Shown: positions 1-64,000 of the stretch, piece after piece | How the letters are laid out: each line of letters opens with the position of its first letter | Numbering within the stretch: position 1 is the first letter of the stretch | Assembly: GCA_049512315.1 (NCBI GenBank) | Contig: JBEKXF010000001.1 | Location: 1-64,000 of the forward strand | DNA from: Candidatus Aminicenantales bacterium | GTDB taxonomy: Bacteria; Acidobacteriota; Aminicenantia; Aminicenantales; Saccharicenantaceae | Direction: 5' to 3' | Length of the DNA: 64,000 nucleotides | Notes under the pieces: generated by a model | Databases searched by the model: none | Told to the model about the DNA's origin: nothing | What the model saw: only the letters and a program-made list of their open reading frames with translations | Translations under genes and position numbers: made by a program

Positions 1-201
1 TGGGAGAAGGAGCGGGTCGTCGAGGTCGCCCGGGAGTATCCGGAGAAGTCCTGCCGCGAGATCGCCTGGCTCATGACGGATAAGAGGGAATACTTCATAT
101 CAGAGAGCAGCGTCTATCGGATGGATTTTCCGACTGACAGGCCTGACACTTCACGTCCCGACACCCCTCCCGGTCCGTTGGCCCAAAATGACACTGGCTG
201 A
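1..201 (+). mobile_element. IS3-family transposase fragment (relic, 5' end outside window)
   Basis: Frame 1 reads WEKERVVEVAREYPEKSCREIAWLMTDKREYFISESSVYR, resembling the IS3-type OrfB HTH segment (PELSPRELA..TD...YF.SE.SVYR). Similarity stops after SVYR (~120), TGA at 199-201, no DDE core follows. Confidence 0.65.
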
Positions 202-365
202 AAAAACCTAACCTTGCTCAGTGTACCACCGCTCGAGAGAGATTTTCAACTCGATTGGCCCGCCGGGACCTTGACCCTCCCATTCATTTCTCATTCAATG
301 ATTCTGGATGAGTGGCCTGGCCAGCCCTTTGAGCGGGGCAGGTCACAACCTCAACCCTCGATCTC

Positions 366-1139
366 TTACCCTTCTTTTTTCTCTTTCCCGTCCAGCTTAT
401 TCTCCAGCAGGTTGATGCCCTGCAAAATAATAAAGGCCTCGTCGTCGGTCTTGATATCGAGGACAATGTCGGATTTCTTCAGGAGGCCCTTCATCCTGTC
501 CGACAGATAAGCGATTGAGTTGGAGATGTAAAACGGGAAGTACCAAAAATAGCCAAACGCCAGGAGCACGCAAAAGACCCCAATTCCAGCCATGAGGTGG
601 ATGATCCTGGCCGAATCATGCTTCGCCGTCTGGCTTTTCCGCTCGACAGCCTGCATGTTGAGATCGTTGATGTCGCTAATGGCGTGCCTGAGCTTATCAA
701 AGGCAGGCTGGTATTCGTTGAAATACAGGGCGCGCCCGCTCTCCCCCTTGACGATTCGAAGGCAGAGGTTTGTGTACAAAACATAAACCTGGTTTACCGT
801 GGCCACGTATTCGCTTTCATGGATTTCGGTGATGTTGCCATTTTCGAACTTGAGGTTGTTTTCGAATTCGGTCTGGCCGGATTCAAAGAGCTTCAAGTAG
901 TAGTCAGAAGTCTTTTGATCATCGGTGGGGTTGAAGACGATGCTGCTGATGGCCGTCCGCATATCTTCGAGGGCCGAGCTCATGTTCTTGGAGAAGACGA
1001 GGGATTTGTAGTTATCTTTCAGGATGTTCTCGGCGTCTTGCGAGAGTTTGCCGATATGGTAGGAATAGAAAATCACTAAAATAAAGATGATGAGGAACAA
1101 GAATCCCAAGCCCAAGGTCAGTTTCTTCTTGAGTGTCAT
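366..1139 (-). CDS. Membrane sensor-like protein: TM, periplasmic four-helix bundle (4HB_MCP-like), TM, degenerate HAMP; no kinase domain
   Basis: 257 aa. N-terminal KKKLTLGLGFLF TM, ILKDNYKSL motif, DLNMQAVERKS, second TM, short DDE-type HAMP tail. Confidence 0.7.
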   Translation of the reverse strand: MTLKKKLTLGLGFLFLIIFILVIFYSYHIGKLSQDAENILKDNYKSLVFSKNMSSALEDMRTAISSIVFNPTDDQKTSDYYLKLFESGQTEFENNLKFENGNITEIHESEYVATVNQVYVLYTNLCLRIVKGESGRALYFNEYQPAFDKLRHAISDINDLNMQAVERKSQTAKHDSARIIHLMAGIGVFCVLLAFGYFWYFPFYISNSIAYLSDRMKGLLKKSDIVLDIKTDDEAFIILQGINLLENKLDGKEKKEG

Positions 1140-1376
1140 GATGCCTCCAGAGAGAAACCCGTCTCTTTCATGATAATGACTTTATTGTAGTCCGATTCGC
1201 AGCAAATGGGAATGTTCCGGGCTAAACAGCCGGGGCCGGCTCGGCGGCCGTCGAAAATTTCCGTATTTATTCGCCCGAGAAGGATTTCCCAGGGCCGTCC
1301 GAATGGGAATTATGGACAATCGCCGGGCAAATTATGTCTCGGGAAAAACGCTCCGTCAAACGCCGGCCTGCAGCCT

Positions 1377-2132
1377 TTAGCCCCGAGGACCCCAGGTCCT
1401 GTAATAGGCGACGTATGCAAAAAAATGGTTGGGACCGTGAAGGTCCCGGCCGGTGGAGAACATGAGGATCTGCCCTTTCCCGACGGACAGAAGCGCGCCC
1501 AGGTTGACGCCGGTTTCGCCAGTTTCTCCGAGGGCCCTCGGGGAATTGGTTATGACTTCCGCGCCGACGGTCATCCATTTGGAAAGGTCGCGCTGGGCTT
1601 CCCAGCCGAGCACCCAATAATTCCTGTTTCCCGGACCCGGGTTGATCCAATAACCCCCTCCTCCGTAAGTCGTCCAGGCTCCCCAACTTTTTTGTAGCCA
1701 GATCGGCAAAAAAACCTGAATATGACCACTCCCCAAGCCGCGGCTCGGGCTGCCGGCGGGCAGTTCGATATGGGGGAACGTCCCGATCTGGGGCCTTGAG
1801 CGGGTTTCGCCGACAAACCTGAACTTGACCCCGAATTCGATATCACCGGGGCCGTATTGGAATGGGAGCCCTTTCGGCTTGGCATAGGCCATCGGCATAA
1901 TCAGGTGGAGCTGAACGTTCGAGACGGCCCCATAATTGACCTCGACATGCGGCAGAGTGCCCGAAACAGCATCGCTCGTGATGAAATGCTGGGAGGCGAG
2001 GTAGAATTCCCAATTGTGGAGGTCCACAGGAACAGGGTCATCCGTAAAAAAAGGCGGCCCAGCCCAGAGAGCCAATGAAAAGGCAAGCGCGAAAATGAGC
2101 CACGAAAAGAGCGGGAGGACCGTTTTCATCAA
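1377..2132 (-). CDS. Exported outer-membrane beta-barrel 'transporter' (MetA-pathway/Phenol_MetA_deg-like)
   Basis: 251 aa. Signal peptide, GPPFFTDDPVPVD start, GDIEFGVKFRF and PAGSPSRGLGSG motifs, aromatic C-terminal strand. Confidence 0.6.
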   Translation of the reverse strand: MMKTVLPLFSWLIFALAFSLALWAGPPFFTDDPVPVDLHNWEFYLASQHFITSDAVSGTLPHVEVNYGAVSNVQLHLIMPMAYAKPKGLPFQYGPGDIEFGVKFRFVGETRSRPQIGTFPHIELPAGSPSRGLGSGHIQVFLPIWLQKSWGAWTTYGGGGYWINPGPGNRNYWVLGWEAQRDLSKWMTVGAEVITNSPRALGETGETGVNLGALLSVGKGQILMFSTGRDLHGPNHFFAYVAYYRTWGPRG

Positions 2133-2150
2133 GGGGTTCCTCTCGAAAAA

Positions 2151-2179
2151 ATTATAGCCGCGGAAGGCCTTCCGGTCAA
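2151..2179 (-). promoter_or_regulatory. Sigma70-type promoter for the outer-membrane protein gene, with a 14-bp palindrome in the spacer
   Basis: Minus strand TTGACC-N17-TATAAT; perfect palindrome CGGAAGGCCTTCCG at 2161-2174. Confidence 0.65.
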
Positions 2180-2184
2180 ACAGA

Positions 2185-2343
2185 GCCAGGGCCGTGCGGG
2201 AATGGTCTGGGCGGCTGGGAATCGGGACGCTCCATAATGAACCCGGCAGCCCTCGGGAGAACGGATACGCGGAGTCGTTGATCGGGAAGTTGAGGGATGA
2301 ATTATTGGATGGGAAGATCTTTCATACTCTTGCTCAAAAATGA
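2185..2343 (+). mobile_element. IS3-family integrase-core fragment (pseudogene relic)
   Basis: Translates ARAVREWSGRLGIGTLHNEPGSPRENGYAESLIGKLRDELLDGKIFHTLAQK*, matching the IS3 pattern EPGSPWENGY.ESF.GKLRDELL. No start or upstream domain; absent from the ORF track. Confidence 0.8.
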
Positions 2344-2399
2344 TGGCATTCCGCCCGGGGAAACGTGTCAAGAACTTGAAAAGGAGCGCTAAGGTTCGG

Positions 2400-2768
2400 C
2401 TATTTGGCCTTAGGGTCCTCCTCCATCAATCCAAACTTGTTGCCTTCTGGATCGAGGCAGACAGCGAGCCATCCGACTCCGGGGATGGCCATCTTGGGAG
2501 CGACCAACTTTCCCCCGACGGCTTCGATCTTGGCCACGAACGCGTCGACCGAGGGCACACCGATCGTGTTCATCGTATGTCCCCCGGGGTCCTGCCTCCG
2601 ACCGATGCCACCGTTGATCCCGGGCTTATTGTCGGGCCCTGTGGTGATCATCCAGTACTCCACGGGCCCGTTCCATTTCTCGGCCTTCCAGCCAAAAACG
2701 GTTCCATAGAATTTGACGGCCCGACTCGGGTCATCGGCGTAAATGTCGAAATGGACGATACGGTTCAT
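2400..2768 (-). CDS. VOC family (glyoxalase/bleomycin resistance) protein
   Basis: IVHFDIYADDPSRAVKFYGTVFGW...GINGG...DPEGNKFGL. Confidence 0.9.
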   Translation of the reverse strand: MNRIVHFDIYADDPSRAVKFYGTVFGWKAEKWNGPVEYWMITTGPDNKPGINGGIGRRQDPGGHTMNTIGVPSVDAFVAKIEAVGGKLVAPKMAIPGVGWLAVCLDPEGNKFGLMEEDPKAK

Positions 2769-2865
2769 CTGTCCCTCCTAATCCTATAAGATTACTAAGA
2801 ATATACACTTCTCCGGCTTCGATTTCAAGCGTGGCAGCGGAGCTTCCATCTCTGACAGGAGGGGA

Positions 2866-3294
2866 TTACTTTCCCGGCCTCGCATCCAGGCTCCATGGTC
2901 CCGCCCCCGCGGCCGAGAAGTAGAGCCAGACGAAATAGTAAAGCGCGGCGGCCATGCCGCCGTTCATGGTGGGCCAAAAGCCACGGGGGAGGTGGACCTG
3001 GAAATACGCCACGGCCATCTCGCCGGCAAGAAGGAACGCGACGGGGCGAGTGACGAGGCCGAAAAGGAGCAGGGCACCCCCGAACGTCTCCAGGATGCCG
3101 GCGAGACCCAGCTGGGACAGCAGCTTGACGGTGCCGACGTTCGGGGAAGGGCCGGCCGGAAAGCCTAAGAGCTTCATTGTTCCGGCCAGCATGAACATAA
3201 AGGCCACTGCGATGCGCAGCACGCTCTGCATGCGCGATCCCCAGGCCGACCACTTCGCCATGAGGCTCGACGCGGTCATGATAATCTTTCTCAT
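2866..3294 (-). CDS. DoxX family membrane protein
   Basis: LRI..AFMF..AG..KL, E..GG.LL..GL.TRP.A, EMAVAYF..H, GAGPWSLD. Confidence 0.9.
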   Translation of the reverse strand: MRKIIMTASSLMAKWSAWGSRMQSVLRIAVAFMFMLAGTMKLLGFPAGPSPNVGTVKLLSQLGLAGILETFGGALLLFGLVTRPVAFLLAGEMAVAYFQVHLPRGFWPTMNGGMAAALYYFVWLYFSAAGAGPWSLDARPGK

Positions 3295-3378
3295 AGGGCT
3301 CTCCTCTCGCCCGGAGTTAGTTTGTCATCTATGAAACCATCAAGATCTGCAACGCCACGAAAAATGATCGTGAGGATG

Positions 3379-3759
3379 TCAGGCATCGCCAGTGGGCAAG
3401 ATGCTCGCGGTCTCGACCATCAGGACGATCGTCCGCTCAGGTGCGCGGGTGCGGTGGGTGACTCCCTTGGGCACCACGAAGCCTTGACGAGGCGCGAGCT
3501 CGACCGTCGTCTTCTCCAAATCGATGAGGAGGCGGCCCTCGATCACAAAGAAGAATTCATCATCATCGTCGTGCTTATGCCAATGATATTCGCCTTGCAC
3601 GATCCCGAGGCGAACGAGGGAATCGTTGACCCGGCAGAGCGTCTGGTTGTACCAGCGGTCGGTGCATGCCGCGATCATTGAAGGGATGTCCACGAGCTCG
3701 AGAGGCTGGAAGAGGATGTCGAGGTGAGTCGCGTAGGGATATTGTTTCGGGGAATTCAT
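3379..3759 (-). CDS. Cupin domain protein
   Basis: GEYHWHKHDDDDEFFFVIEG...FVVPKGVTHRT. Confidence 0.9.
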   Translation of the reverse strand: MNSPKQYPYATHLDILFQPLELVDIPSMIAACTDRWYNQTLCRVNDSLVRLGIVQGEYHWHKHDDDDEFFFVIEGRLLIDLEKTTVELAPRQGFVVPKGVTHRTRAPERTIVLMVETASILPTGDA

Positions 3760-3808
3760 GAGATCTCCTCCACGCTGCGTTCGGAGCCCTTCCGCGCCGC
3801 AATCAGGC

Positions 3809-5734
3809 TTACAACTTCTTATTCAGCACGTGCCGGTCTTCGACCCGATTCGTCAGTCCAGTCTTGTCGAAATACTCCAGGATGGCCTGGGCAAACTTCC
3901 GAGACAGGTTGAGCCGGTCCCGGAGTTCGGCGATCGTGACGCTGCCGTGACGCGCGATGAACCCGAGCGCGGCCTCCCGGGCCTCTTCGAGCGCTAGCCG
4001 GTGGTAAGTCACCTTGGCGCCCAGGCGGACGATCTTGCCGTCGCGGATCAGGCTGTCCAGGATATTCTTGAATAAAGACGGGGTTAAAGCAAGCCTCCGC
4101 TGGACCTCTTCCTCAAGGGGCGGAGCGAGCCGGGCGCTGCGGAAAGCCCCTTCGATCCTCGCCGCGATCTGCAGGTCGGCTGGCTTCATGCGGGCCTCGT
4201 GGCCGACGAGCCCGACCTGCGCCTCTTTCCTGAACAGCACGTTCGCCCGGCAGAGGTCATCCACGATGAGCTTCAGAGTCTGGGCCGCGCCCAGCTTGAG
4301 AAATTCTGCCCGGATGTCCGAATAGGGCATGAGCGGCCGCTCCGGGTTGGCCACAAAATATTTCCGGACCTCTGCGGCGACCCCATCCCTGAGGCCTTGA
4401 TATACCGAATGGTGGAGATAGGTTTCGGTCTTCTCATGGTCGATCTTGACCAGCCCTGTCTCCGCCAGCAGCTCCCGCACGGACTCCTCGACCTCGACCT
4501 CGCACTTTCCGAGCTTGAGGGCGGCCTCCTTGACGCTCATGGGCGAGCTTGCCGCTTGGAGAAAGACCTGTTCAGCCGCGTCCCTTGCCTCGCCCCCCAG
4601 CTTCTTCATCCCTTCAAGGACCTGACCGCTAAATCTCTTGTGCTTTTTTGGGTTGGCGTCAAGGATTTGCCCTCCGCCGATGGTCACGAGAGGAGAGAAC
4701 GACCTGATGACGAATCTGTCTCCGGGCAGGGCTACGGTCGGGCTCTCCAGGATGAGCTGGATCATGGCCGAGCCGCCGGGCTCGATCTTCTGGCCCTCGA
4801 GGACCGCCAGGCGCGCGATGACCTCGTCCGTGCCGATGTGGAGCCGGACGCGGTCCCGGTGTTTCACGTCCTTCTCCGCGCTCCGGAGGACGTCGAGGCG
4901 GGCGTCGAGCCGGACGGTGGGGGCGAGCGAGCCCTCGGCGCCCGCAACCTGGCCCCGGCGCAGGCCCTCTTTCTTCAGGTCCTGGAGGTTGATGGCCGTC
5001 CGCTTGCCGATGGCCGAGGCGTCCTTTTTTTCCTTGTGGACCTGGACGCCACGGACCCGGGACCTGAGCCCGTCAGGGAAGATCTCGACCCGGTCGCCCG
5101 CGCGGACCTGGCCGCCGAGCACGGTGCCGGCGACGACCGTGCCGAATCCCTGGATCGTGAAGACGCGGTCGATGGGCATCCGGAAAATCCCGCTGTCCGG
5201 GCGTTTGGCGACCTTCCGGCCGATCTCCTGGAGGACCGTCTTGACGTCCCCGAGCCCCGCTCCCGTGACGGAAGAGACGGGGAGGATGGGAGCACCCTCG
5301 AGAAAGGAGCCCCGGACAAAACTTCGGACCGCGCCGGTGAGCTCGGAGATCCGGGCCTCATCGACAAGATCGCTCTTGGTCAGAGCGACCGCCCCCAGCT
5401 TGATCCCGAGAAGCTGGAGGATGTCGAAATGCTCCCGCGTCTGGACCGAGATGCCTTCGTCGGCGGCGATGACAAAGAGGGCGGCGTCGACGTTGCTCGC
5501 GCCGGCGGCCATAGTCTTGACGAATTTCTCATGACCCGGGACGTCGATGAAGACGATTTGCTTCTCGTAGCCGGGGTCGTCCAGGAAAACGAACCCCAGC
5601 TCGATGGTCATCCCGCGTTCCTTTTCTTCGGGCAGGGTGTCGGGGTCGGTGCCGGTCAGGGCTTTGACGAGGGCGCTCTTGCCGTGGTCGATGTGCCCGG
5701 CCGTCCCGACGATGACGTGGTCTTTCTCAGGCAT
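3809..5734 (-). CDS. selB: Selenocysteine-specific translation elongation factor SelB
   Basis: [39 protein letters not shown]-terminal winged helix [19 protein letters not shown] at 5734 preferred over TTG at 5767. Confidence 0.97.
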
Positions 5735-5756
5735 GTCGGCTCGATTTCTTGCCAGC

Positions 5757-6977
5757 CTATCGGCCAATCATCTTTTCGCCCGGCGCCTTTCTCTTCAGGA
5801 CGATCCGGCCAGGGCCCTTCCGGGTCACGCGCCCGATGACGGTCGCCCGCCGGACGCCCTTTTTATAGAGCGCCGCGAGAAGGGCCGCCGCTTTCGATCT
5901 CCGGACGGCGATCAGGAGCCCGCCCGAGGTTTGGGGATCGTAGAGAAGTGTCTCGAGAGCTTCGCCGGCGCCTTTCTCGATCTTGACGAAGGCGGAGGCG
6001 TAATCCCGGTTACGTTCGACGGCCCCGGAAATGACGCCGTCACGGATGAGGTCCATGACGCCATCAAAAACCGGGATGGCCTCGCCGTAGATCTCGAGGT
6101 CGACGCCGCTCTGGGCGGCGATCTCGCTCAGGTGGCCCGCCAATCCGAAGCCGGTGATGTCGGTGGCGGTCGTGACCCCCGCGGCGGTCATGGCTTCGGC
6201 GGCGGCGCGGTTGAGCTCGGTCATGGAGCGCTCGGCCGCGGCGAGACCTCTCGCCGGGGCTCGTCCGATCTGGCGGGCGAAGCTCAGCGTCCCCGTCCCG
6301 ATGGGTTTCGTCAGGATCAGAATGTCGCCCGGCTTGGCCTTGCTGTTGACCGTCATCTTAGCGGGGTGCACAACGCCGGTCACGGCGAAGCCGAACTTGA
6401 TCTCCCTGTCCTTGATGCTGTGGCCGCCGAGGACGGCCACGCCGGCCTCCCGGAGTTTGTCGATCCCGCCCTGGAGCATCTTGTTCATGATCCGGGGGCT
6501 CAGCCGCTCGATGGGGAAGGCAATGATCGAAAGGGCTGTCAGCGGACGTCCGCCCATGGCGTAGATGTCGCTTACGGAATTGGCTGCCGCGATCTGGCCG
6601 AAGACGTAGGGGTCGTCGACGACCGGGGTGAAAACATCAACCGATTGAACGAGCGCGGTCCGGGCGTTAAGCTTGAAGACGCCGGCGTCGTCGCAGGTGT
6701 CGGACGAGACGAGGACGCGCCGGTCGAAGATCCGGGGCAGGCCGGAGAGGGCCTTCTTCAGGTCCTCCTGGCTGATCTTGGAGGCGCAGCCGGCGTTCTC
6801 GACGAGCGAGGTGAGCGGCACGTTTTCGAGGGCGTCCTCCTCGCGCTCGCCCGAGCAGAGGCAGATGTTTTTCCGCTTGAAGAGGTCGCAGGGGCAGGGC
6901 TCCTTGGGGTTGCAGATGCAGTGGCCGAGCCGGATCGACCGGCCCATGATGCGCTTGCGTTTCTTGTAATCGATCAT
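5757..6977 (-). CDS. selD: Selenide, water dikinase SelD (Cys form) with N-terminal Cys-rich extension
   Basis: [13 protein letters not shown] active site, [58 protein letters not shown]. Confidence 0.96.
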
Positions 6978-6991
6978 CCCATTCTTCGCTT

Positions 6992-7028
6992 CATCGCTTT
7001 TGTTGAGGTCGCGGGCTCGGAGGGAGTC
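6992..7028 (-). repeat. Dispersed intergenic repeat, copy A
   Basis: GACTCCCTCCGAGCCCGCGACCTCAACAAAAGCGATG; 32 of 38 aligned columns match the copy at 60708-60745. Confidence 0.65.
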
Positions 7029-7084
7029 TCTCCCTGCGTCCGCTCCTCCGGCAATTATAATAATCCCCCCGCATTCTGCTTCTC

Positions 7085-8485
7085 TTATTTAAGGAGGTCC
7101 ACGAGGGCCCGTCCGACGACGGCGTCCTCGTCTGCCTGGATCGTCCGGAAGTCAAGGATCACGGCATCCTTGCTGATCCGGGCGAAGATCGGGGGAGAGA
7201 GGCGGCGGAGTTTCGCGGCCAGATCGTCGGAGGTGAGAGAGGACGAGGCGACCGCAAGGACTTTGGTCGGCAGCGTCTCGACGGGCACGGCCCCGCTGCC
7301 GACCTGGGACTCGCCGTCCTCGACCGTGAGCCGGACGCCGGCGGGTAGGGACTTTTTCAAGGAGGAGGCGACCTTATTAGCTCTTCGGCCGAGCTCTTGC
7401 GGAGTCATGCCGAGCATCCGGTAGATCGGATGGCAGGCTCTCAGGTTCTCGGGCATGAGGAAAAGTTTGAGAGTGGCTTCGAGGGCCGCGAGACTGAGCT
7501 TGCCGCAGCGGAACGCGCGGGCCAGCGGGTTCTTCTTGATCTTCTGGATCCATTCGGCCCGGCCGACAATGATCCCCGATTGGGGACCGCCGATCAGCTT
7601 GTCGCCGGAAAAGCAGGCGACATCGGCCCCGGCGCGGACGCTGGCCTGGACCAGGGGTTCGGTCGCGAGCCCGAACTCCTTGAGGTCGACGAGAGCGCCG
7701 CTGCCCAGGTCATCGACGACCGGGACGCCTTTCTTGCGGCCGAGCTCAGCCAGCTCTTCGATGCCTGGCTCCTCGGCGAATCCGACGATCCTGTAGTTGC
7801 TGTGGTGGACGCGGAGGATGGCGCCTGTCGCCTCGCCGATGGCCTCCTCATAATCCCGGAGGTGGGTCTTGTTCGTTGTCCCGACTTCGCGGAGGATGGC
7901 TCCGCTCGTCTTCATGACGTCGGGCATCCGGAAGGAGCCGCCGATCTCGACGAGCTGGCCGCGCGAGACGATGACCTCGAGGCCACTGGCCAGGGTGTTG
8001 AGGATGAGGACAGTCGCGGCGGCGTTGTTGTTGGCGATGGTCGCGGCCTCGGCCCCGGTGAGCTCGCGGAGGATGCCTTCGACGTGGCGATCGCGGGACG
8101 TCCGGCGGCCTGTCTCGAAGTCCAGGGCCAGGGTCGAGTAACCGTGGGCGACGGCCATAAGAGCTTCCGAGGCGTCTTCCGAGAGGACGGCCCGGCCCAA
8201 GCCCGAATGCATGATGATGCCCGTGGCGTTGATCGCGGGGCCGAGTGACGCCCGAAATTTTCGGCAGAGCCGATTTTTCACCGGGTCGATCAGGGCGGCG
8301 AAGGAGAGGTCCGGAGGCGGCGCATCCGGGGCCTGGGCGGCGATCCCGGAGCGGATCTCGTCGAGGACGGCGCGTCCGGCCGCGGCGACGGCCTGGTGTC
8401 CGTACTCCCGGACCAGGGCCTCGGCGGCCTGTTCGCGGAGAAGGGCGTCGAGGGAAGGAATTTGCCTGAGTTGCGCTTCGTTCAC
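7085..8485 (-). CDS. selA: L-seryl-tRNA(Sec) selenium transferase SelA
   Basis: [59 protein letters not shown] (PLP Lys). GTG start at 8485 with GGAG RBS; the 650-aa ORF-track call is over-extended. Confidence 0.96.
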
Positions 8486-8523
8486 GATGACTCCATTCTG
8501 CCCGGTCGGGCAGGGGATTCCCG

Positions 8524-9114
8524 CTACTTTTTGAGCGACCTGAAAGGAATTTTGCCGAAAATCTCTGGATGGAGGTCGCGGCCCTCCCGGGCGGCCTGAA
8601 CGATGAAGATCGCGACTTCGAATGGCAGGTCCTTCGGCGGCATGCAGGAGGTATTGTCGCAGGCCTGGTAGCTCAGCCTGGCCTTGAGCTTCAGAGGTCC
8701 GGCCGGGATGCCCGCTTTCGCTTTGAGCAGGGCCCCGAGAACCGCTTCGCCCTCGTAGACCATGAGCTCGGCCTGAGAGTAGGCGAAACGGCCGCGATGG
8801 CCGGACGGGTAATAGATCTCGACGACCTCGAGGCCGGGGTTGTCGTCGAAGGCGAGCGTCGTGGGGACCAGGAACTCGTCGAGGGGCGCGTTGTCGTTGA
8901 TGTGATAGCCGGGCTCGACCTTGAGAACGATTGCGGCCTTGAACGTCTCGCCCGGGTGGACGCCGTCCCGCGAGAGAAGCGTTTTGACCTCGATGACCTG
9001 TCCGTCCTGCTGCGCTTTTCCGGCTGAAAAGGCGCAAGATAAGCCGGCGGGGAGGAAGCCGGCAAAGATCAGGGTCAGGAACGGCACGATCTTCTTGGCG
9101 ACGCTTCTATTCAT
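8524..9114 (-). CDS. Exported DsbD N-terminal (Ig-like thiol-disulfide interchange) domain protein
   Basis: Signal peptide, GYHIN, VYEGE, LSYQACDNTSCMPP (Cx4C). Confidence 0.8.
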   Translation of the reverse strand: MNRSVAKKIVPFLTLIFAGFLPAGLSCAFSAGKAQQDGQVIEVKTLLSRDGVHPGETFKAAIVLKVEPGYHINDNAPLDEFLVPTTLAFDDNPGLEVVEIYYPSGHRGRFAYSQAELMVYEGEAVLGALLKAKAGIPAGPLKLKARLSYQACDNTSCMPPKDLPFEVAIFIVQAAREGRDLHPEIFGKIPFRSLKK

Positions 9115-9135
9115 GTTGGGCCGCTTGATCCATCC

Positions 9136-9165
9136 ATTAAACAGGTTGGGCGCCGGGCTTGTCAA
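9136..9165 (-). promoter_or_regulatory. Putative promoter of the dsbD-N/selA/selD/selB unit
   Basis: Minus strand TTGACA-N18-TTTAAT, just downstream of the RRM gene terminator. Confidence 0.45.
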
Positions 9166-9210
9166 GCCGACGTCCGGCAGTCATTCCCGCATTTTGCCAT
9201 CTCGCGCGCG

Positions 9211-9244
9211 AAAAAAAAGGGGACGGTTCACCGAACCGTCCCCT
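9211..9244 (-). terminator. Intrinsic terminator of the RRM gene
   Basis: AGGGGACGGTTC-3nt-GAACCGTCCCCT stem followed by a T run on the minus strand (A8 at 9211-9218). Confidence 0.85.
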
Positions 9245-9313
9245 CTCAGGGCATGGCTTCGTCCCGGAGGAATCTCCGGGTCTAGGAAAGCCGCTCTTCC
9301 GGTTTCGCGGGTC

Positions 9314-9601
9314 TTAATACCGCCGGCTGCCGAAACCGCCGCCGGTTCTCGGCCTGTCCGTGCGCGGCTTGGCCTCGTTGACCGTGGCCGCCCGGCCCTT
9401 CAGATCCTTGCCGTTCAGCATGGAGATGGCCTTCTGGGCTTCGACGCCGTTCGGCATCTCGACGAACCCGAAACCGCGGGACTCGCCGCTGAACTTGTCC
9501 TTGATGACCGAGGCGGTTGTGACTTCCCCGAAGGGCTGAAAAGCTTCCCTCAGGTCGGACTCGTTGGCGCTCCTATCCAGGTTGCCCACAAAGATATTCA
9601 T
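9314..9601 (-). CDS. RNA-binding protein, single RRM with Gly/Arg tail
   Basis: RNP2 IFVGNL and RNP1 RGFGFVEM; AAGGAG RBS before ATG 9601. Confidence 0.93.
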   Translation of the reverse strand: MNIFVGNLDRSANESDLREAFQPFGEVTTASVIKDKFSGESRGFGFVEMPNGVEAQKAISMLNGKDLKGRAATVNEAKPRTDRPRTGGGFGSRRY

Positions 9602-9802
9602 ACTCGTCTCCTTTTGACGATGGAAAAACTCTCCCGAGTCTTTCCTCACTTGAGAATATTTGAACTCGTTAAAGGAGAGGAGGATGTGACCGATGAGGGC
9701 CGCGGGCCCCTTCCTTTACTTATTCAGCGCGTTGTTTAAAGCCGGGATAAAACTCTTCGCTTGACAATAAGTATTATACCACGAATCACAAATTCCTGGC
9801 CT

Positions 9803-11584
9803 TCATTTCTTGCGCTCCTTTCCGCCGAGAGCGGACTTGACGCCTTCCTCGAAGGGCTCGGTCAGGATGGGGACGACCCACCCCTCCGGGCTCTCGGCGA
9901 ACGTCTCCATGTCGTCCTTCATGGCCACGGGGTACTTGAGCATGTTGAACCAGGTGTCCAGGAAGCCGGTCAGACTCTGCCCCTTGGGATAAGGGAAAGT
10001 GATCCAGGCGTTCTTCTCGTAATAAACGCTCCCGGCATTGACCGGCAGCATCCGGGTCTGGTTGTTCGACCCGAACGAATAGACGAACCCTCGCGAGACG
10101 TAATACCAGGGGCCGTTTTCGATGTAAATATAGGGCTGCTCGAGCGAGGCCTGGCCGCCGTTGAGGTTGGGCGTCGCGAGGTCAAGATAGAGGGCCGCGA
10201 AACCGATCCCCTTTCCTTCGTCGAAGAGGCTCACCCAGGGCGTGTCCGGCCGCAGGACCGCGGCATGCGTCGGATGCATCTTCGAAGCCGCGAAATCCAG
10301 GATTTCGGTCTTTCCCTCGCGCTTGAAAGTCGCTTTGGTGAAGACGGCCTTGTTGAAAACGACCTCGGCGTTGCGGAAGGCCATGACGAACAGGTTATCC
10401 TGGATCTCCGTGATGGATTCGACCATGACGACCGGCGAACCGGCGTAAAAGTGATAGCGGATCCCGACATTGATCCCCTTGGGGAAGGGGAGGGCGCCTT
10501 TGAGGTTCAGGGAATAAAAAACAGGCCCTGCGACCTCGGTCGCTTTGGGATTCGACCAGTCGGAGCTGTGGTACCAGGCATGGGGCGGCGAGTAGATATC
10601 CGGATTCCAATGGATAGCCCCATTGGTCTCGAGCTTATGCTCGAGCCGGATTCCCGTCGCCTTTTCGGTCATCTCGTAGATGACGCCGCTCTTCTCCTGC
10701 AGGACGACCTTGTAGAACTTGTTTTCGATCGTCCGGGCCAGGTTCGTCCCCTTCTTCATGGTGAGGTCGGACTTGTAGACGGGTTTTGGAGCCGCCGGGT
10801 TGTTAAAGAATACAAGATACGTCGCTTTGGCGTTCGCCTTAAGGTCGGCCAGAAAAGCGATGCTCAGCGAGGTCGTCGGGTGATAGCGGACGACGGGCTT
10901 TCCGGCCTGGGCGTCCTTTTCCTCGATGGCCAGGATCTTCGGGTCGTTCCAGGTGACGACATCGTAGACCTGGCTCGGGACCTCCCGATAAACGACGGCG
11001 CCGTCTTTGGTCTCGGCCCGGACGACGCGGATTTCGTCGGCCGAGCGGAGGTAGTTGCTCATGAGCCCGACCGTGGCATGGACGGGATAGCCGGTGCGCT
11101 CGAAGCCGTTTTCCTCGGAAAGGACGAGGGAAAAGTAATTTTTCCAGGCCTCGTCCCAGTAGCCCTTTCCCGACGGCGAGGTCCCGGACCAGCTGAGGGG
11201 GACTTTCTTTCCCGACTTGACGTCCTCCAGGATGAGGTCGACCGCATAATTCGTCTTCGCCAGCCAACCGGCCCTGGCCTTGAGCTCGAACGGCCGGTCC
11301 ATCCGGACCTCGTTGGCGTTGAGCTCTTTTCCGTCCTGGAAAAGAACGAAATCGCGACACCGTGCCTTGTTGACCTCGACCCGGATGACCTTGCAGACCG
11401 CTCTGGCCATCCCCGCGGGCGGGCCGAAGGCAACCCTGATCGAATACCAGGCCTCGCCGTCGACCGGGTAGCCGAACGCGGCTCCTGCCTCGGCGGCGCC
11501 TGCGGCCCGGGCCGCGCCGGCGAGGAGACTGAGCAGATAAATGGAAAAGGCCAGGACCGTCACCGATTTCTTCACGGAATTCAT
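9803..11584 (-). CDS. Secreted hypothetical protein, probably beta-sandwich/supersandwich
   Basis: 593 aa, signal peptide, GGGAGG RBS; GYWDEAWKNY and REVPSQV segments; no family recognised with confidence. Confidence 0.75.
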   Translation of the reverse strand: MNSVKKSVTVLAFSIYLLSLLAGAARAAGAAEAGAAFGYPVDGEAWYSIRVAFGPPAGMARAVCKVIRVEVNKARCRDFVLFQDGKELNANEVRMDRPFELKARAGWLAKTNYAVDLILEDVKSGKKVPLSWSGTSPSGKGYWDEAWKNYFSLVLSEENGFERTGYPVHATVGLMSNYLRSADEIRVVRAETKDGAVVYREVPSQVYDVVTWNDPKILAIEEKDAQAGKPVVRYHPTTSLSIAFLADLKANAKATYLVFFNNPAAPKPVYKSDLTMKKGTNLARTIENKFYKVVLQEKSGVIYEMTEKATGIRLEHKLETNGAIHWNPDIYSPPHAWYHSSDWSNPKATEVAGPVFYSLNLKGALPFPKGINVGIRYHFYAGSPVVMVESITEIQDNLFVMAFRNAEVVFNKAVFTKATFKREGKTEILDFAASKMHPTHAAVLRPDTPWVSLFDEGKGIGFAALYLDLATPNLNGGQASLEQPYIYIENGPWYYVSRGFVYSFGSNNQTRMLPVNAGSVYYEKNAWITFPYPKGQSLTGFLDTWFNMLKYPVAMKDDMETFAESPEGWVVPILTEPFEEGVKSALGGKERKK

Positions 11585-11678
11585 TCGTGTCCCTCCCAGT
11601 CGATTCAGTCGACCAAGGCCATGTTGCGCTTTCCGCCGGGGCGCCCGTCCGGCACTCGGCCGGCGAGAGCCGATGGAC

Positions 11679-12545
11679 CTAGTCGCGTTCGGGCGGAATG
11701 GCGAACACGGACACGGCGCTGCGGGCGATCACCTTTTCGGTCGTGCTGCCCAGGAAGAAGCGGGCGACTTTCCCGACGTGGGTCGACATGGCGATCATGT
11801 CGTACCGATGGGCGGCGGCGTAATCGACGATCCCGTCGGCCGCCTGGACGGCCTTGTAGACATCCTCGGCGATGACGATGTCCGCGTGCTCCTTGGCCTT
11901 GCGGGCCTTGAGTTTTTCGAGGACGGCCTTGAACAGCTCGTCGGTCAGCCGGAAATCGTGCCCGAAGAGCTCCATCACGTAGAGGAATCCCAGGGACCCC
12001 TTGAAGCCTTTGGCGAGCTTCCAGGCGTAGTCGCGCTCGATCTCCTCGCGGGCCGAAAAATCGGTGGGAACGAGAATCTTCTTGATGGCCGGTCCGCCCT
12101 TCCTTTTCTTGGTCACGAGGACGGGAACGGCGGAGTTGCGCAGGACCTGGTTGGTGACGCTGCCGATCGCGGACGGACCGGCGCCCGAGACCCCGGTTTG
12201 ACCGATGACGATGAGGTCCGCGTTTTCCTTGTCGGCGGCCTCGCAGATGGCCTTCGCGGCCGATCCCTTCCTGACGAGGACGTCGTCAAACACGATGCTC
12301 CGGGCCTTGCTGATGTCCCGGATCCGGACTTTGGCGGCCTGCTCGGCCTCCTCGATCCTCCCCGTGAGCTCCGCCTCGATGGCGGGCAGGGACTCATAAA
12401 GGACGGGGGAGAAGTCCGGGACGACGTGAAGCGCCGAGAGCCGCGCCCCGAACGTCTTCGCGAACAGGCCCGCGTAGAGGAGGGCTTCCTGCGATTCTTC
12501 CGAATAATCCGTGGCCCAGAGAATGTGCTTCAAAAAGTCCGCCAT
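11679..12545 (-). CDS. Universal stress protein (tandem Usp domains)
   Basis: KHILWATDYS...ADLIVIG...IGSVTNQVLR; KKILVPTDFS...FLGSTTEKVI. Confidence 0.93.
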   Translation of the reverse strand: MADFLKHILWATDYSEESQEALLYAGLFAKTFGARLSALHVVPDFSPVLYESLPAIEAELTGRIEEAEQAAKVRIRDISKARSIVFDDVLVRKGSAAKAICEAADKENADLIVIGQTGVSGAGPSAIGSVTNQVLRNSAVPVLVTKKRKGGPAIKKILVPTDFSAREEIERDYAWKLAKGFKGSLGFLYVMELFGHDFRLTDELFKAVLEKLKARKAKEHADIVIAEDVYKAVQAADGIVDYAAAHRYDMIAMSTHVGKVARFFLGSTTEKVIARSAVSVFAIPPERD

Positions 12546-12648
12546 CGAAACCTCCGTTTCATGTCATGAATAATACTCTCCCTGTCCTCAAGGGGCAGGT
12601 CATCAGTTTACACGGGCCGCGGGGGAAAGGGAAGGCCGAAAATAGCGC

Positions 12649-12687
12649 TTGACAAAAATGAAACGTGTACTATAATAATAATACAGT
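12649..12687 (+). promoter_or_regulatory. Sigma70 promoter with overlapping YtrA-type operator
   Basis: TTGACA (12649)-N16-TATAAT (12671); TGTA-N12-TACA inverted repeat at 12666-12685 over the -10. Confidence 0.75.
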
Positions 12688-12704
12688 AATACGGAGGTCC
12701 GACA

Positions 12705-13109
12705 GTGATCAGGGTTGATCCAGGAAGTTTCGTTCCGATCTACGAACAGATCAAGAAGGAGATCCTTAGGCTCGTCGCCACTGGCCTTTTGAAGGATCGC
12801 GACCCTCTGCCGTCCATCCGGGACCTGGCGGCCGAGCTCCTCGTCAACCCGAACACGGTGGCCCGGGCCTACCGCGAGCTCGAGCAAGAGGGCTTGATCT
12901 CGGCCCAGAAGGGCCGGGGTTCTTTTGTCGCCGGTCGTCCTCAGCCGGATGTCGAGAAAGACGTCGAGGTCTATCTGGGCCGGATCCTGGACGAGGCCAT
13001 CGCCGAGGCCCGCGAGTTCGGCCTGGGGCCGGACAGGATCCTGAAGCTCTTCGAAGAAAGGCTTCGGGCCAACCCCCAGGGCGGGAAAAAAGGAGGCCGG
13101 CATGAGTGA
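12705..13109 (+). CDS. GntR family regulator, YtrA subfamily
   Basis: PIYEQIK...LPSIRDLAAELLVNPNTVARAYRELEQEG..GRGSFV; short C-terminus; precedes ABC genes. Confidence 0.93.
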   Translation: MIRVDPGSFVPIYEQIKKEILRLVATGLLKDRDPLPSIRDLAAELLVNPNTVARAYRELEQEGLISAQKGRGSFVAGRPQPDVEKDVEVYLGRILDEAIAEAREFGLGPDRILKLFEERLRANPQGGKKGGRHE

Positions 13110-13815
13110 GCTGCTGCGGATCGAGGGCCTTTCCAAGAGCTTCGGCCGGCATCGCGTTCTCCTCGATTTCGACCTCACGATCGAAAGCGGCCGGGTCTAC
13201 GGTCTTCTCGGCCGGAACGGGGAGGGCAAGACGACCCTCGCCCGGATCCTCATGGGCGTCATCCCGGCCGATGCCGGGGGGATTTATTACAGGGGTCGCA
13301 AGATCCCGTTCCTGGACAGCGCCTACAAAAGGGAATTCGGCTATGTCCCCGAGGACCCGTTTTTTGACGAGGAGATGATTGTCCAGGGAAGCCTGGACTT
13401 CAACGCGCGATTCTATCCCCGGTGGGACCGGAAAAGAGCCGCCGAGGACATCGAGCGGTTCGCCCTGGACCCGAAGGCCCGGATCCGGACTCTCTCCAGG
13501 GGGATGAAGCTCAAGCTGGAGCTGGCCATGGCCCTTGCCGCGTCCCCGGAATTCCTCATCCTGGATGACCCTACTTCGGGATTGGACGTTCCCACGCGCC
13601 GGGATTTCCTGCGGGACATCATCCGCGAGCTCGCGGCCTCCGGCACGACCATCCTGTTCGCGACGCACCTCGTTCACGAGCTCGAGCGCATCGTCGAGCG
13701 GCTTTTGATCCTCCACGCCGGCCGCCTCGCCTTGGACGAGGATTTCGACAAGGTCAAGGCGCAGACCCAAATGAACCTCGAAGACATCTTCGTGAGCTTC
13801 GTGTCCAAGGATTGA
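13102..13815 (+). CDS. ABC transporter ATP-binding protein (YtrB-like)
   Basis: Walker A GRNGEGKT, signature LSRGM, Walker B LILDD, ATH. Confidence 0.93.
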   Translation: MSELLRIEGLSKSFGRHRVLLDFDLTIESGRVYGLLGRNGEGKTTLARILMGVIPADAGGIYYRGRKIPFLDSAYKREFGYVPEDPFFDEEMIVQGSLDFNARFYPRWDRKRAAEDIERFALDPKARIRTLSRGMKLKLELAMALAASPEFLILDDPTSGLDVPTRRDFLRDIIRELAASGTTILFATHLVHELERIVERLLILHAGRLALDEDFDKVKAQTQMNLEDIFVSFVSKD

Positions 13816-13834
13816 GAGGAAGCGGGAGGCAACG

Positions 13835-15784
13835 ATGTTCGGAGCACTTTTCATCAAGGAATGGAAACAAAAGGCCTTGACCTTCTTTTTCGGGCTGGGG
13901 ATCCTCGTCCTTTTCCTTCTGGCCCATCTCGCACTCCCCGGAAAGAGGGACCTTCTGGAATGGCTGACGTACGCCCTGCTTCTTCTCTTTTTCCCCTTCA
14001 TGGCGCTCATCCTGGGATCGAGCGGCTTCGAGTCGGAGTTTCGGAACGGGTCCTGGGCTTATCTTTTTTCCCGGCCGATCAACAAGGCGACCATCTGGCT
14101 GGCGAAATACGCCGCGCTCCTGAGCATGCTCGCGGCCCTTTGGCTCGTCTTTCTGGCATTGTGGCTCGTTTTCCCATGGCTGAGCGAGCTCGCCGGAGGC
14201 ACCAGGGTCCTTCTCGGTTTCATTATCGAAACCGGCTTCCCGTTCTGGAGCCTCCTCCAGTCTGTTTTCCTATTGACCGTCGCGTTCTCGCTCTCGATCC
14301 TTCACGAAAAGCAGTCCAACATCCTATTCCTGTCTCTTATCGTGGGTCTGGGGCTCACGGTGGCGGTCTGGCTCGCCCTGAACAGCAAGGTCGGGCAGAA
14401 CCCGGTCTGGTCTGCGCCCTCGAAAGCCATCACAACCTTCCTCGTCAGCCAGATCCTCATCGCCCTGGCCTTTGCGGGTGCTTCCATCCTGACTTTCGCC
14501 CGGTCGGATTTTTCGCAGGCCCGGGAGAAAACTCTCAGTTTTCTCGGACGAACGATACCCCTCGTGGTCCTGGCCTTGGCCGGCACGGCGGCGTGGGCGG
14601 TTCTCGTCCCCGGCCCGGGGGAACGCTATCTGTACTCTATCGGCGCCTCCGGCGGCGAGCCTTATTACATTACAGAACGGGGCGTCTTCAAGTACTCCGC
14701 GACGAAGAACCGGGTCCAGTGGCTGGCGAAGACCAGACAGATCGACTTCTTCCTCGGGTCGGTGTCGAGTGGCAAGATCGCCTATACGGCTTTTGACATC
14801 CGGAGCAAGACAGACGTCGCCGAGGAACTCTGGGTTGCGAACTCGGACGGGACGGGCCGGAAGCGCGTCCTCGGCCGGGGAAGCCGGGAGAGCGGGTGGC
14901 CCGCCGGGATGCCCATGGCTGATTTGATGATCTCCCCCGATGGAGCGAAGATCGTGCTCCTGACCCAGAAACCCGCAAAAGGGCTGGCGGCTGAGGGGTC
15001 CCCCCTCTGGATCCTCAACATGGATGGCACTGGCCTCGAAAACCTCCCCGCCGACCCCGTGCTCTTGGGCCTGCCGACGGAACCGAGGGCTTACCTTCAC
15101 TTCGTTTCCTGGGTCCGGGATGTCCACGGCTTTCTCATTCTACAGAGGGGCTTCGCTACACCGGGCACCTTCCGACTCTGGCTGTACGACCTCAAGAGCC
15201 GAATCGCCAGGATCGTTCTGGAAAATGGAGTGACGGCCTCTTGGCAATCACCCGTTTCCCCAGGCGGAGATTTCCTGGCGATTAAATACCAGAAGACCCC
15301 GGGGAAGCCGTGGACGCTCGCCCTGCTCGACCTCAAGACCTTGGAGACAACGGACATAACTGGAGGCGAGGACAGGGTATGGTCTCAGATTTCCTGGGAC
15401 CAAAAGGGAGATCGAATGGCCTACATCGTCCGCAGGGCCCAGGCGAGCGGCCCGGACGTTTACGTCCTCGCTGTGTATTCCGTGGCTGAGAAAAAGACTA
15501 TCGCGGAAACCGTGATGACGAGCAAAGAAGAGTCCGCGCTCCTATACTCGCCGACATGGTTGAAGGACGGCGCGAGGCTTCTCATCCTCGACCGTCCGGA
15601 GAGCTGCCTGAAGATCCTCGGCCCGGACCTCAGCGAGGTCAAAAGGATCATGCTTCCCGCGTGGATCCGGCTTCCGGCCGGTCTGCATGTCGTCGGCGAT
15701 CAGGCCTTGGTCGAAGATGAGCAGACCTACACACTCTGGAGGCTCGATCTGAATAAAGAGACCTGGAAAAAGATCTATCAATGA
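13835..15784 (+). CDS. ABC-2-type permease fused to a C-terminal TolB-like beta-propeller
   Basis: N-terminal ~260 aa multi-TM with E..NGSWAYLFSRPI..IWLAK; then LWVANSDGTG, ISPDG.KI, VSPGG, SWDQKG repeats. Confidence 0.75.
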   Translation: MFGALFIKEWKQKALTFFFGLGILVLFLLAHLALPGKRDLLEWLTYALLLLFFPFMALILGSSGFESEFRNGSWAYLFSRPINKATIWLAKYAALLSMLAALWLVFLALWLVFPWLSELAGGTRVLLGFIIETGFPFWSLLQSVFLLTVAFSLSILHEKQSNILFLSLIVGLGLTVAVWLALNSKVGQNPVWSAPSKAITTFLVSQILIALAFAGASILTFARSDFSQAREKTLSFLGRTIPLVVLALAGTAAWAVLVPGPGERYLYSIGASGGEPYYITERGVFKYSATKNRVQWLAKTRQIDFFLGSVSSGKIAYTAFDIRSKTDVAEELWVANSDGTGRKRVLGRGSRESGWPAGMPMADLMISPDGAKIVLLTQKPAKGLAAEGSPLWILNMDGTGLENLPADPVLLGLPTEPRAYLHFVSWVRDVHGFLILQRGFATPGTFRLWLYDLKSRIARIVLENGVTASWQSPVSPGGDFLAIKYQKTPGKPWTLALLDLKTLETTDITGGEDRVWSQISWDQKGDRMAYIVRRAQASGPDVYVLAVYSVAEKKTIAETVMTSKEESALLYSPTWLKDGARLLILDRPESCLKILGPDLSEVKRIMLPAWIRLPAGLHVVGDQALVEDEQTYTLWRLDLNKETWKKIYQ

Positions 15785-15810
15785 TCGTTCCTCAACGGCG
15801 TCCGCGGCGC

Positions 15811-16377
15811 TCAGGCCTTGGACGCGTATTCGCCCGTGCGGGTGTCCACCCGGATGACTTCTCCTGCCGACATGTACTCGGGGACCTGCACGACCAGCCC
15901 CGTGGACAGGGTGGCCGGTTTCGTCCGCGCCGTGACCGATCCGCCCTTCACGGACGGCCGGGTGTCCACGATCGTGAGGGCGATGAAGGACGGCAGCTCC
16001 AGGCCGAGGATGCGGCCCTCGGACGAGATCGATAGCAGCCCCTCGATGCCCTCGGTCAGATAGGGCCACTCCTCCTCGATCTCGTCCTTCGTCAGGGTGA
16101 ACTGGCTGTAGTCTTGCAGGTCCATGAAGATGATGCTTGAGGCGTCGCCGTACAGGTACTGCACCGGCCGCCGCTCGAAATCGGCCTCGGGAAGGACATC
16201 GTTGCCGTGCAAGGCCTGATCGATCTTGCGCTTCGACTTCAGGTTACGGAAACGGATCTTGTACAGCGTTACCGCCCCGCGTGCCGCGGGTGATTGGACC
16301 CTGATCGTCTCGACGATATGCGCGTCCCCCTCGATCTTGACGATGTCGCCCTTCTTCAAGTCGGATGCTTTGAACAT
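15811..16377 (-). CDS. efpL: Elongation factor P-like protein EfpL (YeiP)
   Basis: KASDLKKG, loop SPAARGA (Arg tip, YeiP-type), TKPATLSTGLVVQVPEY. ATG 16377, 188 aa. Confidence 0.85.
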   Translation of the reverse strand: MFKASDLKKGDIVKIEGDAHIVETIRVQSPAARGAVTLYKIRFRNLKSKRKIDQALHGNDVLPEADFERRPVQYLYGDASSIIFMDLQDYSQFTLTKDEIEEEWPYLTEGIEGLLSISSEGRILGLELPSFIALTIVDTRPSVKGGSVTARTKPATLSTGLVVQVPEYMSAGEVIRVDTRTGEYASKA

Positions 16378-16435
16378 GGAAGCGCCCCGATCTCCTTCCT
16401 CATCGTGATGACACTTTCGGGACCGCAGGAAAAAA

Positions 16436-17218
16436 TCAGGACTTCTGCCAGTCCGGCTTGTGCTCGTAGACCCAAGTGTAATAATCCGCCATCTTGAGCT
16501 CGGAAGCCGCGTCCTTGTCGAGGACGAGGACGGCCCTCGGGTGGAGCTGGAGGACCGTGCCCGGAACCGAGGCCGTAAGCGGCCCCTCGACCGTGAGGGC
16601 GATCGCCCGGGCCTTCTTTTTCCCGAACGCCAACATGAGGCACATCCGGCTGTCCAGGATCGTGCCGAGCCCCATCGTGATGACATGGGACGGAACGTTC
16701 TCCTGTCCGCCGAAGGCCGCGGCGGCGTCGAGCCGGGTCTGCTCGGTCAGCGTCTTGATCCGGGTCCGCGACGCGAACGAGGACGTCGGTTCGTTGAAGC
16801 CGAGGTGGCCGTTCGTCCCGATGCCGAGGATCTGGACGTCGATCCCGCCCGCCGATTTGATGGCCTCTTCGTATTTCCGGCAGGTCGCCGGGATGTCGGC
16901 CGTCATGCCGTCCGGGATGTGGATCTGCCCGTTCGGGATGTCGATCTGGCTGAAAAGATGGGCCCACATGTAACTATGGAACGAGGACGGGTGGGCGGCC
17001 GGGACGCCGACGTACTCGTCGAGGTTGAAGGTCGTAACGTGGCTGAAATCCAGGCCCTCCTCCCGGTGCATCTGGACGAGCTTCTTGTAGAGGCGGAGCG
17101 GCGTGTTGCCCGTCGCGAATCCGATGACGGCGTGGGGCTTCCCCCGGACGAGCCGGGCGACGATCCGGGCCGCGACCTGGCTTCCCTGCTGGCTGTCGGG
17201 CTGGATGATGATTTCCAT
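16436..17218 (-). CDS. nagB: Glucosamine-6-phosphate deaminase
   Basis: GFATGNTP, TFNLDEYVG, GIGTNGHLGFNEP, ITMGLGTI. Confidence 0.95.
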   Translation of the reverse strand: MEIIIQPDSQQGSQVAARIVARLVRGKPHAVIGFATGNTPLRLYKKLVQMHREEGLDFSHVTTFNLDEYVGVPAAHPSSFHSYMWAHLFSQIDIPNGQIHIPDGMTADIPATCRKYEEAIKSAGGIDVQILGIGTNGHLGFNEPTSSFASRTRIKTLTEQTRLDAAAAFGGQENVPSHVITMGLGTILDSRMCLMLAFGKKKARAIALTVEGPLTASVPGTVLQLHPRAVLVLDKDAASELKMADYYTWVYEHKPDWQKS

Positions 17219-17240
17219 CGGGTGCCTCCTCGACGACAGG

Positions 17241-18098
17241 TTAGGCCTTGACCGAATATCTCCGGACCTTGTCGGCCACGTCCCTCCGGAACTTGTCGAT
17301 GTGGCCCAGGACGAAGTCGGCGATGTCCAGGGAATCGTCTTTGACGAGCGGCGTGAGGTTCATGGCGAACCAGAGCTGGTCGGCCTCGTCCGTCTCGTGG
17401 GACTGGAAGTAGGTGGCGTTGGCGCGGCGGCGGCCGAGGGTGGCGATGTCGTAGCGCTTGCCGCCGGCGACCTGGGAATCGTAGATGCCGATGAGGGCCA
17501 TGGCCAGGCCCTCGTGGGCGCCGACGGCCATCGGGACCTTGTCCTCGTCGGACATCCAGTCCAGGTTCCGCCAGACCTCGCAGCCGAAAACGACCTTGGG
17601 GCGGTCGGCCGGGGCCAGGGCGCGGATGGCGGCCAGGACCGTGAGGACGACGGCGACGTGCGTGTCATGCTTGTCGGCCGGATTGTGGGTATAGACGATC
17701 TCCGGCCGGACCGCCTTCAGGATCTTGGCCAGGTCGTCCTGGACATGCCCGTCATTGACGCTCTTGACCTCGGCGCTCGTGTAATTGAGCTGGACGAGGA
17801 CCCCGTAGCTGCCGATGACGGCGGCCTTTTCCTGCTCTCGCCTCCGGAGCGCGGCCATGTCCGCGTCGGAATAGGCCGCATATTCCCCGGCCCGGGGGCT
17901 GCCTCCGCCGTTCGTGCAGGTCACCGCCCCGAACGAGCAGTCCGGGCTGTTGAAGCATTGCTCGATCCCGTGGAAGGCCATGATCTCCAGGTCGTCCTGA
18001 TGGGCGCCGATGCCGAGATGGGTGACCCTGCGGAAGGCCTCCTCCGCGGCCTTTCCGTCCGGGACGAAGACCGAGGCGTTGGGATTGTGGAATTTCAT
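17241..18098 (-). CDS. PIG-L/LmbE family deacetylase
   Basis: GAHQDDLE, RRREQ..AA, THNPADKHDTH metal-binding motifs. Confidence 0.88.
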   Translation of the reverse strand: MKFHNPNASVFVPDGKAAEEAFRRVTHLGIGAHQDDLEIMAFHGIEQCFNSPDCSFGAVTCTNGGGSPRAGEYAAYSDADMAALRRREQEKAAVIGSYGVLVQLNYTSAEVKSVNDGHVQDDLAKILKAVRPEIVYTHNPADKHDTHVAVVLTVLAAIRALAPADRPKVVFGCEVWRNLDWMSDEDKVPMAVGAHEGLAMALIGIYDSQVAGGKRYDIATLGRRRANATYFQSHETDEADQLWFAMNLTPLVKDDSLDIADFVLGHIDKFRRDVADKVRRYSVKA

Positions 18099-19531
18099 GA
18101 TCGATCTCCTTGCGGGCCGGGTCCTTGGTCGAGCCGGGGGAGGCTGGCGGCGGCCACCGCCTGTCCTACGCGCCGGCTTTTCTCGTCGAGGAGATGGAGG
18201 CGGACCCGGGAGGCCGTGTCCGGGAACTCCGCCCTCAGGACCTCCGCCGCTTTCTCCATGATAAGGTTCCCGCCCGGACCCGACATGACCCGGCCGAGGA
18301 CGAGCAGGTTCCTGACGCCGTAGAAAATTTCATACCAGGGGATGGTGTAGCCGAGATAGATCCCGATGGCCTCGAAGATTCGGCCCGCCCGCTCGTCGCC
18401 TCTGCCGACAAGGCGCTGGATCTCCTTCAAGCGCTCCGGGAGCCTGACGGCGTCCGGGAACGCGAAGCCCGCGGCCAGGGCCAGCTTGTTGACGCCCTGC
18501 TGCGAAAAATAATTCGCCCCGACACCGCTATCCCCCGACCACTCGTCCACGGCGGCGCGCGGATTCCCGTCGAGCGGGGCGAAGGCCAGCTCGTCGAGCC
18601 AGCCCGCGATGTGGCCCTTCGCATCCAGGAAACCCGCCGCCTGGCTCGACCCCATGGCGACGCCGAGCACGGCCCGCTCTCCGAGGGACATCATTCCGGC
18701 CAGGGCCGTGACCTCGCCGTCGTTGATGACTTCGAAAGGAACGCCCCACTCCTGCCGCAGCCTCATGAAGAGCGGCTTGATCCGAGCCTCGAAGAGATGT
18801 TCGGGAACGGACCGGAAAAGCGACGCGACCCGGACCTGGTTCCGGATGTAGACGCCGGCCGAGCTCCCGCCGATGGCGTCCACCCGCGGGAGGTGGGAGG
18901 CGGCCTTTCGAAGCCCTGTCTGGATGTAACGGTAGTGATATTCCGGGTCGGCCTGTTCGCCCGGGTTCCAGGGGATCTCCTCGCTGAAAACGGGCTCGCC
19001 GTCCCGGACGGCGGCGACCTTGTAGTCGCTGGCGCCGAGGTCGAAGCCGAGCCGGCAGCCGTCGAGATGGCCGCCCAGGGACAACCGGGTTTCCCGGGCT
19101 TCGGGGGATTCCCCGGGCCCGATAAGGACGACCTCGAAGGGCCTCTCGTAAACGCGGCTCATGAACCGGGAGTCGAAGGCCCTGGGCCCGTTTTCCGAAT
19201 AGGCGGTCCGGATGAAATTGCCGATCTCCGCGGGGCCAGCGACGGAAAACTTCCAGCCGCCCCTCGACCAGAGAAAGAACTTGACCATCCGCTCGACGAC
19301 GAAGGCGGTGGCCTCGGCCAAAGCCCGGTCGGCGGAGACTTGGACCTCGAATGTCGAGATGAGGCCGTCTTCGCGTTCGAGCCCGATCCGGACCGGGACC
19401 GCGCCGGACTGAAGGGTAGCGGAGCTGTAGCTCCGATAGGCGAGGGCCATCGGCCGGAATCCGGGGTCGAAGGGGGGAAGGAGTTGAGGACGGACGTCCA
19501 GGATGGGAGGCAGGATCTTCGTCTCGGGCAT
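18095..19531 (-). CDS. ROK family sugar kinase with ~150-aa N-terminal extension
   Basis: GFDLGASD.K, IGGSSAG, VINDG.V.AL, LG.AMGSS.A.G, ELAF. The ATG at 19558 overlaps a TATAAT, so 19531 is preferred. Confidence 0.82.
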   Translation of the reverse strand: MPETKILPPILDVRPQLLPPFDPGFRPMALAYRSYSSATLQSGAVPVRIGLEREDGLISTFEVQVSADRALAEATAFVVERMVKFFLWSRGGWKFSVAGPAEIGNFIRTAYSENGPRAFDSRFMSRVYERPFEVVLIGPGESPEARETRLSLGGHLDGCRLGFDLGASDYKVAAVRDGEPVFSEEIPWNPGEQADPEYHYRYIQTGLRKAASHLPRVDAIGGSSAGVYIRNQVRVASLFRSVPEHLFEARIKPLFMRLRQEWGVPFEVINDGEVTALAGMMSLGERAVLGVAMGSSQAAGFLDAKGHIAGWLDELAFAPLDGNPRAAVDEWSGDSGVGANYFSQQGVNKLALAAGFAFPDAVRLPERLKEIQRLVGRGDERAGRIFEAIGIYLGYTIPWYEIFYGVRNLLVLGRVMSGPGGNLIMEKAAEVLRAEFPDTASRVRLHLLDEKSRRVGQAVAAASLPRLDQGPGPQGDRS

Positions 19532-19632
19532 CGGCAGGGCGTCCTTCAAACGCAACATTATAACATGCCGTTCGGTTTTTAGTTAACTCTTGACAGCGTG
19601 TGGCCTGGGCCTTACCTTAATCGTGAATATCC

Positions 19633-20568
19633 ATGAAGAGACCTGCCCGACGCCAGGCGCATCTGTTCCCCGTGGCCGGGATACTTTTCCTCGTCTCCGG
19701 TCTTCTTCTCTTTGCCGTCACCGGAAAGATCAAGGGCAAGGTCCTCGACGCGGACGGGAAGCCCCTCCAGGACGTGACGGTCACGCTGACGGACCAGACG
19801 AGGGGCCGGAGCTATGCCATGAAGACGGACAAGACGGGAAGTTATTTTTTGATGAGGATCGACCCCGCTGACTACCGCCTGAAATTCGAAAAGGAAGGAT
19901 ATCAGATCCTCGAGGGGACCGTGGCCATCACCTCCGGGAAGGAGAACGTCTTCGACGCGACGTTGATGCCCGAGGTCAGGAAGCCGGCCATGCCGGCTTG
20001 GGAGGACAAGAACCTCCGAGCCCACGACCTCTATGCCCAGAAAAAGTTCGCGGAGGCGCTGGCCCTGTATCGCGAGATCCTGGCCGTCGACCCGAACATC
20101 GCCTTCATCCACTTCGATGCCGGGAACTGTTACTATCATCTCCAGGATTTTGAGGCTGCCCTCGGTTCGTTCCGCGAGGCCGTTCGGCTCAAGCCCGATT
20201 TCTTCGAGGCCTACACGAACCTGGCCAACGCCTCCGGGAGGTTGAACAGGTTCGATGAGGCCATCCCTATCATGGAGAACGCCATCCGGTCCTACCCCTC
20301 AAACGGGCCGCTTTATTCTTCTCTCGGGTTCCTCTACCTCAACTCCGGCCGGGGCGCCAAGGCCGTCCAATGCCTGGAAAAGGCCGTGGCCGCGGACCCC
20401 AAGAACCCGTCCAGCTACAATTCGCTCGGTATCGCCTACTCCCAGACGGGAGACTACGCCCGGGCGGTCGAGAGTTATGAGAGATACCTTGGCCTCGTCT
20501 CCGATCTCCAGGAGGTCGAGCGTGTCCGGGGCGTCATCGAACAGCTGAAGTCTTTGATCAAGAAATAG
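19633..20568 (+). CDS. Exported protein: carboxypeptidase-regulatory-like (Cna-B) domain plus TPR repeats
   Basis: GKIKGKVLDADGKPL..KTDKTGSY..Y.L..EKEGY, followed by several TPRs. Confidence 0.88.
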   Translation: MKRPARRQAHLFPVAGILFLVSGLLLFAVTGKIKGKVLDADGKPLQDVTVTLTDQTRGRSYAMKTDKTGSYFLMRIDPADYRLKFEKEGYQILEGTVAITSGKENVFDATLMPEVRKPAMPAWEDKNLRAHDLYAQKKFAEALALYREILAVDPNIAFIHFDAGNCYYHLQDFEAALGSFREAVRLKPDFFEAYTNLANASGRLNRFDEAIPIMENAIRSYPSNGPLYSSLGFLYLNSGRGAKAVQCLEKAVAADPKNPSSYNSLGIAYSQTGDYARAVESYERYLGLVSDLQEVERVRGVIEQLKSLIKK

Positions 20569-20654
20569 GGAAACCGCTGCCTCCTCCGGGCATCACCCCT
20601 GCGCCGTTGATTTTCATCACGGTCACGGAAATGCTGACGATCCCATCCGTTTCA

Positions 20655-20684
20655 TTGACTCGACCCGGGCGAATCCGCTATGAT
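20655..20684 (+). promoter_or_regulatory. Putative sigma70 promoter
   Basis: TTGACT-N18-TATGAT upstream of AAGGAGG RBS and ATG 20710. Confidence 0.55.
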
Positions 20685-20709
20685 GACCCGGATTCCAAGG
20701 AGGGATGAG

Positions 20710-22620
20710 ATGTCCGGAAGTGAGCGCGCGAGAAACCGGCTGATCTCCGGCTTTTGCCTGCTTTCGCTTCTGACCCTTCTTCCGGGCCGGGCCTCAGACC
20801 AAGCCCCTCTCCGCGCCGGCCAGGAAGCCCTCGGCACCTGGTGGATGAGGCAGACTATGCTCACGCCCGACGGCCAGTTCGCCAGCCTGAAGACCAGGCG
20901 CTGGTGGAAAAGAGCGCTGGCCCTCAAGCCCGGCGAGAGCATGATCCTGGACGTCGGGGGAGAGGCCAAGGACAGGATGCTGGTCAAGCGGGAAACAGTG
21001 ACCCTCCACGGCCAGCCGGTCGACACGATCATCTGGGTCATCGACGACGACGGCGACGGCAGCGCCCTCTCCGGAGGCGACCGCGACTCGGATTGTTACG
21101 TGATCGATTATGGCGCCGACGGGACCGTCGACCGGATGGTCGATTACATCGACAACAACGGCGACGGGCTGGCCGATGAGATGGACGTCCGGTTTTTCGT
21201 GGACGGAGTCCTGAGCTATTCCTGGTTCGGCGTGGACGTCGACCGCGACGGCGTCCTCTGGAACATCCCGGCGTTCGACGAGGGCCTGGAGGGCTGCCGG
21301 ACATGCGACCCGAACGGCGACAACCTTTTCTATGTCAACAAGTTCGATCCGGAGAGGGGGACATGGACGCCGCTCGGGGAATGCCCGCTGGCCTATTACG
21401 ACACTGACGGGGACGGTTCGAGCGAAGTGGCCGTCCGCATCAGCGCCGTCCCGGCATCCTGGGACCCCGCCAAAGACCCTGATTTCGCCTCGGGCGGCTA
21501 CGCCCGGTCGTGGGACAGAGCCTTCGCCGACGCCATCATCACCAATATCCGGTCGACCTACGATGTCGATGGGGAAAGCGGCAAAGAGGCCCCTTTCCAC
21601 TATGAAATGAGCTTCAATCTCGTCGGCCGGATGCCCTACAAGTTCCCGGACATGGCCCGGACGAACCCCCAAAGGCGGCCTCCGCAGGAAACCGTGGTCA
21701 TTCCCTGGAAAGACGCCCGGGAGCTGGCCGAGACGTACCCGGCCCGGGAAACGGGATTTTCCTGGATCGAAAACGGCGACGAGGCCACGGCGCCGGCGTC
21801 CTCCGAAAACACCATGAACGATCCCAGCCGGAAGGGCCTGGCCTGGGCCTGGGAGCGGCGGCTTATGGAGAATTCCGGGGGCCCTTCGCGGAAATGGAAC
21901 GTCCGGAGGGAATGGTCGTCAAAGCCCTCGGCCAAACGGGAGCTCTACTACAGCGATGTCGATAAGCGCATTCACCTTTTCGGGGCTGCTGAGGGTTGGG
22001 TCCAGGTCGGCAATTTCGCCGGGCTCGGCGCCGTCGGCGAGATCCGGATGTTCGATACGGACGGGAACGGGTACTTCGACCGGTGGGAGTTCTATCTCTC
22101 GAACAGCGCGCGCCCCGTCCGGGTGACCCAGGTCGCGGACGAGAAGGCCCGGCCCATCGATTCAGCCCCGGGCGCCCTGGCCGATCTCTACAGCCACGAA
22201 ATCCTCCCCCGGGCGGAAGCCGAGAACGGGAAGATCCTCGCGGCCATGAACGCCGTCCATCCCTTCGAGGCCCCCGCGGAGCTGAGGGCCGCCCTGACCC
22301 AGGGGTCCAAAGGATACCGCCGGTACGCCCAGGATGTCCTCCGTGAGTTGACCTATGTCGGGTTTCGCGATTATTACTCCACGCTCGCCAACCAGACGCT
22401 CCTCAAAGATAGCCGGGAAGCACGGGAAGGAGAGTTTTGGGGGGACCTTGGCATCCGCGCGAAAATCCGAAAGGCCGAGGCCGAAACAGGGCTGGATTCC
22501 TCCGCTGCCTGGAAGCTGACCCGGTTCCTCGAGGAGCTGGACATCGCCTACGGCCGGGCCGAATACGACCGCGCCTGCGGCCTCATCTTCGAGATCGGCC
22601 GGCTCGGGGCCGGCCGATAG
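20710..22620 (+). CDS. Exported hypothetical protein with multiple DxDxDG (Ca-binding-like) loops
   Basis: Signal peptide; DDDGDG, DNNGDG, DVDRDG, DTDGDG, DTDGNG motifs. Confidence 0.75.
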   Translation: MSGSERARNRLISGFCLLSLLTLLPGRASDQAPLRAGQEALGTWWMRQTMLTPDGQFASLKTRRWWKRALALKPGESMILDVGGEAKDRMLVKRETVTLHGQPVDTIIWVIDDDGDGSALSGGDRDSDCYVIDYGADGTVDRMVDYIDNNGDGLADEMDVRFFVDGVLSYSWFGVDVDRDGVLWNIPAFDEGLEGCRTCDPNGDNLFYVNKFDPERGTWTPLGECPLAYYDTDGDGSSEVAVRISAVPASWDPAKDPDFASGGYARSWDRAFADAIITNIRSTYDVDGESGKEAPFHYEMSFNLVGRMPYKFPDMARTNPQRRPPQETVVIPWKDARELAETYPARETGFSWIENGDEATAPASSENTMNDPSRKGLAWAWERRLMENSGGPSRKWNVRREWSSKPSAKRELYYSDVDKRIHLFGAAEGWVQVGNFAGLGAVGEIRMFDTDGNGYFDRWEFYLSNSARPVRVTQVADEKARPIDSAPGALADLYSHEILPRAEAENGKILAAMNAVHPFEAPAELRAALTQGSKGYRRYAQDVLRELTYVGFRDYYSTLANQTLLKDSREAREGEFWGDLGIRAKIRKAEAETGLDSSAAWKLTRFLEELDIAYGRAEYDRACGLIFEIGRLGAGR

Positions 22621-22638
22621 TCGCATCCGGCCGTCCTG

Positions 22639-23847
22639 TCAATCGGATTTATATCTGACCTCGACCGGGGCGCGGAGCATTGAACCGAGCTCTCCGGCCG
22701 CGGCGGCCCAGCTTTTGATCGCCGGCGGGACCGCCGTCACGATCCCTCGGCCCCAGCCGCCAACCGTCCAGAACGTCTGCTTCCTGCCCGGCCTGGCGTT
22801 GAGCTTGATGGACCGGTCAGGGCCCGTTTCGTCCAGGCCGGCAAATTCGGACGGGGCGAAGAGGACGGCGAGCCCGATCTCTCCGGCGCTCCCCGTCCCC
22901 CGTCCCCAGGCGGCCAGGAAGCCCTTGTCCTTGTCGAACGTCACCTCTTCTTTCTCGAGCTTTTGGATCCCGGCGCTGAAGACGGAGGGACGCCCGATCT
23001 TCTGGTTGATGATGACATCCTCGCGGGAAAAGACGTTGTCGGCGAAGGCCGAGAGGAAGACGACCGCGCCGTATTCGCTCCCGCCCGCACGGATGCCCGA
23101 ATATTCCGCCTTGACCAGGGCCCGGAGAGGCCCGGCCGCAAGGACCGTCCTTTGGATCTGGACCCCGGTCGTTCCCGAGGGACCCGTCAGGGCGACCTTC
23201 GTTTTCCCTTCCCAAAGGCTGAGCCCGCCGAGTCCCGAGGACCCGCCGCCCGCGAGGAGGTTCATCCCCCATTCCTGGAGGATCGCGTCATCGCCCCGGA
23301 GTTTCGCGAGGACAAGTCCCCCGTAAAGCTTCCCGTAGACCTCGATCCGCCCCTGGACGAACTTGAACGCGGCCAGGTTGGATTCCCAGCTGAGCGAGGC
23401 GCCCGCCGGGTCCCCTCCGAGTCGGGCGAAGGCCCGGGGGGTGGACATCATCAGTTGGAAGCTCCCCTTGGGGGAGTAATAACACTTGAGCTTTATCGTG
23501 GAGGAAGGAGGCAGGGTCCGGACGAAAACGATCTCGTCGTGGATCCGGTCCTTGTTCAGGTCGTCGGCCTGGGAGAGGACGAGCCGGTATTCCCCCCCGG
23601 TCTCTTCGAAGATGGCATAGTTGTAGGTGTTGAAATCCGGGGCGAAGGCCCGGATCTCCTCCACGTTGAGGATGATGGGGTGGTTCTCGAGGGCGAGCGG
23701 GTTCGGGTTCCTGATCTCGATCACGAACTGCTTCTTGAAGCCGAGGCTCTTCGGGTCCTGGGGCTGGCCCCAGGCCGGGGGGAACAAAAAGAAGGCCAGA
23801 ACGGCTGAGGATATCCATCTCGATGGTGATGCGGTTCCATGAGACAT
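22639..23847 (-). CDS. DUF4861 family exported protein
   Basis: SQADDLNKD..DEIVF, SWESNLAAF, IEVYGK, GMNLL..G.S.GLGG, AGPLRA. Confidence 0.7.
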   Translation of the reverse strand: MSHGTASPSRWISSAVLAFFLFPPAWGQPQDPKSLGFKKQFVIEIRNPNPLALENHPIILNVEEIRAFAPDFNTYNYAIFEETGGEYRLVLSQADDLNKDRIHDEIVFVRTLPPSSTIKLKCYYSPKGSFQLMMSTPRAFARLGGDPAGASLSWESNLAAFKFVQGRIEVYGKLYGGLVLAKLRGDDAILQEWGMNLLAGGGSSGLGGLSLWEGKTKVALTGPSGTTGVQIQRTVLAAGPLRALVKAEYSGIRAGGSEYGAVVFLSAFADNVFSREDVIINQKIGRPSVFSAGIQKLEKEEVTFDKDKGFLAAWGRGTGSAGEIGLAVLFAPSEFAGLDETGPDRSIKLNARPGRKQTFWTVGGWGRGIVTAVPPAIKSWAAAAGELGSMLRAPVEVRYKSD

Positions 23848-23936
23848 GCCGGGAGTCTCCTTTCGGTCCGGGTTTCCTCCGTTATATTATCCCAAACGTG
23901 TCCGGAAGGAAAACGGGCTCGACGGGCCGGCGGGGA

Positions 23937-24809
23937 TCAGGTGATGAGGCGGGTCTTGAAACCGCGGCCCAGGACGTCGTAGGTGTCGTTGATGATGATG
24001 AAGGCCTCGGGGTCGATCGTCCGGACGAATTCCCGCAGGTCCGTCAGCTGCTTTCTGTGGACGACGGTCAGGATGATCTCGCCCTGGCGGTTCAGGTAGA
24101 GCGACCGAGAGCGGAGAGCCGTCCCGCTCCGGTCGAGCGTGTAGAGGATGAAGTCCGCGATCTCGTCGGTCCGGGTCGAGGTGATGATGACCAGCTTGGA
24201 GACGCTCCAGCCTTCGAGGACCATGTCGATGACCCTGGTCGAAAGGAAGAGGACGATGAAGCCGTAGAGCGGGGCTTCGAGGTTGCGGAAGGCCAGGCCG
24301 GAGGCCGAGATGATGAGGAAGTCCGTGACCATGATGCTGAAGCCGAGGGACATCCCCGTGTACTTGCTCAGGATCATGCCGACGATGTCGGAGCCGCCGG
24401 TCGAGGCGCGGCCCCGGAAGACGAGCCCCAGGCCGATGCCGAGCATGATGCCGCCGTAGATCGAGGCCAGGACCTCGTTCTGGGTCGCCGACCGGACCTT
24501 GAGGACCTCGTGGAAAAAGTCGATCATGAGCGAGGAGAGGACCATTCCGAAGAGGCTGCCCGCGACGTATTTCTTGCCCATCGTCCGGAGGCCGAGGAGG
24601 AAGATGGGGACGTTGAGGACGATGATGAGGACGCCGACGGGCAAGCGGGCGAAATAGTTGACGATGATCGAGATCCCGGAGACGCCGCCGGGGACGAAAT
24701 GATGGGGGATGAGGAACAGCGAGTAGGCGAGGCCCATGAGGGCGCAGCCGGCGACGATCAGCAGTCCGTCGATGAGCTGGGACTTGAGAGGACGCGTCTC
24801 TTTGGCCAT
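23937..24809 (-). CDS. YitT family membrane protein (DUF161/DUF2179)
   Basis: PGGVSG, GLGLVFR..ASTGGSDI, IDPEAFIII....V.GRGF. Confidence 0.92.
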   Translation of the reverse strand: MAKETRPLKSQLIDGLLIVAGCALMGLAYSLFLIPHHFVPGGVSGISIIVNYFARLPVGVLIIVLNVPIFLLGLRTMGKKYVAGSLFGMVLSSLMIDFFHEVLKVRSATQNEVLASIYGGIMLGIGLGLVFRGRASTGGSDIVGMILSKYTGMSLGFSIMVTDFLIISASGLAFRNLEAPLYGFIVLFLSTRVIDMVLEGWSVSKLVIITSTRTDEIADFILYTLDRSGTALRSRSLYLNRQGEIILTVVHRKQLTDLREFVRTIDPEAFIIINDTYDVLGRGFKTRLIT

Positions 24810-25051
24810 GGGCTTCGCTCCGTTCTCGAGGTTCGTCCTATTTTACTCCTCCGGCCCGAATAATCAATGCTCACTTGGGAAAGGACCGATAGGGCCTGCC
24901 ACGGTGCGTCCCCGTCCGGCCTCGGGCGGGCAGGGACTGGAACCGTGGCACCCATCTTCTTTTTTTTATGAGATCATTGAAGACGAATAGCGTCCCTCCC
25001 GAATTGATAAGGATCCTTGATTTATGGTATTTAACACTTGAAGGAGGAGGG

Positions 25052-26080
25052 ATGGCCGTCATCGCAACGTTCGGGGAGATCATGCTCAGGCTTTCCCCAC
25101 CGGGCCGGGAGGTCCTGTTCCAGTCGCCGCGGCTCGAGGCCGTCTTCGGCGGGGGAGAGGCCAACGTAGCGGTCTCCCTGGTCCTTCTCGGCCACCATGT
25201 CCGCTATGTTTCCGCCGTCCCGAAGAACGATATCGGCGACGCCGCGGTCCGCGCGCTCAGAAGATGGGACGTCGACACGAGATTCGTCCTGCGGCAGGGC
25301 CGGCGCCTGGGGGTCTATTTCGCCGAGGCCGGGGCGAACCAGAGGGCCTCGAAGGTCATTTATGACAGGGAGGGTTCCGGGCTCGCTGAAGCGATAGCCG
25401 GTGACTTCGGCTGGCCGAAGATCCTCGAGGGCGTCCGCTGGTTCCACGTCACAGGAATCACTCCCGCCCTGAGCGCAACGGCGGCCGAACTCACCCTGGA
25501 GTCGGTCAAAGCCGCCCGGGCGAGAAAGGTCAAGGTCTCCGTCGACCTGAATTATCGGTCGAAGCTTTGGAAATTTGGGAAGACCGCCCCCGAAGTCATG
25601 CGCGAGGTTGTGAAATACGCCGACCTTCTCCTCGGGAACGAGGAAGATTGTCCGAGAGCCCTCGGGATCGGGACCGCGGCGGGCGTCGCGGCCGGAGACA
25701 TCGCCCGGGGGGATTACGAACGGCTGACCGGGCAGGTCATGAACGATTTCCCCAATCTGGCCCGGGTCGCCATCACCCTCAGAGAGAGCCACGGCGCGGA
25801 CCATAACGGCTGGTCGGCCGTGCTGAGGAACCGGACCGACTTCATCTCCGGGCCGTCATACGACATCCGAAACATTGTGGACAGGATCGGCTCGGGCGAC
25901 GCCTTGGCGGCCGGCCTCATCCACGGGCTTATGGCCCTGCCGACGGACGAAGAGGCGCTGGCCTTCGCCGTCGCGGCCTCGTGCCTGAAGCATTCGATCC
26001 CGGGCGATTTCAACCTCGCGACGGAAACGGATATCCGGGCCCTCATGGCCGGGGATGCGTCCGGCCGGGTGAGGCGGTAG
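25052..26080 (+). CDS. kdgK: PfkB sugar kinase, 2-keto-3-deoxygluconate kinase
   Basis: TFGEIMLRLS, GGGEANVA, DLNYRSKLW, VDRIGSGD, KHSIPGD; adjacent to eda; GGAGG RBS. Confidence 0.85.
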   Translation: MAVIATFGEIMLRLSPPGREVLFQSPRLEAVFGGGEANVAVSLVLLGHHVRYVSAVPKNDIGDAAVRALRRWDVDTRFVLRQGRRLGVYFAEAGANQRASKVIYDREGSGLAEAIAGDFGWPKILEGVRWFHVTGITPALSATAAELTLESVKAARARKVKVSVDLNYRSKLWKFGKTAPEVMREVVKYADLLLGNEEDCPRALGIGTAAGVAAGDIARGDYERLTGQVMNDFPNLARVAITLRESHGADHNGWSAVLRNRTDFISGPSYDIRNIVDRIGSGDALAAGLIHGLMALPTDEEALAFAVAASCLKHSIPGDFNLATETDIRALMAGDASGRVRR

Positions 26081-26088
26081 GGCGGCGC

Positions 26089-26726
26089 ATGAAAAGGGAA
26101 CAGGCGCTGGAAGCCATCCTGGCCACGAAGGTCATCGCCGTCATCCGCATGTCCGACCCGATGCGGGTTTTTGAGGTTACGGAGGCCCTGAAGAAGGGAG
26201 GGGTGAAAGCCCTGGAGATCACTATGACGGTCCCCGGGGCCCTGGACATCATCCGGAGGCTGGCCGAGACAAAGCCCGAAGGCGTCTTCGTGGGAGCGGG
26301 GACGGTCTTCGACGCCGAGACAGCCGCGGCGGCGATAGGGTCGGGGGCGGATTTCGTCGTCTCGCCGATCGCAGACGCGGGCCTGATCGCGGCCTGCCGG
26401 GCCCACCACACTTTCGTCGCGCCCGGGGCCTTCACGCCCGCGGAGATCGTTGCGGCCTGGGACAGGGGGCCGATGTCGTCAAGGTCTTCCCCGCCACCTC
26501 GGTCGGCCCTCAGTATTTCAGGGACCTCAAGGGACCGTTTCCCCAGATCAGGCTCATGCCGACCGGAGGCGTCACCCTGGAGAACGCCCGGAGCTTCATC
26601 GAAGCCGGAGCGTGCGCCGTCGGGATCGGGACGGCCCTCATCGACACAAAGGCCATCGAGGCGGGGGACTGGGATTCCCTGACCGAGAAGGCCCGGCGCC
26701 TCGTCGACTCGCTCGGCGGCCTCTGA
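26089..26726 (+). pseudogene. eda: KDPG/KHG aldolase, frameshifted (one G missing in G5 at 26465-26469)
   Basis: First part VIAVIR..LEITM..GAGTV..FVVSP..PGAFTPAE; continues in another frame as ADVVKVFPA..GP.YF..LKGPFP..MPTGGV..L* to TGA 26724-26726. Confidence 0.9.
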
Positions 26727-26730
26727 CGAT

Positions 26731-26865
26731 TTGATTTCTTCGGCCGTCCTGCTATAATATGATCAAGCTTTGTTTAGCTGGCTGTGCAAAGCAATAAAGG
26801 ATACCCTCCTTCAATATCCCCTTTAGCTTAATTTTCCCAACCCCCGACAGCCAGCCCTTCTTTGT
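26731..26865 (+). ncRNA. Candidate small RNA or structured leader with its own promoter
   Basis: TTGATT-N16-TATAAT with extended TG (26731-26758); GCTGGCTGT (26777-85) pairs with ACAGCCAGC (26847-55); inner stem loops out CCCTCCTT; CTTCTTT tail. Confidence 0.35.
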
Positions 26866-26874
26866 CCACTTCAT

Positions 26875-26903
26875 TTGACAATCCCACCTCGGTCCTTTAT
26901 AAC
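26875..26903 (+). promoter_or_regulatory. Sigma70 promoter for the MFS-nitroreductase pair
   Basis: TTGACA-N17-TATAAC. Confidence 0.65.
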
Positions 26904-26925
26904 GGGTCCTTCCGACGGCTTGAAT

Positions 26926-28155
26926 ATGATGAGCGAAAGCTCGAACCCCTCCTCCAACACCCGATCCTTCGCCCCGACCTTTTGGAACAGGGATTTCCTG
27001 CTGGGGATCTTCGGTTTTTTCTGCCTCTACATGGCGGTTTCGCTGTTTTTCCTTCTGCCCGTGTTTCTCAAGCAGTTCGGGCCCCGGCAGAGCCAAATCG
27101 GGCTGATCATGGGGATCTTCAGCATCGTCGCCATCACGGTCCGCCCCCTGTTCGGCCGGATGATCGACGTTCGCGGCGGGAAACCGATCGCCCTGGCTGG
27201 GATCGCCATCCTTTTCCTGGGCGTGCCGTTCTTCCATCTTGTCCGGGACGCCGGGTGGCTGCCCCTTCTCCTTCGGGCCTTCACGGGCATCGGCTGGGGG
27301 GTCAGCATGTCGGCCACCATCTCCATGTGCTCGGACCTGGGCCCGGCCGACCGGCTCGCCCGGACCATGGGGGTCATCGGCGTCGCCGGCCTCGTCGCCA
27401 ACGCCCTCGGCCCGCTCGTCGCCGAGGAGATCAGCGGCCGGTTCGGGTTCGGCTGGGTCTTCAACGCCGCTCTCCTCTTCCTCGCGGCGGCGTTCCTCTG
27501 CATCCTGGCCGTCCCGAGGATCGTCAGGCCGCTAGCAGAAGGTCAGGGGGCGGGATTCCGGGCCCTCGGCAAGGTGCCGCTCGCGGTCGTGCTTATCATC
27601 TCGGCCATGCCCGTCTTCCACGGCTCCATCCGCGGGGCCATCATCTACTTCATCGCCGTCTTCGGGAAGTCGATCGGCATCGAGCGGGTGGGGACCTTTT
27701 TCCTGGTCTTTTCACTGGCGGCGATCCTGACGCGCTTCAGGCTGGGCGACCTCTCGGACCGCTTCGGCCGGAAGGCGGTCATCCTGCCGGCGGCCTTGAT
27801 CATCAGCGGGAACCTGTTCTTGATCTCCCGGATCCAATCGACCGCGCTGCTCATCGCCTCGGGCTTCATCGGCGGGATCGGGCAGGGTCTGATCTTTCCC
27901 GCCCTCAGCACCTACATCATCGACTTCATGGGCCGAGAGAACAAGGGGCTGGCGATCAGCCTGTACAATTCTCTTTTCGATGTCGGGATGGGCATCGGCT
28001 CGCCCTTTTTCGGCTGGATCTCGGACATCATGGGATACCGGCGGATGTACGTTTTCGCCGGGGCCTTGCTTCTCGTCGCGACGGCCGTCTTCATGGGCCG
28101 GGCGCCGGTCACGGAAAAACAGGACACGAGGGAGGTGCCGTATGTGTCAGGGTAA
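26926..28155 (+). CDS. MFS transporter
   Basis: About 12 TM helices; RPLFGRMIDVRG and GDLSDRFGRK motif A. Confidence 0.92.
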   Translation: MMSESSNPSSNTRSFAPTFWNRDFLLGIFGFFCLYMAVSLFFLLPVFLKQFGPRQSQIGLIMGIFSIVAITVRPLFGRMIDVRGGKPIALAGIAILFLGVPFFHLVRDAGWLPLLLRAFTGIGWGVSMSATISMCSDLGPADRLARTMGVIGVAGLVANALGPLVAEEISGRFGFGWVFNAALLFLAAAFLCILAVPRIVRPLAEGQGAGFRALGKVPLAVVLIISAMPVFHGSIRGAIIYFIAVFGKSIGIERVGTFFLVFSLAAILTRFRLGDLSDRFGRKAVILPAALIISGNLFLISRIQSTALLIASGFIGGIGQGLIFPALSTYIIDFMGRENKGLAISLYNSLFDVGMGIGSPFFGWISDIMGYRRMYVFAGALLLVATAVFMGRAPVTEKQDTREVPYVSG

Positions 28156-28732
28156 CAAAGAACCGGTCGAGATCATCGCGGGCCGGCGGACCATCCGCCA
28201 GTTCAGGCCGGAGCCGGTCGTGCGGGAGCTGCTGGAGAAGCTCGTCGATGTCGCCCGGCTGGCCCCGTCGGCGGCCAACCTGCAGCCGCTCGAATTCATT
28301 ATCGTCGATGACAAAGGGATGTGTGCCGAGATCTTCACCTGCCTGAAGTGGGCGGCCTATATCGTGCCCGAAGGCAACCCGAAGCCGGGGAACGAGCCGG
28401 CCGCCTATGTCGTGACGCTCGTGAACACCAAGATCAGGGAAAAGATGTTCGAGTACGACGTCGGCGCCGCGATGGAAAACATGGTCCTGGCGGCCCTCGC
28501 AGAGGGCGTCGGGAGTTGTTGGCTCTTGTCGATCGACCGGGATAAGCTGAAAACCATCCTCGCCATTCCCGACGGGTACCGGATCGATAGCGTCCTGGCC
28601 CTCGGCTACCCGGCGGAGGAGCCGGCCGTCGAGAATTATGTGGATTCCCAGAAATACTGGAAGGACGCCGAAGGCCGCCTTCACGTCCCGAAGCGGACGT
28701 TGACGAACGTCCTGCATGTCAACCGCTTCTAA
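28142..28732 (+). CDS. Nitroreductase family protein
   Basis: RRTIRQF, ARLAPSAANLQP, DVGAAMENM.LAA..G.GSCW, LALGYP. Confidence 0.93.
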   Translation: MCQGNKEPVEIIAGRRTIRQFRPEPVVRELLEKLVDVARLAPSAANLQPLEFIIVDDKGMCAEIFTCLKWAAYIVPEGNPKPGNEPAAYVVTLVNTKIREKMFEYDVGAAMENMVLAALAEGVGSCWLLSIDRDKLKTILAIPDGYRIDSVLALGYPAEEPAVENYVDSQKYWKDAEGRLHVPKRTLTNVLHVNRF

Positions 28733-28761
28733 TTCGGAAATTAGTATTGTGTCCCGAAATT
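28731..28761. repeat. Possible REP-like motif between convergent genes
   Basis: AT-rich AATTCGGAAATTAGTATTGTGTCCCGAAATT with imperfect terminal inverted repeats. Confidence 0.3.
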
Positions 28762-30115
28762 AGCTGCCGGCGACGGTCATCTCGGCGACCTCGATTGTCG
28801 GGCCCGTTACCGGGCTGAAGAAATCGAGGTCATTCCCGACGGCCTCGATGTCATTGAGGATTTGGCCCAGGTTCCCGGAAATCGTGATCTCCGAGACGGG
28901 ATAGGCGATCTCGCCGTCCTCCACCCATAAGCCGAAGGCGCCTCGGGAGATGTCACCGCTGACGGAGTTCAGCCCGTGGCCCAGGGTGCGGATGAGGATG
29001 AGCCCCTTCTTCGTGCCCGCGATGATGTCCTGCGGGGCGGCCGTCCCGGGCTCGAGGTAGAAGTTATTGGGGCTGACCCCGCTCCCATCGGCGTTCCCCG
29101 TGGACCGGAGCTTGAGCTTGCGGGCCGCATAGGTGTTGCAGAGATAGCTTTCGAGGATCCCCTTCCCGACGACCCGGGTCCTCCGCGACGGCAACCCGTC
29201 CGAATCGAAAGGCCTGGTCCCGAGCCCGCCGGGCATGAGCCCGTCGTCGACGACCGTGACGAACCCGTTCCCGATCTTCTGCCCGAGCCTTCCGGCGAGG
29301 AACGTCGCTTTCTGATAAACGGCCGTCCCCGAAACACAGCCGAAGAGGAATCCCATGAGCCACGACGTCTGGGTCGGCTCGAAGATGACCGGGACGTTTT
29401 GGGTCTTGATCTTTCGCGGCCGGAGCTGCCGGACGGTGCGTTCGACGGCCATTCGGGCGATCTCCTCCGGCGCGGCCAGGTCCTTGAAATGCCGCTTCGA
29501 GGAGAACCACGAATCTTCGACCCTGTTGTCCGTGCCCCCGGCCTGGAGGCCGACGCTCAGCTCGCAGTAGGTCTGCTCGTACTCGCCGACGAAACCGTTC
29601 GAGTTGGCCAGGACCGATCGGAGCTCGTTCGTGCCGAAGTTCGCCCCGTACGAATTCGTGATCCGTTTGTCCCCGAGGGCGATCCGCTCGGTCTCGCGGG
29701 CGAGGCCGATCTTCGTCTTCGGGTCCAATTCCGCAACCGCCGGGTCGAAAAGGTCGAGCGCCGCGGCGTCGACGCGCTTCTTCGCGAGCGGCGCCAGGCC
29801 CGCGAACTCGTCCGGGCTGGCGAGCGCGGCCCTCTTCACGGCGTTCCGGACCAGCCCGCGGAGCGTTCCCGGCGCGAGGTCCGAAGAGCTGGCGTAGGCC
29901 GTCCGCTTGTCCTTGATAACCTTCAATCCGCAAACGCGCGAGTCGGCCTCGACAAGATGCTCGATCTTGCCCCTGCGGACGTCGACATCGAATTCGCGGC
30001 CGTCGACGACCGAGACCTCGACTTCGTCCGCCCCGAGCTTCCGGGCGTCCCCGACGAGCCTCTCCGCCAGGGCCCGGAGGTCGGCCGGAGCTGACGGGCG
30101 GCCCGCGTCCTTCAT
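28760..30115 (-). CDS. pmbA: PmbA/TldE family protein
   Basis: TRPFDSDG, YAARKL, GDISRGAFG.WVEDGEI..PVSEITISGNL; no HExxxH. Confidence 0.88.
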   Translation of the reverse strand: MKDAGRPSAPADLRALAERLVGDARKLGADEVEVSVVDGREFDVDVRRGKIEHLVEADSRVCGLKVIKDKRTAYASSSDLAPGTLRGLVRNAVKRAALASPDEFAGLAPLAKKRVDAAALDLFDPAVAELDPKTKIGLARETERIALGDKRITNSYGANFGTNELRSVLANSNGFVGEYEQTYCELSVGLQAGGTDNRVEDSWFSSKRHFKDLAAPEEIARMAVERTVRQLRPRKIKTQNVPVIFEPTQTSWLMGFLFGCVSGTAVYQKATFLAGRLGQKIGNGFVTVVDDGLMPGGLGTRPFDSDGLPSRRTRVVGKGILESYLCNTYAARKLKLRSTGNADGSGVSPNNFYLEPGTAAPQDIIAGTKKGLILIRTLGHGLNSVSGDISRGAFGLWVEDGEIAYPVSEITISGNLGQILNDIEAVGNDLDFFSPVTGPTIEVAEMTVAGS

Positions 30116-31551
30116 GTTCGTCCTCCGACCGTCATCTTCGAGATCTTGAGGGTGGGGCAGCCGTCCGCGACCGGCACGTCCTGGCCGTCCTTGCTGCAGG
30201 TCCCGGTCTGGAGGCCGAACTCGAGGTCCGACCCGGCCATCTCGATCCGCTTCAGGATGTCGATGTTCGTCCCGATGAGCGTGGCCTGCTTGACGGGGGC
30301 CGTGAGTCTTCCGCCCTCGATGAGGTAGCCCAGGCTCACCGAGAAGGTGAATTTTCCCGAGTCTTCGACCTGGCCGCCGGAGAGGCTCGCGACGTAGAAG
30401 CCTTTCCTGACCGACCCAAGGATCTCCTCGGGTGCATACTCACCCCGGTCGATGTAGGTGTTGGCCATCCGGGGGATGGGGGCGTTGCTGTAATCCTGAC
30501 GCCGGCCGTGGCCCGTCAGGGGGCGGCCCATGAGCCCGGCCGAGAGCCTGTCCTGGAGGAGGCCGCGGACGACTCCCTTCTCGATGAGCAGGGTCCGGCG
30601 CGGCACGGTCCCTTCGTCGTCGACGTTATAGGAGCCGCGGAAGGAGGGGATCGTCGGGTCGTCATAGATCGTCACGAGGTCGGAACCGACCTTTTTCCCC
30701 ATCTTGTTCCAGAAGATCGAGGTTTTTTTCCGGTTGAAATCCGCCTCGAGGAGATGGCCGACGGCCTCGTGGATGAGGACCCCGCTGTGGCCGGGGGAGA
30801 GGACGATGGGCATCTCGCCGGCGGGCGCGTCCCCGGCCTCGAGGAGAATGACGGCCTCGTGGGCGGCCTGCTCGCCGATGGCCCGCGGCGTGAGGACCTC
30901 CTGGAAATATTCGAGGCCGACCCGGCCGCCGCCGCCCCAGAACCCGAGCTCACGCCGGCCGTTCTTCTCGGAGATCGCGACGCAGACGAGCTTGACCATG
31001 GGCCGCGTGTCGCGGACGAAAAGGCCCTCGGAGTTGAGGATCGCGATATTCGAAAGGCTGTCCTGGAAGTAGGCCTTGACCTTGACGATCCGCGCGTCGG
31101 ACTTCTGCGCCGCCCCGTAAGCCTCACGCACGAGGGCAATTTTCTTCCTGAGTCCGGCCTTGTCGGCGGGGACCGAAACCCTGTAAGCGCTGTTCGCGAG
31201 GCGCTTGTCTCTGACCCGGGCCGGGAGGGCCTTGGCTTTTCCCGAAGCGATGGCGGAGGCGGTCAGGGCCGCTTTCTCGACCTTCTCTAGGGCGAGGTCG
31301 TTGGTATAGCCGAATCCGGTCTTGTCGCCGGAGAGGACGCGGACGCCGAGGCCGAGGCTGACGCTCTCGGCCGTCTCCTTGATGATATCCTCCTCCATGT
31401 TGACGAAATCGTTCGTCCGGTGTTCCATGAATATTTCGGCGAAATCGCCGCCGCTCGACAGGGCCAGGCCGAGGACTTTGCTGAGGTCGGTCGGGTCGAG
31501 ATGAAAGTGGTCGGCATAGGACAGGGCGGGGCTTTGGGGAAGGGATCTCAT
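30112..31551 (-). CDS. tldD: TldD family metalloprotease
   Basis: GGDFAEIF.E, HEAVGH..E.D, DDEG, GRRQDY..PRMANT, CSKDGQ.VPV. Alternative start at 31578; the 730-aa track call is over-extended. Confidence 0.92.
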   Translation of the reverse strand: MRSLPQSPALSYADHFHLDPTDLSKVLGLALSSGGDFAEIFMEHRTNDFVNMEEDIIKETAESVSLGLGVRVLSGDKTGFGYTNDLALEKVEKAALTASAIASGKAKALPARVRDKRLANSAYRVSVPADKAGLRKKIALVREAYGAAQKSDARIVKVKAYFQDSLSNIAILNSEGLFVRDTRPMVKLVCVAISEKNGRRELGFWGGGGRVGLEYFQEVLTPRAIGEQAAHEAVILLEAGDAPAGEMPIVLSPGHSGVLIHEAVGHLLEADFNRKKTSIFWNKMGKKVGSDLVTIYDDPTIPSFRGSYNVDDEGTVPRRTLLIEKGVVRGLLQDRLSAGLMGRPLTGHGRRQDYSNAPIPRMANTYIDRGEYAPEEILGSVRKGFYVASLSGGQVEDSGKFTFSVSLGYLIEGGRLTAPVKQATLIGTNIDILKRIEMAGSDLEFGLQTGTCSKDGQDVPVADGCPTLKISKMTVGGRT

Positions 31552-31654
31552 CGGTTTACCGCTCACGGCGCCGTCCATTCTGGCATAATTCCCCGGCCCA
31601 GGCAAGTTGCTGAAAAATAGAAACGTCTCCCTTTTTCGTATATAATCCCAGCAA

Positions 31655-32488
31655 ATGGCAGAGCTTGAATTCGATGGGATCATCCGGGCGGCTTTGGCCG
31701 AGGACATGCCCGGGGGGGACGTCACCTCAGAGAGCATCATCCCGCCTTCCGCCGTTTCCGAAGCGGTCCTGCTGGCCAAGGAAGCCGGCGTATTGGCCGG
31801 GCTCACCGTTGCCCGGCGGGTTTTCGAGCTCGTCGACGGCCGGGTCACCTTCCAGGCCAAGGCGGAGGACGGCCTGCCGTTCCGCAAGGGCGATATCCTG
31901 GCCCACCTCAAGGGGCCGACCATCGCGCTCCTCGAGGGCGAACGGACCGCCCTAAACTTCCTCCAGCGGCTCTGCGGGATTGCGACGGCCACCCGTCGAT
32001 TCGTCGACGCCGTCTCCGGGACGAAGGCCAGGATCCTCGATACGCGGAAGACGACCCCGGGCCTGCGCCGGCTCGAGAAATACGCCGTCCGGATGGGCGG
32101 GGGGCAGAACCACCGGATGAACCTCTCCGACAGAGCCCTCATCAAGGACAACCACCTTCGCCACGTCGGGAGCATCACGGAAGCCGTCCGCCGGGCCAGG
32201 GAGAATGTCCCTTCCGGGGTCAAGGTCGAAGTCGAAGTCACGAGCTTTGAGGAGTCCCAGGAGGCGTTGGCAGCCGGAGCCGACATCGTCATGCTGGACA
32301 ACATGGCCCTGGACGAAATGAAAAGGGTTGTAGATTCTTACGCCGGCCGGACCCCCATCGAAGTCTCGGGCAACGTCACCCTTGACCGGGCCCGCGAGAT
32401 CGCCGCGATCGGCGTCGATTTCATCTCCGTGGGGGGGCTGACCCATTCCGCGAAGGCCCTGGACATCAGCCTGGAATTTCTGAGTTGA
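31655..32488 (+). CDS. nadC: Nicotinate-nucleotide pyrophosphorylase (carboxylating)
   Basis: ERTALNFLQ, DTRKTTPG, NHR..LSD..LIKDNH, IVMLDN, THSA.ALDIS. Confidence 0.96.
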   Translation: MAELEFDGIIRAALAEDMPGGDVTSESIIPPSAVSEAVLLAKEAGVLAGLTVARRVFELVDGRVTFQAKAEDGLPFRKGDILAHLKGPTIALLEGERTALNFLQRLCGIATATRRFVDAVSGTKARILDTRKTTPGLRRLEKYAVRMGGGQNHRMNLSDRALIKDNHLRHVGSITEAVRRARENVPSGVKVEVEVTSFEESQEALAAGADIVMLDNMALDEMKRVVDSYAGRTPIEVSGNVTLDRAREIAAIGVDFISVGGLTHSAKALDISLEFLS

Positions 32489-32495
32489 GAGCGAC

Positions 32496-34073
32496 ATGAG
32501 CGCGAGAGAAAAGGATCTTCAGACCGACGTCCTCGTCATCGGCTGCGGCATCGCCGGAGCGAGCGCGGCCATGGAAGCGGCCAAAGCCGGACTCCAGGTG
32601 ACGGTCCTCGCGAAGACGGCCGACATCGAGGCCTCGAACACGAAGCACGCCCAGGGCGGGATCGTCTCCCTCGGGCCGAACGATGATCCCGGGCTTCTCC
32701 GGGAGGACATCATCGAGGCCGGCGACGGCGTCAACGACCCGGAGGCCGTCGATATCCTCGTCCGAGAAGGCCACGATCTCGTTGAGAAGATCCTGATCAA
32801 GGAGCTGCACATCCCCTTTTCCCGGAGCGCCCCGGATGCCCTGGACTACGCCCAGGAGGCGGGCCATTCCCGGCGCCGCATCCTCCACGTTCGGGATGCC
32901 ACGGGCCGGACCGTCGAGGAGAAATTCATCGGCGCCCTCCGGCGCCTGCCGAACGTGACCTTTTTCCCCGACCACACGGCCGTGGATCTCCTGACCGTCC
33001 CGCACCATTCGAAAAATCCCATCGCCTATTACCGCGAGCCTCGATGCCTCGGCGCTTACGTCCTCCACAACCCCACCCAGTCGGTCAAGAGATTTTTCGC
33101 CCGCGACACGGTCCTGGCGGCGGGCGGCTGCGGGACCGTCTTCCTCCACACCTCCAACCCGCCCGAAGCTATCGGCGCGGGCTACGCCATGGCCCTCCGC
33201 GCCGGGGCCAGGATCGTCAACATGGAGTACGTCCAGTTCCACCCGACGATCCTCTATCGCCAGGACGGAGACGGGTTCCTGATCTCCGAGACCGTCCGCG
33301 GGGAGGGGGCCCGGCTCAAGACACGGGACGGCCGGACGTTCATGAAGAAATACTGTCCGGCCGGGGACCTCGCCCCGCGCGACGAAGTTTCCCGAGCGAT
33401 CTACGAAGAGATGCTCGACACCAATGCGAGTTACGTCTGGCTCGACCTCGCCTCTTACACCAAGGTGGACATCAAGAGGCGGTTCCCAACGATCTACAAG
33501 ACCTGCCTGGGATACGGCATCGACATCACCCGAGAGCCCATCCCGGTCGTTCCCGCCGCCCATTACTGCTGCGGCGGCGTCCTCGTGGACGGTTGGGGAA
33601 GAACCTCGCTCAAAGGCCTCCACGCCGTCGGAGAGGTCTCCTGCACGGGATTGCACGGTGCCAACCGACTGGCCTCGACGTCCCTCCTGGAAGGCCTTAT
33701 CTGGGGGACGCGGGCGGCGCGCGACATCGCGGGGCATTTGGACGCCTCGCGACCCTACAAGCTGTCGGATATTCACCAATGGTATTACCCCAGAAAAGAA
33801 GAGGAGTTCGACCCGGCCCTCATCAACCAGGACTGGCTGACCATCCGCTCGACCATGTGGAATTACGCCGGGATCATCCGGACCCGCAAGCGCCTGGAGC
33901 GGGCCAAGTCCGACCTGGAATACCTGCGCCACCGGATCGAGAGTTTCTACCGCGAGGCCCGGATGGACGCCAAGATCGTCGGCCTCCGGCACGGCATCGA
34001 GGTCGCCCTGATGATCACCCACGCGGCCTTGGCCAATCCCGTCAGCCGCGGCGCCCATTTTATAAAAAAATAG
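32496..34073 (+). CDS. nadB: L-aspartate oxidase
   Basis: AQGGI, EAGHSRRRILH, QFHPT, LAPRD, HGANRLASTSLLE, SRGAH; directly after nadC. Confidence 0.93.
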   Translation: MSAREKDLQTDVLVIGCGIAGASAAMEAAKAGLQVTVLAKTADIEASNTKHAQGGIVSLGPNDDPGLLREDIIEAGDGVNDPEAVDILVREGHDLVEKILIKELHIPFSRSAPDALDYAQEAGHSRRRILHVRDATGRTVEEKFIGALRRLPNVTFFPDHTAVDLLTVPHHSKNPIAYYREPRCLGAYVLHNPTQSVKRFFARDTVLAAGGCGTVFLHTSNPPEAIGAGYAMALRAGARIVNMEYVQFHPTILYRQDGDGFLISETVRGEGARLKTRDGRTFMKKYCPAGDLAPRDEVSRAIYEEMLDTNASYVWLDLASYTKVDIKRRFPTIYKTCLGYGIDITREPIPVVPAAHYCCGGVLVDGWGRTSLKGLHAVGEVSCTGLHGANRLASTSLLEGLIWGTRAARDIAGHLDASRPYKLSDIHQWYYPRKEEEFDPALINQDWLTIRSTMWNYAGIIRTRKRLERAKSDLEYLRHRIESFYREARMDAKIVGLRHGIEVALMITHAALANPVSRGAHFIKK

Positions 34074-34086
34074 CTGCTTCTGACGC

Positions 34087-34113
34087 CCGAGTTCGCGACC
34101 TCGAGAAAGAACG
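34087..34113 (+). repeat. Degenerate third copy of the dispersed intergenic repeat
   Basis: CCGAGTTCGCGACCTCGAGAAAGAACG; 21 of 27 identical to the core of the 60.7 kb copy. Confidence 0.4.
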
Positions 34114-34312
34114 CACAGGGAGGGGCGTTAAAAACCGCGATCTGGAGTAGAGGCCATCCCCGAAGCCTTGGCAAGGGACGCACCGGGCCACCCATCCTTC
34201 TTCATTTGAAGATAATCGTGGTTAATTGATGCTTATCTGCCATCTAAGGGGTAGCGGGAAACAGCAAGTTGCACTATAATAACGAAATATATCTGACCGT
34301 TTGGAGACCGTG

Positions 34313-37096
34313 ATGGCTGACAAGCTGGACGTCAAGAGCACGCTGAACCTGCCGCAGACCTCGTTCGCCATGAAGGCCTCCCTCGCCCAAAAAGAGCCGG
34401 AGATGATCAAGAAATGGGAGGGAGATGGCCTTTACGCGCGCATCCTCGAGTCAAAGAAAGGGCGGCCGGTCTTCATCCTGCACGACGGACCGCCGTACGC
34501 CAACGGCCACATCCATCTCGGCACGACCCTCAACAAGATCCTCAAGGACTTCATCGTCAAGACGAAGACGATGCAAGGACACTTTGCGCCCTACGTCCCC
34601 GGCTGGGACTGCCACGGCCTGCCGATCGAGATCCACGTCGACAGGCAGCTCGGCCCCAAGAAGGCCTCGATGGCGACGGACCAGATCCGCGAAGAGTGCC
34701 GCAAATACGCCCTCAGGTTCATCGATATCCAGAGGAAGGAGTTCAAGCGGCTCGGCGTTCTCGGCGCGTGGGATCGACCCTACCTGACGATGGATCCGGC
34801 CTACGAGGCCATGGTTCTGCGCTATCTCGCGGACTTTTTCGACCGTGGCAGCGTTTATAAGGGCAAGAGACCCGTCCACTGGTGCATCCATTGTGAGACG
34901 GCCCTGGCCGAGGCCGAGATCGAATACAGGGACAAGACTTCGCCCTCGATCTACGTCCGGTTCCCGATGATTTCCGAGCTGGCGGCGAAATATCCCGCTC
35001 TCGCGGGCAAAAATGTCTTCGCCCTTATTTGGACAACGACGCCATGGACGCTCCCGGCCAACATGGCCATTGCCTTCCACCCTGATTACGAGTATGTTGC
35101 GGCCGAGGTCGACGGTGACGTCTATCTCCTGGCCAAAAAGCTCCTGCCGGCCGTCGCTGCGGAGCTCGGCTGGAACGCGCCCAAAGTCCTGGCAACCTTC
35201 GCCGGCCGGGAGATGGAAGGGCTCAAGGCCCGCCACCCGTTTGCCGAAAGGGAGTCGGTCTTCGTCCTGGCCGATTACGTCACTCTCGAGGACGGGACGG
35301 GGGCCGTCCATACCGCGCCCGGCCACGGCCAGGACGATTACAGGACAGGCATCGCGTACGGCATTGATATCTACACGCCGGTCGACGACGAGGGGAAATT
35401 CACGCCGGACGTCACCCGCTACGCCGGGGTCGATGTTTTCACGGCAAACCCCCTCATCACAGCCGACATGAAAAAAGACGGGACGCTCCTCAAGGAAACG
35501 ACCATCAGCCATTCCTACCCCCATTGCTGGCGCTGCAAGAACCCGGTCATCTTCCGGGCCACAGAGCAGTGGTTCATCTCGATGGACAAGGGCGGTTTCC
35601 GCGAGGAGGCCCGGGCCGCCATCCGGGCCGTCCGCTGGATCCCGGAGTGGGCGGAGGAGAGGATCGACAACATGGTCGCCGGGCGGCCAGATTGGTGCAT
35701 CTCCCGGCAGCGTTCCTGGGGCGTGCCCATTCCGGCCTTCGACTGCCGCGGCTGCGGGGCCGTCCTGGCCGGCGCCGGCATCGTCCGGTATGTGGCGGGG
35801 CTATTCGAAAAAGAAGGTTCCGATACCTGGTTCCGCAAGGAGGCCGCGGCCCTGCTTCCGGCCGGAACGAAATGCCCGGCCTGCGGTGGTTCGGAATTCC
35901 GCAAGGAGATGAACATCCTCGACGTCTGGTTCGAGTCCGGGGCATCGCAGAACGTCCTCGAAAGGGAGCCGGGCCTCCGCTGGCCCGCCGACCTCTACAT
36001 CGAGGGTCATGACCAGCACCGGGGATGGTTCCAGAGCTCGCTCCTCATCGGCGTCGGGGTCAAGGGCCGGAGTCCGTTTGATAGCTGCCTCACTCACGGC
36101 TTCATCCTCGACGAGCAGGGGAGGGCCATGTCCAAGTCGCTGGGCAACGTCATCGAACCCGGCGTGATCATCGCCAGGAGCGGGGCCGAGATCCTCCGCC
36201 TCTGGGCGGCCATGCTGAACTACAAGGAGGACGCCCGGTTCGGCAAGGAGATCGAACAGCGGCTGGTCGAAGCCTACCGCAAGATCAGGAATACCTGGCG
36301 CTTCCTCCTCGGCAACCTCTCCGACTTCGACCCGGACAAGGACGCAGTCAACGAGGCCGATCTCCTCGACCTCGACCGCTGGATCCTCGAGCGGAACGAG
36401 GAGGTCGGGCGGCGCATGCGCCTGGCCTACGAGGACTTCGAGTACCATACGGTCCTCCACGCTCTCCTCGATTTCTTCACCGTGGACCTCAGCGCCTTCT
36501 ACCTCGACGTCGTCAAGGACCGGATCTACTGCTCGGCGAAGACATCCGTTCTGCGGCGGTCGGCCCAGACGGCCATGTTCGAGGTCCTTCGCCGGAGCCT
36601 GCTCTTCGGCGCGCCCATCCTGTCCTTCACCGCCGACGAGGTCTGGGCGCACGCGCCCGCCTATGCCGGAAAGGAATGGTCGGTCCACCTCGGCGAATTC
36701 CCGCCGGAGCGGAGCTGGCTTGGGAACCGGGGCCAGGCATTCATCGAAGACATGAAGGGACTCCTCGCCGTCCGGGAGACGGTCCTTAAGGAGCTCGAAA
36801 AATCACGGGGCGAGGGTCTTGTCGGGAATTCCCTCGAGGCCAAGGTCACTCTCGGGGCCCCCGAATCCCTGGCCGGCCTTCTCGGGAAATACAGGGACGA
36901 TCTTCCCGCCCTGTTCATCGTCTCGGCGGTCGTCTTGGAGAACAAGGCCGCATCGGACCTCGAGGTCGGGATCGAGCGGGCTCCCGGCGCAAAGTGCGAG
37001 AGATGCTGGAACTACTCGACGTTCGTCGGTCAAAGCCGGGAGCACCCGACCTTGTGCGCCCGCTGCGAGGCCGTGGTCAAGGCGATCGTCCCGTGA
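34313..37096 (+). CDS. ileS: Isoleucine--tRNA ligase (type 1)
   Basis: HDGPPYANGHIHLG, PGWDCHGLP, WTTTPWTLP, AMSKSLGN, C-terminal CERCW..C.RC zinc finger. Confidence 0.98.
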   Translation: MADKLDVKSTLNLPQTSFAMKASLAQKEPEMIKKWEGDGLYARILESKKGRPVFILHDGPPYANGHIHLGTTLNKILKDFIVKTKTMQGHFAPYVPGWDCHGLPIEIHVDRQLGPKKASMATDQIREECRKYALRFIDIQRKEFKRLGVLGAWDRPYLTMDPAYEAMVLRYLADFFDRGSVYKGKRPVHWCIHCETALAEAEIEYRDKTSPSIYVRFPMISELAAKYPALAGKNVFALIWTTTPWTLPANMAIAFHPDYEYVAAEVDGDVYLLAKKLLPAVAAELGWNAPKVLATFAGREMEGLKARHPFAERESVFVLADYVTLEDGTGAVHTAPGHGQDDYRTGIAYGIDIYTPVDDEGKFTPDVTRYAGVDVFTANPLITADMKKDGTLLKETTISHSYPHCWRCKNPVIFRATEQWFISMDKGGFREEARAAIRAVRWIPEWAEERIDNMVAGRPDWCISRQRSWGVPIPAFDCRGCGAVLAGAGIVRYVAGLFEKEGSDTWFRKEAAALLPAGTKCPACGGSEFRKEMNILDVWFESGASQNVLEREPGLRWPADLYIEGHDQHRGWFQSSLLIGVGVKGRSPFDSCLTHGFILDEQGRAMSKSLGNVIEPGVIIARSGAEILRLWAAMLNYKEDARFGKEIEQRLVEAYRKIRNTWRFLLGNLSDFDPDKDAVNEADLLDLDRWILERNEEVGRRMRLAYEDFEYHTVLHALLDFFTVDLSAFYLDVVKDRIYCSAKTSVLRRSAQTAMFEVLRRSLLFGAPILSFTADEVWAHAPAYAGKEWSVHLGEFPPERSWLGNRGQAFIEDMKGLLAVRETVLKELEKSRGEGLVGNSLEAKVTLGAPESLAGLLGKYRDDLPALFIVSAVVLENKAASDLEVGIERAPGAKCERCWNYSTFVGQSREHPTLCARCEAVVKAIVP

Positions 37097-37584
37097 AGAA
37101 GACAACCTCGTATTTCGTCTTCATCCTGTTCCTGGTCGCCCTCGACCAGGCCGTCAAGGCCGTCATTGCCCGGACCGTGGACCTTTACGAGAACCTGATC
37201 GTCATCCCGGGGTTCTTCAACATCACCCGGATCCACAACCGGGGGGCCATCTTCGGCGCCTTCAATCAGATGAACAACAGGGCCGTGTTCAAGGTCCTGA
37301 CCGCGGCGTCCCTCCTGGCCTTGGGCCTCGTCGTTTATTATTTTTTCAAGACGCCACCGTCCGACCGGCTGATGAAGATCTCGCTGTCGCTGATCCTGGC
37401 CGGGGCCCTGGGCAACATCGTCGATCGGATCGCCCGGGGCTACGTCGTCGACTTTCTGGATTTCCACATCCGCGATGCCCACTGGCCTTTCTTCAACGTG
37501 GCCGATTCCTGCATCACCATCGGCGCCGTCCTCATGATCTTCATTTTTTTCAGGAGAAGACCGGCATGCACCCCATCCTCTTGA
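37093..37584 (+). CDS. lspA: Lipoprotein signal peptidase
   Basis: LDQ..K, N.GA.FG, GALGNIVDR...GYVVDFL, FNVAD; GTGA overlap with ileS. Confidence 0.95.
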   Translation: MKKTTSYFVFILFLVALDQAVKAVIARTVDLYENLIVIPGFFNITRIHNRGAIFGAFNQMNNRAVFKVLTAASLLALGLVVYYFFKTPPSDRLMKISLSLILAGALGNIVDRIARGYVVDFLDFHIRDAHWPFFNVADSCITIGAVLMIFIFFRRRPACTPSS

Positions 37585-38363
37585 AGATCGGCCCTCTGAC
37601 CGTCCACACCTACGGATTCATGATGGCCGTCGGCGTCGGGATGGCGCTGTGGTTCATCTATGTCCAGGCGAAAAAAGCGGGGCTCGATGCCCCCCGGCTC
37701 ATGGACGCGGCCTTCTACACGATCATTGTCTCCCTGATCGGGGCCAAGCTCATCCTTTTCGCGGTCAACTTTTCGTATTATGTCAGCTCTCCCAAGGAGC
37801 TCTTCAGCCTGGCCAAGTCGGGCGGCGTCTTCCAGGGGGGATTGACCTTCGGCGTCATTTTCGCCCTGTGGTATTTCCGGAAGGCGGGGATCCCGACCTG
37901 GCCGGCTGCAGACATCGTTGCCCCGGCCCTGGCCCTGGGCCACGGCTTCGGCCGGATCGGCTGCTTCAGCGCCGGCTGCTGCTACGGGAGCGAATGCGCC
38001 GTGCCCTGGAGCGTCGTTTTCAGGAGCGAATACGCCCACGACCTGACGGGCATCCCCCTCAATACACACCTTCATCCGGTCCAGCTCTACGAAGCGGCCC
38101 TCAATTTCCTGAACTTCGCCATCCTCTTTTTCGTCCTGAGAAAAAAATCTTTTTCCGGCCTGGTTTTCTCCCTTTACATCGTCAATTACTCCGTCATCCG
38201 GTTCATCACCGAATATTTCCGGGGCGACCACCCCGAGCGCGCCTACTTCATCCGCGGTGAGACAACCTTGGCGAGCCTTTCCTATCCCCAGCTGTTTTGC
38301 ATTTTGGGCTTCATCGCGGGGGTCCTGCTGGCCGTGATCTTCAAGCGGCGAAAAAGTGCCTAA
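37566..38363 (+). CDS. lgt: Prolipoprotein diacylglyceryl transferase
   Basis: MHPILL.IG...YG, GRIGCF.AGCCYG, HPVQLYE, RFITEYFRGD. Confidence 0.93.
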   Translation: MHPILLKIGPLTVHTYGFMMAVGVGMALWFIYVQAKKAGLDAPRLMDAAFYTIIVSLIGAKLILFAVNFSYYVSSPKELFSLAKSGGVFQGGLTFGVIFALWYFRKAGIPTWPAADIVAPALALGHGFGRIGCFSAGCCYGSECAVPWSVVFRSEYAHDLTGIPLNTHLHPVQLYEAALNFLNFAILFFVLRKKSFSGLVFSLYIVNYSVIRFITEYFRGDHPERAYFIRGETTLASLSYPQLFCILGFIAGVLLAVIFKRRKSA

Positions 38364-39285
38364 AGAGGAATTCGTCGTCGGACCCGATGCGGGCGAGGGG
38401 AGACGGCTGGACGTTTTTCTGACCGAAAAGATCCCGGTCCTGACCCGCTCCCAGATCAGGAAGCTCCTCGACGAGGGTGCGGCCCGGGTTTCGGGAGCGG
38501 CCCGAAGGGCGAGCTACAAGCTAAGGACCCGCGACGCCGTCGTTTTCGAATACGAGATCCCCGGCCCCGGGCGTCTCGAGCCTCAGGACATCCCCCTCAA
38601 GGTTCTCTACGCGGACGATGACATCATCGTCCTCGACAAGCCCGCAGGTCTCGTCGTCCACCCAGGCGCCGGAAACGCTTCAGGGACGCTGGCCAACGCT
38701 CTCCTCCATCATTTTCCCGAGACGGCGTCGGTCGGCCCTCCGGACAGGCCCGGGATCGTCCATCGGCTGGACAAGGACACTTCGGGGATCATGGTGGCGG
38801 CACGGTCGGCCCGGGCCTATGAATCCCTGGTCGGGCAATTCAGGCGGAAGGACGTCTGGAAGACCTACCTCGGACTCGTCTGGGGAGGAATCACGGCCCC
38901 GGAAGGGCGGATCGATTGGCCCATCGGCCGGCACGCTTCCGAAGGCAAGAAGATCTCCGTCCGGTCCAGGCACCCGAAGGACGCCGAAACGTTTTTCAAG
39001 GTCCTGCAGACGTTCAGGGACACGACCCTGCTCGAGATCAGGCCGGTGACGGGACGGACCCACCAGATCCGGGTCCACCTGGCGGCGGCCGGCCATCCTG
39101 TCGCGGGCGATGCGCTTTACGGCCGCAAGAAGGCCGCGAAAAAATTCCCCCGGCTCTTCCTCCATGCCCACACGATATCGTTCATCCATCCGCGGACGGG
39201 CGAGCGGCTGACCTTTATCTCCCAGCTTCCGCCCGATCTCGAGGCCGTGCTGGAGAAACTCTCAAATACCGGTTATCCAGCTTAA
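38356..39285 (+). CDS. rluD: RluA/RluD family pseudouridine synthase (S4 domain)
   Basis: RLDVFL, KPAGLVVHP, HRLDKDTSG, TGRTHQIRVH, GD.LYG, LHA. Confidence 0.9.
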   Translation: MPKEEFVVGPDAGEGRRLDVFLTEKIPVLTRSQIRKLLDEGAARVSGAARRASYKLRTRDAVVFEYEIPGPGRLEPQDIPLKVLYADDDIIVLDKPAGLVVHPGAGNASGTLANALLHHFPETASVGPPDRPGIVHRLDKDTSGIMVAARSARAYESLVGQFRRKDVWKTYLGLVWGGITAPEGRIDWPIGRHASEGKKISVRSRHPKDAETFFKVLQTFRDTTLLEIRPVTGRTHQIRVHLAAAGHPVAGDALYGRKKAAKKFPRLFLHAHTISFIHPRTGERLTFISQLPPDLEAVLEKLSNTGYPA

Positions 39286-39349
39286 GGGTTGGGTGGCCCT
39301 TAAAGAGTTCGGCACCGTGACAGGACCGGTCGTATCATCGTGACACGGA

Positions 39350-39386
39350 ATTTCCTCTTGAGGAAATGCGCGAATTTGATTATGAT
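39350..39386 (+). promoter_or_regulatory. Promoter of the EF-G paralogue with a palindrome over the -35
   Basis: TTGAGG (39358)-N17-TATGAT (39381); ATTTCCTC-TT-GAGGAAAT at 39350-39367. Confidence 0.5.
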
Positions 39387-39461
39387 AGATATCCATTTTC
39401 TCCAAGAAACCCAGGAATTCTTGGCGGGTAAGGATTTTTCCAGCTCCGAGGAGGCTCGAGG

Positions 39462-41558
39462 ATGAAAGATTACGCCGTCGATAAGATCCGGAACGTGGCC
39501 CTGGTCGGTCACGGTTCGTCGGGAAAGACCTCGCTGACGTCCGCCTTCCTGTTCGACGCGGGGGTGACTAGCCGCCTGACCAAGGTCGACAAGGGCAACA
39601 CCGTCACCGATTACGACCCCGAGGAGATCGAGCGGAAGATCTCCATCAATTCCGCCGTCTGCTTCTGCGAGTGGAGGGACCACAAGATCAACCTCATCGA
39701 CACTCCGGGATACAGCAACTTCCTCTGGGACACCCGGGCCTCCCTTCGCGCGGTGGACGCCGCGGCCGTCTTCATCGACGCCGTTTCGGGTGTCGAGGTC
39801 GGAACGGAAAAGGTCTGGGAGATGCTTGAGGAGTTCGGCCTGCCGCGGATCATCGTCATCAACAAGATGGACCGGGAGAACGCCAGCTTCAAGGGTGCGG
39901 TCGAGGCCGTCCAGCAGTTCTTCGGCCGCCAGGCGATCCCCATCCAGCTGCCGATCGGCGAGGAGAAAAACTTCAGCGGAGTCGCCGACGTCATCGCCGG
40001 CAAGGCCTACCTCTTCGACAAGGACGAGAGCGGTAAATTCAAGGAAGCGGCCGTGCCCGCCGATCTCCAGGCCGAGGTCGCGAAGCGGCGCCGGGACCTC
40101 ATCGAGATGGTCGCCGAGAGCGACGAAAAGCTCATGGAGAAGTATCTTGAGCAGGGCGAGCTGACGCCCGAGGAGTTCCAGAGCGGCCTGAAGCGGGCCA
40201 TCCTCCACCATCAGCTTTATCCTGTCTTCGCGGCTTCGGGGCTCACGAATATCGGCGCCCAGCCGCTCCTGGACGGGATGATCGCCTACCTGCCGTCGCC
40301 GGTCGAACGGGATGGAATCAAGGCCAAGATCAAGGGACAGGACCAGTCGGTCCAGCCGTCCTCGGATGCGCCGTTCTCGGCCTTCGTTTTCAAGACCATC
40401 TCCGACCCCTACACCGGCCGGATCTCTTTGATGAGGGTTTTCTCGGGCCGAATGAACCCCGACGGCGTGGTCACCAACACCACCCGGGAGACGGACGAAA
40501 AGCTCGTCGGCCTATTCTTCCTCCAGGGGAAGGAACAGATCGCCGCGGGCCAGGTCAAGGCGGGCGACATCGCCGCCACGGCCAAGCTCAAGGTGACCTC
40601 GACGAGTGACTCCATCTGCGCCAAGAACGCCGGCATCGAATTCCCGGCCATCAATTTCCCCGAGCCGTCCATCTCCTTCGCTATCGAGCCCAAGACCCGG
40701 GCGGACGAGGACCGGATCTCGCAGGCCACGCATCGGATCACGGAGGAGGACCCGACGGTCAGGATCGAGCGCGACCCGGACACGGCCCAGCTCCTCATCT
40801 CCGGCAACGGCGAGCTCCATGTCCGGATCATCACTGAGCGGCTAAAGAAGCGCTACAACGTGGACGTCGACCTCAAGCCCCCGAAGATCTCCTACAAGGA
40901 AACCATCAAGGGCCGGGCCGATGTCCAGGGCCGGCACAAGAAGCAGACCGGTGGTCGCGGCCAGTTCGGCGACGTCTGGATCAAGATGGAGCCGCTGCCG
41001 CGGGGCAAGGATTTCGAGTTCGAGGACAAAGTGTTCGGCGGCGCCATCCCGCGCAATTTCATCCCGTCCGTCGAAAAGGGCATCCTCGAGGCGCGGAAGA
41101 AGGGCGTCCTCGCCGGCTACCCGGCGGTGGACTTCAAGGTCACCCTTTACGACGGGTCCTACCACGATGTCGATTCTTCGGACATCGCCTTCAAGATTGC
41201 CGCCACCAAGGCCTACAAGAAGGCCATGAAAGAGGCCAAGCCCACGATCCTCGAGCCGGTCATGAGCGTCGAGATCTATACCCCCGAAGCCTACATGGGC
41301 GACATCATGGGCAACCTCAACGGCCGGCGCGGCAAGGTCCAGGGAATGGAGCAGAAGGGGACGATGCGCGTCCTCAAGGCCGCGGTCCCGATGTCGGAGA
41401 TGCTCGACTTCGAGCCGACGCTGACGTCGATCACGGGCGGGCGCGGCTCCTACCTCATGGAATTCTCCCACTACGAAGAGGCGCCGTCCCACATCCAGCA
41501 GAAGATCATCGCCGATGCCGTAAAAGAAGGGCGGGTCCGGCCCGAGGAAGAGGACTGA
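39462..41558 (+). CDS. fusA: Elongation factor G paralogue (EF-G2 type, outside the str operon)
   Basis: GHGSSGKT, DYDPEEIERKISI, DTPG, NKMD, KKQTGGRGQFG, DGSYHDVDSS. Confidence 0.92.
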   Translation: MKDYAVDKIRNVALVGHGSSGKTSLTSAFLFDAGVTSRLTKVDKGNTVTDYDPEEIERKISINSAVCFCEWRDHKINLIDTPGYSNFLWDTRASLRAVDAAAVFIDAVSGVEVGTEKVWEMLEEFGLPRIIVINKMDRENASFKGAVEAVQQFFGRQAIPIQLPIGEEKNFSGVADVIAGKAYLFDKDESGKFKEAAVPADLQAEVAKRRRDLIEMVAESDEKLMEKYLEQGELTPEEFQSGLKRAILHHQLYPVFAASGLTNIGAQPLLDGMIAYLPSPVERDGIKAKIKGQDQSVQPSSDAPFSAFVFKTISDPYTGRISLMRVFSGRMNPDGVVTNTTRETDEKLVGLFFLQGKEQIAAGQVKAGDIAATAKLKVTSTSDSICAKNAGIEFPAINFPEPSISFAIEPKTRADEDRISQATHRITEEDPTVRIERDPDTAQLLISGNGELHVRIITERLKKRYNVDVDLKPPKISYKETIKGRADVQGRHKKQTGGRGQFGDVWIKMEPLPRGKDFEFEDKVFGGAIPRNFIPSVEKGILEARKKGVLAGYPAVDFKVTLYDGSYHDVDSSDIAFKIAATKAYKKAMKEAKPTILEPVMSVEIYTPEAYMGDIMGNLNGRRGKVQGMEQKGTMRVLKAAVPMSEMLDFEPTLTSITGGRGSYLMEFSHYEEAPSHIQQKIIADAVKEGRVRPEEED

Positions 41559-41568
41559 ACCCCGGGGT

Positions 41569-42783
41569 TTATGGAGAGAGGGGAGCCCGGGCCGGGACTT
41601 CCCGGGGCCTTTCCTTGACAAAAAAGAGCAAGGCCGCCGCCACGGCCGTGAGGCCCGCCGATATCAAGAACGGCGCGGTCCTCCCCACGTGGTCCCAGAG
41701 CCAGCCGGCTCCAAGCGACGCCGGCAGCGCGCACAACCCGACGACCAACTGAAACCCTCCGATGATGCTGGCCCGGAATTCGGGGATGCAGAGCTCGGCG
41801 ACGAGCGTCCGCTGGACAGGCTCCAAGGCCGCCTTGTGGACGCCGTATAAGACGAAGATGGCGGGGACCAGGAACATCCCCCGGATCAAGATGACGCCAA
41901 CGCACACGGCCGCCCAGAACCCGAACGAAAGGAAGAGAACGGCCTTGCGGCCGATCCTGTCGGAGAGACGGCCGAAGGGCAGCGAGAGAAGCGCCGCCGA
42001 GGCCGTGAAAACGAGATACAGGACGGGTACGAAGCCGACCTTGAAACCGACGGTCCTGGCGTAAATGAGGAGGAAGGAATACGTGAATGCGCCCAGGGCG
42101 AAGACGGCGTTGACCCCGAAATAGAGGGCCAGGTTCCGGTCGATATGCCGGAGCGACAGGCCTTTGTAGATTTTGCGCTCGGTCGGCTTTTCCTCCTTGA
42201 TCCGGACCAGGATCAGGACGGCGCCGATGACCGACGGGATGGCGGCCAGGGCGAAAAGAGTCCTGAGCCCGACGATGTTGAGGAGGAGGATGCAGGTTGT
42301 GATGCCGAAGACCGCCCCGAAGTTGTCCATGGCTCTCATCAGTCCGAAATGGCTGCCGCGGTTCCGGTCCGTGGAGATGTCGGCGACCATGGCGTCCCGG
42401 GGCGCGCCGCGCATCTTGCCCACCCGGTCCAGGACCTTGAAGGGGATGAGGTGCTGCCAGACGGACGCGACGGCGTAGCCGAGCCGCGAGGCCGACCCAC
42501 AGAGATAGCCCGTCCAGACGAAGATCTTTCTTTTGCGGATCTTGTCCGAGATGTAACCCGAGACCGCCTGGGAGAGAGAGACGAGGGCTTCCCCCAGCCC
42601 ATCGAGCAATCCCAGGGCGGACATGTTGGCCCGCAGGACCTGGGTCACGAACATGGGCCAGACTGGGGCGATGATGTCCGAGCCGAAGTCGTTGAGGAAG
42701 GAGGCCGCGGCGAAGGTCCGGACTGTTTTTTCGGTTTCTTCCGGAGTCTCGGTCATTTCATGATTCTTTCGTGGCCAGGCCAT
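41569..42783 (-). CDS. MFS transporter
   Basis: SFLND..S, GYISDK..RK, DRVGK.R.APRDA, GRLSDRIGRK; alternative start 42756. Confidence 0.9.
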   Translation of the reverse strand: MAWPRKNHEMTETPEETEKTVRTFAAASFLNDFGSDIIAPVWPMFVTQVLRANMSALGLLDGLGEALVSLSQAVSGYISDKIRKRKIFVWTGYLCGSASRLGYAVASVWQHLIPFKVLDRVGKMRGAPRDAMVADISTDRNRGSHFGLMRAMDNFGAVFGITTCILLLNIVGLRTLFALAAIPSVIGAVLILVRIKEEKPTERKIYKGLSLRHIDRNLALYFGVNAVFALGAFTYSFLLIYARTVGFKVGFVPVLYLVFTASAALLSLPFGRLSDRIGRKAVLFLSFGFWAAVCVGVILIRGMFLVPAIFVLYGVHKAALEPVQRTLVAELCIPEFRASIIGGFQLVVGLCALPASLGAGWLWDHVGRTAPFLISAGLTAVAAALLFFVKERPREVPARAPLSP

Positions 42784-42863
42784 CCATTCTATCCTTTCCC
42801 CCGGCCTTCATTCAAGAAGAAACGGGGACGATGCCGAAACACCCCCATTTCCCCCAGCGTCCG

Positions 42864-42893
42864 TTGACATCCCCAAAACCCCGGAGATATGAT
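42864..42893 (+). promoter_or_regulatory. Putative sigma70 promoter
   Basis: TTGACA-N18-TATGAT upstream of GGAGG RBS and ATG 42922. Confidence 0.55.
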
Positions 42894-42921
42894 ACGGAGG
42901 AAATTCCCGACGGAGGACCTT

Positions 42922-44292
42922 ATGAAGCCGACCAAACGCCTCGCCATGTGTTGTGTCATCTTCGCCTGGGGAGTCGTCGCAGTCCGTGCCCATGGGCAGG
43001 CCACATCGCAGGGCCAAGCGCAGGCTCAGCCGCGGGCCCAGGGCCAGACGCAAGCCCAGACACCTACGGCCCAGGCTTCAGCTCAAGCCTCTTCGCAATC
43101 CGAGAAACCGGACCCGACTCTGGTCCTTAAAATCGGCAACCCCAAGCTCAAGGACAAGACCATGGACGTCGGCCTGGGGACGATCATGGCTGCGGAGACG
43201 GGAGCGGCTATCGGCTTCGACCGGATGATCCAGGCCATGAAGGCCAGCCGCTTCGTCTATGTCGGCGAAACTCACAATTCCCTCCCCATGCACGAGATCC
43301 AGTTCCAGATCATCAGGGCCCTCTACGGCCAGGACCGTAACCTGGCGATCGGCCTGGAGATGCTCCCGGTCACGGTCCAGGAGACGCTGAACAGGTGGAG
43401 CTCCGGCCTCCTGACGACGGCCGAGTTCATCCGTGACGTCCGCTGGTACGTCAACTGGAACTTCAGCTTCGGCTTCTACGGGAAGATCTTCGAGTTCGTC
43501 AAGGAGCACCACCTTCCGGTCTACGCCCTGAACGTCCCTCGCGAGATCATCGCCAAGATCCGGATGAAGGGCTGGGACGCCCTGACCGAGGAAGAGAAAA
43601 AGTTCATTCCGAAGGCCCCCGACCTGACGAATAAGGACCACCGGACCCTGATCCGGACGATCTTCGAATCGGCCGAGATCCCGCAGCAGATGAAAGGCGC
43701 CGGGCTCGATATGATGTTCGAGGGTCTCTACCGCGGTCAATCGGCCTGGGACGAGGTGATGTCCGCCAACGCCGTCCGAGGGGCCGAGAGCGAGGGCCGC
43801 AGGATGGTTGTCTGCGCCGGGTCGGGGCATCTTCTCTACAACCTCGGCCTCAACAGGCGGGCCTTCGAGAAGAGCGGGCAGCCGTCGAAAACGGTCATCG
43901 CGGTCGCGATCCCCGCCGGACAGAAGAGCCTCAAGGTTTCCAGGGCGTACGGAGACTACGTTTTGGGGATCGCCGAGGAGGCGAAGCCGGCCTTTCCGAC
44001 GATCGGGTTGAGCTTCAAGAAGGTCGATAACCTGGAGAACCTGGTCGTTGACGCCAAGCCCACGGACGGCGCCGCCGGCCGGGCCGATTTCGACAAGGGG
44101 GACGTCATTCTCACGGTCGACGGCCAGGCTTTTAGCGACATCAACGAGGTCCGGATGTATCTGGCCCGCTTCAAGTGCGGCGACGAGGTCAAGTTCCGGC
44201 TCCTGCGGGGCGGCCAGGTCAAGGACGTCTCGCTGAAATTCGACAAGTGCCTCCAGCCGGAAGCGCGGCCGGCGGAGAAGAAAACGTCCTGA
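42922..44292 (+). CDS. ChaN/Cofac_haem_bdg family exported protein with C-terminal PDZ domain and Gln/Ala-rich linker
   Basis: VYVGETH..H..Q, IGLEM, ALNVPRE, Q..WDEVM, AGSGH; PDZ GAAGRADFDKGDVILTVDG. Confidence 0.82.
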   Translation: MKPTKRLAMCCVIFAWGVVAVRAHGQATSQGQAQAQPRAQGQTQAQTPTAQASAQASSQSEKPDPTLVLKIGNPKLKDKTMDVGLGTIMAAETGAAIGFDRMIQAMKASRFVYVGETHNSLPMHEIQFQIIRALYGQDRNLAIGLEMLPVTVQETLNRWSSGLLTTAEFIRDVRWYVNWNFSFGFYGKIFEFVKEHHLPVYALNVPREIIAKIRMKGWDALTEEEKKFIPKAPDLTNKDHRTLIRTIFESAEIPQQMKGAGLDMMFEGLYRGQSAWDEVMSANAVRGAESEGRRMVVCAGSGHLLYNLGLNRRAFEKSGQPSKTVIAVAIPAGQKSLKVSRAYGDYVLGIAEEAKPAFPTIGLSFKKVDNLENLVVDAKPTDGAAGRADFDKGDVILTVDGQAFSDINEVRMYLARFKCGDEVKFRLLRGGQVKDVSLKFDKCLQPEARPAEKKTS

Positions 44293-44335
44293 TCGAAAGC
44301 TTATCAAGGGTCCCATGAGAAACGGGGAGGAATTC

Positions 44336-46048
44336 ATGTCACGAGAGCACAAGATATTTCACGGTCTGGCCATCGCCGGCGGAATCGTGGTCGTGGGTTT
44401 CCGTCTGGCGGCGGGTCCTGCGACGCTCAGGACCCCGGCTGAAGACAGCGGCTACAAGCAATACACCCAGAACGTGGCCCTCGGAAAATTTCTCAGCGAA
44501 GCCGACACCCTCGCGCGGGAGCTGACGGTTCAGGTCGTCGGCCGGACGAAGGACGTCGAGGAGCTCCCAGGCCAGGAGATTTTCCTGGCGGTCCTGACCG
44601 AAGAGGGCGCCGCCCGGCCGCAGGACCTGAACCGGAAAAAGCCGACCCTCCTTCTGACGGCTTCTCAGCACGGCAACGAACAGTCGGCCAAGGAGGCCGC
44701 TCTGTGGCTCATCCGCGACATCGCCCTCGGAGAGATGAGGCCGTTGCTCAAGAGAATGAACGTCCTCGTCATTCCCCAGGCCAATCCCTACGGCAACCGG
44801 TTCGATGTCCGGCGGAACGAGACCGGCCTCGACATGAACCGGGACCACGTCAAGCTCGAGGCCGCCGGGGTCGAGGCCATCCACCGGGTCTTCCGGGCTT
44901 GGATGCCCGAGGTCACGATCGATGTCCACGAGAAGGGCGACGGCTACTACAAGGTGAATATCGGCTGCGTCTCCAACGTGAATATCAGCCGGGTGCTCCA
45001 GGACTATTCCCGCCGGACGATCCTGGCCGAGGTCGAGGCTTCGCTGAAGAAGAAAAGCATTGCCTTCCATGAGTACCTCGTCACGGAGGAGATGGGCTCG
45101 ACGGGCGCGGCCGGCGTCGAAACGCCGGGAGCCACGGTTGCCCCGAAGGAAGATTACACCCGTTACAGCACGACGGACCTCAACGACGGCCGGAACAGCC
45201 TCGGGATTTACGAAACGCTGTCCTTCATCCAGGAAGGGGCGTCACGCCATGATCTGGAGACGCTCGCGGCGAGGACACAGTGGCAGTATTGGGGGCTCCG
45301 TTTCTTCATGGAGTCCACCGCGGACCACGGGGCCGAGATCATTAAGATCGTCCGCGACTTGAGGGCCAAGCTCCTGGAAAGGGGCCAGGCCGGCGCGGCG
45401 GACGATCTCGTCCACCTCAGGATGGATTTCGCCCGGGACCCCAAGAACCCGACATTAACCCTGCAGAAGTACGAAGAGGCGGGGGCCCCGGCCGTGGTGG
45501 GGATCCTCAAGGTCGATAAGAAGGCCGGCGATACGCTCACGGCCCAGGATATCGCGCCCTCCAGGCAGATGACGGGGCGCAGAGTCGTTACCGAAGTCGT
45601 CAGGAACTGGTTCCCCGAAGTGACCCCGACGGTCAGCATTGTCCGGCCCATCGGCTACATCATCCCGGCCAAGCACACCGACGTCGTCGAAACCCTGCTC
45701 CGCCACGGCATCGCGGTCCAGATGCTCATCCAGGACAAGGCCGTCGACGTCGAGGCTTACGAGGTGCTGGACATCGTTCCGGCGGCCGACGATTACCTGG
45801 CGCCGTCGAAGATCGCGGTGGAAAAAAAGGCCCTGTCGACCGTCGTCAAGCACGGCGATTTCTACGTGAGCTGTGGCCAGGAAGCCGCCAACCTGATCCC
45901 CTGCCTTCTCGAGCCAGAATCGGATTTCGGGCTCATCAGGTATTGGAAGCTCGGCCTCGTTCCGAAAATTGGAGACCTGTTCGCGGTTTACCGGTTGTCG
46001 AAACCCCAGACGCTGCCTCTCGCGCCGTACAAGCCTTGGCCCCGTTAG
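44336..46048 (+). CDS. M14 family zinc carboxypeptidase-like exported protein
   Basis: QHGNE, NPYG..RRN...DMNRDH, IDVHE. Confidence 0.85.
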   Translation: MSREHKIFHGLAIAGGIVVVGFRLAAGPATLRTPAEDSGYKQYTQNVALGKFLSEADTLARELTVQVVGRTKDVEELPGQEIFLAVLTEEGAARPQDLNRKKPTLLLTASQHGNEQSAKEAALWLIRDIALGEMRPLLKRMNVLVIPQANPYGNRFDVRRNETGLDMNRDHVKLEAAGVEAIHRVFRAWMPEVTIDVHEKGDGYYKVNIGCVSNVNISRVLQDYSRRTILAEVEASLKKKSIAFHEYLVTEEMGSTGAAGVETPGATVAPKEDYTRYSTTDLNDGRNSLGIYETLSFIQEGASRHDLETLAARTQWQYWGLRFFMESTADHGAEIIKIVRDLRAKLLERGQAGAADDLVHLRMDFARDPKNPTLTLQKYEEAGAPAVVGILKVDKKAGDTLTAQDIAPSRQMTGRRVVTEVVRNWFPEVTPTVSIVRPIGYIIPAKHTDVVETLLRHGIAVQMLIQDKAVDVEAYEVLDIVPAADDYLAPSKIAVEKKALSTVVKHGDFYVSCGQEAANLIPCLLEPESDFGLIRYWKLGLVPKIGDLFAVYRLSKPQTLPLAPYKPWPR

Positions 46049-46068
46049 ATACTGAGGCCCGACCCCGA

Positions 46069-49000
46069 CTATTTAATGGCTTTCAGGATCTCAGGCTGGG
46101 GCGGTGCCGCCCACTTGAATATCTCCCGGGCCTTGGCCGCCTCTCCCGCCCGCTCGAGGACGAGGGCGCCGAAGTATGAGTACGGGCCCCGCTCGTCTCC
46201 ATGGTTGCCGGTGTAATCCAGGATCGACTTCCGGATCTCCATGGCCTTGGACTTATTCCCCATCTTTTCCTGGCACAGGACTTCGAGATAATCCTGGAGC
46301 CTGACGTCCGGGGCCGCAGGCGCCCCCGTCCCAAGGGTTTCAGGATAGAGCTTCGCTTTTTCGAGGTGCTCGACCGCCGCGGCCCAGTCGCGCCTGGCCA
46401 TCCGGTCCAGGGCGACACCGATATGGGCCCTGACATAAAGCCCGTAGATGTCGCTCGCGCCCTCATAGGGAAGAGCCTGGATCTTGTCCACGACGGCCGA
46501 AGCCTCATCGTTCCGGGATAGATCCAAGAGGGATTTGACCTGGTCGACCAGAATGGGAACCTCGCCCGGGAAAAGTCCCGCGGCCTTTTCCGTCACGGCG
46601 AGAGCCTCGCCTTTCCTGCCGAGAGACTGCAGGAACCCGGCCAGGCTGTGCCAAACGCGCCAGTTCTTGCCGTCGATCCCGACGGCCCGGTTGAGATCGG
46701 CCAGGGCCTTTTCCGACGCGGTCTCGCGCTCGAGATAAGCCCGGGCGAGGAAGAATGGAGCGAAGTCGGCCGCGTCGCAGCGGGTGAAGAGGTCCCGCGT
46801 CTCTTCGATCCGGCCCTTGGCCCAGAAGATCAGCCCGAGGTAGTATTTCGGCTTCCAGTCGGCCGGCCTGGACGCCATGGCCCATTCGAAGACCGGGATC
46901 GACTCTTCGCGAAAGGGAAACACGAGGAGAGGCGAAAGGCCGAAGGCCTTGTCGAGATAGGTCGCGCTTCTGTCCCGGGCCGTATCTTTCAGGAGATAAG
47001 CCAGCCAGGCGTAGACCTCGGGCTGGGCCGGGGCGTTTTCGAGGAGCGTCACGGCGTCCGGCACGCACCCGTTCCTGACGTAGAAAAGGGCCATTTCGAG
47101 GTAGCTCTCATGGGGAAGCTCGTTTCGGATCATGGACTTGAAGCCGGTGAGCCTCGCCTCCGTCCTGTCGAGGAGGTAGCGCTCGAACCGGCCGAGGTGG
47201 TCGAGCGGGTCGAACTCCTCGAGCCGGTTCAGCGCCTCACGGGCCGTGACCGTTTTTCCGAGCTTTCTCGAAGCCATCGCCTTGATCTCGAAAGCGCTCG
47301 AATTGTACCTGTTGGAATCCAGGGCCTTCTCCGCGTACTCCAGGGCGAGCGGAAAATTCGCTTCAAAGGCCGCTATTTCGGCCAGCTGGACATAGGCCGG
47401 GGATCGGTATTCCATGGAACGGGACGCCCAGCCCAGGGTCTCTTTCGCGTCGGCCAGCCGGCTCAGGCGCCGGGCGATGAGCCCGTAGACATAGTTGGCC
47501 TCCGGGTCGTACATGGAGACGTCGAGCGCCTTGGCCGCGTAATCCAGTCCCTTCCGGTATTCGCCGCGCCGGGCGTAGAGCTCGGCGGTCCGGGCTAGGG
47601 CCCGGAGATGAAGGGGCTCGCGGGCGAGGCAGGCCAGATACTTTTCGAGGGCCTGGTGATGGAAACGCTCCTGCTCGGACCGCGCTCCGGCGAGATAGAG
47701 GCCCTCGGCCGTCCCTTCGTCGACGGCGCTGAAGCGCAGCGGCCGGCCGAGCTCTCTCGACTCAGGGCCGCTCGAATAAACGAGCCGGGCGCCGATCCGC
47801 ACTTCATAGACGCCGGGCTTTCCGGGGAGCGGGATCTCTCTCCTGAAAATCCCTTCGGGCTTGAGACGGAGACGCTCCTTGTAGACGTCTTTCCCGGACA
47901 CCCTGACGACGAGGTCGTCATCGACGGACTGGAGGGGAAAGAAGCCGATGGCCAGCCCCGTTTCCGTTTCCGCCGCGCTCAGGACGCCGATCGGGGACGC
48001 CTTTCTCATGGGGCCGATCCCGCGATATGGGAACCAGAGCTCTTTCCAGCGGTCGGTGACGGACGGGAACAGCCGGCCGTGGTCGGACTGGTCGAGCAGG
48101 CGCCCGGCCTGGGGCTCGGTGTACTGGCCGTCCTTGTCCGTGAGGAGGTCAACCCAGATCCCGCCCTGCCGGGACAGGTCCCAGATCCAGACCTTGCGGC
48201 CGGGCATGTCGTCATACAGGGCCCAGTGCCCGAACCCCGCATCGGAGTCCTGATACCAGGCCCCGTAGAAATCCTCGTATTCGCCTACCGTGAAATAGCT
48301 CTTGGAGCCGGGAGAATCGTTGTTCTTGTACCAGGAAAGGTCACGTCCCCCCGGGCTCACGGGCCACGGCTCGAGCGGGACGGAGTAGTCGTGCCCGATG
48401 TGGGAACGGCCCGGGAAGATGTATCGGAGGTCATCGGCCGTCCTGATGGCCGCGCACGACCAGTAATAATAGGACTGGCTGAAAGGGGTCGGGTTGTGCC
48501 AGAACCCGTTGGTTTCAAAAAACGCCTTGTCCGGGGGGAGGGTGATCGTGACGCTCCAGCGGGTCCGTGAGGGAAGGTCCATCGTTCCGACGACGCAGCT
48601 CGCGCTGCCGTCCCCGTTCCGGCGGATGACGTAATCAACGGGCGAGGCCGTGGACGGGGCGTGTCCGACGATCCCGAAGTTGAATTCGATCCCGCCCGAG
48701 GTCCAGGGCCCCCGGAGGGCGATCTGCCGGAATTTCATGACGTGGTTGGTATAGAGGAAATCGCGGCCGGAGGACTTGTCCGAGGCGCCCCAAACCTTGC
48801 CGCCGACCTCGGGCAGGACGGCGACCCGGACGTAGGGATTCTCCAAGCGGACGACCGTCCACTCCTTCTCCGTGGCCGAGGCGCTGAACGAGTCGTAGAA
48901 GAAATAGGGGTAGAGCCTCAGTCCCTGGCCCCACAGGCTTGACCGGGCGAAGATGGGGACCGGGTCGGGGTCGGCGTAGGGGTAGGTCCTGATGGCCTCC

Positions 49001-49122
49001 TTCTTTTCGGAGACGGTGGCCCCTCCGGCACCCGGCCCGGAGCCGGCCCGGCAACCGGCGGCGAGGAGAACCGCCGTCAAGAGGAAGATAAAGATTGCGT
49101 TTGAGGGCCTTTTCGACGTCAT
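46069..49122 (-). CDS. DUF5107 domain plus TPR protein, probable lipoprotein
   Basis: LAAGC lipobox-like, RLYPY, LENPY..V.VLPEVGGK, W.SGGIEFN, long TPR array. Confidence 0.8.
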   Translation of the reverse strand: MTSKRPSNAIFIFLLTAVLLAAGCRAGSGPGAGGATVSEKKEAIRTYPYADPDPVPIFARSSLWGQGLRLYPYFFYDSFSASATEKEWTVVRLENPYVRVAVLPEVGGKVWGASDKSSGRDFLYTNHVMKFRQIALRGPWTSGGIEFNFGIVGHAPSTASPVDYVIRRNGDGSASCVVGTMDLPSRTRWSVTITLPPDKAFFETNGFWHNPTPFSQSYYYWSCAAIRTADDLRYIFPGRSHIGHDYSVPLEPWPVSPGGRDLSWYKNNDSPGSKSYFTVGEYEDFYGAWYQDSDAGFGHWALYDDMPGRKVWIWDLSRQGGIWVDLLTDKDGQYTEPQAGRLLDQSDHGRLFPSVTDRWKELWFPYRGIGPMRKASPIGVLSAAETETGLAIGFFPLQSVDDDLVVRVSGKDVYKERLRLKPEGIFRREIPLPGKPGVYEVRIGARLVYSSGPESRELGRPLRFSAVDEGTAEGLYLAGARSEQERFHHQALEKYLACLAREPLHLRALARTAELYARRGEYRKGLDYAAKALDVSMYDPEANYVYGLIARRLSRLADAKETLGWASRSMEYRSPAYVQLAEIAAFEANFPLALEYAEKALDSNRYNSSAFEIKAMASRKLGKTVTAREALNRLEEFDPLDHLGRFERYLLDRTEARLTGFKSMIRNELPHESYLEMALFYVRNGCVPDAVTLLENAPAQPEVYAWLAYLLKDTARDRSATYLDKAFGLSPLLVFPFREESIPVFEWAMASRPADWKPKYYLGLIFWAKGRIEETRDLFTRCDAADFAPFFLARAYLERETASEKALADLNRAVGIDGKNWRVWHSLAGFLQSLGRKGEALAVTEKAAGLFPGEVPILVDQVKSLLDLSRNDEASAVVDKIQALPYEGASDIYGLYVRAHIGVALDRMARRDWAAAVEHLEKAKLYPETLGTGAPAAPDVRLQDYLEVLCQEKMGNKSKAMEIRKSILDYTGNHGDERGPYSYFGALVLERAGEAAKAREIFKWAAPPQPEILKAIK

Positions 49123-49130
49123 CGGCCCCT

Positions 49131-50042
49131 CTACTTCTTTTCCTTTTTTTCCGTGAGCTCCTGATAGATGACTTCGACCAGGCTCATGAACTGCGGCCCT
49201 CCCCCGGCGCCCGGCCGGTCTTCGACCTGGAGGATCTTTTTGATCTCGTCCAGGGACTTGCCCTCGGCGATCAGGGTTTTGACCCTGGCCTGCTTGATCT
49301 CGATGGCCCGGACAAGGCCCTCCACCTCGTCCCGGGTGACCATGTCCCCGTGACCGGGGATGAACGTCTCGATGTGGGGCCTGTGGTCCAGGATGGCCTT
49401 GAGCGTTTTGACGAGCCCGAAGGAGGATCCGTTCTTGGAACGATGGACGATGGGGTCGCGGCCGATGAAGACGAGGTCGCCGACGAACGCAGTTCTCTCG
49501 AGGTCGACATAAACGACCGTGTCGCCGCTCGTGTGGGCCGGACCGTAATGGCGGAGGGTAACCGTCCGGCGGCCGGACTGGAGCTTCAGCTCGTCCTTGA
49601 AAACCACCGTCGGGAGGTAATCCTGGAGGGCGGGCAGGTCGGCGGCGGCCTTGATCATGTCGGCCTTGACCTGTTCCTGACTGATGATGGGCAGCCCCTT
49701 GGGAAAGCCCGGGAGCCCGTTGATATGATCGCCATCACTGTGGGTGAGGATGATCTTCGTGACCGGGGCCGAGACGGTTTTCTTGAGCTCGGCGAGCATC
49801 TCCCGGACGCTCTCGGGGCTCATCTTGGCGTCGATCGCGAAGACCTCCTTGTATCCGATGATCAGGCCGGAGTTGGCCCCGGCCCCTCCCTTGACGAGGA
49901 GAAGAGTCAGGGTGATGGGCTGGATCGTCACGGGGGCCGATTCCTGGCGGGACGGCGGGTTCTGCTGGGCGAACGCGATTCCCACACGCAGGATCAGGAT
50001 TCCGGAGATGATGGCCAAGACGACCGGAAACGGGGATTTCAT
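49131..50042 (-). CDS. Exported MBL-fold metallo-hydrolase (cyclase-like)
   Basis: GANSG, THSDGDH, AHTSGD, GDL, IPGHG. Confidence 0.87.
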   Translation of the reverse strand: MKSPFPVVLAIISGILILRVGIAFAQQNPPSRQESAPVTIQPITLTLLLVKGGAGANSGLIIGYKEVFAIDAKMSPESVREMLAELKKTVSAPVTKIILTHSDGDHINGLPGFPKGLPIISQEQVKADMIKAAADLPALQDYLPTVVFKDELKLQSGRRTVTLRHYGPAHTSGDTVVYVDLERTAFVGDLVFIGRDPIVHRSKNGSSFGLVKTLKAILDHRPHIETFIPGHGDMVTRDEVEGLVRAIEIKQARVKTLIAEGKSLDEIKKILQVEDRPGAGGGPQFMSLVEVIYQELTEKKEKK

Positions 50043-50134
50043 GGCAGGCTCTCCTTGGTTCGAGTGTCCATTCCATTAGGTTTTATCCGGATGAAGGGGT
50101 TTTGTCAAACGCTCCCGGGGAAGGGCCGCCGGCT

Positions 50135-52102
50135 TCAAATGTTGATCCGGATCGGCAGGATCACGGTCGTGATCCCCTTCCACCGGAGCTCCTGCTGGAT
50201 GGCGAACGCCGTCTCGTTGTGCAGCAGCCGCCGGATGATGCCCGTCTGGCGGAACACGGACTGGCCGGCAAACACGGTCGAGCGGGGGAATTCGGCGGCG
50301 GCTTTTTCGCAGAGGCGCGAGGCCGTCGCGACGATATCCGTGCCGAGGTCGTAGCGGAAATCCGCCGGGAAGCCCATCCGCCGGGCGAGGTCGACATATT
50401 TGCGCAGGGCGTCGCCGGCCGAGCTTTCCAGGCAGGAGACGGCATCCGAGCCCTTGAACGAGCCGACGTCGACCTCGGCCACGGAGACGAAAATGAAGTT
50501 CTTGTAGAGGCCGGGGAAGCTGCGGATGATCGTCAGGAAGGTGTGGACGCCGAAGCCGTTGTAGCCGTTGACGAGCTGGATCGCCGTCATCTGCTTCGGG
50601 TCCGGCGCCGCCCTATTCGGGCGTCCTGTGGTCGGGATCTTCAGGAGGTCGTCCAGCTCCCGGACGCCCCCCCTGACCTTGTTGTAATGGGCGCGCGTCA
50701 GGTAGCAGAGGAAGATGACGACCGAGGTGATGACGAGGGTCAGCCAGCCGCCGACCGGGAATTTTTCGATGGTCGTGATCGTCAGAACCGTCAGGCAAAC
50801 CGTGAGGCCCGTCAAGTGGACCGGAAGGTGCTTTTTCCAGTGCGGCTCGGTTTTGCGGTTCCGGATGAAAAACCGCGACATGCCGAGTTCCGACAGCGAA
50901 AACGTCAAGAAGACGTTGATCGAATACATGACGACGAGCGTCGTGATATTCCCTTTGGAGTAGATGAGGAGCAGGACCGCCGCGCCCCCCATGAGCATGA
51001 CGCCGTTCTGGATTGTGAAGCGGCTGGAGAGGGACGCGAAACGGTGGGGGAACCAGTAATCCACGGCCATGTTGGCCATGACCCGCGGGCCGTCCACGAA
51101 TCCAGTCTGGGCCCCGACGAGGAGCAGCGCCCCCTCGGAAAAGATCGTGACCAGGGCCAGGATATAGCCGATTCCCCAGCTGGCGAAGACCTTGCCCGCC
51201 AGGACCGCGTTGAGAGTTTTCCCGGCCACGGGGGAAACGCCCAGCAACAGATAGCAGACGAGGATTCCGCCGGCGGTGATGGCCAGCGAAGACGCCAGAT
51301 AGACCATGGTCCTCTTGCCGTTATGGACCCGGGGCTCGCGGAGGATCTGCAGCCCGTTTGACACGGCCTCGATCCCCGTGAAGGTGCCGCCGCCCATGGA
51401 GAAAGCCCGGAGAAAGAGAAAGAGCATCCCCCAGCCGCCGAGGGACACCAGCCCGGTCCGGTAATCCGTCCGGATCTGATGAGCGACGGTGCCGATCTGG
51501 CCGGCATGGGACAGGATGCCGTAGCCGATGAGGAGAACGTGGGTGACGACGAAGGTCAGGAAGATCGGGGCCAGCATCGTCACGGATTCCTTGACGCCGC
51601 GGAGGTTGATAACGACCAGAAAAATGATCGCGGCCACGTCGAAGGGAATCTTGAAAGGCTGCCAAGCCACCGGGAAAAAACTGAAAATGGCGTCGCCGCA
51701 AGAAACGATCGAGACCGTGATGGTCAGCATGTAGTCGACGAGGAGCGCCGCGCCGGAGATGACCCCAGCCCTCTCCCCCAGAGTGTGAGTGGCGACAATG
51801 TAGCCGCCGCCCCCGGAGGGGAAGTACTCGATGATTCTGGAATAGGCGTAGGAAATAATGAAGACCGTCAGCGCCGTGGCCAGCGCGAGAAAAAGGGCCA
51901 GGTAGGTGTGCCGGCCGAGCGCCTTGAACGCTTCTTCCGGGCCGTAGGAGGCCGACGACAGGCCGTCGGCGCCGAGGCCGATCCAGGCCAGGAGCGGGAT
52001 CAGGGCGAGCTTGTGGAACAGGGAAGGGTCCTTGATGTTGCGGGGCTTGCCGATCAGGGCATCCCGGATCCTGTGACCCAGCGACCGGTTTTCGTCGACC
52101 AT
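50135..52102 (-). CDS. APC family permease, KimA/YdaO-like potassium transporter
   Basis: DGLSS.SYGPEE, PSGGGGY, DY.LTITVS, TGIEAVSNG, LHNETAF. Confidence 0.85.
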   Translation of the reverse strand: MVDENRSLGHRIRDALIGKPRNIKDPSLFHKLALIPLLAWIGLGADGLSSASYGPEEAFKALGRHTYLALFLALATALTVFIISYAYSRIIEYFPSGGGGYIVATHTLGERAGVISGAALLVDYMLTITVSIVSCGDAIFSFFPVAWQPFKIPFDVAAIIFLVVINLRGVKESVTMLAPIFLTFVVTHVLLIGYGILSHAGQIGTVAHQIRTDYRTGLVSLGGWGMLFLFLRAFSMGGGTFTGIEAVSNGLQILREPRVHNGKRTMVYLASSLAITAGGILVCYLLLGVSPVAGKTLNAVLAGKVFASWGIGYILALVTIFSEGALLLVGAQTGFVDGPRVMANMAVDYWFPHRFASLSSRFTIQNGVMLMGGAAVLLLIYSKGNITTLVVMYSINVFLTFSLSELGMSRFFIRNRKTEPHWKKHLPVHLTGLTVCLTVLTITTIEKFPVGGWLTLVITSVVIFLCYLTRAHYNKVRGGVRELDDLLKIPTTGRPNRAAPDPKQMTAIQLVNGYNGFGVHTFLTIIRSFPGLYKNFIFVSVAEVDVGSFKGSDAVSCLESSAGDALRKYVDLARRMGFPADFRYDLGTDIVATASRLCEKAAAEFPRSTVFAGQSVFRQTGIIRRLLHNETAFAIQQELRWKGITTVILPIRINI

Positions 52103-52268
52103 AGCCTTCGGCCTCTTTTCAGTCGTCCTGGTGAGCCGTTGCCTTCGTGATCTGAAAGCTCGAAGCCCGCTCATTGTACCTCTAAAGCCCGGCAAAATAA
52201 AGGGCAAGAGAGGGCCGGACCCCCGGGCTCCCGCCGGCGTCGAATCCCGTTGTCAAGAAAGGAGATAC

Positions 52269-52303
52269 AAAAAAAAGCCGGGGACGGCGGTGCCGCCCAC
52301 GGC
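52269..52303 (-). terminator. Intrinsic terminator after mdh
   Basis: Imperfect GC-rich hairpin at 52277-52303 followed by T8 on the minus strand. Confidence 0.7.
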
Positions 52304-52327
52304 CTCCTGTCACTTGCGGAATCCGGA

Positions 52328-53260
52328 TTACAGTTTGGTCTCGGCGACGGTCTTGCTGACGACGCCGATCGTCTTCTCGAACATGGCCTTCTCTTCGTCG
52401 TTGAGCTTGATCTCGAAGATCCTCTCCATGCCCTTTCCGCTGATCAGGCAGGGCACGCCGATGAAGAGGCCCTTGACGCCGTACTCGCCTTCGCAGAGCG
52501 CGGCGCAGGGCAGGACGCGGCGCTTGTCGTGGAGGTAGGATTCGGCGATGACGATCGCGCTCCAGGCCGGGCTGAAGAACGCCGACCCTTTGCCGAAGAG
52601 CTTGACAATCTCGGTCCCGGCCTCGCGGGTCCGGAGGGCGAGCCTGTCGACCTGCTCCTTGGTCGCGATCTCGGTCAGGGGCACCCCGCCGACGGTCGTC
52701 AGGCGGGGGAGGGGCACCATGTCGGGGCCGTGGCCGCCGAGGACGGTGCCGGCGACGTCGGACACCGACACGCCGAGCTCCATGGCGATGAAAGCGCGCC
52801 AGCGGGCCGTGTCGAGAGTCCCGGCCATGCCGACGACCCGGTTCTTGGGGAAGCCGGTCAGCTTGGCGAACGCGTAGACCATAGCATCGAGGGGGTTGGT
52901 GACGATGATGCAGAACGCCTGCGGAGCGTTTTGCTTGACCCCCGCGGCCACCTGGGAAATGATCTGGAGGTTGACCGCCAGCAGGTCCTCGCGGGTCATG
53001 CCGGCCTGGCGGGGCTTGCCGGCCGTGACGATGACGACGTCGGCGCCGGCGATGCCCTTGTAGTCGGACGTCCCGGTGATGTTGGCGTCATAGTTGCCGT
53101 GGGGGGCCATCTCCATCAGGTCGAGGGCCTTGCCCTTGGCGGGGTTCTCGAGCTCCGGGATGTCGAGGATAACGACGTCCCCGAGCTCCTTCTGGGCGGC
53201 GAGCATGGCCAGGATCTGGCCGATCTGTCCGCCGCCGATGAGGGCGATCTTCTTGCGCAT
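52328..53260 (-). CDS. mdh: Malate dehydrogenase (LDH-like)
   Basis: IALIGGGQIG, GKALD, TAGKPRQAGMTREDL, TNPLD, LDTAR, GGHG. Confidence 0.94.
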   Translation of the reverse strand: MRKKIALIGGGQIGQILAMLAAQKELGDVVILDIPELENPAKGKALDLMEMAPHGNYDANITGTSDYKGIAGADVVIVTAGKPRQAGMTREDLLAVNLQIISQVAAGVKQNAPQAFCIIVTNPLDAMVYAFAKLTGFPKNRVVGMAGTLDTARWRAFIAMELGVSVSDVAGTVLGGHGPDMVPLPRLTTVGGVPLTEIATKEQVDRLALRTREAGTEIVKLFGKGSAFFSPAWSAIVIAESYLHDKRRVLPCAALCEGEYGVKGLFIGVPCLISGKGMERIFEIKLNDEEKAMFEKTIGVVSKTVAETKL

Positions 53261-53344
53261 GTTCATTCTCCTTTATAAAATGGCGGCCGGGCCAACGGGC
53301 CGGCCCGCCCCGGTTGCTACAGCAGACAGGCCCCGTCGAGGGGG

Positions 53345-54544
53345 TCAACCCTTGACGTAGCCCTCCCACGTCTCCTTGAGCTTCGGGCTCTTCAGCCACT
53401 CCATGACGTAGTCGGTGAAGGCGGCGCCCGTCACCCCGGTCGAACGTCCGGTGATGGACATCTTTTTCTCGTATTGTCCGGTGATATCAAGGGCCATCTC
53501 CAGATTCTTGCCCTTTTCGGTGTAGCCGATGTGACCGAGGAGCATGGCTGCGGCCCGGATCATGCTGCAGGGGTCGGCGTACTGGGCCCGGCCTTCGGTG
53601 ACCATGCGCGGCGCGGAGCCGTGGATGGCCTCGAACATGGCGTACTGCTTGCCGATGTTGGCGCTTCCGGCCGTGCCGACGCCACCCTGGAACTCGGCAG
53701 CCTCATCGGTCAGGATGTCGCCGTAGAGGTTGGGCAGGACCAGGACCTGGAAGTCGCGGCGGCGCTTCTCGTCGACGAGCTTGGCCGTCATGATATCGAT
53801 GTACCAGTCGTCGGCCGCGATGCCGGGATACTCCTTTGCGATCCGATAAAAGTTCTCCAGGAAGCGGCCGTCGGTCGTCTTGACGATGTTGGCCTTGGTG
53901 ACGCAGGTCACGCGCTTCCGGCCGTTCTTCTTGGCGTTCTCGAAGGCCAGCCGGCAGATGCGGTCGGAGCCGGGCCCGGTGATGAGCTTGAAGTCGATGG
54001 AGATGTCGGCGTCGACATCGATGCCGTTGGAGCCGAGAGCGTAAAGGTCCTCGGTGTTCTCGCGGAAGAAGATCCAGTCGATGCCCTGCTTGGGGATGCG
54101 GACGGGCCGGACGTTGGCGAAGAGGTCGAGCTCTTTCCGTACGGCCACGTTGCAGCTCTCGATGTTCGGCCAGGGGTCGCCCTTGCGCGGCGTCGTCGTG
54201 GGGCCCTTGAGGGTGACGGGGTATTTCTTGATCTCGGCCAGGACGTCGTCCGGGATGGCCTTGTTGTGGGCGGCCCGGTTCTCGATCGTCAGGCCCTCGA
54301 TGTCCTTAATGAGGATCTTGCCCGCCTTGACCTCGTCCTTGAGCAGGAACTCAAGGACCCGCTTGGACTCGGCGGCGATGTAAACACCGATGCCGTCGCC
54401 GGGGAGGATGCCGATCTTGAGCGGGGAGAGCTTCGAGTAATCGATCCAGCCGGGAGAGGCCTTGACCTTCTCCATCCTCTTCATCTGGGCTTCGAGGAGC
54501 TTGCCGAAATGCTCCTTGGCTCTGGCAATGGCGGCGTTCTCCAT
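53345..54544 (-). CDS. icd: Isocitrate/isopropylmalate family dehydrogenase, probably isocitrate dehydrogenase
   Basis: GDGIG, LKGPTTTP, DLFANVRP, RENTED, PNLYGDILTD, FEAIHGSAP; lies between mdh and acnB. Confidence 0.8.
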   Translation of the reverse strand: MENAAIARAKEHFGKLLEAQMKRMEKVKASPGWIDYSKLSPLKIGILPGDGIGVYIAAESKRVLEFLLKDEVKAGKILIKDIEGLTIENRAAHNKAIPDDVLAEIKKYPVTLKGPTTTPRKGDPWPNIESCNVAVRKELDLFANVRPVRIPKQGIDWIFFRENTEDLYALGSNGIDVDADISIDFKLITGPGSDRICRLAFENAKKNGRKRVTCVTKANIVKTTDGRFLENFYRIAKEYPGIAADDWYIDIMTAKLVDEKRRRDFQVLVLPNLYGDILTDEAAEFQGGVGTAGSANIGKQYAMFEAIHGSAPRMVTEGRAQYADPCSMIRAAAMLLGHIGYTEKGKNLEMALDITGQYEKKMSITGRSTGVTGAAFTDYVMEWLKSPKLKETWEGYVKG

Positions 54545-54767
54545 TTTCTTCCCTCCGTTGTTGTGAATATAGACGAAAAACAGAAAAGTAATATTAGTAC
54601 TTTTTGCCGGCAAAATCAAACGAAATCTCTCCGCCCCAAGCGGAATCCGGCCAGCCCGCGACACGGCCCGCGGCGACCGGAGGTTTTGACAAAACGGCCC
54701 AAACCATCTATACAGTATGGTGCGCGGCCGGCATCCAGCGCCAAATCAGACCATCAGGAGTCAAGCC

Positions 54768-57311
54768 ATGTTGGAATCATATTTCGAACAGGAAAAAGAA
54801 CGGGCCAAGGCCGGCCTCCCGCCCCTCCCGCTGACACCTGCGGAGGTCGAGGATGTCTGCCGTTTCCTGGAAAAACCAGAGGCCGGAAAAATGGCGATCT
54901 TCCTGACCCTCCTCCGGAACCGGGTATCTCCGGGCGTGGACCCTGCGGCCAAGATCAAAGCGGGCTGGCTGACGCGGGTCGCCCAGGGAAAGGTGCCGTC
55001 CCCGGCCTTATCCAGGTCCGACGCTGTTTTTCTTCTGGGAACCATGCTGGGCGGGTACAACGTGGAGCCGCTGGTGGCCTTCCTGAACGACCGGGACCTG
55101 GCCGCTGCAGCGGCCGAGGCTCTGAAGAAGACCGTCCTCATCTACGGGCATTTCGACACGATCCTGGAGATGTCCAGGACGAATCCGAAGGCCCGGTCCG
55201 TCCTCGAATCGTGGGCGAATGGGGAGTGGTTCCTTTCTCGCCCGGCCTTCCCGGAGAGGATCGTCCTGAAGGTCTTCAAGGTCGACGGGGAGATCAACAC
55301 CGACGACTTTTCGCCGGCCGGGCACGCGCCGACCAGGCCCGACATCCCGCTCCATGCCCAGTCCATGGGCCAGACGCGCTTCCCCGGCGGGAACGAAACC
55401 ATCCGCAAGCTCCGCGAGGAGGGCCACCGGGTCGTCTTCGTCGGGGATGTGGTCGGGACCGGATCGTCCAGGAAATCCGCTTGCAACTCCCTGATGTGGC
55501 ACATCGGGGAGGACATCCCGTTCATCCCGAACAAGAGGCGGGCCGGGATCGTCATGGGCGGCCTGATCGCCCCCATCTTCTTCAACACCACGGAAGATTC
55601 GGGCGGCCTGCCGATCATGTGCGACGTCACGCGGATGAAGACCGGCGACGTCATCACGATCGATACCAAGGCCGGGAAGGTCCTCGACGGGACCGGGAAA
55701 GTCCTGACGGGTTTCGAGTGGAAGCCCCCGACGATCAAGGACGAGTTCCGGGCCGGGGGCCGGCTGAACCTCATCATTGGACGCCAGCTGACGGCCAAGG
55801 CCCGCAGGACCCTGGGCCTCCCCGAGGCGGATTTCTTCAGGACGATCGAGAACCCGGAGCCCAAGCCGGACCAAGGTTATACGCTGGCCCAGAAGATCGT
55901 CGGGCGGGCCTGCGGACTTCCGGGCGTCCTGCCCGGCACGGCCTGCGACCCGCACATGACGACCGTCGGCTCCCAGGATACGACTGGGCCGATGACGGCC
56001 GACGAGCTCAAGGAGCTGGCCTGCCTGGAGTTCCAGGCGGATCTCTTCATGCAGTCGTTCTGCCATACGGCCGCCTATCCCAAACCCGCCGACGCGAAGA
56101 TGCACCGGACGCTCCCCGCGTTCATGACGGAGCGCAAGGGCGTCGCCCTCAAGCCGGGCGACGGCGTCATCCACTCCTGGCTCAACCGGCTCGTCCTCCC
56201 GGATACCGTGGGGACGGGCGGCGATTCGCACACGCGGTTCCCGATCGGCGTCAGCTTCCCGGCCGGGTCCGGGCTCGTCGCCTTCGCCGGGGCCCTGGGC
56301 TTCATGCCCCTCGACATGCCCGAGTCCGTCCTCGTCCGGTTCAAGGGTCGGCTGAACCCCGGGATCACCCTCCGCGACGCGGTCAACGCCATCCCCTATT
56401 TCGCCATCCAGAAAGGCCTTCTGACCGTGGAGAAAAAGGGCAAGAAGAACGTTTTCAACGGGTGCGTCCTGGAGATGGAGGGCCTCGAGGACCTGATTGT
56501 GGACCAGGCCTATGAGCTGACGGACGCCTCGGCGGAACGATCGGCCGCCGCGGCCGTCATCTCCCTCAAGGAAGAGAGGGTGGCCGAATTCCTCAAGAGC
56601 AATATCGCCCTGATGGAAAAGATGATCGACGAAGGCTACCAGAGCGCCGAAACCCTCCGGCGGCGGATCGACTCCTGTCGGAAATGGCTGGAAAACCCTG
56701 TCCTCCTCAAGCGGGACGCCCTCGCCGAGTACAAGTCCCTCCTCGAGATCGACTTGGCCGAGATCACGGAACCGCTCGTGGCCTGCCCCAACGACCCCGA
56801 CGACGTCAAGCCACTCTCCAAGATCGCCAACGATCCCGTCCAGGAGGTCTTCATCGGCTCCTGCATGACCAATATCGGCCACTTCCGGGCCGCCAGCCGG
56901 ATCCTCGACAAGGCCGGGGTCCTCGGGGTCCGGCTCTGGATCACGCCCCCGACCAAGATGGACGCGGCCCAGCTCATGCGGGAGGGTCATTACGCCGTCT
57001 TCGCCGGCGCCGGCGCCCGGACGGAAATCCCCGGCTGCTCCCTGTGCATGGGGAACCAGGCCCGGGTCAAGGCCGGGACGACCGTGTTTTCGACCTCGAC
57101 CAGGAATTTCGACCACCGGGTCGGCGATTGGACCCGCGTTTACCTGGGGTCGGCCGAGCTCGCGGCCGTCGCCGCCCTCAAGGGGAGGATCCCGACGGTC
57201 GATGAGTACATGGCTATCATGAAGGAAAAGATCCTGCCCCATGCCGAAGAGGTCTACCGCTATCTCGAATTCCACAAGATGGGCGACTTCAGCTTGGGCT
57301 ACGCTCGGTAA
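54768..57311 (+). CDS. acnB: Aconitate hydratase B
   Basis: RVSPGVDPAA, GTMLGGYNV, NTDDFSPA, GSQDTTGPMT, QSFCHTAAYP, DSHTRFP, GSCMTNIG, GCSLCMGNQ. Confidence 0.97.
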   Translation: MLESYFEQEKERAKAGLPPLPLTPAEVEDVCRFLEKPEAGKMAIFLTLLRNRVSPGVDPAAKIKAGWLTRVAQGKVPSPALSRSDAVFLLGTMLGGYNVEPLVAFLNDRDLAAAAAEALKKTVLIYGHFDTILEMSRTNPKARSVLESWANGEWFLSRPAFPERIVLKVFKVDGEINTDDFSPAGHAPTRPDIPLHAQSMGQTRFPGGNETIRKLREEGHRVVFVGDVVGTGSSRKSACNSLMWHIGEDIPFIPNKRRAGIVMGGLIAPIFFNTTEDSGGLPIMCDVTRMKTGDVITIDTKAGKVLDGTGKVLTGFEWKPPTIKDEFRAGGRLNLIIGRQLTAKARRTLGLPEADFFRTIENPEPKPDQGYTLAQKIVGRACGLPGVLPGTACDPHMTTVGSQDTTGPMTADELKELACLEFQADLFMQSFCHTAAYPKPADAKMHRTLPAFMTERKGVALKPGDGVIHSWLNRLVLPDTVGTGGDSHTRFPIGVSFPAGSGLVAFAGALGFMPLDMPESVLVRFKGRLNPGITLRDAVNAIPYFAIQKGLLTVEKKGKKNVFNGCVLEMEGLEDLIVDQAYELTDASAERSAAAAVISLKEERVAEFLKSNIALMEKMIDEGYQSAETLRRRIDSCRKWLENPVLLKRDALAEYKSLLEIDLAEITEPLVACPNDPDDVKPLSKIANDPVQEVFIGSCMTNIGHFRAASRILDKAGVLGVRLWITPPTKMDAAQLMREGHYAVFAGAGARTEIPGCSLCMGNQARVKAGTTVFSTSTRNFDHRVGDWTRVYLGSAELAAVAALKGRIPTVDEYMAIMKEKILPHAEEVYRYLEFHKMGDFSLGYAR

Positions 57312-57364
57312 GCCCTCCCGGGGGGAACAGGGAGGCGATCCCCGATTTTCCGGAAGGAGGCCAG

Positions 57365-58126
57365 ATGATCCGACTAAACGGACGAAAGGTTCTGATCACG
57401 GGCGGCTCAAGAGGCATCGGCCGGGCCACCGCCCTTCTCTTCGCCAGGGCCGGGTGCGATGTGGCCATCAACTATGTCAGCAACTCCGGGGCCGCTGCGG
57501 AGGTCCGGTCAGCCATCGAGGCCCTGGGCCGGGAATGCCTGGCTTATCGGGCCGAGATCTCGTCCAAGAACGAAGTGGACAACATGATCAGCGATATCCT
57601 GTCCCGCTGGGGAGAGCTCGACACCCTTGTCAACAACGCCGGGGTCTGGACCTATCTCGAGATGGGCCGGATGGACGAGTCGGTCTACCGGGAGACCATG
57701 GCCATCAACCTGGACGGCGTTTTCTTTGCCACGAACGCCGCCGTTCCCTCGATGAAGGAGAAGGGAAGGGGCTGGATCATCAACGTGACGTCCACGGCCG
57801 GCGTCAGGGGCGAAGCCATCCACTCCCACTATGCGGCGAGCAAAGGGGCCCTCCACGCCCTGACCAAGTCCCTGGCCGTCGAGCTCGCGCCTTATAACAT
57901 CCGCGTCAATGGCGTGGCCCCGGGCTGGGTGGACACGGACATGTGCACCGGAGTCTTCAGCGAGCCCGGATACAAGGAGAAAGTCCGCAAATCCATTCCG
58001 CTCGACCGCATCCCTCCGCCCGAGGACATCGCCGGCCCCATCCTCTTCCTGGCCTCGGACCTGGCGCGCCACATCACGGGCGAGGTCCTGAACGTCAACG
58101 GAGGTTCGGTCCTGGCCGGAGGCTGA
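57365..58126 (+). CDS. SDR family oxidoreductase (FabG-like)
   Basis: TGGSRGIG, NNAG, YAASK, VAPG. Confidence 0.93.
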   Translation: MIRLNGRKVLITGGSRGIGRATALLFARAGCDVAINYVSNSGAAAEVRSAIEALGRECLAYRAEISSKNEVDNMISDILSRWGELDTLVNNAGVWTYLEMGRMDESVYRETMAINLDGVFFATNAAVPSMKEKGRGWIINVTSTAGVRGEAIHSHYAASKGALHALTKSLAVELAPYNIRVNGVAPGWVDTDMCTGVFSEPGYKEKVRKSIPLDRIPPPEDIAGPILFLASDLARHITGEVLNVNGGSVLAGG

Positions 58127-58186
58127 AAATGCCGGTGATAAAAAGCTTGACAGCGTTTTTTTATCATGGTACTTAGGGGAGGCTTC

Positions 58187-59104
58187 ATGGCGAAAAAATT
58201 TCTGTCCGTCATCATCGTCCCCCACACGAAAACGAGCACTAGGACCTTGAGCTTCTCCCGGCGCACGCTGAGGATCCTGGCCGGCGGCGGCGCGATCCTG
58301 GCTCTGGTCCTGGCCGTCTTCCTGACCGATTATGTCTCGATGAACGTCATCCGCCATCGCTACAAAGCCCTCACGCGGGAGGCGGCGGAGCAGAAGGCCA
58401 AGATCGCTGATTACGAAAGATCCATCAACGAGCTCAAGACGACCGTCGCCAATTTCGAGAACTACACCAAGAAGCTCAACATCATGGTCGGGCTGAAATC
58501 GCCCGACGTCCTCAAGGCGCCGGCCGGCCTGGGAGGGGGAGCCTCTGAGCCCGAGACTTCCGAGCCCGGCGCGAGCGTCCCGGCGGGAGCCCCCCAGTCC
58601 GAGTCGCCCGCCCAGGGTTCGATCCAGGGCTTGATCCAAAAGGCCCAGAGCATTGAGAGCAACCTCAACAGCCTGGTCAGCATCTCGGAGAGCACGAGCC
58701 TCAGGCTGGCGACGACCCCCTCCATCATGCCCGTAGCGGGATGGGTCAGCTCCGGCTTCGGGGTGAGGGCCGACCCCTTCACGGGCAGAGAGCAGATGCA
58801 CTGGGGCCTCGATATCTCCACCAATACCGGCAATCCCATCGTCGCCACAGCTGACGGGATCGTGCTCCAGGTCCTGACCGATAAGTACCTGGGGAAGCAT
58901 ATCATCCTCAGCCATGGCAACGGGATCACGACCCTCTACGGACACATGAGCGGTTTCGCCATCGTGGCCGGCCAGACGGTCAAGAGGGGAGACGTTATCG
59001 GGTACGTCGGGATGACCGGCAAGGCCGTCGGCCCGCACGTCCACTACGAAGTCCACAAGGACGGAAAGCCCGTCAACCCCTATAATTTCATTCTGGAAGA
59101 ATAG
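58187..59104 (+). CDS. M23 family peptidase with TM and coiled coil
   Basis: SSGFG.R.DPF, HWGLD, YGH, GPHVHYEV. Confidence 0.92.
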   Translation: MAKKFLSVIIVPHTKTSTRTLSFSRRTLRILAGGGAILALVLAVFLTDYVSMNVIRHRYKALTREAAEQKAKIADYERSINELKTTVANFENYTKKLNIMVGLKSPDVLKAPAGLGGGASEPETSEPGASVPAGAPQSESPAQGSIQGLIQKAQSIESNLNSLVSISESTSLRLATTPSIMPVAGWVSSGFGVRADPFTGREQMHWGLDISTNTGNPIVATADGIVLQVLTDKYLGKHIILSHGNGITTLYGHMSGFAIVAGQTVKRGDVIGYVGMTGKAVGPHVHYEVHKDGKPVNPYNFILEE

Positions 59105-59105
59105 G

Positions 59106-59123
59106 CCGGGCCGTCCGGCCCGG
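59106..59123. terminator. Hairpin between convergent M23 and fmt genes
   Basis: CCGGGCCG-TC-CGGCCCGG; no clear U tract. Confidence 0.35.
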
Positions 59124-59125
59124 TC

Positions 59126-60064
59126 TCAGTCGCCGCCAAGCAATTCCCCCGGCCTGATCTTCGCCCCGAGAGAGAATGCGTGCGCCGGCATCCTCGTTTT
59201 TCCCTCCGGCTGGAGCTCCTCGACCAGATAAACGCTTCCTCCGCCGCAGGCGACCTTCAGGCCGTCCCCGAGGGCGGAAAGGGCCTCGCCCGGCCTGCGA
59301 GTCTCCCCGGGAGCATCGAGGTTTCGCCCCTTGTGAAGTTGAAGCCGGCGGCCCCGGAAGAAGGTGTAGGTCCCGGGCCGGCCCGCCAGGGCCCGGACCT
59401 TCCGGTCGATGGCCGAGGCACTTTCCGACCAGTCGATCCGTCCGTCCTCTTTGCGGATCTTGGGGGCCAGGGAAGCCAGGCTATGGTCCTGCGGCGAAGG
59501 CGTGAGGGTCTCTATTCCTTCAAGCGTCTGGAGGAGGAGGCCCGCTCCGAGGACTGCCAGCCGCGCCTCGAGCTCGCCGGCCGTCTCCTGGGGGCCGATC
59601 TTCGTCCCGGCCCGGGCCAGGATGTCCCCCTCGTCCATTTTTTCGTTGAGCTCGATGATCGTGACGCCGGTTTCCATTTCGCCGTTGAGGACGGCCCATT
59701 GGACCGGGGCCGCCCCTCGATACTTGGGCAGGAGCGAGAAGTGGACGTTGAGGGAATGATGGGGAGGGGCATAGATAATGGGGGCCGGGATGATCTGGCC
59801 GTAGGCCACGACGACGTTGACCTCGGGAGCCACGTCCTGGATCCTGCCGAGGACGGCTCCGTCCGTCCGGATCCTGGCGGGCTCGAGGACGGGGATGCCC
59901 CGTTCGAGGGCGAACGACTTGACTGCGCTCGGGGTCATCCGCCGGCCGCGTCCGGCCGGCTTGTCGGGCTGGGTGACGACAAGAGCGACGGAATGCCCTC
60001 TTTCGAGAAGCCGCTGAAGGGAAAGGAGCGCCGGGGCCGGGCTCCCGAAGAAGACGATCCTCAT
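59126..60064 (-). CDS. fmt: Methionyl-tRNA formyltransferase
   Basis: VVTQPDKP.GRG, VVAYGQI, NVHFSLLPKYRGAAP, MDEGD. Confidence 0.95.
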   Translation of the reverse strand: MRIVFFGSPAPALLSLQRLLERGHSVALVVTQPDKPAGRGRRMTPSAVKSFALERGIPVLEPARIRTDGAVLGRIQDVAPEVNVVVAYGQIIPAPIIYAPPHHSLNVHFSLLPKYRGAAPVQWAVLNGEMETGVTIIELNEKMDEGDILARAGTKIGPQETAGELEARLAVLGAGLLLQTLEGIETLTPSPQDHSLASLAPKIRKEDGRIDWSESASAIDRKVRALAGRPGTYTFFRGRRLQLHKGRNLDAPGETRRPGEALSALGDGLKVACGGGSVYLVEELQPEGKTRMPAHAFSLGAKIRPGELLGGD

Positions 60065-60579
60065 AGCTTCAGGCCGGTGTCCGCCGTTTTTTTTAATTTC
60101 TTCCGGAGCAGGGTTTTCTTGAGAGGCGACAGGCGGTCCGTGAACAGCTTGCCGTCGAGATGGTCGATCTCGTGGCAGAGGGCACGGGCCAGGAGGTCTT
60201 CTCCCTCGACCTCGACCTCGTTCCCCCCGAGGTCCAGGCCCTTGACGAGCACCCGATACGGGCGGGCGACTTTTTCCCGGATGTCCGGGACCGACAGGCA
60301 CCCCTCTTCGCAGACGACCTCGCCCTCTGCGCGGACGATCTCCGGGTTGACGAGGATGATCAGTTCGTCCTCGTTTTCCCCGACGGACAGGTCGATGGTG
60401 ATCAGGCGCTTGCTGACGTTGACCTGGGGCGCGGCGAGCCCGACGCCGGGAGCGCGGCGCATGGTCTCGACCATGTCCTTGGCAAGGCGGACGAGCTCCG
60501 GGTCGATCCTATCGACCCGCTCGGCCTTCTTGGTCAGGATCGGGTGTCCGATGGTGAGGATCTCGAGAACGGCCATCAC
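60061..60579 (-). CDS. def: Peptide deformylase
   Basis: GVGLAAPQV, EGCLSVP, HEIDH. Confidence 0.96.
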   Translation of the reverse strand: MMAVLEILTIGHPILTKKAERVDRIDPELVRLAKDMVETMRRAPGVGLAAPQVNVSKRLITIDLSVGENEDELIILVNPEIVRAEGEVVCEEGCLSVPDIREKVARPYRVLVKGLDLGGNEVEVEGEDLLARALCHEIDHLDGKLFTDRLSPLKKTLLRKKLKKTADTGLKL

Positions 60580-60707
60580 TCCTTCCTACGTCCCTATTTT
60601 ACGTGATTCAGGTCATCTGTTCCAGTCCCCGGTCGACTCCGCAAGACTTTTTTCCCTGTCCGGCAGGAAGAACCCGTTCTATGTCCGGCTTATGAACTTC
60701 GTTCTCC

Positions 60708-60745
60708 CATCGTTTCTTCTTGAGGATGCGGACTCGGAGGGAGTC
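60708..60745 (-). repeat. Dispersed intergenic repeat, copy B
   Basis: GACTCCCTCCGAGTCCGCATCCTCAAGAAGAAACGATG; matches 6992-7028. Confidence 0.65.
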
Positions 60746-61065
60746 CCTCCGGCAGGGAGCGGATTCTGAGGAGCAACCAGCAGAAGTGTGGCGGAGCGAT
60801 TCGGAGCCGCACTTCTGGTAAATATCTGGAACGAATCTTCGCGTATTGCTCCAGGGACTCTCCCTCTTTTCCATCTGTGATCGCTCCGCTCTCCTCTCGC
60901 TGTGCTCGAGGAACCGTGCCCGCGTCGTGCTCAATGTTTTCTCCGGGACATCCCCCCTGCATCCGCTGATTCATCGAAGGACGATCCGGGAAGGCTGAAC
61001 CGTGCCAACTGTCGCTTCGTCCCTGCCCTGTTAGATTAAGAGAATCATTCGGGCTCAATCGGCTC

Positions 61066-63111
61066 CTAGATGACGGCTGAGGGCGGAGGGGGCTCGTCCG
61101 CAGCGCCGGCGTTCCTCAGCGGTACCCGGATCAGATAAATGGCGATGAGGACGAGGACGGCGAGGCCGCCGACGTAGAGATCGAGCACGCCGAAGTACTT
61201 GCCGCTCTTGAAGATCGACGGGATGTCGAAATGGATGATCTTCTGGAGGAAGAAGAACTTCCAGGCGGCCCGGAGCAGGCCGGTCAGAGCTTCTCCGGCG
61301 ATGAGGCCCGCTGCCAGCAGGATGCCGACGTTGGTCGCCCGGGCGGTTTGGGCGGCGTTGAACTTCCTTTTGGCCATGAACCTGTCGGCGATGCCCTTGA
61401 TCATGCCGCCGACGAAAATGGCGAAGGTCGTTTCGAGCGGCAGGTACATCCCGACCGCGACGAGCATCGGGGACTTGACCTGAACGAGAATCAGGGCGAA
61501 CCCCATCAGCATGCCGACGATGACCAGAGGCCATGCCATCTCGCCCTCGATGATCCCCCGGGACAGGGCGGCCATCAGGCCGGCCTGCGGGGCGGCCAGT
61601 TCCTTGCTGCCGAAGGTGAAAGCGCCGTGGAGGAGCATCAGCGGGAAGTACATGACGAGAGAGGCGATGAGAACGCCAAAGATGTTTCCGGTCTGCATCT
61701 TCCAGGGCGTACCGCCCAGGATATGCCCGACCTTGAGGTCCTGGAGCATCTCGCCGGCCACGGCCGAGGAGACGCAGACGACCGCGGCGACGCCGAGGAC
61801 GGCGGCGACGCCGCTCGTCCCGGTGGCTCCGACAAGGACCATGAGGAGCGCTGCGATGATCAGGGTGGACAGGGTCAATCCCGAAATCGGGTTGTTGGAC
61901 GACCCGATCTGTCCGACGAGGTTCCCGGAAACGGCGGCGAAGAAAAAGCCCGCGATGGCCATGACAACAGCGGCCAAAATCGCGGGCGGCCAGGTCCCGG
62001 CGAAGATCTTATAGACAAAAACCATCAGGACGAACGTCGCGGCGAGGCCGGCCAGGACGACCTTGATATTGAGGTCCTTTTCGATGCGGCTTGAAACTTC
62101 GGCTTGGCCTGCCGCCTTCTTGACGTCCCCCATCGATCTCTTAATGCCGGCGGCCAGGTTCTTGCGCATCTTAAAGAGGGTATAGCCGGCGCCGACCAGC
62201 ATGCCGCCGACGGCGATCGGCCGGATGATGAACTTCCAGACGTTCGTCACCATGTCCGGCCAGGAGACGTCGGCCATGGCCATGCCGGGCCCGTAAAATG
62301 TGCCGATGAGCTGCGGCCCGAGGAAATACATGAGGAGCGGGGCGAACAGGCCCCAGGCCAGAACGCCGCCCGCGAAGTTGAGGGAGGCCAAGCGGGGCCC
62401 GATGATGTAGCCGACGCCGATGTAGGCGGGGTAGATGCCGGGGCCGGACACGGCCACGGTGCCGCCGGCGCCGATCTTCGGGGAGTCACCGGCAGCGCCG
62501 AGGCGGACGAAGCTCGCCCCGAGCTTGCCGACCCTGATGATGAAGTCCTTGCTGGCGCTGAAGATCTGAATGGCACCCAGGGCATAGAGGAGTGAGCCGA
62601 GTCCCATCGCTTGGAAGAGGAACTTCGACCCCTGGCTGCCCTTCTGGCCGGCCTTGTGGATTTCCGCGGCTGCGACGGATTCGGGAAAGACGAGGTCAGG
62701 GTCGGAGACCATGACCCGCCGGAGGAAGGTCACGAACATGATGCCCAGGAGGCCGCCGACGAACATCAGGGCCGAGGATTTGAGGTAGGCCTCGAGGGTG
62801 TTGAACTTCGTCCACGCCCCGGAGATGAGGAAGGCCGGGATAGTGAAAATCGCCCCGGCGGCGATGGACTCGCCGATGGACCCCACCGTCCGAGCGATGT
62901 TCTCCTCGAGGATCGAGCCCTTCATGATTCGGAGGACGGCCATGCCGATGACAGCCGCGGGATACGTGGCCGCGATCGTCATCCCAGCCCGCAGCCCAAG
63001 GTAGGCGTTGGCGGCGCCGAGAATGACCGTCATGACGAGGCCGATGAGGATGGCCCGGAGTGTGAACTCCCTCTGGTCGGTTTTTTCGGGGACATAGGGT
63101 TGATAGCTCAT
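61066..63111 (-). CDS. OPT family oligopeptide transporter
   Basis: EFTLRA, ANAYLGLRAG, ILEENI, FPES.AAAE, GSSNNPISG, QDLKVG, APQA. ATG 63111; the track call is over-extended. Confidence 0.93.
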   Translation of the reverse strand: MSYQPYVPEKTDQREFTLRAILIGLVMTVILGAANAYLGLRAGMTIAATYPAAVIGMAVLRIMKGSILEENIARTVGSIGESIAAGAIFTIPAFLISGAWTKFNTLEAYLKSSALMFVGGLLGIMFVTFLRRVMVSDPDLVFPESVAAAEIHKAGQKGSQGSKFLFQAMGLGSLLYALGAIQIFSASKDFIIRVGKLGASFVRLGAAGDSPKIGAGGTVAVSGPGIYPAYIGVGYIIGPRLASLNFAGGVLAWGLFAPLLMYFLGPQLIGTFYGPGMAMADVSWPDMVTNVWKFIIRPIAVGGMLVGAGYTLFKMRKNLAAGIKRSMGDVKKAAGQAEVSSRIEKDLNIKVVLAGLAATFVLMVFVYKIFAGTWPPAILAAVVMAIAGFFFAAVSGNLVGQIGSSNNPISGLTLSTLIIAALLMVLVGATGTSGVAAVLGVAAVVCVSSAVAGEMLQDLKVGHILGGTPWKMQTGNIFGVLIASLVMYFPLMLLHGAFTFGSKELAAPQAGLMAALSRGIIEGEMAWPLVIVGMLMGFALILVQVKSPMLVAVGMYLPLETTFAIFVGGMIKGIADRFMAKRKFNAAQTARATNVGILLAAGLIAGEALTGLLRAAWKFFFLQKIIHFDIPSIFKSGKYFGVLDLYVGGLAVLVLIAIYLIRVPLRNAGAADEPPPPSAVI

Positions 63112-63253
63112 CGCGCGCTCCTTTCCGAAGTTTCCTATTGTATATTTGAAGTCCGGAAACAAAGTCAAGGGCCGCCGCCCGGAGAACGCCATTTTGGATT
63201 TGATTCCTCTGGGGAATTGTGCTAAATAAGGACTCGGTTGAAAGAGAGCGAAT

Positions 63254-64000
63254 ATGAACATCATCAGCTGGCTGAAGGAGCGGCTCTTCTGCGACCTCGC
63301 TGTTGACCTGGGGACCGCCAACACGCTGGTCTTTATCAAGGGCAAGGGGATCATCGTCCAGGAGCCCTCGATCTGCGTCATCAACAAGCTGACGGGCAAA
63401 GTGGAGGCCGTGGGTTCACGGGCCAAGGAGATGCTGGGGAAGACCCCGAATACCATCGTCGCCATCAAGCCCATGCGGGACGGGGTCATCGCGGACTTCG
63501 AGGTCGCTGAGAAGATGCTGGATTTCTTCATCAAGAAGGCGATGAACAACCGCGGCTTCCTCCTCCGGCCGCGGATCGTCATCGGCATCCCGACGGGGAT
63601 CACCCAGGTCGAGCGTCGGGCCGTCAAGGACGTCGCCCTGAGGTCCAAAGCGTCGGAGGTTTACCTCATCGAACAGCCGATTTCCGCCGCCATCGGCGCG
63701 GGCCTGCCGATCTCCGACCCCATGGGCAACATGATCGTCGACATCGGCGGCGGTACCACGGACATCGCCGTCATTTCGCTCAACGGCATCGTCTTCAACC
63801 ATTCCATCCGGGTCGCGGGCAACGAGATGGACGAGGCCATCATCCATTACCTCAAGAAGAAGTACAACCTCCTGATCGGGGAGCGGACGGCGGAGGCGGT
63901 GAAGATCCAGATCGGCTCGGCCTACCCGCTCGACGAGCCCATGACCATGGAGATCAAGGGCCGCGACCTCCGGGAGGGGATCCCGCGGACCATTGTCGTC
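63254..64000 (+). CDS. mreB: Rod shape-determining protein MreB (3' end beyond window; not in ORF track)
   Basis: Read directly: [15 protein letters not shown]...[54 protein letters not shown]. Confidence 0.96.

Follow-up and report, generated by a model that had tools for sequence, protein, structure and literature searches.

The window, a 64,000-nucleotide stretch of a Candidatus Aminicenantales genome (GCA_049512315.1, contig JBEKXF010000001.1, positions 1 to 64,000), encodes a selA-selD-selB block in which the minus-strand ORF 5757-6977 specifies a 406-aa Cys-type SelD, in a single frame that includes an N-terminal extension. The features of the locus are as follows.

3809..5734, minus strand: selB, Sec-specific elongation factor, directly downstream of selD
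5757..6815, minus strand: body of SelD (selenide, water dikinase), the sole selD of the genome
6777..6788, minus strand: SelD active site, Cys64-Ala-Ser-Lys67, in the Cys rather than the Sec form
6816..6842, minus strand: variable linker, residues 46-54, mean identity 0.77
6843..6977, minus strand: six-Cys head domain, residues 1-45 (helix 4-17, GH-CxC-x5-CPC, helix 31-36, CxC-[AS]GE)
6855..6920, minus strand: Cys20-Cys41 motif, C20-I-C22-NPKEP-C28-P-C30-DLFKRKNI-C39-L-C41
7085..8473, minus strand: selA, Sec synthase, directly upstream of selD
8524..9165, minus strand: DsbD N-terminal-domain protein, upstream of selA, heading the block

In the SelD protein, TIGR00476 matches residues 55-362 at 364 bits (curated cut-off 125), E. 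coli SelD (3U0O) is alignable over residues 52-393 (E 1e-68), and C64, K67, D96, D97, D114, N133 and D137 are invariant in 71 aligned sequences, the nearest relatives being labelled Candidatus Aminicenantales. The genome, 96.6% complete, encodes this one selD and a tRNA-Sec. Searches of the genome for FlpD and FdhA found no Sec-containing client; a UxxC thioredoxin-like candidate selenoprotein with a GG-U-GA-C motif, one among 17 heuristic candidates, is encoded elsewhere in the genome (G000:C10:6568-7017, plus strand) and is a possible client of the Sec machinery. That this SelD makes selenophosphate is suggested indirectly by the neighbouring selA and selB, by the tRNA-Sec and by this candidate. 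Homologs of the DsbD N-terminal-domain protein are present in 25 of 162 related loci.

The original prediction pointed to about 50 extra residues with six Cys in three CxC pairs ahead of SelD, and this is what ORF 5757-6977 (minus strand) contains. The extension comprises 51-54 residues, of which residues 1-45 form the conserved domain, with a basic helix-like segment followed by G18-H19-C20 preceding the Cys motif. All 392 candidates retrieved with residues 1-60 proved to be homologs. Two outcomes that would have spoken against the prediction, variable Cys residues and a true start further downstream, did not materialize: none of the six Cys varies among the 120 top-scoring homologs listed (120/120), and across 161 loci the start codon lies exactly at residue 1 in 125 and within -6..+3 codons of it in 158, which rules out a downstream start. 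An in-frame stop is found no more than 12 codons upstream of the start in 63/161 loci, and the domain shares its frame with the active-site motif of SelD in 161/162 loci, which rules out a separate small gene. Mean identity among the 120 best homologs, which leans high because these are the top scorers, was 0.91 for residues 1-45, 0.90 for residues 55-200 and 0.75 for residues 201-390. Among 46 close loci, pN/pS was 0.081/0.402 in the domain vs 0.097/0.471 in SelD residues 91-200. In an alignment of 90 members, the six Cys, a first loop of 5 residues, a second loop of 8 residues and a His directly before the first Cys were each found in all 90. The extension is thus real and under selection, not a chance reading frame. 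No match to residues 1-60 was found in Pfam or NCBIfam at E<=10, and the head is a domain family absent from both collections; searches of PHROGs gave no match for three SelD heads and one weak match (E 0.15) for a viral copy.

The domain is encoded in about 500 GTDB stretches and heads the SelD of hundreds of related species, most of them uncultured. Pattern scans of GTDB yielded stretches confirmed as relatives in 518/567 and 470/491 cases, and the best 80 of each were fetched; the bacterial set comprised 202 loci, 201 of which were parsed with the motif, giving 162 distinct loci. Cys occupies the SelD active site in 161 of these (one was unparsed) and Sec in none. According to record titles, the domain occurs in Aminicenantes, Planctomycetota, Armatimonadota, Lentisphaerae/Victivallales, Kiritimatiellae, Acidobacteria and Fermentibacteria, as well as in bins titled Eubacteriales that are placed among Aminicenantes in the SelD tree; being a quick construction rooted on a single long outgroup, that tree is not used here to argue for any origin or transfer. 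Within the class of the window genome, 32 of 151 genomes possess SelD. In each of the 29 SelD-bearing genomes sampled from the window's order, the domain immediately precedes the one SelD present; the three from another family lack the domain, one of them having an in-frame TGA. An additional weak match (E 4e-4, 32-residue frame) was taken as noise. Among five genomes checked from other loci, four encode the fused SelD alone and one (G293) also encodes a second, Sec-type SelD; in the latter, the fused Cys-SelD (L327) adjoins a divergent selA and a LysR gene resembling a selenium-associated family, below the cut-off of that family. No free-standing bacterial copies were retained, given that 18 short matches were read as truncated or frameshifted SelD fusions and that all 74 parsed of 75 further loci were SelD fusions.

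Many of these proteins carry an additional domain at the opposite end. A C-terminal CxxC tail, often following a Cys-Cys linker, is present in 66 of 154 full-length homologs and corresponds to Pfam CMD/AhpD in three of four tailed proteins tested (E 1e-13 to 1e-17). The window SelD is without such a tail, and the tail CxxC was lost in some copies (L124, L125). An example of the tailed form (L106:4001-5569), with a Cys-Cys linker and a CMD/AhpD domain (CEPC), comes from Anaerohalosphaeraceae bacterium U12dextr; this genome, not labelled as a MAG, encodes the three-part SelD and may offer a cultured host. Gene neighbours were counted by targeted searches of the 162 loci, an initial neighbour clustering having been dropped because large families merged. 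Within the fetched flanks, selA or selB was found at 91/162 loci, genes for double-cubane proteins or their activase at 45/162 (35 of the 66 tailed forms), and a NapH-like polyferredoxin gene at 29/162; a ferredoxin gene was not a regular neighbour. At six loci (L103, L106, L274, L302, L320 and L335), up to three double-cubane-family genes and an ATP-dependent activase gene lie directly upstream of a three-part SelD, with a NapH-like polyferredoxin gene downstream in several. These operons provide a physical link for the reported co-occurrence of double-cubane proteins and SelD. The window genome has no match to the double-cubane protein at E<=1e-15.

The domain also occurs independently of SelD, in viral contigs. 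All 16 viral matches to the DNA pattern GH-CxC-x5-CPC-x8-CxC encode the same helix-plus-Cys module; 13 are short free-standing ORFs and two are interrupted by in-frame stops when read with translation table 11 (L351 and L344). In L351 (2441-2600, plus strand) the stops are TGA codons where Gly would fit, a hint of another genetic code, as in a TGA-recoding phage. The remaining copy lies inside a 539-residue ORF (L340:2018-3634, plus strand), just after a DEAH motif; judging from its motifs, this ORF probably encodes an SNF2-type helicase, and near-identical modules are free-standing in L339 and L348. A profile search yielded further short free-standing proteins with the module. A looser viral scan without the GH prefix gave mostly low-complexity noise (five true modules by eye among 120 loci), and a motif variant with a 6-residue loop had no matches.

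The original prediction likened the Cys cluster to the catalytic subunit of ferredoxin:thioredoxin reductase (FTR). The CPC-x8-CxC spacing is indeed identical to that of 1DJ7 (C74-C76, C85-C87), and the first loop is shorter, as had been stated. Its length is 5 residues in SelD heads, 8-13 in short viral FTRs and 14-16 in cellular FTRs and FDRs. The claim of kinship is supported indirectly, through the viral proteins, and not by direct comparison with cellular FTRs. The FeThRed_B search that had been proposed for the N-terminal residues gave no match at E<=10, either for residues 1-60 or for 19 family members, and HHalign of the head profile against nine cellular FTR/FDR sequences gave non-significant probabilities of 11-22%. 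The first profile (A1) retrieved no FTR from PDB. With broader head profiles, FTR catalytic chains made up 6/6 and 6/7 of the matches at E<=10 among 177,635 PDB sequences, at E values of 1.8-5.2 that are singly not significant. Two FeThRed_B leads in the ESM Atlas (0.76 and 0.85) were both under the 0.9 bar.

Short FTR-like proteins form a large family in viral contigs (L385-L502), with about 320 stretches estimated, and the literature search found no experimental or functional study of them. A scan for CPC-x3..13-CPC-x8-CxC collected 121 viral loci of the estimated 320; translation gave 67 distinct rows that were not Cys-rich noise, from which 44 were picked by eye, leaving out repeats and near-copies. 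FeThRed_B recognizes 37 of these short viral FTRs at E<=0.1, the lowest E being 5e-14, and the profile built from the 44 aligns with cellular FTR/FDR sequences at 98.9%. The SelD-head profile matches the 44 viral FTRs at an HHalign probability of 94.7%, with a pairwise E of 6e-8 and the six Cys in register (95.0% with the broader profile A5), part of this match being built in, since the viral proteins were gathered by their Cys pattern. For that reason, Cys and the central Pro were held fixed in column shuffles: the real score was 36.2 vs 24.2 +/- 4.4 for the shuffled profiles, and was reached in 1/100, 1/200 and 0/200 shuffles, or in 1/100 when only fused sequences were used. The profile similarity to viral FTRs thus exceeds what the Cys pattern alone provides. 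The signal belongs to the family rather than to single members: against the viral-FTR HMM, Cys-fixed shuffles of the window's own domain did as well as the real sequence (z 0.04), and z exceeded 2 in 13 of 90 members, with free-standing members scoring higher. Taken together, these profile comparisons make it quite likely that the head shares ancestry with FTR; it is not a member of PF02943 as that family is defined.

The genome search with FeThRed_B found a single gene, a separate member of the FTR family on another contig (L064, G000:C13:11844-12098). Its N-terminus bears a rubredoxin-like CxxC...CPxC segment that is found at the other end of the protein, the C-terminus, in the class relatives L057, L058, L060 and L063; a glutaredoxin-like CxxC domain stands in front in L059, L061 and L062.

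AlphaFold2 predicts the head domain with a pLDDT of 93.6 and helices at residues 4-17 and 31-36, positions at which FTR has helices as well. In the model of the full protein (pTM 0.87), the pLDDT is 88-93 in the domain and 66-77 across residues 41-70. Foldseek with a 48-residue model returned no rows from PDB or BFVD, an outcome that speaks neither for nor against an FTR core.

In 1DJ7 the cluster ligands are C55, C74, C76 and C85, the disulfide is C57-C87, and H86 is the His between the last two Cys. Mapped from FTR, the cluster would be held by C20, C28, C30 and C39 of the head, while C22 and C41 would form the redox disulfide. In the catalytic subunit of FTR, the [4Fe-4S] cluster helps reduce a redox-active disulfide (PMC6006212, PMC9025218, PMC7278568). 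We lean towards the head binding Fe-S rather than Zn, and tentatively regard it as a reductase serving SelD, at slightly less than even odds. The specific reading that we prefer, with a rough probability of 0.45, is that the head, with its predicted [4Fe-4S] cluster and disulfide, acts on selenium carried by Cys64 of SelD and reduces it, probably with ferredoxin-level electrons. A ferredoxin-like donor would deliver two single electrons via the cluster, opening the C22-C41 disulfide; C22 would then attack a Cys64-S-Se adduct or oxidised Cys64, and selenide would be freed beside ATP, replacing the thioredoxin step, with H19 as a possible substitute proton donor. Beyond homology, we infer every step of this scheme. 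Apart from the FTR kinship, it draws on the confident model of the head, on the fusion in all 29 SelD-bearing genomes of the order, on the Cys at the SelD site of 161/162 loci and on the CxxC tails. Counting against it are the missing direct matches to cellular FTR, the lack of the first Pro, the small size of the head, the viral copy within a helicase-like ORF and the irregular presence of ferredoxin genes nearby.

The same FTR kinship, that is, the viral-FTR profile match and the shuffles, would also suit a switch descended from FTR, in which an Fe-S cluster or a disulfide makes SelD activity depend on oxygen, iron or redox state with no selenium turnover. In favour of a switch, the domain is tethered 9-20 residues ahead of the Cys64 loop, the first Pro is absent, and much of the ferredoxin/thioredoxin docking surface of FTR is likely missing from a head of 45 residues compared with about 110 in FTR. 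Yet none of the six Cys has been given up, although a simple sensor cluster would have no need for the two that are not predicted ligands, and the second thiol-redox tails of 66/154 homologs point to electron flow. We consider gating without turnover unlikely. Similarly improbable is a structural module binding Zn or another metal, or an interaction module, that resembles FTR in Cys spacing and has no redox role. Free-standing viral copies are consistent with it, and the one that interrupts a helicase-like ORF would fit a metal module of general use; moreover, Pfam, HHalign and Foldseek gave no direct FTR match, and the window sequence by itself shows no excess over Cys-fixed shuffles. Against a purely structural role stand a profile signal above that of the Cys pattern alone, conservation as strong as in the catalytic half of SelD, and the retention of the domain in 29/29 genomes of the order, even though SelD mostly functions without such a head.

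The Cys array might instead serve as a selenium carrier or scaffold, on which selenium would sit, either as perselenide or within an Fe-Se cluster, before its transfer to Cys64 or to double-cubane proteins. The frequency of double-cubane-protein and activase genes near these loci, above all near the tailed forms, argues for such a role, as does the report by Haft and Gwadz (10.1101/2022.07.06.499078), in the part available, that 955/970 double-cubane proteins come from SelD-containing assemblies; there, Se-bridged double-cubane clusters are raised as a formal possibility. However, the window genome has no double-cubane match at the threshold given above, nothing around the free-standing viral copies points to selenium, and FTR-like spacing is needless for carrying selenium. 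We rate this the least probable of the alternatives.

If the preferred reading, reduction of Cys64-bound selenium by the head, is correct, SelD would have a built-in reductant for its selenium substrate, and FTR chemistry would extend down to a 45-residue scaffold. We further venture, more speculatively, that the head could be an FTR-type [4Fe-4S]/disulfide reductase of the smallest size, belonging to a 45-residue family that viruses share; that with it SelD could generate selenide by itself, driven by ferredoxin, in hundreds of anaerobe species; and that the CMD-tailed forms could constitute a one-chain relay from Fe-S to dithiol to selenium tied to double-cubane enzymes. The in vivo selenium donor system for SelD is described as incompletely elucidated in the accessible part of a 2026 review (PMC13188914), and a permanent fusion on the sole SelD of many anaerobes names a candidate for it.

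The architecture is real, conserved and apparently undescribed, and on the profile evidence the head is likely a mini-domain of the FTR lineage. No published description of the head was found in a literature search that excluded most subscription journals. In the sections available, Haft and Gwadz (10.1101/2022.07.06.499078) use neither "fusion" nor "fused", and PMC10418091 describes no SelD architecture. The available text of Mariotti 2015 (PMC4561486) covers SelD fusions to NADH-dehydrogenase-like, NifS and methyltransferase domains and a Plasmodium extension, and states that in prokaryotes the partner is fused N-terminally and the SelD is almost always of the Cys type; other single-species extensions are left unreported there, so an unreported overlap with the head is conceivable. 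Ndh and NifS fusions, with FTR as a separate selenoprotein, are described in the part of Zhang 2008 that was accessible (PMC2398784).

Compared with canonical bacterial SelD (TIGR00476; E. coli 3U0O, Aquifex 2YYE), the window protein has a similar body, with the Cys/Lys and Asp motifs kept, and differs in its added N-terminal extension of 51-54 residues. With the FTR catalytic subunit (PF02943; 1DJ7, 2PU9, 7BZK) and FDR (4TPU), the head has in common the three CxC pairs and a helix ending in Gly ahead of the first CxC. It differs in being fused to SelD, in its length of 45 residues and in the lack of a Pfam match, as well as in its first CxC, where I/V/L/H replaces the Pro of FTR (present in 0/90 heads). 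The invariant His of the heads stands before the first Cys instead of within the last CxC, where His was found in 1/90 heads, 13/44 viral and 1/9 cellular FTR-family sequences, and its loss in heads is thus not unusual. The short viral FTRs (CPC-x8..13-CPC-x8-CxC) resemble the heads in their small size, in the G-x-C before the motif (Gly at -2 in 35/44, and in 90/90 heads), in an aromatic residue or Met at +3 after CPC and in the frequent replacement of the His; unlike the heads, they keep an N-terminal LNP segment, the first Pro and a GLY/LYV tail. As in the SelD fusions covered by the available parts of PMC4561486 and PMC2398784, the head would be an N-terminal redox or selenium-handling partner on a Cys-SelD; it differs from them in being far smaller, in not being among those listed there, and in that head-bearing forms often add a second, C-terminal CMD/AhpD domain.
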